A DNA stretch of 32,000 nucleotides, taken from Thermococcus kodakarensis KOD1. GTDB lineage: Archaea > Methanobacteriota_B > Thermococci > Thermococcales > Thermococcaceae. Positions 1 to 32,000 of this stretch are shown one piece after another. The stretch covers positions 1,110,001 through 1,142,000 of the forward strand of contig NC_006624.1 in assembly GCF_000009965.1 (NCBI RefSeq), in the 5' to 3' direction. Position numbers and translations under genes: made by a program. Positions within the stretch are counted from its first letter, which is position 1, and each line of letters starts with the position of its first letter. The notes under the pieces are model-generated. The model was given only the letters and a program-made list of their open reading frames with translations. It was not told where the DNA came from and did no database searches.

Positions 1-198
1 AGCCGCAAGGACTTTACTGCTGTCAAGCAGGAGTGTTATGTAATATTTGTTACGGCTATCCTTAGAGAATATCTTCAAGAATACCCCACTTCCTTGAGAG
101 AGGGCCTCTTGGATTAAATTACTCAGTTCCATTTTAGAGGTAACGACCGCGTTCTCTACCATGGGAGTCTTTGTTGGAAGCTCCATGGGCACCACCAT
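1..198 (-). CDS. hypothetical protein, N-terminal fragment (ORF continues past the left edge of the window)
   Basis: My own translation of the minus strand from ATG at 198 gives 66 stop-free codons down to position 1: MVVPMELPTKTPMVENAVVTSKMELSNLIQEALSQGSGVFLKIFSKDSRNKYYITLLLDSSKVLAA. A TATA-like 'tatatatat' lies at 203-211, so the true start may be the internal ATG at 186 or 162. It is open-ended and therefore absent from the ORF track. No family recognised. Confidence 0.35.
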   Translation of the reverse strand, partial: MVVPMELPTKTPMVENAVVTSKMELSNLIQEALSQGSGVFLKIFSKDSRNKYYITLLLDSSKVLAA

Positions 199-291
199 TA
201 GCTATATATATTGCCTCGCCAACAGAACCAAATGGCAAATTCACTTCATAGTGTACCAGGGTAACTATTTAAACATTATTGTCCGACTAGG

Positions 292-1764
292 GTGATGCTG
301 ATGAGGATACTAATACTTGGAGGGGGCATCCTGGGGCGTCTGATAGCAGAGGCACTCCGCGGTGAATTTGAGGTTACTATCATAGAGAAAGACGAGCTAA
401 GAGCTCAAACTCTGAGCGAAGGCGGGTTAAATGTAGTCCACGGAGACTTCTCATACACTGCCACACTACTGAAGGCAGGCATCGACAAAGCGGACCTGCT
501 CGTAATAACTACGATGGATCTCGAAACCATCAAAAAAACTGTTTATGTCGTGAGAAGCAACAGCAAGAACATCCCAATCGTTACAGTTTTACCCGATGGC
601 ACAACTATTGAGAGCATTAAAGAGGACTTAAAAGCCTCTTTCGAGGCCGATTTAAACATTGACTACGCAATAACCCCCATGGATGCCATTAGGGATGCCC
701 TCCTGGCTGTCATACACCGCATTGGTGAAAAGAAGAACCTGAACCTTCTCCTCAAAAAGTTAAGGGAGCTTAGAGAGTCCGCCGATACACTGGGAATAAT
801 AATGCACGACAACCCGGATCCAGATTCAATAGCGAGCGCCACGGCCCTGGCAGCTATTGCCCAGACTCTCGGGTTTAAAACAAAGATTTTCCACGGTGGT
901 GAGATAACCCACCACGAAAACAGAGCTTTCATAAACCTACTTGGAATTGAACTCACCAAAGTTTCACGGGGATCGTATGAGATAAAGAGGATGCCTTTCC
1001 TTGCCCTCGTTGACTGCCAGCCAAACGGCAATCTGACCATTCTCGAAGAAGCTGACCTTGAGAGAATCAAGATAGTGATAGACCACCACCAGGTTCTCCA
1101 GCATTTGAGTGAGTTATTGCCCGAAGATGCGTTCACGGATATCCGTCCAGAAGTAAATTCGGCATCCTCTATCCTTGTAGAGTACCTCAGGGGCATGAAC
1201 TATCCTTTGACTCCGGCTTTAGCTACCGCCCTATTCTACGGAATATACGTGGACACAAAGAAGTTCTCCAAGCTCAGCCCGGTTGATTTAAAAGCTATCG
1301 AGTTCCTCGCAGGAAAGGTCGATTATGAGATTCTCGATAAAATAGAGCACCCCGACATAAGCACCGAAACAGCTGAAATACTCGCGAGGGCAATACTGAA
1401 CCGCAGGATGTACAAGAACGTCGTTATCAGCAACGTTGGCTTCATAAAGAACAGAGACGCCCTGGCAGAAGCGGCGGACTTCCTCCTTAGGCTGGAAGGG
1501 ATAACAACAGTTCTGGTCTTTGGCATAGTTGAGGACTACATAGAGATGTCGGCCAGGACTCGGGATGTCCGCGTTAACATAGGGAAAGTCATGAAAGAGG
1601 CATTTGGGGAAATCGGCAGCGGTGGCGGCCATGCCCGCGCAGGGGGCGCAAGAATTCCGCTCGGACTTTTCAAGCTGGCCAAAGACAAGAACTCCCTCCT
1701 TAGGCTCGCAGAGGAAGCTATAACGGAAAAATTCCTTGAGGCACTGAACATAAAGGAAGGCTAA
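292..1764 (+). CDS. DHH/DHHA1 family phosphoesterase (RecJ/NrnA-like) with an N-terminal TrkA-N-like Rossmann domain
   Basis: 490-aa ORF. The N-terminus RILILGGGILGRLIAEAL...IIEKD...VVHGD is a GxGxxG Rossmann/TrkA-N pattern. DHH motifs are IIMHDNPDPDSIAS, LVDCQ and VIDHHQ. The DHHA1 motif GSGGGHARAGGA lies near the C-terminus. A TATA-like 'ctatttaaac' sits at 265-274. The start could be GTG292, ATG295 or ATG301. Confidence 0.85.
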   Translation: MMLMRILILGGGILGRLIAEALRGEFEVTIIEKDELRAQTLSEGGLNVVHGDFSYTATLLKAGIDKADLLVITTMDLETIKKTVYVVRSNSKNIPIVTVLPDGTTIESIKEDLKASFEADLNIDYAITPMDAIRDALLAVIHRIGEKKNLNLLLKKLRELRESADTLGIIMHDNPDPDSIASATALAAIAQTLGFKTKIFHGGEITHHENRAFINLLGIELTKVSRGSYEIKRMPFLALVDCQPNGNLTILEEADLERIKIVIDHHQVLQHLSELLPEDAFTDIRPEVNSASSILVEYLRGMNYPLTPALATALFYGIYVDTKKFSKLSPVDLKAIEFLAGKVDYEILDKIEHPDISTETAEILARAILNRRMYKNVVISNVGFIKNRDALAEAADFLLRLEGITTVLVFGIVEDYIEMSARTRDVRVNIGKVMKEAFGEIGSGGGHARAGGARIPLGLFKLAKDKNSLLRLAEEAITEKFLEALNIKEG

Positions 1765-1806
1765 AGGAAGAGAGAACAACCCTTTTCATTTATTTGATTC
1801 CAAGGA

Positions 1807-2016
1807 TCACTCCTCTTTTGCCCTTACGAGTATTATATCCCCAATGGCAGTAACGCGGTCGTAGGGAACCCCAACTTTTTCACCAGGAAGCACAAGTGCC
1901 AGCACCCTGCCGCAGCCCTGGTCTATCTCTATTAGAACCTCATCAACGTAACCGACGTAGTTGCCCTTTGTATTATATATCTGCTTGCCGTATATTGCTG
2001 AAAGCCTCATCACCAT
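1807..2016 (-). CDS. PRC-barrel domain protein
   Basis: Small ORF with SAIYGKQIYNTKGNYVGYVDEVLIEIDQGCGRVLALVL...VPYDRVTAIGDIILV, typical of archaeal PRC-barrel proteins. GGTGAT precedes ATG at 2016; the ORF track extends to GTG at 2025. It lies 9-18 nt downstream of the preceding gene on the same strand. Confidence 0.7.
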   Translation of the reverse strand: MVMRLSAIYGKQIYNTKGNYVGYVDEVLIEIDQGCGRVLALVLPGEKVGVPYDRVTAIGDIILVRAKEE

Positions 2017-2034
2017 TGCAATCACCAGGGCAGG

Positions 2035-2572
2035 TTAGCAATGGACGTATTTAAACGTTGTCTTTTGGAATGCCCCTAAACCCCATCGCATCATAGAACC
2101 CAACACCAAGAAGAGCGCCACACGTCCACTACTCTTTATCACCGAGAAGAGGCCGCCCTCGACCCCCTGAAAAGGCTCAAAACTCCTGAATAAAAAGAGA
2201 ACAACCGCAAATCCGCCCGCATAATTGGAAAAACCCAACAGTGCATCGTTTAAATCGGAGGGCTTTATCACAAAGGCAGCCATCAAAGCCAGAACCGCAA
2301 GAATGTAGTCAAAGCTTTTCACTCCGCCCCCATAAGCCCAGGAAAGTACGAGCACGGCAGTGAAAACCACCCCCCATTAAGGAAGCCGCGGGAGCGACCC
2401 TAAATCCCGCTGGCCCGAGGTACATCCCAAGCACAACACCCACAGCCGCACCCAGAAGTATGGAGTAGGCCATGTAATCCCTGCTTGCAGCGTATCCAAA
2501 GAAAACAACCAAGAATCCAAAAAGGCCCCCCAACCCAGAGTAGGCCAGAACAGCGTTCAACCTTGCGTTCAT
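2035..2572 (-). pseudogene. small polytopic membrane protein split by a frameshift at a G6 (plus-strand C6) homopolymer
   Basis: Two overlapping minus-strand ORFs (2309..2572 and 2035..2370) are both Gly/Ala/Leu-rich and TM-like up to and after the run at 2370-2375. After the run, the upstream frame turns into basic non-membrane sequence (GGFHCRARTFLGLWGRSEKL*). The downstream frame has a TAA at 2377-2379. Deleting one G gives ...AASLMGVVFTAVLVLSW... and one protein of about 177 aa. Its ATG at 2572 overlaps the ribK stop (ATGA). Confidence 0.5.
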
Positions 2573-3204
2573 TGGATTACCTCAAGTCTTACCCTGTCCC
2601 CGTCCTTAAGCTTCAGCGCCTCCCTCAAATTCACCGGTGCAATTATCTCGGCTATCCTGGGGGGATGTATGGTTCGAGAAGGAACGACTATAGCCCCCTT
2701 GATCCCACCTATCATAACGGGATACGCCTTAACATCACCAAAAGTCCGGCCATCTTTGACGAAGCCAGGGATTATTACCGGCCTAATATTGCAAACTGCA
2801 TCAAGCACAGTCTTGGGAAACAGAATTTTAACGTTCAAAGTGCCTGGAAACGGCTTAAATCCAAGGTACTCCTCGATAAGGGGTTCGTACTGCCTTACAT
2901 AATAAGCACCTTCCCCAAGTCCCGACACGACTTCACCCACTATCACTCCCTTTGATAGTGCGTTTGATATTTTGTCGCAGATATCCTGAAGGAAATCTAG
3001 ACCCTTTGGGAGAATCTCAATATATGTTCTCCTTCCCTCCGTCTTTCGCTCTATCAGTCCCTCATCCTCAAGCTCCGCAAGGAGACGGAGAACAGTCTGG
3101 GGGGACGTATTAAGGGCATCAGCAAGTTCTCTTATCGTAATTCGAACGGGTCGTCCTATCGCGTTTCTCTCAGATAATTCGATGAGCATCAATATTTTCT
3201 TCAT
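2569..3204 (-). CDS. ribK: bifunctional winged-HTH regulator / CTP-dependent archaeal riboflavin kinase (RbkR type)
   Basis: The C-terminal half [38 protein letters not shown]...[36 protein letters not shown] closely matches the MJ0056-type CTP-dependent riboflavin kinase. The N-terminal part [33 protein letters not shown] is a winged HTH. The likely start is ATG at 3204 ([10 protein letters not shown]). The ORF-track extension to 3258 overlaps the promoter palindrome. Confidence 0.9.
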
Positions 3205-3228
3205 TCTTCTGCCACCGCCACAACCTCT

Positions 3229-3259
3229 GTTGTTACGTTTTAAAATGTTTCGTAACAAC
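3229..3259. promoter_or_regulatory. perfect 9-13-9 inverted repeat (GTTGTTACG-N13-CGTAACAAC) spanning the TATA-like element upstream of ribK/rbkR; candidate operator
   Basis: Read directly: gttgttacg (3229-3237), ttttaaaatgttt (3238-3250), cgtaacaac (3251-3259). The spacer contains the AT-rich ttttaaaa. It lies 25-55 nt upstream of the ATG at 3204. Confidence 0.5.
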
Positions 3260-3400
3260 CTAGCTCCAAAGTTAGATGTTATCCATGAGCATGTATTTTT
3301 TCTCTGATCACATGACCATCATAGTATTCAGCAAAAAGAAAAGCGGATTTGGACTTAGATCTGAGGGTGAAAATTTAATATTCGAACTATCCTTCACCTC

Positions 3401-4162
3401 TTGGTGGTCTACGTGCACGAGCTCTACACGGTGCTAGCTGAATACTACGACACAATCTACAAAAGTAGAGCCGAGAGGGTTAAGGAAGAGATTGACTTCG
3501 TCGAGGAAATCTTTAGGGAGGACGCGAAGAGAGAGGTAAAGCGCGTTCTCGACCTGGCCTGCGGGACTGGGATCCCAACGCTCGAACTTGCCGAGAGGGG
3601 CTACGAGGTCCTCGGTCTCGACCTGCACGAGGAGATGTTGAGGGTTGCGAGGCGGAAGGCAGAGGCTCGGGGTTTGAACGTCAAGTTCATCCGGGGCAAC
3701 GCCCTGGATATAAGCTTTGAGGAAGAGTTCGACGCTGTTACGATGTTCTTCTCTTCAATCATGTATTTCGATGATTCTGCAATTCGGGAATTATTTAATT
3801 CTGTAAGGAGGACGCTGAGGCCAGGAGGGGTCTTCATAGCTGACTTCCCATGCTGGTTCTACGGCGGGAACGATGGCCCGATAGTGTGGGACGAAAGGAG
3901 GGGAGATGAAAGGCTCGTGATAACCGACTGGCGGGAGGTTGAGCCGGCCGTTCAAAAGCTCCGCTTCAAGAGACTCGTGCAAATAATCATGCCGAACGGA
4001 GAGACAAAGGCGTTTTTCGTCGATGACGAACTCAATATCTACACGCCGAGGGAGATGAGGCTTCTGGCAGAGCAGTACTTCAGCGAGGTCAAAATCTACG
4101 GGAACCTGAGGAGGGACATCGCCCCCAGCGACAGGAGGTACTGGCTGGTGGCCGTGAAGTGA
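3401..4162 (+). CDS. class I SAM-dependent methyltransferase
   Basis: Motif I VLDLACGTGIPTLELAERGYEVLGLDL, followed by post-I and motif II/III patterns (FDAVTMFFSS, LRPGGVFI). Start is ambiguous (TTG3401, GTG3404 or GTG3413). TATA-like 'aaaatttaatat' lies about 25 nt upstream. Confidence 0.85.
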   Translation: MVVYVHELYTVLAEYYDTIYKSRAERVKEEIDFVEEIFREDAKREVKRVLDLACGTGIPTLELAERGYEVLGLDLHEEMLRVARRKAEARGLNVKFIRGNALDISFEEEFDAVTMFFSSIMYFDDSAIRELFNSVRRTLRPGGVFIADFPCWFYGGNDGPIVWDERRGDERLVITDWREVEPAVQKLRFKRLVQIIMPNGETKAFFVDDELNIYTPREMRLLAEQYFSEVKIYGNLRRDIAPSDRRYWLVAVK

Positions 4163-4360
4163 CCCAAACTTTTTTAAATACGCTGGCCATTTCTATACCC
4201 TGGTGGTGCCTATCGTCCACCGTAACACCTATTTCAACCCCTGAATTCCAGGCGTTCCGCCCTTCTGGGTTAGCTCAAGCTCTGGCACCACCGCGGCTAA
4301 GGTTTTTAAAAGGCCCTTCTGAGGTTATCCCATCTTCAGAAAAACCAAAGGGTGATGCCC

Positions 4361-7027
4361 ATGCTTCCTAAAAACTACGACCCCAACGAGATTGAGCCCA
4401 AGTGGCAGAAGTTCTGGCTCGATGAGAAGATATACAAGTACGAGCTCGACGAAAAGAAGCCGAGCTACGCGATTGATACGCCCCCACCGTTCACGAGCGG
4501 AACGCTCCACCTCGGCCACGTTCTCAGCCACACCTGGATCGACATCATAGCCAGATACAAGAGGATGACCGGCTACAACGTGCTCTTCCCGCAGGGCTTC
4601 GACAACCACGGCCTTCCAACAGAGCTGAAGGTCGAGAAGGAGTTCGGCATAAGCAAGGACCAGCCAGAGAAGTTCCTCCAGAAGTGTATCGAATGGACCT
4701 GGCAGGCCATAGAGGCGATGAGGAACCAGTTCATAAGGATAGGCTATTCCGCCGACTGGGACCTCGAGTACCACACGATGGACGACTGGTACAAGGCAGC
4801 TGTCCAGAAGTCCCTCATCGAGTTCTACAAGAAGGGAATGCTCTACCAGGCGGAGCACCCAGTCTATTGGTGCCCGCGCTGCAGGACGAGTCTTGCCAAG
4901 GCAGAGGTCGGCTATGTGGAAGAGGATGGCTTCCTCTACTACATCAAGCTCCCGCTCGCCGATGGAAGCGGTCACGTGCCGATAGCCACCACCAGGCCAG
5001 AACTCATGCCCGCCTGTGTGGCAGTTTTCGTCCACCCTGAGGACGAGCGCTACAAGCATGTTGTCGGCAAGAAAGTGAAGCTCCCGATATTCGAGAGGGA
5101 AGTTCCCGTTCTGGCCGACGAGGACGTTGACCCGAGCTTTGGAACTGGTGCTGTCTACAACTGTACCTACGGCGACGAGCAGGACGTCGTCTGGCAGAAG
5201 CGCTACAACCTTCCGGTCATCATAGCTATCAACGAGGACGGAACGATGAACGAGAACGCCGGGCCCTATGCAGGGCTTAAGACAGAGGAAGCCAGGAAGA
5301 AGATAGCCGAAGACCTTGAAAAGATGGGTCTCCTCTACAAGAAGGAGAAGATAAGGCACAGGGTCCTCCGCCACACCGAGAGGAGCTCCTGTATGGCTCC
5401 CATCGAGCTCCTGCCGAAGAAGCAGTGGTTCATCAAGGTGAAAGATTTCACGGATGAAATCGTCAAGGTTGCCGAGCAGATAAACTGGTACCCACCGGAC
5501 ATGTTCCTCCGCCTGAAGGACTGGGCGGAGTCAATGGACTGGGACTGGGTCATCAGCAGGCAGAGGGTCTTTGGAACGCCGATACCATTCTGGGTCTGCG
5601 ATAACGGCGAGATAATCCTGCCGAACGAGGAAGATCTGCCAGTTGACCCGCGCTTTGAGAAGCCCCCGAGGAAGTGCTCCGACGGGAGCGAGCCAAAGCC
5701 TGTAACTGACGTCCTCGACTGCTGGGTCGACTCGAGCATAACCCCGCTCATAATCACCAAGTGGCACGAGGCCATTAAGGGCGACGAAGAGGGTAAGAAG
5801 TGGTTCGAGCACAACTTCCCAACGGCTCTGAGGCCGCAGGGAACGGACATCATAAGAACGTGGGCGTTCTACACAATATTCAGAACGTGGGTTCTCACCG
5901 GCGAGAAGCCCTGGCACGACATCCTCATCAACGGTATGGTCGCCGGACCGGACGGAAGGAAGATGAGCAAGAGCTATGGCAACGTGGTTGCCCCGGACGA
6001 GGTCATTCCAAAGTACGGCGCTGACGCTCTAAGGCTCTGGACGGCTTTAGCGCCGCCCGGAGAGGACCACCCGTTCAAATGGGAGACCGTTGACTACAAC
6101 TACCGCTTCCTCCAGAAGGTCTGGAACATCTATCGCTTCGCCGAGAGGCACCTTGAGAACTTTGACCCGGCGAGCGCCCCAGAAGAGCTCGAACCGCTCG
6201 ACCGCTGGATACTCAGCAGGCTCCACAGGCTTATCAAGTTCGCGACCGAGGAGATGGAGAAGTACCGCTTCAACCTCCTCACCAGGGAGCTGATAACCTT
6301 CGTCTGGCACGAGGTCGCGGATGACTACATTGAGATGATCAAGTACAGGCTCTACGGCGACGACGAGGAGAGCAAGCTGAAGGCGAAGGCTGCCCTCTAC
6401 GAGCTGCTCTACAACGTGATGCTCCTGCTGGCCCCGTTCGTGCCGCACATCACGGAGGAGCTCTACCAGAACCTCTTCCGCGAGAGGATTGGAGCCAAGA
6501 GCGTCCACCTACTCGAGTGGCCGAAGTACAGCGAGGCCAGGATTGACGAGGAGGCTGAAAAGCTCGGAGAGCTCGCTCGCGAGATCGTCGGCGCCATGAG
6601 ACGCTACAAGAACAGCCACGGCCTCTCGCTCAACGCCAAGCTCAAGCACGTGGCAATCTACACCACCGATTCCTACGAGGTGCTCAAGACCATAGAGAAA
6701 GACATAGCTGGAACCATGAACATCGAGAAGCTTGAGATAATCAAGGGCGAGCCCGAGCTTGAAGAGAGGATAATCGAGATAAAGCCGAACTTCAAGACGG
6801 TAGGACCGCGCTATGGAAAGCTCGTGCCGAAGATCACCGCCTACCTCAAAGAGAACGCGGAAGAGGTGGCAAAGGCACTCAAGGAGAGCGGAAAGATCGA
6901 GTTCGAGGTCGATGGCCAGAAGGTAGAACTTACCAAGGACGACATCGTGCTCAGGAAGGCCGTCTTCAGCGAGGGAGAAGAGGTCGAGACGGCGGTCGTT
7001 GGAGACGCTGTGATACTCTTCTTCTGA
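4361..7027 (+). CDS. valS: valine--tRNA ligase (ValRS)
   Basis: Class I aaRS signatures PPPFTSGTLHLGH (HIGH) and KMSKS. The length of about 890 aa and the overall pattern fit archaeal ValRS rather than IleRS or LeuRS. GGGTGAT lies 4 nt before ATG4361; the ORF track begins at GTG4352. Confidence 0.95.
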   Translation: MLPKNYDPNEIEPKWQKFWLDEKIYKYELDEKKPSYAIDTPPPFTSGTLHLGHVLSHTWIDIIARYKRMTGYNVLFPQGFDNHGLPTELKVEKEFGISKDQPEKFLQKCIEWTWQAIEAMRNQFIRIGYSADWDLEYHTMDDWYKAAVQKSLIEFYKKGMLYQAEHPVYWCPRCRTSLAKAEVGYVEEDGFLYYIKLPLADGSGHVPIATTRPELMPACVAVFVHPEDERYKHVVGKKVKLPIFEREVPVLADEDVDPSFGTGAVYNCTYGDEQDVVWQKRYNLPVIIAINEDGTMNENAGPYAGLKTEEARKKIAEDLEKMGLLYKKEKIRHRVLRHTERSSCMAPIELLPKKQWFIKVKDFTDEIVKVAEQINWYPPDMFLRLKDWAESMDWDWVISRQRVFGTPIPFWVCDNGEIILPNEEDLPVDPRFEKPPRKCSDGSEPKPVTDVLDCWVDSSITPLIITKWHEAIKGDEEGKKWFEHNFPTALRPQGTDIIRTWAFYTIFRTWVLTGEKPWHDILINGMVAGPDGRKMSKSYGNVVAPDEVIPKYGADALRLWTALAPPGEDHPFKWETVDYNYRFLQKVWNIYRFAERHLENFDPASAPEELEPLDRWILSRLHRLIKFATEEMEKYRFNLLTRELITFVWHEVADDYIEMIKYRLYGDDEESKLKAKAALYELLYNVMLLLAPFVPHITEELYQNLFRERIGAKSVHLLEWPKYSEARIDEEAEKLGELAREIVGAMRRYKNSHGLSLNAKLKHVAIYTTDSYEVLKTIEKDIAGTMNIEKLEIIKGEPELEERIIEIKPNFKTVGPRYGKLVPKITAYLKENAEEVAKALKESGKIEFEVDGQKVELTKDDIVLRKAVFSEGEEVETAVVGDAVILFF

Positions 7028-7108
7028 GCTTGCCTTCTTTACATTTCCTTGTTACCCAGGGTCAACCTTTTTAAAGCCATTTCCAAAGAGGGTGGAAGGT
7101 GAGAGACT

Positions 7109-7519
7109 ATGAAGAGACTACCTGGTAGCGTGAGAAGAGCCATCCGCGCGAGATACTATGACATAGAGCCGCGAGCGTGGATTGGGAAGAAAGGGTTAGC
7201 CGAGAGTGTCATCGAGGAGATAAACACCCAGCTTGAAAAGGATGGGATCCTGAAAGTTGAGATAAGGAAGGGCGCGCTCATCTCAACCGGAATGGACAGA
7301 AAAGCCATAGCAGAGAGGGTCGCGGAGCTCACCGACAGCGAGCTTATAGACGTCAGGGGCAAAAGGTTTATATTGTTCAAACCGAGGGAAGGCTGGGAAA
7401 GGTATTTAAGGCGCCTTGAAAGAAAGGCGTCCGCTGAGAGGCGGGAGGAGAAACCCGTCCAGAAAGTCAGGCTCGATATCGCTAACTTCAGAAAGAAGTT
7501 TAAGAAGGGGAGGGATTGA
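7109..7519 (+). CDS. YhbY/CRM-domain RNA-binding protein
   Basis: RAIRARYYDIEPRAWIGKKGLAESVIEEINTQLEKDGILKVEI...IDVRGKRFILFKP is the CRS1/YhbY fold pattern, followed by a basic C-terminal tail. The RBS is GGTGAG. It lies 3 nt upstream of rps19e. Confidence 0.85.
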   Translation: MKRLPGSVRRAIRARYYDIEPRAWIGKKGLAESVIEEINTQLEKDGILKVEIRKGALISTGMDRKAIAERVAELTDSELIDVRGKRFILFKPREGWERYLRRLERKASAERREEKPVQKVRLDIANFRKKFKKGRD

Positions 7520-7522
7520 AAG

Positions 7523-7975
7523 ATGGCGACTGTCTATGACGTTCCCGGTGACCTGCTCGTCGAGAGGGTTGCCAAGGCTCTGAAGGAGGTTCCCGAGATA
7601 AAGCCGCCCGAGTGGGCCCCGTTCGTCAAGACCGGAAGGCACAAGGAGAGACTTCCCGAGCAGGAGGACTGGTGGTACTACCGCGTTGCCAGCGTCTTCA
7701 GGAAGGTCTACATTGATGGCCCGGTCGGAATCGAGAGGCTCAGGACTTGGTACGGCGGCAGGAAGAACCGCGGCCACGCTCCGGAGCACTTCTACAAGGC
7801 CGGCGGAAGCATCATCAGGAAGGCACTCCAGCAGCTTGAGGCCGCTGGCTTCGTCCAGAAGGTTCCGGGCGAGGGAAGAATCGTTACCCCGAAGGGCCAG
7901 AGCTTCCTCGACAAGATCGCCACAGAGCTCAAGAAGGAGCTTGAGGAGCAGATTCCCGAGCTCAAGAAGTACTGA
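7523..7975 (+). CDS. rps19e: 30S ribosomal protein eS19
   Basis: [22 protein letters not shown]...[56 protein letters not shown] is unmistakably S19e. Confidence 0.95.
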
Positions 7976-8031
7976 GCTCTCTTCTCATATGTTTTTTGAG
8001 AGTCCAAGTACTGAATTTGGATAGCTCATGC

Positions 8032-9672
8032 TCATCTAGTTTCCAACCTCCAGAGAATTATGCCAACCAGAATCACAGCTACCACCGCTAGAACCGATAT
8101 CTTAGGGATGTTCTCTCTCATTCCCGTGTTTAGATCTGAGCAAAGCGGGAGGCCGAGCACGCTAAGGGGTTCATAATACGGTGGGACGATGTAGGCATCT
8201 CTCCAGGTGATAAGGAGAAACGTGTTGTTACCCACGACAACGGCTTCGGTTTTATCCGCAAGGGCGTAGCTAATGGGTATCCTTCTGCCGTTGTTTATGA
8301 TGAATGCAGTATTATTCTCGTGATCAATTTGAAGGGTTCCAGTTTCGTTATTCGGGATGTATTCGCCATTCACGGGAATATATCTAGGGGGGATCAGGTT
8401 CTTTCCCAGCTCCCTCTCATCCGTCGTGTTGAAGATTTTGAAGCCCTCATCGGTCAGCTCGTAGGCAGTGAAGCCCTCGGTAGTGGTCCCGTTCTGTCGT
8501 ATCTCCCACAAGAAGGCAACAAGGGGGTGGTCGTTCTTTCTGTAAACTTGAACCCAAACGTGATGGTACACGTTTTCATCTTCCTGGTAGTCCAGCCAGT
8601 AGTAGGTTTTCCTCGGGGTTTCAACGGTGTAGTTTCTCCAGGAGAGGGTTCCGTTTCCCAGGAGGACGTAGGAATCGTTGTATTCAGCGATGGGGAGACC
8701 ATCTATATAGAGGGCTTCTCTGCACTTTCCGCTAACCCTGTACACAACTGGAAGGTTGTACATCCTGAACGAGACCACCCACTCGTTTTTCTCCCACGAC
8801 CAGAAACCGTAGAGGGACTTCAGCGGTCTCGACGAGTACGCCAACTTTAGCACTTCCTTTGTGATGTCCCTCTTCGTGCCGTTTGCGATCAAGAAATACC
8901 TCGTGGGAGTGTATTCCGGAAGGAAAGAGAGCGGCTCGTACCTGATTCCATCCTCAACCGCAATATCGAAGGGCGCTTTAACCTCAGGAATGTGGAATCC
9001 CTCAGGGGTCTCGTTTTTAAGCTCGAAGTCTCCGTTGTGGTAGAGGTAGTAAACGGTAGTGTTCGGAAAGATCATATCTACGCGGGCCCACAGGCGGTTT
9101 TTGTTGTCCAGTCCGAGGTTGACCCACGCGTAGGGGGTAATGCCCGCGTTCTCGGGGGCTATCGTGTCCCTCGCCTCCCACGAGAGGCCCCACTCCCCGG
9201 TAACGTTCAGTGTTTTTGGGTCGAGCCTGAAAACGCTGTCGCTGGCTGAGTGAGGAACACTCCCATAGTTAACAACGAGAAAAATGCTCCCGTTGTAGAA
9301 CAGAAAATCGCGGGCATAGCCGACGTAATTGGGGAGCACCGGCCTTAGGGTTATGGGAACACTTCCGTTGTACACCCCCATGTAGAGTTCGTCGTACGGG
9401 TAAGAGTAGATAAGGGTTAGGTTTCCGGCATTGGCAACCTCCAGAGTGTCCACAATGGATAAAAAGTCTCCATCTTCGTATGGCAGCTCCTCCGCTTCAA
9501 GCTTCCATGTTAGATCTTGGAATTCGCTCCCATTGTACGCAAAAAGCCCGTCGTTCTCAACAAGCAACTGGTGACAGCTTTCACACCAGGCTGTACTGTA
9601 GGCACTCACGCAGGGCGATGAGAGTACAATCAAAACAGATATGAGAGCGAGTAATTTTCTATAGTGATTCAT
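8032..9672 (-). CDS. secreted, C-terminally membrane-anchored protein of unknown family; rich in N-glycosylation sequons
   Basis: GGTGAT RBS followed by ATG9672. Signal-peptide-like N-terminus MNHYRKLLALISVLIVLSSPCVSA. C-terminal TM segment ISVLAVVAVILVGIILW followed by RLETR. I count 16 N-X-S/T sequons by hand. No recognisable catalytic motif. Confidence 0.8.
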   Translation of the reverse strand: MNHYRKLLALISVLIVLSSPCVSAYSTAWCESCHQLLVENDGLFAYNGSEFQDLTWKLEAEELPYEDGDFLSIVDTLEVANAGNLTLIYSYPYDELYMGVYNGSVPITLRPVLPNYVGYARDFLFYNGSIFLVVNYGSVPHSASDSVFRLDPKTLNVTGEWGLSWEARDTIAPENAGITPYAWVNLGLDNKNRLWARVDMIFPNTTVYYLYHNGDFELKNETPEGFHIPEVKAPFDIAVEDGIRYEPLSFLPEYTPTRYFLIANGTKRDITKEVLKLAYSSRPLKSLYGFWSWEKNEWVVSFRMYNLPVVYRVSGKCREALYIDGLPIAEYNDSYVLLGNGTLSWRNYTVETPRKTYYWLDYQEDENVYHHVWVQVYRKNDHPLVAFLWEIRQNGTTTEGFTAYELTDEGFKIFNTTDERELGKNLIPPRYIPVNGEYIPNNETGTLQIDHENNTAFIINNGRRIPISYALADKTEAVVVGNNTFLLITWRDAYIVPPYYEPLSVLGLPLCSDLNTGMRENIPKISVLAVVAVILVGIILWRLETR

Positions 9673-9785
9673 TTTAATCACCACATCAAGGGTTTATTAC
9701 ATTCTTGAGTTGTTATTCTCCCTTTAAGCTTTTCGTCCCAATACCTTTTTAACGGGACTTCCAATTTTAACCTGGAGGTGAGAAC

Positions 9786-10124
9786 ATGGCGGAGGACATA
9801 GAGGAGATCAGGAAGCGCAAGCTCATGGAGCTCCAGAAGAAGTACCTCGAACAGCAGAAGGCCCAGGAAGAAGCCCTTAAGCGGGAGATGGAGCTGGAAG
9901 CGCAGCTGGAGGCAATAATGAGAAAAATCCTCACACCCGAAGCAAGGGAGAGGCTTGGAAGGGTCAAACTAGTCAAACCCGAACTGGCGAGACAGGTTGA
10001 GCTTCTCCTGGTTCAGCTCTACCAGGCGGGGCAGATAAGGGAGAGAATAGACGACGCAAAGCTGAAGAGGATTCTGGCCGAGATAGACGCCAGAACGAGG
10101 AGAGACTTTAAGATCAAGTGGTAA
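9786..10124 (+). CDS. PDCD5/TFAR19-like DNA-binding protein
   Basis: MAEDIEEIRKRKLMELQKKYLEQQ...ILTPEARERLGRVKLVKPELARQVELLLVQLYQAGQI matches the archaeal PDCD5 homolog family. The GGAGGTGA RBS precedes ATG9786. Confidence 0.9.
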   Translation: MAEDIEEIRKRKLMELQKKYLEQQKAQEEALKREMELEAQLEAIMRKILTPEARERLGRVKLVKPELARQVELLLVQLYQAGQIRERIDDAKLKRILAEIDARTRRDFKIKW

Positions 10125-10135
10125 AGGGATCGCAT

Positions 10136-10450
10136 ATGGACGCTTCCCTGATCATCAAAATCCTCGACGAAAAGGGAGAGGTAAGTCTGGACACATGGAA
10201 GGTCGTCTCCATAAAGGAGAACGACGATGGGACTGCCGATATACTCTACAAGAACAAGCACGTCGGCAGTGATGGTGATCCCGTCTTCCTGTGGATCTAT
10301 GCCAACATAGTTGAGGAAGACGACGATGTTCGCGTTCTTGAGAGGATAACCTTCAAGAAGGAGGATATCCTCTGGTTGGTTAGGTACGTCTTTCCGAAGG
10401 TTAAGGTTATAAGGGGTTTGCCCAACAGCCCGCCGGCCGGGGGTGTTTGA
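10136..10450 (+). CDS. small acidic hypothetical protein in an operon with tfb
   Basis: The ORF fills the space between the PDCD5-like gene and tfb exactly. ATG10136 lies inside ORF 10118..10450, and its stop abuts the tfb start. Sequence MDASLIIKILDEKGEVSLDTWKVVSIKENDDGTADILYKN... matches no family I recognise. Confidence 0.6.
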   Translation: MDASLIIKILDEKGEVSLDTWKVVSIKENDDGTADILYKNKHVGSDGDPVFLWIYANIVEEDDDVRVLERITFKKEDILWLVRYVFPKVKVIRGLPNSPPAGGV

Positions 10451-11353
10451 GTGAGCGGGAAGAGAGTCTGTCCCGTGTGCGGCTCAACGGAGTTCATATA
10501 CGACCCCAGCAGGGGTGAAATAGTCTGTAAGGTTTGCGGTTACGTTATCGAGGAGAACGTGGTCGATGAGGGCCCCGAGTGGAGGGCCTTTGATCCGGGC
10601 CAGAGAGAGAAGAGGGCGCGCGTCGGTGCTCCCGAGAGCATACTGCTCCACGACAAGGGACTTTCCACCGACATTGGAATAGACAGGTCGCTAACTGGCT
10701 TAATGCGCGAGAAGATGTACAGGCTGAGGAAGTGGCAGTCCCGTCTCAGGGTCAGCGACGCCGCTGAGAGAAACCTCGCCTTCGCCCTCAGCGAACTTGA
10801 TAGGCTCGCGAGCAATCTAAGCCTCCCGAAGCACGTCGAGGAAGAGGCCGCAAGGCTCTACCGTGAAGCAGTGAGGAAAGGACTCATAAGGGGACGCTCC
10901 ATAGAAGCCGTCATAGCCGCCTGTGTTTACGCCGCCTGCAGGCTTCTGAAGGTCCCGAGAACCCTTGATGAGATTGCCGACGTCTCTCGCGTTGATAAGA
11001 AGGAGATTGGAAGGAGCTTCCGCTTCATAGCGAGGCACCTGAACCTCACTCCAAAGAAGCTCTTCGTCAAGCCCACGGATTACGTGAACAAGTTCGCCGA
11101 TGAGCTGGGTCTCAGCGAGAAGGTCAGGAGGAGGGCCATAGAGATCCTCGAAGAGGCCTACCAGAGAGGCCTCACTAGCGGAAAGAGTCCAGCAGGATTG
11201 GTGGCAGCCGCCCTCTATATCGCGAGCCTCATGGAAGGGGAGAAGAGGACCCAGAGGGAAGTGGCGGAGGTTGCCAGGGTCACCGAGGTTACCGTGAGGA
11301 ACAGGTATAAAGAGCTGGTAGAAAAGCTGAACCTCAAGGTTCCGATAGCCTGA
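10451..11353 (+). CDS. tfb: transcription initiation factor B (TFB/TFIIB)
   Basis: Zn-ribbon CPVCGS...CKVCG, a B-reader/linker (GPEWRAFD...[17 protein letters not shown]) and two cyclin repeats. It is near-identical in pattern to Pyrococcus TFB as I remember it. The GTG start follows the upstream stop directly. Confidence 0.95.
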
Positions 11354-12376
11354 CTATCGACCGAACCAGCTCTCTAGGGTTCTCTGCTTTCCCGCTTTTA
11401 CCGCTTTTTTCAGCCTTTCGAGGCCGTTCTTAACGCGCTCCTCGCTGAAGTCGTGCTCGTCGCAGAGGAACTTTAGGATCCCTTCCTCGTCCGGCTCGCG
11501 CCACTTAAGCTCGTAGTCGTCAGTAACAGGGGGATTTAGGAAGAACTCCTTTATGGCGTAGAGGTCAACGTCGCTCTCCTTCTGGTACTTGGCCAGCGGG
11601 TCTTTCGTTCTCTTAACGATTGTTAAGGCTTTCTTCGGCCCTATCCCCTTTATTCCGCCAGGGTTGTAGTCAGTCCCGACCAGAATGGCCAGCTCGATGA
11701 GCTTCTCCCTGTCTATCCCGAGCTCCTTAAGAACCTCTTCCAGAACCACCAGCTCCGGCTTGACCTCGACGTAAACGTTCTTTCCGGGAAGTTTTCTCCT
11801 CCCAGTTATCGTGAGGTTCCTTACGAGCCTCGGCGCACCGAAGAGGAGTGAGTCGTAGTCCTGGCTTGCAGAGGCATAGACAGCTTTTTTGGCGGCCATG
11901 TAAGCCGCTTGAGCTTCTCCCTCACTCGGGGCCTGAACGACTGGAATACCCATGAGCTCAAGGAGCTTTTTGGCGTCGTTTATCAGCTCCTCGTTCACCC
12001 TCGTGGCGCGCATCGCGTACTTCTTGGCCTCCTCAAGGTCACCCTTCTCAAGGGCCTCGTACCACTTCTCCTCTGCTTCTTCCCTTGCCTCACGCCTCTT
12101 TTCAAGCTCCCTCTTCTTGAAATCCGGTGGCTTGCCGTCGAAGACGTAGGCCGGCTTTATACCAGCTTCCATCAGGTTGATGGTTCTGTAGAAGAAGCCG
12201 CTGAGGTGAGAAGTGATCCTGCCCTGTGAGTCCATTAGTGGAGTTCCATCGCGCTGCCTTATGGTTGAGAGGAACTGGTACATGGCGTTGAAGGCGTCTA
12301 TGGCAACCTTCTTGCCGTAGAGACTTTCCAGCTCGATTTCCTTTCTCGGTATCAGCTCACCTATCTGGACTCCCAT
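11354..12376 (-). CDS. fen: flap endonuclease 1 (FEN1)
   Basis: [47 protein letters not shown] is the canonical archaeal FEN1 N-terminus. The C-terminal PCNA-binding motif is QRTLESWF. The start is taken at ATG12376; the ORF-track extension to 12466 looks non-coding. Confidence 0.95.
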
Positions 12377-12462
12377 TCTCACCACCGGAAAAGATGAGAA
12401 AAAGAAGTATTTAGGCTTTGCCTCAGCCTGCCAGTTGTACAGTATCTCCAAAGTGTAGAGAG

Positions 12463-13665
12463 TCACCCAAACAGCGTGACCTCAACCTCTTCCCCAGCTT
12501 CGAGGATTTCAACGGTCTCTGGAACTTCTATGAATCCATCAGCATCCACAAAGCTTGTCACCGCGCCGCTGCCCTTCAAAATGGGCACTGCTTTCTCCCC
12601 TTCAATCCTGACCGGAAGGAACTGTCTCCTTCCCTTGACGGAAAATACCTTGTGGGCGAGCCTCTTCTTGACCTTTCTGACTTCAGAACTCCTTCCAATC
12701 AGCTTTCTCAGGAGCGGTGCCACGAGGAGCGTGAAGTTTGTCAGACAGCTCGTTGGGTAGCCTGGAAGCCCGAAGATCGGCTTGCCGTTGATTTCCCCAA
12801 TGATAGTTGGCTTTCCGGGCTGTATTGCTATCCCGTGGATGTAAACCCTGCCAAGCTCCTCAATTATTGAGCTCGTAAGATCCCTTATTCCCCCGCTTGC
12901 CCCACCGCTGAGGAGGACGACATCACAGCACTCAAGTCCCTCGAGTATCAGGCTCTTCAAGCTCTCGCGGTCGTCCCTTGCTATGCCGAGGAAGAGCGCC
13001 TCCCCTCCAAGCTCCCTGACGGCATCGGTTATGGCCCTTCCGTTGATGTCGTATATCTTGCCCGGTTTGAGCTCTTCTCCTGGTGGGATTATCTCATTTC
13101 CGGTGCTTATCACGGCAACTTTTGGTTTTTTAAACACCGGCACTTCGGAGATACCAACCGCCGAAAGGAGGGCAGTTTCCTTGAAGCCGAGCCTGGTTCC
13201 TTTCTTCAGCAGAAGCTTGCCCTTTGGAATGTCCGCCCCTGCCTTCATAACTCCGAGGCCAGGATAGGCAGGCTTGTAGATGATGACGGTGTCCCCATCC
13301 CTGTCAACGTCCTCGAACTGAATGACCGCATCGGCGCCCTCTGGAAGGGGTGCACCAGTGGATATATAGACTGCTTCCCCTTCCTTCAGCTGGATTGAAG
13401 GGGTATCTCCCGCGTTTATCTCACCCACGACCTTCAGCTTAACAGGTTCGCTCTCGCTCGCCATGAAGGTATCCTGAGCGCGAACTGCGTAGCCATCAAC
13501 GGTGGCCCTGTCAAAGGGGGGAACGTCTATTGGGGACACAACGTCCTCTGCAAGAACCCGACCAAGGGCCTGTTCAAGCGAAACTTTCTCGACTTTCGGT
13601 TCAAGGTTAAAGGACTCGATGACCTTTACTGCCTCCTCGAGCGGAACAACCTTAAGGAACGCCAT
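12463..13665 (-). CDS. moeA: molybdopterin molybdenumtransferase MoeA
   Basis: The MoeA domain pattern is visible: [44 protein letters not shown] and [14 protein letters not shown]-like 'atttatagg' (minus strand, 13697-13705) sits only a few nt upstream of ATG13692. The internal ATG13665 ([12 protein letters not shown]) is therefore the more likely start. Confidence 0.9.
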
Positions 13666-13770
13666 TTCCACCACCGAAGTTAATGGTTCCATCGCCTATA
13701 AATCGATTGCGTAAACGGAATGGCTTAACAGAACCGCTAAAAAACGACGGCATAAGTGGAAAGAGGTGAG

Positions 13771-14418
13771 ATGATGAAGGTATACCACCTCTACTCGGGC
13801 GGCAAGGACTCCAGCTTGGCGGCGTGGATTTTAGCAAAGCTGGGCTATGAGGTCAGGCTTGTTACCGTAACTTTCGGAACGCTCGATAACTGGAAGTACG
13901 CGGAGGAAACGGCCAGAAGACTTGGCTTCGAGCATGAAATTCTCAAGCTCTCAGGGGAGATCCTTGAGCGGGCCGCCGAAATGGCAGTTGAAGACGGAAG
14001 ACCCGGAAGGGCGATTCAGTTCATCCACGAAAAGGCTCTTGAGGCCCTGGCCTCGAAACCTGATGTTGAGAGGGTTAGTGACGGAACGAGAAGGGACGAC
14101 AGAGTTCCATACCTCGACCTGCCAAAGGCACGTTCACTTGAGGATCGGTTCGGGGTGGCGTACATAAGGCCTCTCCTCGGCCTCGGCTACAGGACGATAA
14201 ACGAGCTCGTTGGAAGGCTCTTTGAGGTCGAGATAAGGGAGAGCGAGGAGCTTGAGAAGAGCGACTACGAGGTCGAGCTTAGGCACCTCTTAAGGAAGAG
14301 AGGAATTGACCCGCTGTCAATATTCCCGAAAATGCACTATCAGTCCAGGGTTCTTGGATGGAAGGAAGAAAAGCTGACCTCCTCCCCATCGCGAACGGCC
14401 AGGGTTCCAAAGAACTGA
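13771..14418 (+). CDS. PP-loop (adenine nucleotide alpha-hydrolase superfamily) ATPase, specific function unclear
   Basis: SGGKDS PP-loop in MKVYHLYSGGKDSSLAAWILAKLGYEV, and a later DGTRRDD motif. It lacks the EGGE(F/Y)ET motif of Dph6 and the Cys cluster of QueC. The RBS GAGGTGAG precedes ATGATG at 13771. Confidence 0.8.
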   Translation: MMKVYHLYSGGKDSSLAAWILAKLGYEVRLVTVTFGTLDNWKYAEETARRLGFEHEILKLSGEILERAAEMAVEDGRPGRAIQFIHEKALEALASKPDVERVSDGTRRDDRVPYLDLPKARSLEDRFGVAYIRPLLGLGYRTINELVGRLFEVEIRESEELEKSDYEVELRHLLRKRGIDPLSIFPKMHYQSRVLGWKEEKLTSSPSRTARVPKN

Positions 14419-14514
14419 CCCCACTACCGGCGGAAAGGTATAACAGTTCCCCACCACTTGCCTACCTGTCTTCAGTAACAGCTAAGGAAAAGAATTGAAT
14501 CAGAAAGAAAAAAT

Positions 14515-15015
14515 TCACCTAAGAAGCTTGACGAACTCTCTCATCCAGGCGTACAGGTCCCCTGGGTGCCTTGAACTGACCCAGTTTCCGTCAACGACGA
14601 CCTCCGCGTCAATCCACTCGGCGCCAGCGTTCTTCACGTCGTCCCTGATGGTTACCGTGCTCGTGCCCTTCCTTCCCTTCAACACGCCGGCGGAGATGAG
14701 TATCTGCGGCCCGTGGCAGATGCTTGCAACTGGCTTTCCGTCCTCGAACATCTTCTTCGTTATCGCGACGGCCTTTTCGTTCAGCCTGACGATCTCCGGT
14801 GCCCTTCCTCCAGGGAGAACCAGCGCGTCGAACTCGTCCGGATCAACCTCGTCAAAGGCAAGGTCAACGTTGACCGTGTAGCCGTGCTTGCCCGTTATCT
14901 TGCCCCTCTGGAAGCTGGCGACATAGACTTCATGGCCCTCTTCCTTGATCCTGTGGAGAGGATATATCAGCTCAAGGTCTTCAAAACCGTCAGCACTCAG
15001 AATCAAGACCTTCAT
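14515..15015 (-). CDS. pfpI: PfpI/DJ-1 family intracellular protease/deglycase
   Basis: MKVLILSADGFEDLELIYPLHRIKEEGHEVYVAS...ASICHGPQILISAGVLKGRKGTS is a close pattern match to Pyrococcus PfpI/PH1704, including the nucleophile elbow CHG. The start is ATG15015 after GGGGTGAT. Confidence 0.93.
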   Translation of the reverse strand: MKVLILSADGFEDLELIYPLHRIKEEGHEVYVASFQRGKITGKHGYTVNVDLAFDEVDPDEFDALVLPGGRAPEIVRLNEKAVAITKKMFEDGKPVASICHGPQILISAGVLKGRKGTSTVTIRDDVKNAGAEWIDAEVVVDGNWVSSRHPGDLYAWMREFVKLLR

Positions 15016-15115
15016 CTCAATCACCCCCATAACATTCAGATAAAGATTGAAACTCGACATTTATAACCCTTGCTGGACAGAAATGACGAACACGTGTAAA
15101 CATTAAAAAGAAAGT

Positions 15116-15571
15116 TCAGAGCGGCAGTTCGGTGGTCTCCTTGTGAACCTTGAGGACGACCATCGTGTGCGTTGCATCAACTCCTTCAATGCTTCCCATC
15201 TTGTCGAGGAACTCGTTGAGCTCTGAGCTGCTTCTAGTCCTGATTTTCACGATCATGTCGTAGTCGCCGGTGGTCTCATAGACCTCGCATATCTCGGGGT
15301 ACTTCTTAAGCTGGTCAGCGACGTGGCCGTACATCCCAGCCTTGGCCTTTATGAGGATGAACGCGAGTATGCTGAAACCTAGAGCGTTTGGATCCAGGAT
15401 GACCGTGAACTTCTTTATTATTCCCTTCTCCTTAAGCTTCTTTATGCGCTCGTATATCGTGGACTCGGCAAGTCCCACTTCCTTTGATATTTCTCGAAGG
15501 GGAGTTCGGCTGTTCTTCTGGAGAATCATGAGGATTTTCTTATCGACTTCGTCAAGACCTCCTCTAGCCAT
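15116..15571 (-). CDS. Lrp/AsnC family transcriptional regulator
   Basis: LDEVDKKILMILQKNSRTPLREISKEVGLAESTIYERIKKLKEKGIIKKF is an AsnC-type HTH, followed by a RAM-like C-terminal domain. The start is taken at MARGG (ATG15571). Confidence 0.9.
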   Translation of the reverse strand: MARGGLDEVDKKILMILQKNSRTPLREISKEVGLAESTIYERIKKLKEKGIIKKFTVILDPNALGFSILAFILIKAKAGMYGHVADQLKKYPEICEVYETTGDYDMIVKIRTRSSSELNEFLDKMGSIEGVDATHTMVVLKVHKETTELPL

Positions 15572-15606
15572 AAACATCACCACACGGGGAAAATTTTTCG
15601 GAAGAG

Positions 15607-15650
15607 CTTATAAATTTGCCGACTATAGGATACCATACGTTTATAAAAAC
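15607..15650. promoter_or_regulatory. divergent promoter region with two TATA boxes (lrp-like gene leftward, GTPase gene rightward)
   Basis: 'cttataaattt' at 15607-15617 lies about 40 nt from ATG15571 on the minus strand. 'gtttataaaaac' at 15639-15650 lies about 35 nt upstream of ATG15682. Confidence 0.45.
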
Positions 15651-15681
15651 CCGTTCGTCTTTGCGGAAGGGGGTGACAGGA

Positions 15682-16848
15682 ATGCCAACGAACGTAACAG
15701 CGGAATACCTTGCCGCGGAAGAGGAGTACAGGAACGCCAAGACCATTCCAGAGAAGATCCGCGCCCTGGAAAAGATGTACGCAACAGTCCCGAAGCACAA
15801 GGGTACGGAAAAGCTTAGACTCCAGATCAAGAGGAAACTCGCGGAGCTCAGGAAGGAACTTGAAAAACAGAGGCAGATGCGCAAGGGCGGTGGCGGCCCC
15901 TCAATGGCAGTAAGGAAGGAAGGTGCAGCTCAGATCGTCCTAGCCGGTCTCCCAAACGTCGGTAAGAGCTCCCTGATGAGGGCGCTGACGAACGTGGATG
16001 CCGACGTTGCCGACTACGCTTTCACAACCGTCGAGCCGATTCCGGGAATGATGCACCACAAGGACGTTCAGATACAGCTGGTCGAAGTCCCTGGATTAGT
16101 GGAGGGTGCGGCACTAGGAAAGGGAATGGGCCCCCAGCTGTTGAGCGTTATCAGGAACGCCGATGCGATAGCCATCGTTGTTGACCTTTCCCAGGACCCG
16201 GTTAAACAGATGGAGATCCTCCTGAGGGAGTTTGAGAGGGCGGGCATCAAGGTGAACAAGAGGAAGCCAAAGGTGGAGATAAAGAGGACGGCCAGCGGCG
16301 GTATCGTCATCAACGGTCAGGAGAACATAAAGGGCGACATCCAGGAAGTCATGAAGATGCTCAGAGAGGAAAGGATACACTCTGCGGAGATAACCGTTAA
16401 GGAACCTGTGACCCTAGAGGAGTTTGCTGACGCGCTCGATGAAAGCCTCGTCTGGAGAAGGGCGATCATCATAGCGAACAAGGGCGACGCTCCTGGAAGC
16501 AAGGAGAACTACGAGAAGCTTGTCAAAGCCTACGGCGACCGCTTCAAGATAGTGCCGGTCTCGGCGAGGAGAAAGATTAACCTCGACAAGCTAAAGGACG
16601 AGCTTTATGAGCTGGCTGGGATTATCAGGGTTTTCACCAAGAGCCCCGGAGAAGAGCCCGCTTATCCGCCGGTGGCGCTCAAGAAGGGTTCAACGGTTAT
16701 GGATCTAGCTGAAAGAATCCACAAGGACTTCGCCAAGAACTTCCGCTACGCGAGGGTCTGGGGCAAGAGCGTCAAGTTCCCCGGTCAGCGCGTTGGGGCC
16801 GACCACGTGCTCGAAGATGGAGACATAGTGGAAATACACGCAAGGTAG
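15682..16848 (+). CDS. DRG/Obg-family GTPase with C-terminal TGS domain
   Basis: G1 GLPNVGKSS, G4 NKGD, and a TGS-like C-terminus (RYARVWGKSVKFPGQRVGADHVLEDGDIVEI). The N-terminal helical region is typical of archaeal DRG. The RBS GGGGGTGA precedes ATG15682. Confidence 0.9.
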   Translation: MPTNVTAEYLAAEEEYRNAKTIPEKIRALEKMYATVPKHKGTEKLRLQIKRKLAELRKELEKQRQMRKGGGGPSMAVRKEGAAQIVLAGLPNVGKSSLMRALTNVDADVADYAFTTVEPIPGMMHHKDVQIQLVEVPGLVEGAALGKGMGPQLLSVIRNADAIAIVVDLSQDPVKQMEILLREFERAGIKVNKRKPKVEIKRTASGGIVINGQENIKGDIQEVMKMLREERIHSAEITVKEPVTLEEFADALDESLVWRRAIIIANKGDAPGSKENYEKLVKAYGDRFKIVPVSARRKINLDKLKDELYELAGIIRVFTKSPGEEPAYPPVALKKGSTVMDLAERIHKDFAKNFRYARVWGKSVKFPGQRVGADHVLEDGDIVEIHAR

Positions 16849-16935
16849 TGTTGTCCATTATTTTTAGATCTTCTCTGGATATTAGCCTACCTTTCCCAAA
16901 CTCCCTTTGGAAGTGATTCTAGAGGAACCAAGAAC

Positions 16936-17753
16936 TTGGCGAACCCAACGGAACTACCGTTCCGTGCGTTGAAGCAGAGCTTCAACGTCGCGCAGGAAGC
17001 TTTTAGAAAAAGCTTCACCAATGAAACTTTGCAAGCAAAGTTTCATCAAAGTGCGTGGTTCGTGTTTGACGGAGCATTTTGGGCGGATTTTCCTTTTGAA
17101 CGCTGTTGGGAGTGGCGAATTCTATTTTTAATTTGCCCGATCTGTGTGAGTTTGCTTTTTAATTGACGCCCCACGGGCGTCAAGGTGTTAGAAACTCCTT
17201 TTAGAGGGCTGAAATTGGGAATTCACTAATGCTAGCTTGTGTATCTTGAAAATCCTTTTGAATCAGCCAATTGAAAGTAAACCCCTCATAAAACGAGCCT
17301 GTTTAAAAGAGCATATCAACTTTCCGCCATCCGTTAAGGACGCTTGAACGACAGTGAAAGCGGCGCTGAAGCTTTTAGAAAAAGCTTCACCAAAAGTTTG
17401 AATGTCTTCGTGATATTGGCTGAGAATTGGAATTCTCATGACAAATTTGCAGATGAATAGGGGTTTTCTTATTTTTAACGCCTTTCGGGCGTTATACTGC
17501 GAGCAAACCCCTTGAGGATTTCCAATTTATGGTGAGAATCACTGAAAAGCTGGGCACTCAAAAAGGACATTCCATCTTTGATGAAACTTTGCCCACAAGC
17601 TTTTGGAAAAAGCTTGACCAAAAGTTTGTAGCTCTTCTTCAAGGAGAGTTTTATTTTAGGATTTTAGACTGCAAGTGCTCATTTTTGAGTGAGAACCTTT
17701 TAGGAAGCTTCTTGAAGAGGGTGTTTTCTTTTCTTTGACGCCCTTTGGGCGTC
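16936..17753. repeat. three degenerate tandem units of a modular non-coding repeat (palindromic 5' module, variable core, T-run plus GC hairpin)
   Basis: The 26-mer GAAGCTTTTAGAAAAAGCTTCACCAA occurs at 16996-17021 and 17368-17393, and with 3 substitutions at 17596-17621. ATGAAACTTTGC occurs at 17021-17032 and 17581-17592. ACCAAAAGTTTG occurs at 17389-17400 and 17617-17628. GGCTGARAATTGG(G)AATTC occurs at 17207-17224 and 17418-17435. GC hairpins preceded by T-runs lie at 17163-17183, 17476-17494 and 17737-17753. Confidence 0.75.
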
Positions 17754-17899
17754 GATTTTGAGTTAAACACGCACTAACAGGAGAGTTTAGAAGTTCTCTC
17801 TTTTGAACACAATTGCTCGACGAGAAAAATCACATGAAATTGGCATTCTGGAAAAGAGCTACGAGCCTTGATCAAACTTCGCCTGCGCGAAGTTTGTAC

Positions 17900-17977
17900 T
17901 GGTGGGCCCGGGGGGCTTTGAACCCCCGACCACGCGGTTATGAGCCGCGCGCTCTGACCAGGCTGAGCTACGGGCCC
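17900..17977 (-). tRNA. tRNA with CAT anticodon (Met elongator or, given the Ile-like acceptor stem, tRNA-Ile2), CCA encoded
   Basis: Hand-folded cloverleaf: GGGCCCG-TA-GCTC-AGCCTGGTCA-GAGC-G-CGCGG-CTCATAA-CCGCG-TGGTC-GGGGG-TTCAAAG-CCCCC-CGGGCCC-A-CCA (78 nt). Confidence 0.9.
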
Positions 17978-17983
17978 ACCTGA

Positions 17984-18059
17984 TGGCGCCGCCGCCCGGA
18001 TTCGAACCGGGGACCGCCGGATTAACAGTCCGGCGCTCTACCAACTAAGCTACGGCGGC
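17984..18059 (-). tRNA. tRNA-Asn (GTT), CCA encoded
   Basis: Hand-folded: GCCGCCG-TA-GCTT-AGTTGGTA-GAGC-G-CCGGA-CTGTTAA-TCCGG-CGGTC-CCCGG-TTCGAAT-CCGGG-CGGCGGC-G-CCA (76 nt). It lies 6 nt upstream of the CAT tRNA on the same strand. Confidence 0.93.
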
Positions 18060-18087
18060 TCGACCCAATGTAGGGAATGAGAGGTTG

Positions 18088-18128
18088 ATTTATAAATTTT
18101 GCGGTTTTGAGAAAAGAAAAATTTATAA
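18088..18128. promoter_or_regulatory. two back-to-back TATA boxes driving the divergent tRNA genes
   Basis: 'atttataaattt' at 18088-18099 lies about 30 nt upstream of the tRNA-Asn 5' end (18059, minus strand). 'aaatttataa' at 18118-18128 lies about 25 nt upstream of tRNA-Thr (18153, plus strand). Confidence 0.55.
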
Positions 18129-18152
18129 CTACTCATTCAACTCTTATCCCGT

Positions 18153-18229
18153 GCCCCGGTAGCCTAGCCTGGCGGGGCGGCGGACTTGTAATCCGCAGGT
18201 CGCGGGTTCAAATCCCGCCCGGGGCTCCA
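18153..18229 (+). tRNA. tRNA-Thr (TGT), CCA encoded
   Basis: Hand-folded: GCCCCGG-TA-GCCT-AGCCTGGCG-GGGC-G-GCGGA-CTTGTAA-TCCGC-AGGTC-GCGGG-TTCAAAT-CCCGC-CCGGGGC-T-CCA (77 nt). Confidence 0.93.
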
Positions 18230-18900
18230 TCTTCAAACCTTATCGGTTCTCCGAACGCTCTATCTCCGGCGTCTCCGAGGCCCGGAAGTATGTATCCGTG
18301 ATCGTTGAGCTCTCTATCTATTGCCGCCACGAACATTTCGACATCCGGGTGAGCTTCCTTTATCCGGGTTATTCCCTCTGGGGCTGCTAGAACGCCGACT
18401 ACCACGTAGCGCTTGGCGTTACCGTACTTTTTAACCTCATCCAGGACTTTGATGAGCGTTGAGCCGGTTGCTATCATCGGGTCGGCTATTATGACGGTGT
18501 CTTCCGCCTTTATCCTGGGCACTTTGACGTACTTCATCTCAATCTCGAACTTTGGCGCCTTTCCACGGGATGCGGAGACTATTCCAACCCTGGCGTGCTC
18601 GAAAACTTTAATGAGGCCCTCCATTAATGGAATCGCAGCCCTAAGAACGGTGATTATCACGACGTTTCTGCGGTCCTTCACGATTATGCCCTCTGTTTCT
18701 TCCAGCGGCGTTCTGATGGGGACTTTTTCGGTCGCCATAGTCTTGGTTATTTCGTATGCCATGTAACGTCCAAGTTTGACGAGGCCCTTTCTGAACGCTA
18801 TCGGGCCAGTGCTTTCGTCCCTCAACTCCGTGAGAATCTCCATTATGAAGGGGCTGTCCTCAAAAGAGTACACACCTTCCCAGCGCTCGTCCCTCTTCAT
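18208..18900 (-). CDS. upp: uracil phosphoribosyltransferase
   Basis: PRPP-binding loop [13 protein letters not shown] and the C-terminal signature [21 protein letters not shown] precedes ATG18900; the ORF track starts at GTG18909. The last 22 nt of the frame overlap tRNA-Thr on the opposite strand. Confidence 0.92.
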
Positions 18901-18970
18901 GGACTTCACCGTTGGGAGTTGGGGCCTGGGTTTATTAGACTTCCGTTTGCCGATTTTTGGTAAGGAAGTG

Positions 18971-20404
18971 CTACTCTTTTGATTCCTCCTCGATAATGCG
19001 CCTCATCCACGTTCCCCTGCTGAACCATATGAATGCCACTATCGCCGCCAAAAAGTTGCTCATGCCCATTCCGAAGAACACGCCCTTTGGGCTCATCCCG
19101 AAGAGCTCCGCGAGCGGAACTCTAAGCCCGAAAACCGTCACAGCCGCGACGTAGCCGAAGACGTAGCTCAGGGGTATCCTGAAGCCCCAGAGGCGAAGCA
19201 TGCTGAGAACCATACTCTTCTTGGTGTGTCCAGCTGAGCTAAAAGTCCTCGTAACAACGACGAAGATTCCATTAAAGAACGGAACGGAAATCAGGAAGTA
19301 TTTGAGGACGTACTCGCTCTGGGCTATGACCTTAGGGTCGTCAAGGAAGACCTTGAATACTGGAACCCTGAAGAGTCCGATTATCAGGATCGCTGAAGAG
19401 GCTATGAGGAAGTTTATAACCATTGCCCTCTCGGCTATCCTCTTGGCCCTCTCGTACCTCTCCGCCCCAATGTTCTGGGCTATCATGGTTCCCATAGCCA
19501 TGCTGACGCCCCTTGCTATGCTCGTGATGAAGTTCACGAGGCGGGTGGTTATTGTGTAGGCCGCGTAGGTCACATCTCCGTACCCGTAGATGATCCTCGT
19601 GAGGACGACAAAGCCGAAGCTGTTGGCTGACTGGCCGACGGCTGAGGGAAGGCCAACACGAAAAATCCTCGAGTAGAACTCCATATCCGGCCTGAGCGTT
19701 TCCCTCGTGAGGTGAAGGCCGGCCCTTCCGCTCGTTAAGAGACGAGCACCTATGAGGGCTCCGGTGGCGTTTGAGAGGACAGTTGCTATGGCCGCCCCAG
19801 CAACACCCCACTCGGGGAAGGGCCCAATTCCGAAGATCAGGAGAGGGTCGAGCAGGATGTTCATGGCAACTGTGAGCATGCTTATCTTCACGGGTGTTTT
19901 TGTATCGCCAGAGGCTCTCATAAGGGCGGAGAACGCCATGAACGTGAAGGAGAAGGGAACACCAGCGAAAACGACGGTGGCGTAGGCCTTGGCGTAGGGG
20001 TAGACGTTTGGAGTGACCTTCATGAAGTGGAGCGCGTAGGGCAGGATTGCCAGGCTTATCAAAGCGGTAGCGGTGGAGAAGAAGAGCATAAGGGAGTAGA
20101 GAGCCCCCGCTGAACGGTTAGCCCTCTCGTAGTTTCCAGCCCCGATGTACTGCCCTACGAAGGCGAAGCCCGCTGTTGCAAATCCCATGCCGAGGGCCAT
20201 GAGGGTTCCTATTATCGGCCAGCTCGTTCCCGGAGCGGCCAGGGCTTCCCTGCCAAGCTTGCCGAGCCAGAAGGTGTCGGTTATGTTGTAGAGAACCTGC
20301 ACGAGGTTGCTGACGATTAGAGGGTAGGCTAACTTGAGGAGGGTCTTCTCTATCGGCCCGTTGAGAATTTCCTGCCTCATTGCCTGAATCTTTCCGCGCT
20401 CCAT
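18971..20404 (-). CDS. MATE family efflux transporter (copy 1)
   Basis: Polytopic ORF with the MATE N-terminal pattern [38 protein letters not shown]. The start is taken at MERGK (ATG20404), by analogy with its paralog. Confidence 0.9.
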
Positions 20405-20468
20405 CCCTACCACAGTAAGACGGGCATCGAAGCGGGGATATAAAAAGTTAATGGATGTGGAGTTAAAA

Positions 20469-21881
20469 CTAATGTTTCTCGATTATCGCCCTCATCCAGC
20501 TTCCCCTGAGGAACCATGCGAGCGCTATGACCGCTCCAAGAACGTTGCTCAGACCCATTCCAAGCCACATTCCTGCCGTATCTCTCATCAAAACCCCGAG
20601 GCCGTAGCTGAGCGGGAGTCTTATACCCCAGAGGCGGATCATCCCGATGACCATGCTCTTCTTTGTGTGCCCCGCGCTGTTGAACGTGTTGTTCACGGCC
20701 GAGAATATTCCGAAGAACGGAAGCGAGGCGGAGAAGTAAAGGACAACCTTCCTGCTCTCGGCTATTATTGCCGGGTCGTTAATGAAGAACCTGAATATCG
20801 GGACGCGGAAGGCTGCGAAGAGGATCGTCCCAGCGCTCAGGATAGCGAAGTTTATGAGCATCGTCTTCTCCGCTATTTTCTTAGCCCTCTCGTAGAGGCC
20901 CGCTCCAATGCTCTGGCCCACCATAGTCCCCATCGCCATGCTTATGCCGTCGGAGAAGGCGAACATGAAGTTGGTGAGCCTGTTGGTTATGCTGTATGTT
21001 GCGAAAGCCACGTCTTCATAGTGGGGAAGCCCATGTGCCTCTCCGTAGAGCCTTCCAACGGTGAAGATAACCCTCGTGAGGATGACGAAGCCGAGTGCAG
21101 TGGTTGATGAGCCGATGCTTGAAGGCAGGCCAACGCGGAAAATCCTCGAGTAGAAGTGGAAGTCGGGCTTGAGAGTCTCGGGCGTGAGGTGTATGCCCAC
21201 TTTGCCCGTGAACAGGAGATAACCTCCAATGAGGGAGCCGAGGCTGTTGGAGAGCATGGTTGCCACTGCCGCACCAACGACACCAAGCTGTGGAAACGGC
21301 CCCCACCCGAATATGAAGAACGGGTCGAGGACGAGGTTGAGGAGAACCGTGCCGATGTTTATCTTAACCGGCGTCCTCGTGTCGCCAACCGCCCTCAGGA
21401 GGAAGTTGAAGGCGAAGAGCGTGAAGGAAAAGGGTATGCCCGCGAAAATTACCCTCGTGTAGCGGAGGGCGTAGGGGAATATCGTGTCGCTGACACCCAT
21501 CAGGCGGAGGAGGTAGGGAGCGAGTATTACACCAGATACCCCAACAGCAGTCGCAAAGAGGAGCATGAGCGAATATAAAGCCCCAGCGTAGCGGTTGGCC
21601 CTATCGTAGTCCTTCGCCCCAACATACTGGCTCACGAAGGCGAAGCCAGCGGTGGCGAATCCCATCCCTATGCTCATGAAGAACCACACGAGGGGCCACG
21701 CCGTTCCGGGAGCCGAGAGCTCAAGCCTTCCGAGCTTCCCGAGCCAGAAAGTATCGGTGAGGTTATAGAGCACCTGGACGAGCTGGTTGATGATTAGGGG
21801 ATAAGCTAGAATGAGGAGTGTCTTGACTATCGGCCCATTGAGTATCTGCTCGCGCATCCGCTCTACTTTCTCGCTCCGCAT
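20469..21881 (-). CDS. MATE family efflux transporter (copy 2, tandem paralog)
   Basis: [38 protein letters not shown]. It is collinear with copy 1 over its whole length, with clearly more than half of residues identical by eye. It carries a short extra segment (TVGRLYGEAHGLPHYEDV) absent from copy 1. Confidence 0.9.
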   Translation of the reverse strand: MRSEKVERMREQILNGPIVKTLLILAYPLIINQLVQVLYNLTDTFWLGKLGRLELSAPGTAWPLVWFFMSIGMGFATAGFAFVSQYVGAKDYDRANRYAGALYSLMLLFATAVGVSGVILAPYLLRLMGVSDTIFPYALRYTRVIFAGIPFSFTLFAFNFLLRAVGDTRTPVKINIGTVLLNLVLDPFFIFGWGPFPQLGVVGAAVATMLSNSLGSLIGGYLLFTGKVGIHLTPETLKPDFHFYSRIFRVGLPSSIGSSTTALGFVILTRVIFTVGRLYGEAHGLPHYEDVAFATYSITNRLTNFMFAFSDGISMAMGTMVGQSIGAGLYERAKKIAEKTMLINFAILSAGTILFAAFRVPIFRFFINDPAIIAESRKVVLYFSASLPFFGIFSAVNNTFNSAGHTKKSMVIGMIRLWGIRLPLSYGLGVLMRDTAGMWLGMGLSNVLGAVIALAWFLRGSWMRAIIEKH

Positions 21882-21942
21882 GATCGATCAGATGGAAATC
21901 TAAACGTTGGTATAAAAGGTTTATCGTGGATAAAAGAACCAG

Positions 21943-22359
21943 CTACTCTTCCACGATTTTGACATCGAGGTTCAGAAAGTGTCTGTCAAAGGTGTATATT
22001 TCATTTATGTCAAGTTCTCTCATTTTCAGGTAAGCTAAAGCGTCGTTCACGCTCACCCCTTTATCCCGAGCTATGAGAATAGCTTTGAGATAATCCTCAG
22101 TAGCAACGGGGAGGACAATGACGTTCTCAGCGGTTAGGAGGTCTTCAATGAATTCAAGGGCAATGGTTAGGTTTAATTTAGCCTCAAGGATGTTGGCCAC
22201 CTCGCTGAGGTGGACTACTGTGGTTGCCACTTCTTCGCCGTTTTCAATTCTGGTAAGGATTTCTCTTGCCTTTTTCTTTCGTTCCAGCACCGAGGAGGGT
22301 ACTTCTCCCTTTGGTTTAATGACCGCATACAAAAAGACGTTGGCATCGATGAACCTCAT
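21943..22359 (-). CDS. vapC: PIN-domain ribonuclease toxin VapC
   Basis: MRFIDANVFLY starts the protein. Conserved acidic positions are visible in FIDANV, LSEVANILE, VNDALAY and YTFDRHF. It is 138 aa and lies 9 nt downstream of an AbrB-type gene. Confidence 0.88.
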   Translation of the reverse strand: MRFIDANVFLYAVIKPKGEVPSSVLERKKKAREILTRIENGEEVATTVVHLSEVANILEAKLNLTIALEFIEDLLTAENVIVLPVATEDYLKAILIARDKGVSVNDALAYLKMRELDINEIYTFDRHFLNLDVKIVEE

Positions 22360-22368
22360 AGAGATCCC

Positions 22369-22596
22369 TCACTGAGGATTTATGTCCTTGAGAAGCTCCT
22401 TCTCGATGTCTTCTCCCTTCAGCTCGACTTCGAGGATGTCGAAGAACCTTGAAAGCCTGGGCTTCTTCCTGGGAAGTATCTCTATCCTGTCCTCGAGTTC
22501 GACGACTATAACCTCGTTTCCCCACCTCTCACGCCAGGACTTCGGCAAAACCAGCCTTCCCTGGGGATCGACTCTCTTAACTTCCACAGCACCCAT
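22369..22596 (-). CDS. vapB: AbrB/SpoVT-type antitoxin VapB
   Basis: VKRVDPQGRLVLPKSWRERWG is a swapped-hairpin AbrB/MazE-like DNA-binding motif. It is 75 aa with an acidic C-terminal tail. It has its own GGTGAT RBS and a TATA-like 'gtttatttag' upstream. Confidence 0.85.
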   Translation of the reverse strand: MGAVEVKRVDPQGRLVLPKSWRERWGNEVIVVELEDRIEILPRKKPRLSRFFDILEVELKGEDIEKELLKDINPQ

Positions 22597-22680
22597 AGAA
22601 TCACCATTAAGGGATTTAGAATGGAACTAAATAAACCTTTTGCCAAGTGGAGAAAACGAAGTAGAAAAGAGGAGAGGACT

Positions 22681-25062
22681 TCAGAACTCAAGCTCGTCCT
22701 CTTCCTCGAAGAGCCTCTTCCTGGCGGCCTCGAGGAGGATCTTCTGCTCCTCCTGGGCAACGGTCTTCCTGATGAGCTCGACGGCATCCGGGTTAGCGGA
22801 GATGCTGTCGATGCCGAGCCTGACGAGGATCTTGGCCATCTTCGGGTCACTTCCGGCCTGTCCGCAGATGCTGGTTTCAACGCCGTGCTTCTTGGCGACC
22901 TTAATTACGTGCTTGATGAGCTTGAGCACGGCCGGGTGGGTCTCGTCGTAGAGGTGGGCGATCCTGTCGTTGTCCCTGTCGATGGCGAGGGTGTACTGAG
23001 TGAGGTCGTTGGTACCGAAGCTGACGAAGTCGATGCCCTCCTTGATGAGGTCCTCGATGATGAGGGCCGCTGCTGGAACCTCGATCATGATGCCCCACTC
23101 GACGTCCTTGTGCGGCTCAAGGCCGACTGAGCGGGCGATCTCCTTGGCCTTCCTGATCTGCTCTGGGTGGCCGACGAGCGGGAGCATGACGCCGATGTTG
23201 TTGTAGCCCTCCTCGACGACCTTCTTGATGGCGGTGAACTCGGCCTTGAGGAGCTCCGGCTGGTCGAGACCGCGCCTGATTCCGCGCCATCCGAGCATCG
23301 GGTTCCTCTCGTCCGGCTCGTCCTCTCCACCGGGCATCTCCTTGAACTCGTTGGTCGGGGCGTCGAGGGTCCTGTACCAGACCGGCCTCGGGTAGAAGGC
23401 AGCGGCAACGGTCCTGATACCGTCGGCGAGCTTCTCAACGAGCTCGTCGAACTTGCCCTCCTTGATGAACTTGATCGGGTGCTGGCCGATGCTGAGGATC
23501 ATGTGCTCAGCCCTGAGAAGACCGACACCGTCGGCGCCGGTGGCGGCAGCCCTCTCGGCGACCTCGGGCATTGAGACGTTGACCTTGACCTTGGTCGCGG
23601 TGATGAGCGGAGCTCCAGCAACGACGACCTGACCGCCAGCGGCTCCAGCGGCCTTCTCCTCCTTCTTCTCGACGAGGCTCTTGACTATGCCCTTGTAGAC
23701 GACACCGCGGGTACCGTCAACGGTGACGTAGTCGCCAGTCTTGAGCTTCTTGGTGGCCTCCTTGGTACCGACGACGGCCGGAATACCGAGCTCACGGCTG
23801 ACGATGGCAGCGTGGCTGGTCCTTCCACCCTCGTCGGTGACGATAGCGGAGGCCCTCTTCATTGCCGGAACCATGTCCGGGTTGGTCATGGTAGTGACGA
23901 GGACGTCGCCCTCCTTGACCTTGTCGATCTCGCTGGCGTCGAAGATGACGACGACCCTACCGGCACCGATGCCCGGTGAGGCACCGAGACCCTTGAGGAT
24001 GACCTCGGCCTCCTCAGTGCCCTCGACCTCCTCGGCCTTGGTCTCTTCCTTGAGGGTGGTGATCGGCCTGCTCTGGACGATGTAGAGCTTGCCGTCGTCC
24101 TTGTCGTAGGCCCACTCGATGTCCTGCGGCCAGCCGTAGTGCTCCTCGATCTTGGCACCCATCTTGGCGACCTCGATTATCTGCTCGTCGGTGAGAACCT
24201 GCTTCTCAACCCACTCCGGACCGAGGTAGTCGGCGACCTTGACGTAGACGGTGCCCTTGCCGGTCTCGGGGTTCCTGACGACCATGACTTCCTTCTTGGC
24301 GATGAACTTCTCCTTGATCTTCCAGGTGCCCTTCTCGACGATGTACTCGTCCGGGGTGACGCTGCCGCTGACGACGGCCTCACCGAGGCCCCAGCTGGCG
24401 TTGATCATGATCTCGTTCCTGTTGTTGGTGACCGGGTTGGCGGTGAACATAACACCGCTCTTCTCGCTGTTGACCATCTTCTGGACGACGGCTGAGAGGT
24501 AGACCTTGCTGTGGTCGAAGCCCTGCTTGGCCCTGTAGAAGGTAGCCCTGGCAGTCCAGAGTGAGGCCCAGCACTTCTTGACCTTGTCTATGACGTCATC
24601 AACGCCGTAGACGTCGAGGTAGGTCTCCTGCTGGCCGGCGAAGGAAGCCTCCGGGAGGTCCTCAGCGGTAGCGGATGAACGGACGGCGACGTAAACGGCA
24701 TCCTTGTTAAAGCGGGCGCTGAGCTCCTTGTAAGCCCTCTCGATCTCCTCGGCTATCTCCGGGAGCATCGGAAGCTCGATGATCTTCTGCCTGATCTTGG
24801 CGGTGTTCTCCTGGAGCTGCTTGGAGTCGTCAACGTTGGTCTGGCTGATGATCTCCATAATCCACTCCTGGAGGGTCTTACCGTCCTCAAGCTTAACGTT
24901 CTCGACAAAGTACTTGTAGGCCTCTGCAGTCACACAGAATCCGGGCGGAACCGGAATTCCGGCCTTGGTGAGTTCACCAAGGTTGGCACCCTTTCCACCG
25001 ACAAGGGGAACATCTTCCTTGCCGAGCTCCTCAAACCACTTTATAAACCTGTATTCGCTCAT
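22681..25062 (-). CDS. ppsA: phosphoenolpyruvate synthase (pyruvate, water dikinase)
   Basis: ATP-grasp N-terminus VPLVGGKGANLGELTKAGIPVPPGF, the phosphohistidine motif GGRTSHAAIVSRELGIPAVVG, and a C-terminal PEP-utilizing TIM barrel (FVSFGTNDLTQY). 793 aa. Confidence 0.96.
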   Translation of the reverse strand: MSEYRFIKWFEELGKEDVPLVGGKGANLGELTKAGIPVPPGFCVTAEAYKYFVENVKLEDGKTLQEWIMEIISQTNVDDSKQLQENTAKIRQKIIELPMLPEIAEEIERAYKELSARFNKDAVYVAVRSSATAEDLPEASFAGQQETYLDVYGVDDVIDKVKKCWASLWTARATFYRAKQGFDHSKVYLSAVVQKMVNSEKSGVMFTANPVTNNRNEIMINASWGLGEAVVSGSVTPDEYIVEKGTWKIKEKFIAKKEVMVVRNPETGKGTVYVKVADYLGPEWVEKQVLTDEQIIEVAKMGAKIEEHYGWPQDIEWAYDKDDGKLYIVQSRPITTLKEETKAEEVEGTEEAEVILKGLGASPGIGAGRVVVIFDASEIDKVKEGDVLVTTMTNPDMVPAMKRASAIVTDEGGRTSHAAIVSRELGIPAVVGTKEATKKLKTGDYVTVDGTRGVVYKGIVKSLVEKKEEKAAGAAGGQVVVAGAPLITATKVKVNVSMPEVAERAAATGADGVGLLRAEHMILSIGQHPIKFIKEGKFDELVEKLADGIRTVAAAFYPRPVWYRTLDAPTNEFKEMPGGEDEPDERNPMLGWRGIRRGLDQPELLKAEFTAIKKVVEEGYNNIGVMLPLVGHPEQIRKAKEIARSVGLEPHKDVEWGIMIEVPAAALIIEDLIKEGIDFVSFGTNDLTQYTLAIDRDNDRIAHLYDETHPAVLKLIKHVIKVAKKHGVETSICGQAGSDPKMAKILVRLGIDSISANPDAVELIRKTVAQEEQKILLEAARKRLFEEEDELEF

Positions 25063-25191
25063 GGCGATCCCTCCAAATTAATTACTGCGGGTGATATATC
25101 AACCGGCCGCTTTTAAAATTAACTATCCAGACCTGTTCTTTGGTGTATAGGGATGAAAAAAGAGGAAAAAATGTCCATTAAAGCCCGTATG

Positions 25192-27678
25192 TCACGGAAG
25201 GAACTTTGGGAGGGGGTGCTGCTCGAGGAGGGAGTTCAGGAACTCGATTGCTTTCTCGCTTCCGTATGCGTACGTCATGTAGCGGTATATTGAAACCGCC
25301 GCATCGAGCGGGTGCGTCTCTTTGGTTGGGTCGAAGGTTTTCATGATGAAATCGAGCGTTTTCTGTGCCTGTTCTTCAAAGCCCGCCACGTGGTAAATAT
25401 AAGCCATCTGAACGTAGCTTGTCCTCGAGTACGCGTAGGGGTAATTCTCTGCCTTAAGTCTACCTTCCTCGTCCTGCTGGTCTTTGAGCCATGTGGCGGC
25501 TTTTTTAACAGACTCTAACACCGTTTCGTCCCCTGTGAGCTGGTAATACCTTGCCAGAGCGGATGCTATCGCAAGTGTGGTACCGATGTTATCTCTCCAG
25601 TCTCCCGTTTTACCCTGCTCGTTCAATATCTCTCTAAGAACGTTTTTCTCCGTCGTGGCGTTCAAGATGCCGAGTTCCTTGTAGAGCGGAAGCAGCAGGG
25701 CGTTTACAACAAAGCTTCCCGATTTGTCCTTTGGGGTGGTCATGAAGTAATCTTCTTTCTCTCTGGACTTCAATAGACTGAGCGCTTTCTTGGTTCCGTT
25801 GAACTGGAACTTCCTGATGGGCTCCAGTGTGTACGCCGTGTACAGCGTGAAGTCGTTGGGAGGAACACCCCAAGGGAATGCCCCGTTCTCCATTTGCTTG
25901 TACTCTAGCCACTTTAGTAGCCAGTCTGCCCTCTCCTTAAACTTCCCATCTCCGGTTTTGTTGTACAGGTTGTAGTACAGATCAACCATCCATCCGTTTA
26001 AGTTGAAATAGGCCTTGTATCCTGTGTCGAAGTCGGCGTAGTTGTAGCCCGTCCAGAACCTCTCGAAAAAGTTCACCAGAGGGGAGTAGTCCCCATGGTA
26101 CTCTATGGGGAGAGGCTGTTCTATTCTGAGTTCGGGCTCTGGGATGAACTTGTATATCACGGAACCACCATTGCAGAACTCTAGCTTAAAGTGGGTGTCA
26201 TACGGGGCATATTCCATGAGGCCATACCTTATCAGTCCGTAGGAGTAGCGCGGTCTGTCAACGAATATGTAGCTCACGTTGTATTTTTTCATAAGATAGT
26301 AAACGAGACTCCTCTGGTTGGAGCTGAACATTATGACATGGTCCGTGTAAGCCCGCGCCGCTTCCTTTACCGTTGGGGCCTCACCGAAGAACCCCTGATA
26401 AACCTTTTTCCACACGACAACGTCCTTTCTGTGGGTGTTTCCAATCAAGAGGTATCCCATATCCCACCAAACGAGTATCGTGGCGTTTTCAGGGGTATTC
26501 TGAGATATCCACTCATAGGCCTCTTTGTCCGTTATGCTCGGAATCGATATATAATGGTACGCCCCATAGACCCCCTGGAATGTGGGAGTTAAGATTAAGA
26601 CCGCTATTATGAGGACTTGGACTGCCCTCTTCTCAGGAAGGGTCTTTACAAGAGCGGAACCGAATCCCCGCACGTCATTTAGGACCCTCTTCAAAACGGG
26701 GCCAATTGATGGGAAAACGACATCTATAAAATAGTCCGAGGCGATTGCCGCAAGGGGAATTGTGGCGTAGGGATCCCTAAAGCGGAAGGAGACTCCACCC
26801 GCCAGCAGGAATGTCCAGGCCCACAGTACAAGTCCCCTCTGGAGGGGTCCTTTTTTGAAGTAATATGAACTCCCAAGAACCCCGAAGACGAGCTGGACAA
26901 TTCCAACCCACTTGAAATATCCAAGGAAACTTACCTCGCTCCTCTGAAGCCGTAAAAATAGTTCTCCAAAAGTTGATTTTACCTGGGGCAGGCCAAGGTA
27001 TGCCAGAAGTCCAGCAAGGACCAGGATGATTACATAGTGGACGTTGCGCTTTATGGTGGGCTCCAAATAAGACAGCAAGACTATCGCTGCCGCAAAGGCA
27101 AAGAATATCCATCCCCTGTGGGTTATGGTGTAGAGCCCAAAGGTCACTGCAAAGGGGATAAAGCTCGATACTGTCTTATTTTTAAGGAACCTTACACCAA
27201 AAAACATACTTAAAGAGAACAGAAGCAGCCCCATGTTTTCGGGTATGTAGAGGCTTGTTCTGTATATGAAGTTTGGGGCAAACGCCAGCAATAATGTCGC
27301 CAGGAGCGCCTTTTTTTCGTCCTCAAAGAGCTCTTTGTAGGCAAAGTAAAACCCCAGGACTGCAAACGTGCCGTAAACGGCTGGTATGGCGAGGAAGAAA
27401 TAGTCCGAGTGGAATATTCTGTAGAGGAAGGCACCGACTATGTGAAAGAGGGGCGGATAACTGTAGGCACGGAGGCCGAGGAGGGACGGTAGATCCCGGG
27501 ACACTGCCCCTATTCCACCTTCAGCAATTCTCAGGGTGAGGTCCCTATGAAGGTACTCATCATAAGCCGCCAGTAAGAGGTTTCTGTGCGGAATCAGTCT
27601 GATTATGAACGACACAATAATGAGCAACAATAGGTATATCATTGAAACGTATGTTCTCTTTCGCTCCACGGCCAACAC
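25192..27678 (-). CDS. STT3/AglB-family oligosaccharyltransferase paralog with an additional C-terminal alpha/alpha-repeat-like domain
   Basis: The N-terminal half is polytopic, with YDEYLHR in the first loop (compare the STT3 D-x-Y-x-x-R loop). EAYEWISQNTPENATILVWWDMGYLLIGN (WWDMGY encoded at 26452-26469) matches the WWDYG catalytic motif and its usual context. ...KKYNVSYIFVD follows, then about 300 further residues. The start is ambiguous (GTG27678, GTG27669 after AGGTG, or ATG27642). Confidence 0.75.
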   Translation of the reverse strand: MLAVERKRTYVSMIYLLLLIIVSFIIRLIPHRNLLLAAYDEYLHRDLTLRIAEGGIGAVSRDLPSLLGLRAYSYPPLFHIVGAFLYRIFHSDYFFLAIPAVYGTFAVLGFYFAYKELFEDEKKALLATLLLAFAPNFIYRTSLYIPENMGLLLFSLSMFFGVRFLKNKTVSSFIPFAVTFGLYTITHRGWIFFAFAAAIVLLSYLEPTIKRNVHYVIILVLAGLLAYLGLPQVKSTFGELFLRLQRSEVSFLGYFKWVGIVQLVFGVLGSSYYFKKGPLQRGLVLWAWTFLLAGGVSFRFRDPYATIPLAAIASDYFIDVVFPSIGPVLKRVLNDVRGFGSALVKTLPEKRAVQVLIIAVLILTPTFQGVYGAYHYISIPSITDKEAYEWISQNTPENATILVWWDMGYLLIGNTHRKDVVVWKKVYQGFFGEAPTVKEAARAYTDHVIMFSSNQRSLVYYLMKKYNVSYIFVDRPRYSYGLIRYGLMEYAPYDTHFKLEFCNGGSVIYKFIPEPELRIEQPLPIEYHGDYSPLVNFFERFWTGYNYADFDTGYKAYFNLNGWMVDLYYNLYNKTGDGKFKERADWLLKWLEYKQMENGAFPWGVPPNDFTLYTAYTLEPIRKFQFNGTKKALSLLKSREKEDYFMTTPKDKSGSFVVNALLLPLYKELGILNATTEKNVLREILNEQGKTGDWRDNIGTTLAIASALARYYQLTGDETVLESVKKAATWLKDQQDEEGRLKAENYPYAYSRTSYVQMAYIYHVAGFEEQAQKTLDFIMKTFDPTKETHPLDAAVSIYRYMTYAYGSEKAIEFLNSLLEQHPLPKFLP

Positions 27679-27724
27679 CTCTAAAAGCTTTTAAGCGCAG
27701 CCATCAGCTTTTACTGGTGGTGTT

Positions 27725-28804
27725 GTGAGGGGGTTAAAAATATTTGGCCTTGCTTTTTTTGGATATCTATTTCTTGCACTCTACTCCAATTATTTGGATG
27801 AAGACCTTCGCGCCGTTGTCTATCAGAGGGGCTTTGAGCCCTCATCCGTCTTGCTTGGTTTCTTAGTTGCCCTGGTTTTTTTTATGGCGTTTGCCGCGGG
27901 CTATCTTTCGGGACTTCAGCTTCCACCATCATTCCTCATTGCACTGTTTCTCATACTCTCCCTTCACGACTTCCCGAATGCATTTTTAATCGCATTTGTG
28001 GCCGTGATTGGATACTATCTCAAGATTGACGTCTTTGAAAAGTTCTCCACTTTGGCCCTCTGGATCTCAATTCTCGGCCCCATCATCTTTTACTTAAGCA
28101 TGGGCATTCCCCTTTTCCAGTGGGGACTCAGGTACAAAATCGTTGGTCCCCTCGTCCTTTTCGCCCTATTGGGAGCAGGGGGGCTAACATACTCGAAGTT
28201 TTCCACCAGAGCAAAAACACTCTTTCTCTTGGCTTATTCTGTCGTATACTTTCTCGGGACTTTCCGCTCCCTGCTTCTCCTCGGATACATCCCGTATCTG
28301 CTGGACTACACTCTGAGTCGTGAAAGAAAATGGCATGTTGTAATTTTTGGCTCGGCACTCCTTGGAATGGTGCTCATCATGAGCGGGAGCATCTCTGCTC
28401 TGCTTGTAAGAATTGGATTTACGTTTCTGGTTTTCCATAACCTGGTTCGCATCTCCCTTCCCTGGGGTTATTTTCACGGCTCGGTTCTCTTCAGTGAAGG
28501 CCCCAGAGCCCTGGTCTCACAGCTCTTTGGCGCATCAACTAACTACACGTACTTCTTTTTCGGTCAAGCGGTGGCTGATTTTGGCATATTTGGTCTTCTT
28601 GAGGCGTTTCTCCTCGGCCTCTTCCTTAGAGAGAGCGAAAGGGAGCATGAAACCTTTGTCTTTGTCTGTTCCCTCATGATATATGCCCTCGATTCTGGAA
28701 TAGATGCGCTCATCCTGATGTTTATCATTGGAGCGTTGATTTTCCAGGATTTGAGGCTGACCATTATCGGGACGAGGACCACACCCAGAACAGGTTCAAG
28801 CTGA
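27725..28804 (+). CDS. polytopic membrane protein (about 10 TM), possibly Wzy/O-antigen-polymerase-like; function unproven
   Basis: 359-aa hydrophobic ORF, divergent from the AglB-like gene across about 46 nt. GGTGGTG precedes GTG27725. There is one larger loop (WGYFHGSVLFSEGPRALVSQLFGASTNYTYFFFGQ). I see no diagnostic motif. Confidence 0.65.
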   Translation: MRGLKIFGLAFFGYLFLALYSNYLDEDLRAVVYQRGFEPSSVLLGFLVALVFFMAFAAGYLSGLQLPPSFLIALFLILSLHDFPNAFLIAFVAVIGYYLKIDVFEKFSTLALWISILGPIIFYLSMGIPLFQWGLRYKIVGPLVLFALLGAGGLTYSKFSTRAKTLFLLAYSVVYFLGTFRSLLLLGYIPYLLDYTLSRERKWHVVIFGSALLGMVLIMSGSISALLVRIGFTFLVFHNLVRISLPWGYFHGSVLFSEGPRALVSQLFGASTNYTYFFFGQAVADFGIFGLLEAFLLGLFLRESEREHETFVFVCSLMIYALDSGIDALILMFIIGALIFQDLRLTIIGTRTTPRTGSS

Positions 28805-29119
28805 TTCTTTTCTGCCCTAGGGACGAGGCTTTTGATAAGGAAAAGCAATGCTATCGCCGAAGTGATCCGGTTGAAGTTAATCCAACGCTAATCTTTGTTT
28901 GTTAGAGCTAAACCAATAATACCCGCATATGTCTCGGACTCACTCTGTCTTTGCGGTTTAGTGACCAATGACTATCCTGTGTAGTGTGGGCTCTTTTGAT
29001 GATTATCTACCCCCAATGCCCTATATTCACCATTAGTGATAAGATGCGTTTACTCTCGGCGAAATCTTTATATCACTGCTGACATCTAGTTTCCAATGCC
29101 AAACAACGGAGGTGTTGCT

Positions 29120-32000
29120 ATGAATCGAAAGGTGTTGAGCCTGCTAATCGTGGCAGTAATGGTGCTGTCGGTAGTGCCAGCAGTGCTTCCGGGGACGCTG
29201 GCAGCTCAGAACTCTCCAGAGAATCACAGTGTGATAAGGACACTAGAGGACACACTTGACAAGAGTCTGCTTCTTAGCTCATATAAAACGGGACTTAGAT
29301 GGGTTTCGCCAGAGGAATACTCGAAAATTACGGGCATAAAATTTAAGCCCCTAACAGAGTCTGCCTTTAAAGAGGCTCTAATGAACGCTCCGTACTATCC
29401 GGGTAGGGAAACAATGGCAATATTGCCCTCTACCACAGGATACAAGGTGTCCTCAGGTTTGTCTCTTCCGCCAATGGTGTTCAACAATCTGTATCTCCCA
29501 CCTATAGGGGATCAAGGTTACATTGGCTCGTGCAACGCCTGGAGTTCAACCTACTACGTCTGGACGTACATGATGAACTGGTGGAGGGACAATCCATATC
29601 CTCGCACGCCAGACGTCATCATGAACCCGAGCTTTACCTACAACCTGATTAACGGTGGCGTTGATGAAGGAAGTAACCCCTGGGATGCCATGACCCTTAT
29701 ATCTACAGTCGGTGCCGTTCCACTGGACGCGTTTCCACTCTATACATATCCTCCAAAGGAAGCATTTACAAATGGTACCCTTACAAATTACACTCTCTAT
29801 TACGAGTGGTACAACGAAGCTATCTCCAGGTGGCCCAACATCACCCAGTGGATGATAGCACCGCGTAACAGCGGTAACGACTACATGTGGCAGGCCTCAT
29901 TGTATGAGTACCAAGTTCCGGGTCAGTGGTACATAATAGACCTGTCCAACGACACCCAGTGGCAGTACCTCAAGCAACTGCTCGCTGCCGGTTACGTTGT
30001 GCAGTATGCTTATGGGGTAAGCTTTCCATTCGATGCGGTCAATATCTTTGACAGCGCGGATGAGATACTGCAGGCCCTTGATTACTGGGCAAGTTACGTC
30101 GCCACTGCGACGAACAACGAGACCTATTATCAGTGGGTCAACGAGACATATTTGAGCAACGAGACCTTCATACAGGGTCTGAAGCAGACCTTTATGCCCT
30201 ACACTGAGACCAAAGCGTTTTATGACTTCACCAAGGAAACCGGCTGGTGGGAAGTTTGGTCCAAGTACATTGAGGTCAAGTATGGAAGGACATATTCGTT
30301 AATTAAAGGTGGCCACGCTGTAACCATCGTGGGCTACGATGACAGAGTCAAAACCGCAGACGGATATGGCGTTGTTAGGATAGCGAACTCTTGGGGCCAG
30401 AACTGGGGAGATGGGGGATACTTCTACATGAGCTACGAGGACATTCGGTTTGGAGAGGAATCGTTCCAACTGGCATGGGTATACGTTCCTAAGGCGGCCA
30501 ACTACCAGCCGAAGCTCATGAGCGTCGTCGGCATAGCTCACCCCTTAAGAGGAGAGGTCATTGATGGGACCTACGATCCAAGCACGTATATGCCAGTTCA
30601 CGAAGCTGGTATCCCGATAGTTGCAGAAGTAAATGGAACTCCAGTGTGGGGCATGAACTTTTTGGACTTCTACCATGATTACCTCCCTGAAAACGTCATT
30701 CCGTACCTTGCCAACAACCGTACTCTCCTTTATCGGAAACTTCCACAGGCTCACCCGTTCCCGAACAGCCCGATGGCATTCGACGTAAGTGGGCTTGGTG
30801 AAGGGTTAGCTTATTACATGGAAGAAACGGGTGATGCGCCAACTTACATGACTATCTACACAAACGTAAGCGATATAATCCCAGACAACATAACAGGTGA
30901 AATCTACAATTTCACACTTCTCTACCAGGGCCCGACCGGCGACTACATGCTTCTCGCCTCGGCTGATATAACCAATGGAACCATTCCCGACGGCGGATGG
31001 AAAGTTATCCCCATCGAGGTTCCGATAGTGCAGTACGGAAGCCTCACACTTTCAAATAGCTCAACAATAAACTTCGGCAACTTCAGCGTTGACGTGCTCA
31101 GCCTCGTCCCGCTCAAGGGCGCCTACGTCAGCATTGACGGAAAGGAGTACCAGCTCAGCGAGGAGAACGGTGGCTACTACTTCTACGGTACGGAAATAGA
31201 CCAGAAGCTTAAGCTCCCTGCTGGAACATACAACTACACAGTCGTCGTCGTTTACCCGAATGGTAAGGAGGTCGCTCTTCCGACCAGAACAGTTACCATC
31301 GAAGGCCCAACGGTTGACATCCTATCCCCAGTTAACACAGTTTACAACACCTCAACCGTTGAGGTAGTTGTTAACGTTACCGACCCGTACGCCACCGTGA
31401 CAAACGTTAAGGCCTACCTCAATGGGAAGCCCCTGAACCTGACGGCAAGCGGATCACTCTACGTTGCTACCCTCACTAACCTAACCAATGGAGAGTACAA
31501 ACTAACTGTGATTGCAAACGACACGACTGGGGCATATGGAATTGCCACCAGGTTATTCGTCGTCCACACAAGCGCCAAGGTAACCGAGGTTATCGTAAAC
31601 AACGAGACCAACGTTACCATCGGCGTCGTCGGCGGAAGCGCCAACGTGACGGCCGAGAACAACACCATCGTTGCTAACGTTTCCACCTCCTCCGGCGAGT
31701 TCACCGTTGAGATCCCAGTTGTGAACAACATACCCGCAGTCGTTGTGAACGCCTCCTCCGTTGACACCGTTGTAGCCGGAGGCAGCAACGCCACCCTGGT
31801 TGCCGGCTGGAACGCAACGTTGACTGAAGTTTCGACGAAGACAACCCCTGTAGATACCAAAGGCAACAAGAAGGTATACTCCGTGACCATAACAGCAAAC
31901 GTTAGCATTGGCGAGAACGGTGTGGCAGTGGTGGCTCTCAGGGATGTCAACATAAGCAAGGTCTATGTTATAAAGAACGGGCAGAAGGTTCAGCTTACCA
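29120..32000 (+). CDS. secreted papain-like (family C1) cysteine peptidase with a long sequon-rich C-terminal extension; 3' end beyond the window
   Basis: My own translation from ATG29120 (RBS GGAGGTG at 29108-29114) is stop-free for 960 codons to the window end. It is open-ended and therefore absent from the ORF track. Signal peptide MNRKVLSLLIVAVMVLSVVPAVLPGTLAA. Papain triad contexts are GDQGYIGSCNAWSS (Cys codon 29531-29533, with Gln at -6), GGHAVTIVGYDD (His codon 30314-30316) and IANSWGQNWGDGGYFYMSY (Asn codon 30386-30388). Confidence 0.88.
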   Translation, partial: MNRKVLSLLIVAVMVLSVVPAVLPGTLAAQNSPENHSVIRTLEDTLDKSLLLSSYKTGLRWVSPEEYSKITGIKFKPLTESAFKEALMNAPYYPGRETMAILPSTTGYKVSSGLSLPPMVFNNLYLPPIGDQGYIGSCNAWSSTYYVWTYMMNWWRDNPYPRTPDVIMNPSFTYNLINGGVDEGSNPWDAMTLISTVGAVPLDAFPLYTYPPKEAFTNGTLTNYTLYYEWYNEAISRWPNITQWMIAPRNSGNDYMWQASLYEYQVPGQWYIIDLSNDTQWQYLKQLLAAGYVVQYAYGVSFPFDAVNIFDSADEILQALDYWASYVATATNNETYYQWVNETYLSNETFIQGLKQTFMPYTETKAFYDFTKETGWWEVWSKYIEVKYGRTYSLIKGGHAVTIVGYDDRVKTADGYGVVRIANSWGQNWGDGGYFYMSYEDIRFGEESFQLAWVYVPKAANYQPKLMSVVGIAHPLRGEVIDGTYDPSTYMPVHEAGIPIVAEVNGTPVWGMNFLDFYHDYLPENVIPYLANNRTLLYRKLPQAHPFPNSPMAFDVSGLGEGLAYYMEETGDAPTYMTIYTNVSDIIPDNITGEIYNFTLLYQGPTGDYMLLASADITNGTIPDGGWKVIPIEVPIVQYGSLTLSNSSTINFGNFSVDVLSLVPLKGAYVSIDGKEYQLSEENGGYYFYGTEIDQKLKLPAGTYNYTVVVVYPNGKEVALPTRTVTIEGPTVDILSPVNTVYNTSTVEVVVNVTDPYATVTNVKAYLNGKPLNLTASGSLYVATLTNLTNGEYKLTVIANDTTGAYGIATRLFVVHTSAKVTEVIVNNETNVTIGVVGGSANVTAENNTIVANVSTSSGEFTVEIPVVNNIPAVVVNASSVDTVVAGGSNATLVAGWNATLTEVSTKTTPVDTKGNKKVYSVTITANVSIGENGVAVVALRDVNISKVYVIKNGQKVQLT

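What the first reader, a model, noticed from the sequence alone, without database searches (positions are those of the whole stretch)
16849..17899. A 1 kb AT-rich island with no credible ORF, made of three modular repeat units, wedged between a GTPase gene and a tRNA cluster
This is the only long stretch in a tightly packed window without a credible gene. Hand counts of 60-nt lines give about one-third G+C (17221-17280: 19/60; 17641-17700: 20/60), against 38/60 in a ppsA line (23221-23280). It is not random AT-rich spacer. Three units share a 5' module, the 26-mer GAAGCTTTTAGAAAAAGCTTCACCAA (identical at 16996 and 17368, 3 changes at 17596). Each then has a non-homologous middle of roughly 60-110 nt. 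Each ends in a 3' module of a T-rich run followed by a GC hairpin (17163-17183, 17476-17494, 17737-17753). Further short modules (ATGAAACTTTGC, ACCAAAAGTTTG, GGCTGARAATTGGAATTC, CTTTTGAA) recur in shuffled order. Conserved ends around a variable core suggests a small family of structured non-coding RNA genes, each with its own oligo-T terminator; TATA-like 'cattatttttag' near 16856, 'gtttaaaaga' near 17301 and 'caatttat' near 17523 could serve as promoters. It could instead be an array of protein-binding sites, or the decayed remnant of an element that once sat next to the tRNA genes. I cannot tell these apart from sequence alone.
Basis: partly seen in the sequence, partly recalled or inferred. 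Interest (0 to 1): 0.7.

Follow-up and report, generated by a model that had tools for sequence, protein, structure and literature searches.

The report
Foldback repeat array behind tRNA genes
The gene-free AT-rich kilobase is a head-to-tail stack of three copies (one intact, two decayed) of a roughly 285-base palindromic repeat that many Thermococcus genomes carry directly behind tRNA genes, and published data show it launches three small orphan transcripts, so it is real, transcribed and apparently undescribed as a family, but its function is unknown.

Summary
16849-17899 has no credible ORF, 41.7% G+C against 52.0% for the window, and three related units. Each is about 285 nt, not 140-260. 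It is a long imperfect palindrome closed by an outer stem (GTAGCTC/GAGCTAC). The "T-run plus GC hairpin" is its centre, not its 3' end. The 26-mer palindrome lies at the tRNA-distal edge.

The same architecture recurs in dozens of Thermococcus-like metagenome contigs and in T. peptonophilus. In 20 of 43 full copies the element starts 16-23 nt after the 3' end of a tRNA gene, always in one orientation, behind 12 tRNA species. Stems covary strongly but show no G:U over A:C excess, so the pairing looks DNA-level.

Coordinates show the window is T. kodakarensis KOD1. Genome-wide, 21 of 53 unnamed orphan start sites lie within 1 kb behind tRNA genes.

Best reading: a tRNA-flank-anchored, MITE/BIME-like foldback repeat whose AT-rich boxes fire as promoters. 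A functional hairpin-RNA family is not excluded.

The parts
16849..16993 (.). Non-repeat spacer between the TK1286 stop codon and the outermost unit. It carries two short hairpins: GGAACTACCGTTCC (16950-16963) and GTTGAAGCAGAGCTTCAAC (16968-16986).
   Evidence: Sequence and coordinates. It is identical in Logan contigs of the same species up to the first palindrome.
16994..17312 (+). Unit A, outermost and degenerate. It holds palindrome H0 (16996-17016), an extra 12-bp hairpin (17021-17046), an inner stem GAGTTT (17148-17153) / AAACTC (17192-17197) and the apex GC hairpin (17165-17181). Its tRNA-side arm is decayed.
   Evidence: nhmmer 82 bits, profile positions 3-268. Coordinates.
17365..17592 (+). 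Unit B, middle, with an internal deletion. It holds H0 (17368-17388), a closing stem GAATGTC (17400-17406) / GACATTC (17566-17572), an inner stem GGGGTTT (17460-17466) / AAACCCC (17505-17511) and the apex hairpin (17477-17493).
   Evidence: nhmmer 69 bits, profile positions 2-291. Apex lies at +108 instead of about +140. Coordinates.
17593..17882 (+). Unit C, next to the tRNA and intact. Its parts are:
- H0 at 17596-17616, with a compensatory G..C to C..G change.
- P1: GTAGCTC (17628-17634) / GAGCTAC (17856-17862).
- P3 box GATTTTAGAC (17660-17669).
- P4: GAGAAC (17691-17696) / GTTCTC (17793-17798).
- P5: GTGTTT (17721-17726) / AAACAC (17765-17770).
- Apex hairpin at 17737-17753.
   Evidence: nhmmer 189 bits on + and 86 bits on -. 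Fold z-scores are -4.6 on + and -3.8 on -. It is about 83% identical over its whole length to the unit behind tRNA-Gln in T. peptonophilus. Coordinates.
17873..17896 (.). tRNA-proximal hairpin CAAACTTCGC-CTGC-GCGAAGTTTG, 3 nt from the CCA end of tRNA-Met.
   Evidence: (I25). The same kind of hairpin lies 2-6 nt after CCA in 19 other tRNA-unit junctions.
17900..18059 (-). tRNA-Met (17900-17977) and tRNA-Asn (17984-18059). They form one transcript (TKt17-TKt16 bicistron) whose 3' end anchors the array.
   Evidence: ARAGORN and Rfam. Bicistron note in Table S8 of PMC4247193.
17031..17031 (+). Published orphan transcription start (genome 1127031). The TATA-like TTTTAGAAAA of H0 in unit A lies at -30 to -21.
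   Evidence: PMC4247193 supplementary files 2 and 9. Sequence context.
17285..17285 (+). Published orphan transcription start (genome 1127285). CTTTTGAAT (17255-17263) lies at -30 to -22.
17691..17806 (+). Published orphan transcription start at 17691 (genome 1127691). It is the first G of the P4 stem, and ATTTTAGA lies at -30 to -23. The predicted 108-nt apical hairpin RNA ends in CUCUUUUGA.
   Evidence: Start site. Fold -40.6 kcal/mol, z -3.2. The 3' end is inferred, not measured.

Best explanation
The island is a head-to-tail array of three copies of a Thermococcus-wide, roughly 285-bp foldback repeat that sits immediately behind tRNA genes.

Each copy is a long imperfect DNA palindrome with these parts:
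- a short hairpin at the tRNA side;
- a closing inverted repeat (AAAGTTnGTAGCTC ... GAGCTACnAACTTT);
- several inner helices;
- a GC-rich apex hairpin;
- the palindrome AAGCTTTT-N3-AAAAGCTT at the far side.

I read it as a DNA-level interspersed repeat of the MITE / REP-BIME kind, not as a set of dedicated RNA genes. Copies are inherited with their tRNA over species-level time. They are occasionally copied or swapped between tRNA flanks and reshuffled by recombination at the shared short modules. The copy next to the tRNA stays intact and outer copies decay.

AT-rich boxes inside the units (TTTTAGA / TTTTGAA) work as archaeal TATA boxes. They launch short transcripts, mostly towards the tRNA, that fold into hairpins and stop at T-runs.

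Shown: the anatomy, the family, the tRNA anchoring, the covariation, the lack of strand signature, the turnover and the start sites.
Inferred: the mode of spread, that the transcripts are by-products, and the transcript 3' ends.
For: Family and anatomy:
- An exact-pattern scan found 91 matches in 82 metagenome contigs, mostly 44-58% G+C and Thermococcus-like, with the same layout.
- The apex hairpin lies at +135 to +143 and the closing stem at +251 to +265.
- The profile hits each unit on both strands.

tRNA anchoring:
- 20 of 43 full units have a tRNA 3' end 16-23 nt away, all in one orientation, behind 12 tRNA species.
- The junctions are stereotyped.
- tRNAs followed directly by co-directional ORFs lack units.

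Pairing:
- 86.1% of cells pair, against at most 54% when partners are slid.
- 122 double-change cells were seen against 49.6 +/- 5.8 in shuffles, 0/500 shuffles reaching the observed value.
- There is no strand signature: 27 against 33 isolated mismatches, and 93 G:U-type against 138 A:C-type.
- The two arms are about 54% identical, including blocks outside the helices.

Dynamics:
- Weaker copies lie further from the tRNA.
- A contig of the same species (99.85% identical through the gene) carries a different unit after the first palindrome.
- The syntenic tRNA-Thr/Asn/Met cluster in L129 has a collapsed unit and different neighbours.
- The T. peptonophilus unit behind tRNA-Gln is about 83% identical to unit C behind tRNA-Met. 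Homology starts right after CCA.
- Neighbours of the units are housekeeping genes, not transposases.

Transcription:
- Three orphan start sites lie in the island, each with a TATA-like box.
- 21 of 53 orphan start sites in KOD1 lie within 1 kb behind tRNA 3' ends, where about 1 is expected (P about 5e-23). They occur on both strands: 16 point towards the tRNA and 11 away.
Against: - No target-site duplication, no near-identical copies at different loci within one genome, and no linked transposase or integrase were found. Mobility is therefore inferred only from turnover and from one 83% cross-tRNA pair.
- Units at orthologous loci persist across species at 74-93% identity. That fits a host function as well as it fits a selfish repeat.
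- Start sites recur at the same distance from different KOD1 tRNAs: 208/209 nt, and 250/262/265 nt.
- The 17691 transcript begins exactly at the foot of a stem and folds end to end. These two points suggest designed transcription units.
- The fixed orientation and the 2-6 nt spacing from CCA argue for a functional tie to the tRNA gene.
- I saw only 32 kb of the source genome. Its other tRNA flanks were judged from published coordinates, not from sequence.
Confidence: 0.5

Rival explanations
1. The units are genes for a family of structured hairpin RNAs. Internal TATA-like boxes start transcription at the foot of a stem. The RNA folds into a long or apical hairpin and ends at a T-run. The RNAs act in trans, or on the convergent tRNA transcript.
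For: - Three published start sites in the island carry promoter-like boxes.
- Start distances recur behind other KOD1 tRNAs.
- The 17691 RNA folds from base 1 into a 108-nt hairpin followed by UUUU, z -3.2.
- Six helices covary strongly.
- Jaeger et al. argue that orphan start sites with BRE/TATA motifs are discrete products.
Against: - G:U does not exceed A:C in the helices on either strand.
- Most copies elsewhere carry TTTTGGAAAAA in the palindrome, a poor TATA box.
- The U-run after the P4 stem is not conserved in other units.
- Unit B has an identical palindrome to unit A but no start site.
- Transcripts from 17031 and 17285 fold no better, or only slightly better, than shuffles: z -0.9 and -2.1.
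- There is no Rfam family.
Confidence: 0.25
2. The tRNA-proximal unit is a functional 3' module of the tRNA gene. It would be a hairpin-rich terminator or insulator, or a DNA structure that shields the tRNA 3' end. That end is the usual landing site of integrating elements and a breakpoint for inversions. Outer copies would be duplicates that lost the function.
For: - A stereotyped hairpin lies 2-6 nt after CCA, with fixed orientation, behind 12 or more tRNA species.
- The proximal copy is always the best preserved.
- tRNAs co-transcribed with a downstream ORF lack it.
- A T-tract follows the outer stem on the tRNA strand.
- tRNA genes are integration and inversion sites in Thermococcus (PMC5495485; T. 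cleftensis locus).
Against: - About half of the full units are not next to a tRNA. Some of these sit after housekeeping genes at conserved positions.
- The one tRNA flank I saw among the Thermococcus MAG loci, tRNA-Lys in L028, has no such element.
- A 285-bp palindrome is far more than termination needs.
Confidence: 0.17
3. The island is the decayed remnant of a protein gene, or of an integrated virus or plasmid that entered at the tRNA gene.
For: - The position next to tRNA genes and the low G+C fit.
- Relatives carry other insertions at these spots: a small two-ORF insert I took by eye for an antitoxin plus PIN toxin pair in L027 (no family search run), and an integrase-bearing element in T. 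cleftensis.
Against: - No match in phage or plasmid collections.
- No Pfam or PHROG family for any ORF.
- The repeats fall in different frames in different ORFs.
- No direct repeat of a tRNA 3' part and no integrase fragment were seen.
- The same non-coding architecture recurs at dozens of loci.
Confidence: 0.03

Closest known systems
REP / BIME elements of enterobacteria (mobilised by RAYT tyrosine transposases)
   Same: Both are non-coding palindromic intergenic repeats, assembled into mosaic arrays from a few module types and placed after the 3' ends of transcription units. They can be transcribed as hairpins. The foot of the outer stem reads GT(A/G)(G/A), recalling the GTAG foot of REPs. 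That resemblance comes from my own knowledge and is a lead, not a test.
   Different: Units here are about 285 bp rather than about 35 bp. The host is archaeal. Anchoring to tRNA 3' ends and a fixed orientation are not REP features. I could not look for a RAYT-like gene.
MITEs and foldback elements (for example Neisseria Correia elements, Sulfolobus SM MITEs)
   Same: Both are 150-300 bp, non-coding, have terminal inverted repeats and are intergenic. Correia elements also carry promoters and give hairpin transcripts (my own knowledge).
   Different: No target-site duplication was found. There are no near-identical dispersed copies: core identity is mostly 55-70%. Position and orientation relative to tRNA genes are fixed. 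Copies persist at orthologous loci.
Orphan small RNAs of T. kodakarensis (Jaeger et al. 2014, Table S6)
   Same: Three entries of that table (TSS 1127031, 1127285 and 1127691) are these very transcripts.
   Different: The paper lists them as unnamed and unrelated candidates 'conserved in Thermococcus'. It does not note the repeat family, the palindromic architecture or the link to tRNA 3' flanks.
tRNA-gene-targeting mobile elements (integrases using tRNA attB sites; Dictyostelium TRE and yeast Ty3)
   Same: Both accumulate right next to tRNA genes, and tandem stacking occurs at the tRNA side.
   Different: There is no integrase or reverse transcriptase. The tRNA 3' segment is not duplicated at the far end. 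Many different tRNA species are used.
CRISPR arrays
   Same: Both show short palindromic hairpins alternating with longer, more variable segments, in an AT-rich non-coding stretch.
   Different: The 'spacers' are homologous to each other and are themselves palindromes. The hairpins are not identical. The only CRISPR-repeat hit is insignificant (E 9.3).

Membership tests
Structured non-coding RNA gene family | The region is transcribed from defined start sites | tested here: met
   Published dRNA-seq start sites lie at window 17031, 17285 and 17691 on the + strand, with TATA-like boxes at -30 to -22.
Structured non-coding RNA gene family | Conserved secondary structure supported by compensatory changes | tested here: met
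   86.1% of cells pair. 28 pairs show double changes. 122 double-change cells were seen against 49.6 +/- 5.8 in shuffles (0/500). At most 54% pair when partners are slid.
Structured non-coding RNA gene family | Strand signature of RNA pairing (G:U tolerated, A:C avoided on the transcribed strand) | tested here: not met
   93 G:U-type against 138 A:C-type in the helices. 27 against 33 isolated arm mismatches.
Structured non-coding RNA gene family | Transcript ends at homologous positions in different copies | tested here: inconclusive
   Within the island the three start sites fall at different unit positions. Across KOD1 tRNA flanks the distances 208/209 and 250/262/265 nt recur. 3' ends were not measured.
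Structured non-coding RNA gene family | Match to a curated RNA family | tested here: not met
   Only the three tRNAs reach significance in Rfam 15 at E up to 10.
MITE / foldback transposable element | Terminal inverted repeats bounding a short non-coding element of constant length | tested here: met
   The outer stem lies at +251 to +265 from the distal palindrome in nearly all full copies. Each unit also matches its own reverse complement.
MITE / foldback transposable element | Target-site duplication flanking each copy | tested here: not met
   The junctions show inverted, not direct, repeats. The only direct repeat, ACAAACTT, is part of the element's own modules.
MITE / foldback transposable element | Near-identical copies at unrelated loci (recent transposition) | tested here: not met
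   Among 47 full units, pairs at 93% identity or more are orthologous loci. Most pairs are 55-70% identical. One cross-tRNA, cross-species pair reaches about 83%. Only metagenome contigs and a few loci were sampled, not whole genomes.
MITE / foldback transposable element | A cognate transposase in the same genome | not testable with these tools
   The complete source genome was not available. Ten neighbouring ORFs are housekeeping genes.
REP / BIME | Mosaic arrays built from a few palindromic module types at the 3' ends of transcription units | tested here: met
   At least three long-hairpin types (a, b, c) and three short hairpin types combine in arrays.
REP / BIME | Associated RAYT (Y1 transposase) gene | not tested
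   No genome-wide protein search was possible for the source organism.
Remnant of an integrated virus or plasmid at a tRNA att site | Direct repeat of the tRNA 3' segment at the far border, integrase fragments, or similarity to known elements | tested here: not met
   No match to phages or plasmids. No family hits for the ORFs. No tRNA-like fragment in the island.
CRISPR array | Identical direct repeats separated by unrelated spacers | tested here: not met
   Repeats differ from each other and the intervening segments are homologous. The CRISPR-DR28 hit has E 9.3.

The most novel reading that the evidence does not exclude
Terminal tRNA genes in Thermococcus would be paired with a dedicated, convergently transcribed long-hairpin RNA gene. 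On this reading the foldback unit is a conserved functional partner of the tRNA gene. Its hairpin RNA or its cruciform-prone DNA would control tRNA 3'-end formation or read-through, or would protect the tRNA 3' end from the integrases that use it as a landing and inversion site. This tRNA-linked system would account for about 40% of the orphan small RNAs of the model archaeon T. kodakarensis.
Probability: 0.15. Interest if true: 0.8.

Novelty: new variant of a known kind. Interest (0 to 1): 0.6.

Why it matters
T. kodakarensis is the main genetic model for hyperthermophilic archaea. Its 55 "previously unrecognized small transcripts" have had no explanation.

- This work ties three of them to one repeat family.
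- By coordinates, 21 of the 53 unnamed orphan start sites lie in the flanks behind tRNA genes.
- Interspersed palindromic repeats are well known in bacteria. My literature searches found no description of such a family in Thermococcales, and a family locked to the 3' end of many different tRNA genes is unusual anywhere.
- The arrays sit at synteny breakpoints and differ between near-identical strains. They may therefore contribute, with tRNA genes and plasmid integrases, to the very high rearrangement rate of Thermococcales chromosomes.
- KOD1 is easy to engineer, so the function can be tested directly by deletion.

Tried and rejected
- Rfam scan at E up to 10: only tRNAs.
- BLAST of the island against plasmid and phage collections: nothing.
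- Synteny through the GTPase gene in 25 Thermococcus MAG loci: the island is not there, and the downstream region differs in every relative.
- Viral-contig scans with the palindrome and with the closing-stem motif: no Thermococcus hits.
- C/D-box and H/ACA readings: rejected by eye, because there are no box motifs, no K-turn and no ACA at the right place.
- Small-protein reading: the repeat falls in different frames and no families match.
- RNAalifold on the raw alignment recovered only three helices, because the variable arms align poorly. I defined the structure by hand instead.
- A no-GU folding test gave 10 G:U-type against 24 A:C-type. I set it aside as structure-dependent and replaced it with arm alignment and helix counts.
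- Look-ups of the upp protein with two start codons found nothing. The exact proteins of the window are absent from the protein cluster collection.
- A promoter role for the distal palindrome in general: doubtful, because most copies have GG in the centre.
- Literature searches for a Thermococcales MITE or repeat family, and for the palindrome sequence itself: nothing relevant.
Full report
WHAT IS AT THE COORDINATES. The stretch between the stop codon of a DRG-type GTPase gene (ending 16848) and tRNA-Met (17900-17977, minus strand) holds no credible gene. The largest ORFs are 76 and 69 codons and match no Pfam or PHROG family. Including the tRNAs, it is the largest gene-free gap in the window. 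The 26-mer is identical at 16996 and 17368 and has three changes at 17596, where no match is expected by chance. Rfam finds only the three tRNAs. The observation therefore stands.

THE REAL UNIT. The 21-nt core of the 26-mer is a 9-3-9 palindrome. The third copy keeps the pairing through a G..C to C..G double change. I scanned public metagenome contigs for this palindrome and found 91 matches in 82 contigs. Most are Thermococcus-like, with 44-58% G+C. In these copies three features hold.
- A GC-rich hairpin lies at a constant +135 to +143 from the palindrome.
- A sequence complementary to the 12-14 nt that follow the palindrome lies at a constant +251 to +265.
- A profile built from 38 full copies hits every unit on both strands. 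For window 17593-17882 the scores are 189 bits on + and 86 bits on -.

The unit is therefore a long imperfect palindrome of about 285 nt. In the window the profile delimits three units.
- 16994-17312: 82 bits, with an extra 26-nt hairpin and a decayed tRNA-side arm.
- 17365-17592: 69 bits, with an internal deletion.
- 17593-17882: 189 bits, intact.

The island is thus almost wholly three units laid head to tail, plus a 145-nt spacer next to the GTPase gene.

THE LINK TO tRNA GENES. I mapped units, tRNAs and ORFs on all fetched contigs. Of 43 distinct full-length units with enough flank, 20 have the 3' end of a tRNA gene 16-23 nt from one fixed end. All 20 share the same relative orientation, behind 12 different tRNA species. 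Three more have the tRNA one unit further away. The junction is stereotyped: tRNA-CCA, then 2-6 variable bases, then a 10-bp hairpin of one of three sequence types, then ATCAAAGTT and the outer stem. A third unit type ('c') starts with CAGCCCTTKC...GMAAGCGCTG GCGGAAG and follows further tRNAs. tRNAs that are followed at once by a co-directional ORF have no unit. Weaker, degenerate units lie further from the tRNA in the same orientation, exactly as in the window. The other half of the full units lie away from tRNAs. Some of these sit after housekeeping genes, for example a rhomboid protease gene at orthologous loci in three contigs.

IS THE PAIRING REAL, AND ON WHICH STRAND? I drew six long-range helices and two short hairpins by hand onto a 39-sequence alignment and counted pairs. 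86.1% of cells form standard pairs, against at most 54% when partners are slid by 1-3 columns. 28 pairs show changes on both sides. There are 122 double-change cells against 49.6 +/- 5.8 in shuffles, and no shuffle of 500 reaches the observed value. Pairing potential is clearly maintained. It does not look like selection on one RNA strand, however. In the helices there are 93 G:U-type and 138 A:C-type combinations on the + strand. Among isolated mismatches between the two arms the counts are 27 against 33. The arms are also about 54% identical, including blocks outside the helices. This is what a DNA-level inverted repeat gives. It is also what one would see if both strands matter.

HOW THE COPIES EVOLVE.
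- Core identity between units is mostly 55-70%. Pairs at 93% or more are orthologous loci. There is thus no sign of a recent burst, and copies persist at orthologous loci across species (74-93%).
- The arrays nevertheless turn over. A Logan contig of the same species, 99.85% identical through the GTPase gene, diverges right after the first palindrome into a different unit of the same architecture.
- A contig with the same tRNA-Thr/Asn/Met cluster (87% identical) has a unit collapsed to its outer stem and hairpins, and has different neighbouring genes.
- One tRNA-Gln gene with its promoter is inverted relative to its neighbours in one contig.
- In Thermococcus peptonophilus the unit behind tRNA-Gln(ttg) is about 83% identical over its whole length to the window's unit C behind tRNA-Met. 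Homology starts immediately after CCA and ends at the outer stem. A unit, or part of one, has therefore been copied between tRNA flanks.
- T. zilligii carries a diverged 'c'-type flank. A T. onnurineus-like genome has a degenerate unit behind tRNA-Leu next to upp.
- The tRNA-Lys flank in one MAG has none.
- I found no target-site duplication, no tRNA-fragment repeat and no transposase or integrase next to units.

THE SOURCE AND THE TRANSCRIPTS. The T. kodakarensis primary-transcriptome paper states that a tRNA-Thr is antisense to the upp gene TK1287. The window shows the same arrangement. Its supplementary tables give these coordinates: TK1286 at 1125682-1126848, TKt16 at 1127900-1127977, TKt17 at 1127984-1128059, TKt18 at 1128153-1128229, TK1287 at 1128208-1128900 and TK1289 at 1130469-1131881. 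Each equals a window feature plus exactly 1,110,000. The window is therefore T. kodakarensis KOD1.

The same tables list three orphan + strand start sites inside the island, at window 17031, 17285 and 17691. Table S6 lists them as unnamed candidate small RNAs, 43-47% G+C, 'conserved in Thermococcus'. Each has TTTTAGA or TTTTGAA at -30 to -22.
- For 17031 the box is the centre of unit A's palindrome.
- For 17691 it is the P3 box of unit C, and the start is the first G of the P4 stem.

The 17691 RNA would fold from its first base into a 108-nt hairpin followed by CUCUUUUGA (z -3.2). The other two fold weakly (z -0.9 and -2.1). Transcript 3' ends were not measured.

I then crossed Table S6 with the tRNA coordinates of Table S8. 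21 of the 53 unnamed orphan start sites lie within 1 kb downstream of a tRNA 3' end, where about 1 is expected (binomial P about 5e-23). Adding four 'antisense-to-tRNA' start sites, 16 point towards the tRNA and 11 away. Distances recur: 208/209 nt; 250/262/265 nt; and 67-85 nt on the tRNA strand. I could not read those other flanks, so the idea that they hold units is an inference.

WHAT IT MOST LIKELY IS. I rate a DNA-level interspersed foldback repeat anchored to tRNA 3' flanks as the best reading (0.5). In it, AT-rich boxes fire as promoters. It accounts for the symmetry without strand signature, the mosaic modules, the decaying outer copies, the turnover between close strains, the cross-tRNA copy, the copies away from tRNAs and the transcription from both strands.

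A family of functional hairpin-RNA genes (0.25) is kept alive by the recurrent start distances and the neat 17691 hairpin. A functional 3' module of the tRNA gene (0.17) is kept alive by the fixed spacing and orientation and by the better preservation of the proximal copy. A decayed gene or integrated element is nearly excluded (0.03).

COMPARISON WITH WHAT IS KNOWN. It works most like bacterial REP/BIME mosaics and MITE or Correia-type foldback elements. It fails the tested MITE criteria of target-site duplication and near-identical copies. It could not be tested for a cognate enzyme, so I do not file it as a member of either family. The three transcripts were already listed in 2014, but not as a family and not in relation to tRNAs. 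Searches for a Thermococcales repeat or MITE family, for the palindrome sequence itself, and in the papers on Thermococcales rearrangements found no description.

LIMITS. The metagenome hits were selected by an exact match to the palindrome, so its invariance in the alignment is ascertainment. Conservation of the other modules is not. The arm alignments are imperfect in the variable parts. The structure was drawn from the consensus of the same sequences, which inflates the 'cells paired' contrast with slid partners but not the double-change counts.

Noticed in passing
window 18208-18229: The 3' end of the upp gene (TK1287, minus strand) overlaps tRNA-Thr (18153-18229, plus strand) by 22 nt. 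The published transcriptome paper also notes this tRNA as antisense to TK1287.
   Followed up: partly
L037-L056 (IMG/VR contigs, G+C 0.57-0.70): About 15 high-GC bacterial provirus contigs share one repeat: AAAGTTTTTGGGTG - GCCGCC...GGCGGC hairpin - AAGCTTTTTGGAAAAAGCTT - CACCAAAAACTTT. It matches the Thermococcus palindrome plus CACCAA over the 22 bases I forced, but not clearly beyond them. It is probably convergent, but the coincidence is striking.
   Followed up: partly
L063 348-400, L045 about 9110-9160, L126 about 2700-2980, L087 2414-2470, L077 about 4969-4993: In AT-rich, non-Thermococcus contigs the same palindrome plus ACCAA occurs singly or in tandem about 25-35 nt upstream of start codons. 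One such gene looked to me like a ribosomal protein uL2 gene (not checked). This suggests a promoter or operator role in other archaea or their viruses.
   Followed up: no
L064 1-160 and L128 8360-8542: A 55% G+C contig shows tRNA 3'-end-like fragments (GGGTTCAAATCCCGCCTGGCCCGG). Each is followed directly by the palindrome, CACCAA and a GC hairpin, and the block repeats about 106 nt apart. This is a different arrangement of the same short module next to tRNA-like ends.
   Followed up: no
L144 4750-5850 (Thermococcus cleftensis CP003651.1): In the same ppsA-MATE-MATE-upp synteny, the tRNA-Leu(caa) next to upp is interrupted after the anticodon loop by an element that starts with a Phage_integr_3 integrase gene and small ORFs. 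tRNA genes at this spot are therefore active integration sites.
   Followed up: partly
L027 5181-5908: In the closest MAG (98% protein identity for the GTPase), the gene is followed at once by two small overlapping ORFs. By eye they look like a UPF0175-type antitoxin and a PIN-domain toxin. The downstream side of this GTPase gene is variable across the genus.
   Followed up: no
L092 3840-4180 compared with L095 850-1020: The tRNA-Gln(ttg) gene and its promoter are inverted relative to the triosephosphate isomerase gene and the unit in one contig. An internally deleted mini-unit of about 90 nt sits beside it. This is a very local inversion at a tRNA.
   Followed up: partly
L001 1317-1512 (Logan ERR16012702): A read-set assembly with the GTPase gene 99.85% identical to the window carries a different, 'c'-like unit after the first palindrome. 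This is either a strain variant of KOD1-like Thermococcus or a mixed sample.
   Followed up: partly
window 16837 (minus strand): The published map lists an antisense start site at genome 1126837, inside the last codons of TK1286 and pointing back into the gene.
   Followed up: no
L001-L005: All five Logan contigs that carry the exact GTPase protein begin within 2 nt of its start codon and end inside the island at 16954-17189. Assemblies therefore break on both sides of this gene.
   Followed up: no

Follow-up and report, generated by a model that had tools for sequence, protein, structure and literature searches.

The locus considered here raises the question of what an STT3/AglB-like gene does when it carries an additional C-terminal domain. 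Archaeal protein glycosylation is regarded as having one signature enzyme, AglB; to our knowledge, the roles of extra STT3-like genes in archaea, and the enzymes for non-N-linked glycosylation, are not known. The gene lies in the 32,000-nucleotide stretch of Thermococcus kodakarensis KOD1 that was analyzed (the window), and an earlier note made from its letters had read the product as an AglB-type oligosaccharyltransferase (OST) paralog fused to an alpha/alpha-repeat domain, which could mean a second N-glycosylation route or coupled glycan trimming. The gene, its domains, and its divergent neighbor are arranged as follows.

25192..27678, minus strand: STT3-like/(alpha/alpha)6 fusion, maximal open reading frame of 828 amino acids from a GTG codon, stop codon at 25192-25194
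27676..27680, minus strand: putative AGGTG Shine-Dalgarno-like site, 6 nt 5' of the GTG at 27669
26554..27678, minus strand: GT-C transmembrane domain, STT3/AglB homologous, residues 1 to ~375
26134..26553, minus strand: central-core (CC) alpha/beta unit, residues 376-515, with a match to Pfam DUF6798
25213..26088, minus strand: (alpha/alpha)6 toroid of 13 helices, residues ~531-822
27725..28804, plus strand: divergent member of PF01901/arCOG03206, a 359-amino-acid polytopic membrane protein, transcribed divergently from the fusion

Because AGGTG at 27680-27676 precedes it, the GTG at 27669-27667 (codon 4) is suggested as the true start, giving a protein of 825 amino acids; this agrees with the N termini of homologs and with an 825-amino-acid member of the same 90% cluster. 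A candidate TATA-like element, TTAAAAGC, can be read ~25 nt further upstream of AGGTG. The gene is more AT-rich than ppsA, as the earlier note had said from a single line (26941-27000, 27/60 G+C or 45%), a real but modest difference (49.2% G+C and GC3 of 0.62, versus 60.3% and 0.85 for ppsA and 52% G+C for the window). The divergent PF01901-like neighbor is also low (47.5% G+C; GC3, 0.54), so that the AT-richness is common to both genes; the strong codon bias of ppsA, the gene of comparison, explains part of it.

The N-terminal 515 residues of the fusion protein are a genuine STT3/AglB homolog with a transmembrane domain and a CC unit. Residues 11 to 478 match canonical AglBs with an hhalign probability of 100% (E value of 1.8e-52 with the family profile), the family profile matches STT3A/B at 5e-11, and a Foldseek search with the full-length AF2 model (pLDDT, 91; pTM, 0.84) retrieved yeast and human STT3 as best matches (~1e-11), followed by AfAglB-L, PglB, DPY19, and ArnT. 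The 13-helix membrane domain and the CC unit form an AglB-S-like minimal core; the CC unit was matched in the AfAglB-S2 CC structure 3vu0 (Foldseek, rank 50) and is the counterpart of the minimal C-terminal unit found in AglB-S. Residues invariant in the GT-C domain are D40 (27559-27561), R140, I-P-E147 (E147 at 27238-27240), H187-R188, R243, and K256. The AglB-like core of the earlier note is therefore present, all the peptides quoted in that note were found in the translated reading frame, and its boundary near residue 520 was well placed, since the AglB-homologous part ends at ~515, where two strands (497-502 and 506-511, 'FKLEFCNGGSVIYKFIP') correspond to the 'V.IYK' with which canonical AglBs and the short relatives terminate.

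The motifs by which an OST reads and modifies its acceptor are another matter, and they were compared across 108 distinct orthologs from Thermococci, Methanobacteriaceae, and Aenigmatarchaeota. Three segments of the core are central to this comparison.

26767..26787, minus strand: FRFRDPY, residues 298-304, invariant
26455..26469, minus strand: WWDMG, residues 404-408, positional equivalent of WWDYG, followed by invariant GNTHR417KD419
26332..26343, minus strand: D446-H-V-I449, positional equivalent of the DK motif (D-x-x-K)

D40 (at 98%), H44, R140, IPE147, HR188, FRFRDPY, R417, D419, and D446 are invariant among these orthologs, and this speaks for an active enzyme; of the other transmembrane and core positions, more than 60 are at least 93% identical across the three phyla-level lineages. 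D40 aligns with the EL1 Asp of 'DPYFH' and of STT3A 'FDPYFNYR', R299 of FRFRDPY aligns with the conserved lipid-phosphate-binding Arg of AglB, STT3, and PglB, and the STT3-type Arg after WWDYG is conserved in the family. Such conservation of the EL1 Asp, E147, the phosphate-binding Arg region, and these further positions is typical of an active site under selection. In the second acidic motif, E147 is conserved at 100%, while its partner position is I145 in the hhalign alignment or M149 in the phmmer alignment and hence depends on the alignment chosen.

WWDMG (with the following Tyr, encoded at 26452-26469 by arithmetic on the translated reading frame) does align with the WWDYG catalytic motif of STT3, the point on which the earlier note had made its OST assignment depend; in OSTs this motif forms the pocket for the Ser/Thr at +2. 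WWD[MLV]G is strictly retained in the Thermococcus clade and only there; other orthologs, which share the architecture and all other invariant motifs, have WWTTG, WWNLG, WKEEG, TKDDA, MDDA, or LEDS at this position. The assignment as an AglB-type OST paralog is supported by homology, but the motif on which it was based is not conserved among the orthologs. The DK/MI motif, which the note had proposed to locate by alignment with AglBs, is likewise kept in part: D446 is D or E in 100% of the family, but I449 takes the place of the Lys here, as V, A, or T does elsewhere, and no MxxI pattern is found at the kinked-helix position of the fusion protein. A conserved EL5 Glu (TIXE/SVSE), the residue that in OSTs touches the acceptor Asn, is absent from the orthologs in an alignment that is poor and gapped in EL5 and makes this result alignment dependent and of moderate confidence; the family consensus there is RxQxx[PE]V[TS]xLG[YF]xKW, and the aligned canonical AglBs have [VI]AE[NH]Q. 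With WWD variable, no conserved EL5 Glu, the DK Lys lost, and one acid of D-x-E remaining, the proposal of a second N-glycosylation route was unsupported or overstated. WWD, the DK Lys, and the EL5 Glu are the sequon-reading elements, and as they vary among the orthologs, the family taken together probably does not consist of classical Asn-X-Ser/Thr OSTs; since the Thermococcus clade keeps WWD[MLV]G, the Thermococcus protein may have residual N-OST-like acceptor recognition.

The ~300 residues that follow the core are, as the earlier note had supposed, an (alpha/alpha)6 toroid of the prenyltransferase, terpene-cyclase, or six-hairpin kind, as judged from AF2, Foldseek, and Pfam. The domain is modeled with high confidence (pLDDT, 92.7; pTM, 0.92) and is all helical from 531 to 822, unlike the beta-rich peripheral domain of AglB; we know of no solved OST that contains such a toroid. 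By homology with the STT3 topology, it would sit extracytoplasmically. Its conserved elements are listed below.

26032..26064, minus strand: E539-x-F-W542-x-G544-Y-x-Y547-x-D549, the best conserved segment of the domain
25876..25896, minus strand: QW-like repeat 1, Q595-x-x-x-G599-x-F601, preceded by W590-L
25597..25617, minus strand: QW repeat 2, Q688-x-x-x-G692-x-W694
25456..25476, minus strand: QW-like repeat 3, Q735-x-x-x-G739-x-L, preceded by W730-L

The three repeats quoted earlier (residues 597-621, 690-712, and 736-762) are real; in the AF2 model, each begins with a QW-like turn that leads into a helix of the barrel. In Foldseek, the isolated toroid matched (alpha/alpha)6 proteins exclusively (probability, 1.0; TM score, 0.5 to 0.58; identity, 11 to 17%), among them class II terpene cyclases, RabGGTase-beta, AGE epimerases, GH76, LanCL, and TED, with no AglB C-terminal domains among the matches; the resemblance to terpene cyclases, AGE, GH76, LanCL, and TED is at the fold level only. 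Pfam matches to SQHop_cyclase, GH127, Pec_lyase, C5-epim_C, GH88, and LANC_like are weak. SQHop_cyclase_C is matched by 14 of 31 orthologs, and GH127_cat is the best toroid-type match on the whole protein (21.1 bits, under the cutoff of 24.9) and reaches 25.8 bits on the toroid alone, yet covers 75 of 376 profile positions.

The combination of core and toroid is rare: a set of 1.84 billion cluster representatives contains ~10 full-length proteins of this kind, and 40 loci occur in 185,579 species genomes. The family ranges over Thermococci, Methanobacteriaceae, and the DPANN Aenigmatarchaeota, and no description of the fusion was found in the literature.

The adjacent Wzy-like PF01901 gene, absent from the earlier note, is the most informative element of the genomic context. 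PF01901/arCOG03206 is the archaeal Wzy-like 'O-antigen polymerase' family (PMC5898192), for whose proteins the polymerase role is a prediction only. The product of 27725-28804 alone has no Pfam match; 12 of the 16 members of its family match PF01901 (best, 1.2e-18), it is 35 to 66% identical to the Thermococci members, and it matches a bona fide PF01901 protein with a BLASTP E value of 9e-12 and a local HMM E value of 2e-154. We propose that it is the functional partner of the fusion protein. A PF01901-like gene lies divergently 28 to 91 nt upstream in all 17 Thermococci loci. At every Aenigmatarchaeota locus, the genes stand on the same strand in the order fusion family gene, GT4, PF01901, Wzx, TrmB-like, Glycos_transf_4, and DUF354, adjoining an S-layer gene; Glycos_transf_4 is an AglH-like initiating enzyme, which makes lipid-PP-sugar. 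The Wzy link is not universal, since no PF01901 gene occurs within 10 kb at the 14 Methanobacteriaceae loci (where the flanking genes encode a HEAT-repeat protein and, as a pair, ferredoxin and geranylgeranyl reductase) or as a neighbor in a deep Thermococci-like clade (L005). Makarova et al. (2015) noted that pfam01901 Wzy homologs colocalize with PMT/STT3-like glycosyltransferases and predicted lineage-specific glycosylation or an LPS-like pathway for such associations (PMC5898192); the pairing of GT-C enzyme and archaeal Wzy is the same here, while the toroid fusion and the degenerate OST motifs are not mentioned there.

Taken together, these results lead us to favor, at a probability of roughly one half, the reading that the fusion protein is an STT3/AglB-derived GT-C transferase of a lipid-linked glycan in a Wzx/Wzy-type surface-glycan pathway, with a glycan-binding toroid. 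Like STT3, such an enzyme would use, on the outer side of the membrane, a glycan linked to dolichyl-(pyro)phosphate; the catalytic/metal site would involve D40 and E147, R299 and R301 of FRFRDPY would bind the lipid phosphate(s), and the glycan would then be passed to an acceptor. The donor would most likely be an oligo- or polymerized repeat-unit glycan, because the Wzy-like partner sits in a complete Wzx/Wzy-type operon in Aenigmatarchaeota, with an AglH-like initiating enzyme, GT4, DUF354, Wzx flippase, and Wzy-like polymerase, and the fusion protein would serve as the terminal transferase ('ligase') of a lineage-specific pathway. Known catalytic signatures are absent from the toroid, which would therefore most likely bind glycan (donor chain or acceptor) in place of the beta-rich peripheral units. 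A sharper version can be offered tentatively, in which the family would be a non-sequon 'ligase' descended from STT3, equivalent in archaea to WaaL/PglL, that moves a Wzy-polymerized dolichol-linked glycan to a non-Asn acceptor, with a polymer-binding or chain-length-selecting toroid. A cell wall polymer, a membrane lipid, or Ser/Thr residues of surface proteins, those of the S-layer included, may then be the acceptors.

Other readings account for parts of the same evidence. That the protein is a true second AglB, an Asn-directed OST with another donor or site specificity and an unusual peripheral domain, we consider unlikely, although the homology including the CC unit, the WWD kept in the Thermococcus clade, the DK Asp, and the Arg after WWDYG would all suit it, as would the automatic UniRef name of the orthologs ('dolichyl-phosphooligosaccharide-protein glycotransferase', an AglB-type OST) and the known occurrence of several AglB paralogs per archaeal genome (PMC3703281). 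Besides the motif losses described above, from the replaced WWD to the single D-x-E acid, this reading has to contend with the Pfam thresholds of PF02516 STT3, PF21436 STT3-PglB_core, and PF22627 AglB_core-like, all matched by the canonical Thermococci/Bathyarchaeota AglB P0100 and all missed by the fusion protein, for which none of the three models is listed at an E value of ≤1. The NCBIfam model archaeo_STT3 (TIGR04154) gives it 25.8 bits against a cutoff of 450, and PF02516 is matched by 6 of 31 orthologs. A non-Asn acceptor, with which the lost sequon-binding motifs agree, would also suit a Dol-P-monosaccharide-dependent GT-C enzyme of the PMT, AglS, or ArnT type, which would add single sugars to protein, lipid, or an attached glycan held by the toroid. 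PMT_2, a generic GT-C model, is the sole Pfam model above its cutoff (33.5 versus 26.1 bits), NCBI names the family GT39, Thermococcus proteins have an EL1 D-E pair, and short relatives of ~490 amino acids stand in tandem with GT2 Dol-P-sugar-synthase-like genes. We nevertheless find it quite unlikely, as profile and fold comparisons are nearest STT3/AglB and not PMT, ArnT, or DPY19 (PMT structures rank far below STT3 in Foldseek, and PF02366 PMT is matched by just 4 of 31 orthologs), the OST-specific CC unit is retained, MIR domains are absent from the fusion protein, and the E of the D-E pair is replaced in other lineages (DAY, DSY). A GT2 synthase is adjacent in none of the 48 loci, the linked genes being instead Wzx, Wzy, and Glycos_transf_4.

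The toroid might itself be an enzyme (a glycoside hydrolase, lyase, epimerase, or isoprenoid-modifying enzyme) that makes the protein bifunctional, for example by releasing or trimming the transferred polymer. Bacterial polysaccharide secretion systems often require an (alpha/alpha)6 hydrolase or lyase, GH76, GH127, GH88, PL10 pectate lyase, AGE epimerases, and terpene cyclases are among the fold relatives, the only family-wide acidic positions of the toroid (E539 and D/E549) fall in its best conserved segment, and a geranylgeranyl reductase adjoins the gene in Methanobacteriaceae. All the same, we judge this very unlikely, and the coupled trimming suggested earlier finds no support: neither DxDD nor DD occurs anywhere in the fusion protein, the toroid has no conserved Cys/His (Zn ligands), no known GH acid pair, no thioester, and none of the catalytic residues of any of these families, and the matches are at the fold level, with Pfam scores below cutoffs. 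Most of its invariant residues lie in the structural QW repeats, and prenyl-diphosphate chemistry is hard to square with an extracytoplasmic site. Finally, the degeneration of several canonical OST motifs could point to a catalytically dead STT3 relic that is only a surface scaffold or receptor, which we find hardly credible given how strictly D40, E147, the Arg region that binds phosphate, and more than 60 further transmembrane and core positions are kept.

The fusion gene defines a compact, well-conserved family that keeps the STT3 catalytic scaffold, does not conserve the sequon-reading motifs family-wide, and is genetically tied to a Wzy-like polymerase in Thermococci and Aenigmatarchaeota; it is probably no spare copy of an ordinary OST but part of an uncharacterized surface-glycan pathway. 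If the favored role is true, the archaea that carry the gene have a Wzx/Wzy-type surface-glycan pathway in which a descendant of STT3 performs the last step, an example of an OST retooled for a new acceptor, and the non-sequon 'ligase', if true, would be a first molecular handle on AglB-independent (e.g., O-linked or lipoglycan) archaeal glycosylation.

Compared with known systems, the protein resembles the GT66 enzymes AglB, STT3, and PglB, especially AglB-S (transmembrane domain and CC only, e.g., A. fulgidus AglB-S1/S2), in its GT-C fold and CC unit, the EL1 Asp, one acid of the second motif, the conserved Arg, the WWDxG position, the DK Asp, and the 'V.IYK' end strands. It differs from them in the nonconserved WWD of its orthologs, the lack of a conserved EL5 Glu, the replaced DK Lys, the Ile in place of the D of D-x-E (hhalign alignment), and its family-specific invariants THRGW, FRFRDPY, and GNTHRKD. 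Long AglBs carry the beta-rich units IS, P1, and P2, which follow or are inserted in CC (PMC3703281), where the fusion has its toroid. That toroid is like the QW-repeat toroids of clan 6_Hairpin (SQHop_cyclase, Prenyltrans, GH127, GH88, GH76, Pec_lyase, AGE, LanC, and TED) in its 12 to 13 helices and three W-L-x3-Q-x3-G-x-[WF] repeats and unlike them in its missing catalytic signatures and low identity, its covalent joining to a GT-C enzyme, and its predicted extracytoplasmic site. Bacterial Wzx/Wzy pathways with a terminal ligase or OST (WaaL, PglL, and PglB) differ in that the proposed archaeal terminal enzyme is STT3 derived, not of the WaaL/PglL type, and the putative polymerase is the archaeal PF01901; the two are alike in linking the genes for an initiating phosphoglycosyltransferase, GT4, Wzx, a Wzy-like polymerase, and, as the last enzyme, a membrane transferase that acts on the outside.

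The window encodes the STT3-like/toroid protein, which an earlier note had read as an AglB-type oligosaccharyltransferase (OST) paralog with an extra C-terminal alpha/alpha domain, and its gene has the following features; all of the peptides quoted in that note were found in the translation of the open reading frame.

25192-27678, minus strand: STT3-like/toroid ORF, 828 aa from a GTG (maximal ORF)
26452-26469, minus strand: coding position of WWDMGY in this ORF
27667-27680, minus strand: candidate true start, with an AGGTG site at 27680-27676, 6 nt before a GTG at 27669

The AGGTG site with its GTG, the N-termini of homologs, and an 825-aa protein in the same 90% cluster, whose length agrees with a start at codon 4, suggest that codon 4 is the true start, giving a protein of 825 aa. 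In the N-terminal two thirds, the Pfam matches were confined to a generic GT-C model, PMT_2 (6e-8), and to DUF6798, which lies around the WWD segment. The protein fell below the curated thresholds of STT3, STT3-PglB_core, and AglB_core-like, which a canonical archaeal AglB exceeded. PDB sequence searches matched human, canine, and yeast STT3 and paired WWDMG with WWDYG, in line with the earlier reading of this segment as a WWDYG-type motif. Profile-profile alignment of 31 family members with 17 canonical AglB-like proteins covered residues 11 to 478 (probability, 100%; E, 1.8e-52). The AlphaFold2 model was confident (pLDDT 91, pTM 0.84); its top structural matches were yeast and human STT3 (about 1e-11), followed by A. 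fulgidus AglB-L, PglB, DPY19, ArnT, and ALG12, and also the central-core unit of AfAglB-S2. The OST-homologous part is closed by two strands, 'FKLEFCNGGSVIYKFIP' (residues 497 to 511), at the place where canonical and short relatives have their extreme C-terminus. The protein is thus a minimal AglB-S-like core, complete in itself, to which a further part is appended.

The appended part (residues about 531 to 822) is predicted to form 13 helices and, modelled alone, gave a pLDDT of 92.7 and a pTM of 0.92. Its structural matches were (alpha/alpha)6 toroids only (TM 0.5 to 0.58; 11 to 17% identity): class II terpene cyclases (Tpn2, drimenyl-PP synthase, MstE, SHC, and ent-CPS), LanCL1, AGE and cellobiose epimerases, GH76 mannanases, the alpha2-macroglobulin/complement TED, and RabGGTase-beta. 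Pfam matches among family members agree with this (SQHop_cyclase_C in 14/31, GH127 in 12/31, and Pec_lyase in 9/31), and the Gly/aromatic turns described in the earlier note are three conserved W-L-x3-Q-x3-G-x-[WF] repeats. An ordinary AglB peripheral domain is ruled out, as the domain is all-helical and the beta-rich IS, P1, and P2 units of AglB (PMC3703281) gave no match in the structure comparison of the isolated domain; the earlier structural call was thus correct. The family alignment of the toroid showed no DxDD, no conserved Cys or His, and no known GH catalytic pair, and the only family-wide acids were E539 and D/E549, in a strongly conserved E-x-F-W-x-G-Y-x-Y-x-D segment. We reject membership of the terpene cyclases or prenyltransferases, since DxDD and metal ligands are missing and the likeness is at the level of the fold only. 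We read the toroid as a binding module, although a catalytic role may exist. On two independent contigs (L048, 6001-7194; L049, 2387-3580), a free-standing toroid homolog of 397 aa with a signal peptide and the E-x-Y-W-N-G motif (protein P0243; 23% identity, E 5e-13) is encoded immediately downstream of a UbiA-family gene. That gene scores above the TIGR01473 cut-off as a heme O synthase; this adjacency is therefore uninformative on glycan or isoprenoid chemistry and was discarded as a Rosetta-stone clue.

The fusion is rare, and its distribution is phylogenetically compact. Clustering at 90% left 79 homologs, each about 800 to 857 aa long, and about ten of the 1.84 billion 50%-cluster representatives are full-length members. 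The 40 loci found in 185,579 species genomes belong to Thermococci, Methanobacteriaceae, Aenigmatarchaeota, and related uncultured archaea, with one Methanofastidiosia fragment. The TM+CC part alone was matched by hundreds of proteins of about 450 to 500 aa in the 1.84-billion-protein library that have neither WWD nor FRFRDPY/IPE. One metagenomic contig (L050, 6001-12399) carries three tandem paralogs of this short STT3-like family (about 480 to 496 aa) interleaved with a GT2 gene.

Comparison of 108 distinct orthologs showed that D40, the equivalent of the EL1 catalytic Asp, is essentially invariant, as are H44, R140, I-P-E147, H187-R188, F-R-F-R-D-P-Y (with R299 aligned to the lipid-phosphate-binding Arg), R417, D419, and D446. 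The invariance of these residues favors an active GT-C enzyme, one that would work on a phosphorylated lipid donor. WWD is retained in the Thermococcus clade only, as WWD[MLV]G; elsewhere the position reads WWTTG (sister clade), WWNLG (Methanocaldococcus), WKEEG (Aenigmatarchaeota), or TKDDA, MDDA, LEDS, and similar (Methanobacteriaceae). Where the DK motif has its Lys, the family has I, V, A, or T; the first Asp of D-x-E falls on Ile by hhalign, while phmmer places M149 at the partner position. The EL5 Glu of TIXE/SVSE has no conserved counterpart in the family, less certainly so because this loop aligns poorly. All of these are elements that read the Asn-X-Ser/Thr sequon, and their decay in clear orthologs suggests that the common function of the family is not classical N-glycosylation. 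Asn-X-Ser/Thr is also the less likely acceptor given that the sequon pocket is lost outside Thermococcus.

These findings bear on the second N-glycosylation route proposed in the earlier note. The STT3/AglB homology and the alignment of its WWD segment stood, but the sequon elements are not kept across orthologs, and a true second AglB seems unlikely to us. A GT-C enzyme using Dol-P-monosaccharide would sit with the generic PMT_2 match; STT3 proteins head the structural matches, and we give this reading rather lower odds. That the toroid is itself catalytic, which would make the protein bifunctional, could draw on the enzymes that share its fold and on E539 and D/E549; set beside the missing catalytic motifs, this is improbable. 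The decay of several OST motifs could also be taken as that of a dead scaffold, which the conservation of D40, E147, and the phosphate-binding Arg region makes very hard to credit.

The STT3-like gene has a divergent neighbor in the window, and the maximal ORFs of the two are separated by just 46 nt.

27725-28804, plus strand: 359-aa membrane protein of PF01901 ('putative O-antigen polymerase', archaeal Wzy-like)

Alone, this protein had no Pfam match, and its profile found no match in a PDB sequence search. By sequence it is a diverged PF01901 member: alignment to a bona fide PF01901 protein gave 30% identity across 109 aa (E 9e-12), its Pyrococcus ortholog matches PF01901, and so do 12/16 members of its family (best 1.2e-18). 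A local HMM located this gene upstream of the STT3-like gene, in divergent orientation and at a distance of 28 to 91 nt, in 17/17 of the Thermococci loci with upstream sequence included. In every Aenigmatarchaeota locus it stands in a same-strand cluster adjoining an S-layer gene, in the order family gene, GT4, PF01901, Wzx-type flippase, TrmB-like, Glycos_transf_4 (an AglH/MraY-like initiating enzyme), and DUF354. This is a Wzx/Wzy-dependent gene set with the STT3-like/toroid protein in the terminal-transferase position.

The PF01901 link is not universal: one deep Thermococci-like clade lacks the neighbor, and no PF01901 gene lay within 10 kb of the Methanobacteriaceae loci, where a ferredoxin/geranylgeranyl-reductase pair lies upstream and a HEAT-repeat protein downstream. 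This order (small ferredoxin, geranylgeranyl reductase family protein, STT3-like/toroid gene, HEAT-repeat protein) is conserved in loci L001, L003, L025-L034, L038, and L041, with the CODH/ACS operon downstream on the opposite strand. The pair was set aside as a functional clue, as the synteny occurs in Methanobacteriaceae only; the reductase may simply be a housekeeping lipid reductase.

The STT3-like gene has a G+C content of 49.2% (GC3 0.62), against 60.3% (GC3 0.85) for downstream ppsA and 52% for the whole window, a contrast inflated by the codon bias of ppsA; a recount of 26941-27000 gave 27/60 G+C, as the hand count had. GC3 is markedly low in both the STT3-like gene (0.62) and its PF01901 neighbor (0.54) (25192-28804) relative to surrounding genes (0.71 to 0.85). 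Horizontal transfer was set aside as the cause, since the two genes are syntenic in all Thermococci. Beyond the neighbor, 29096-32000 (plus strand, running past the window end) encodes a secreted protein, at least 968 aa long, that begins with a signal-like segment and matches Peptidase_C1 (papain) weakly (1.4e-6), with the active-site-like motif 'QGYIGSCNAWSS' included; T. onnurineus has a 1414-aa Peptidase_S8 protein at the equivalent position instead. Elsewhere, the 550-aa ORF at 8032-9684 (minus strand) had no Pfam match at E<=1e-5, and three tRNA genes are present.

17903-17977, minus strand: tRNA gene
17987-18059, minus strand: tRNA gene
18153-18226, plus strand: tRNA gene

The last overlaps the maximal UPRTase ORF (18208-18909, minus strand) in its first 19 nt, and the true start of that ORF therefore probably lies further in. 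Around these genes, G+C drops to about 44% at 16.9-17.9 kb, where the ORFs are all below 80 aa.

A dolichyl-(pyro)phosphate-linked repeat unit would be assembled at the cytoplasmic face, flipped to the outer face, and possibly polymerized by the PF01901 protein. The STT3-like domain would then transfer it, D40/E147 serving at the catalytic/metal site and R299/R301 contacting the phosphate(s), and the toroid may bind the glycan chain or the acceptor.

Public annotation of the family is inconsistent ('glycosyltransferase family 39', 'DUF6798 domain-containing', 'STT3 domain-containing', 'prenyltransferase/squalene oxidase repeat-containing', and the UniRef auto-name 'dolichyl-phosphooligosaccharide-protein glycotransferase'). 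We found no description of or experiment on the fusion in open-access text, which does not prove that none exists. Makarova et al. (2015) noted that pfam01901 Wzy homologs are co-localized with PMT/STT3-like GTs, and they expected these genes to serve an LPS-like or glycosylation pathway specific to the lineage (PMC5898192), a work in which neither the toroid fusion nor the motif decay is described. We rate the protein as a descendant of STT3 that has a new extracellular domain and whose acceptor site is altered, in a predicted Wzy-linked pathway.
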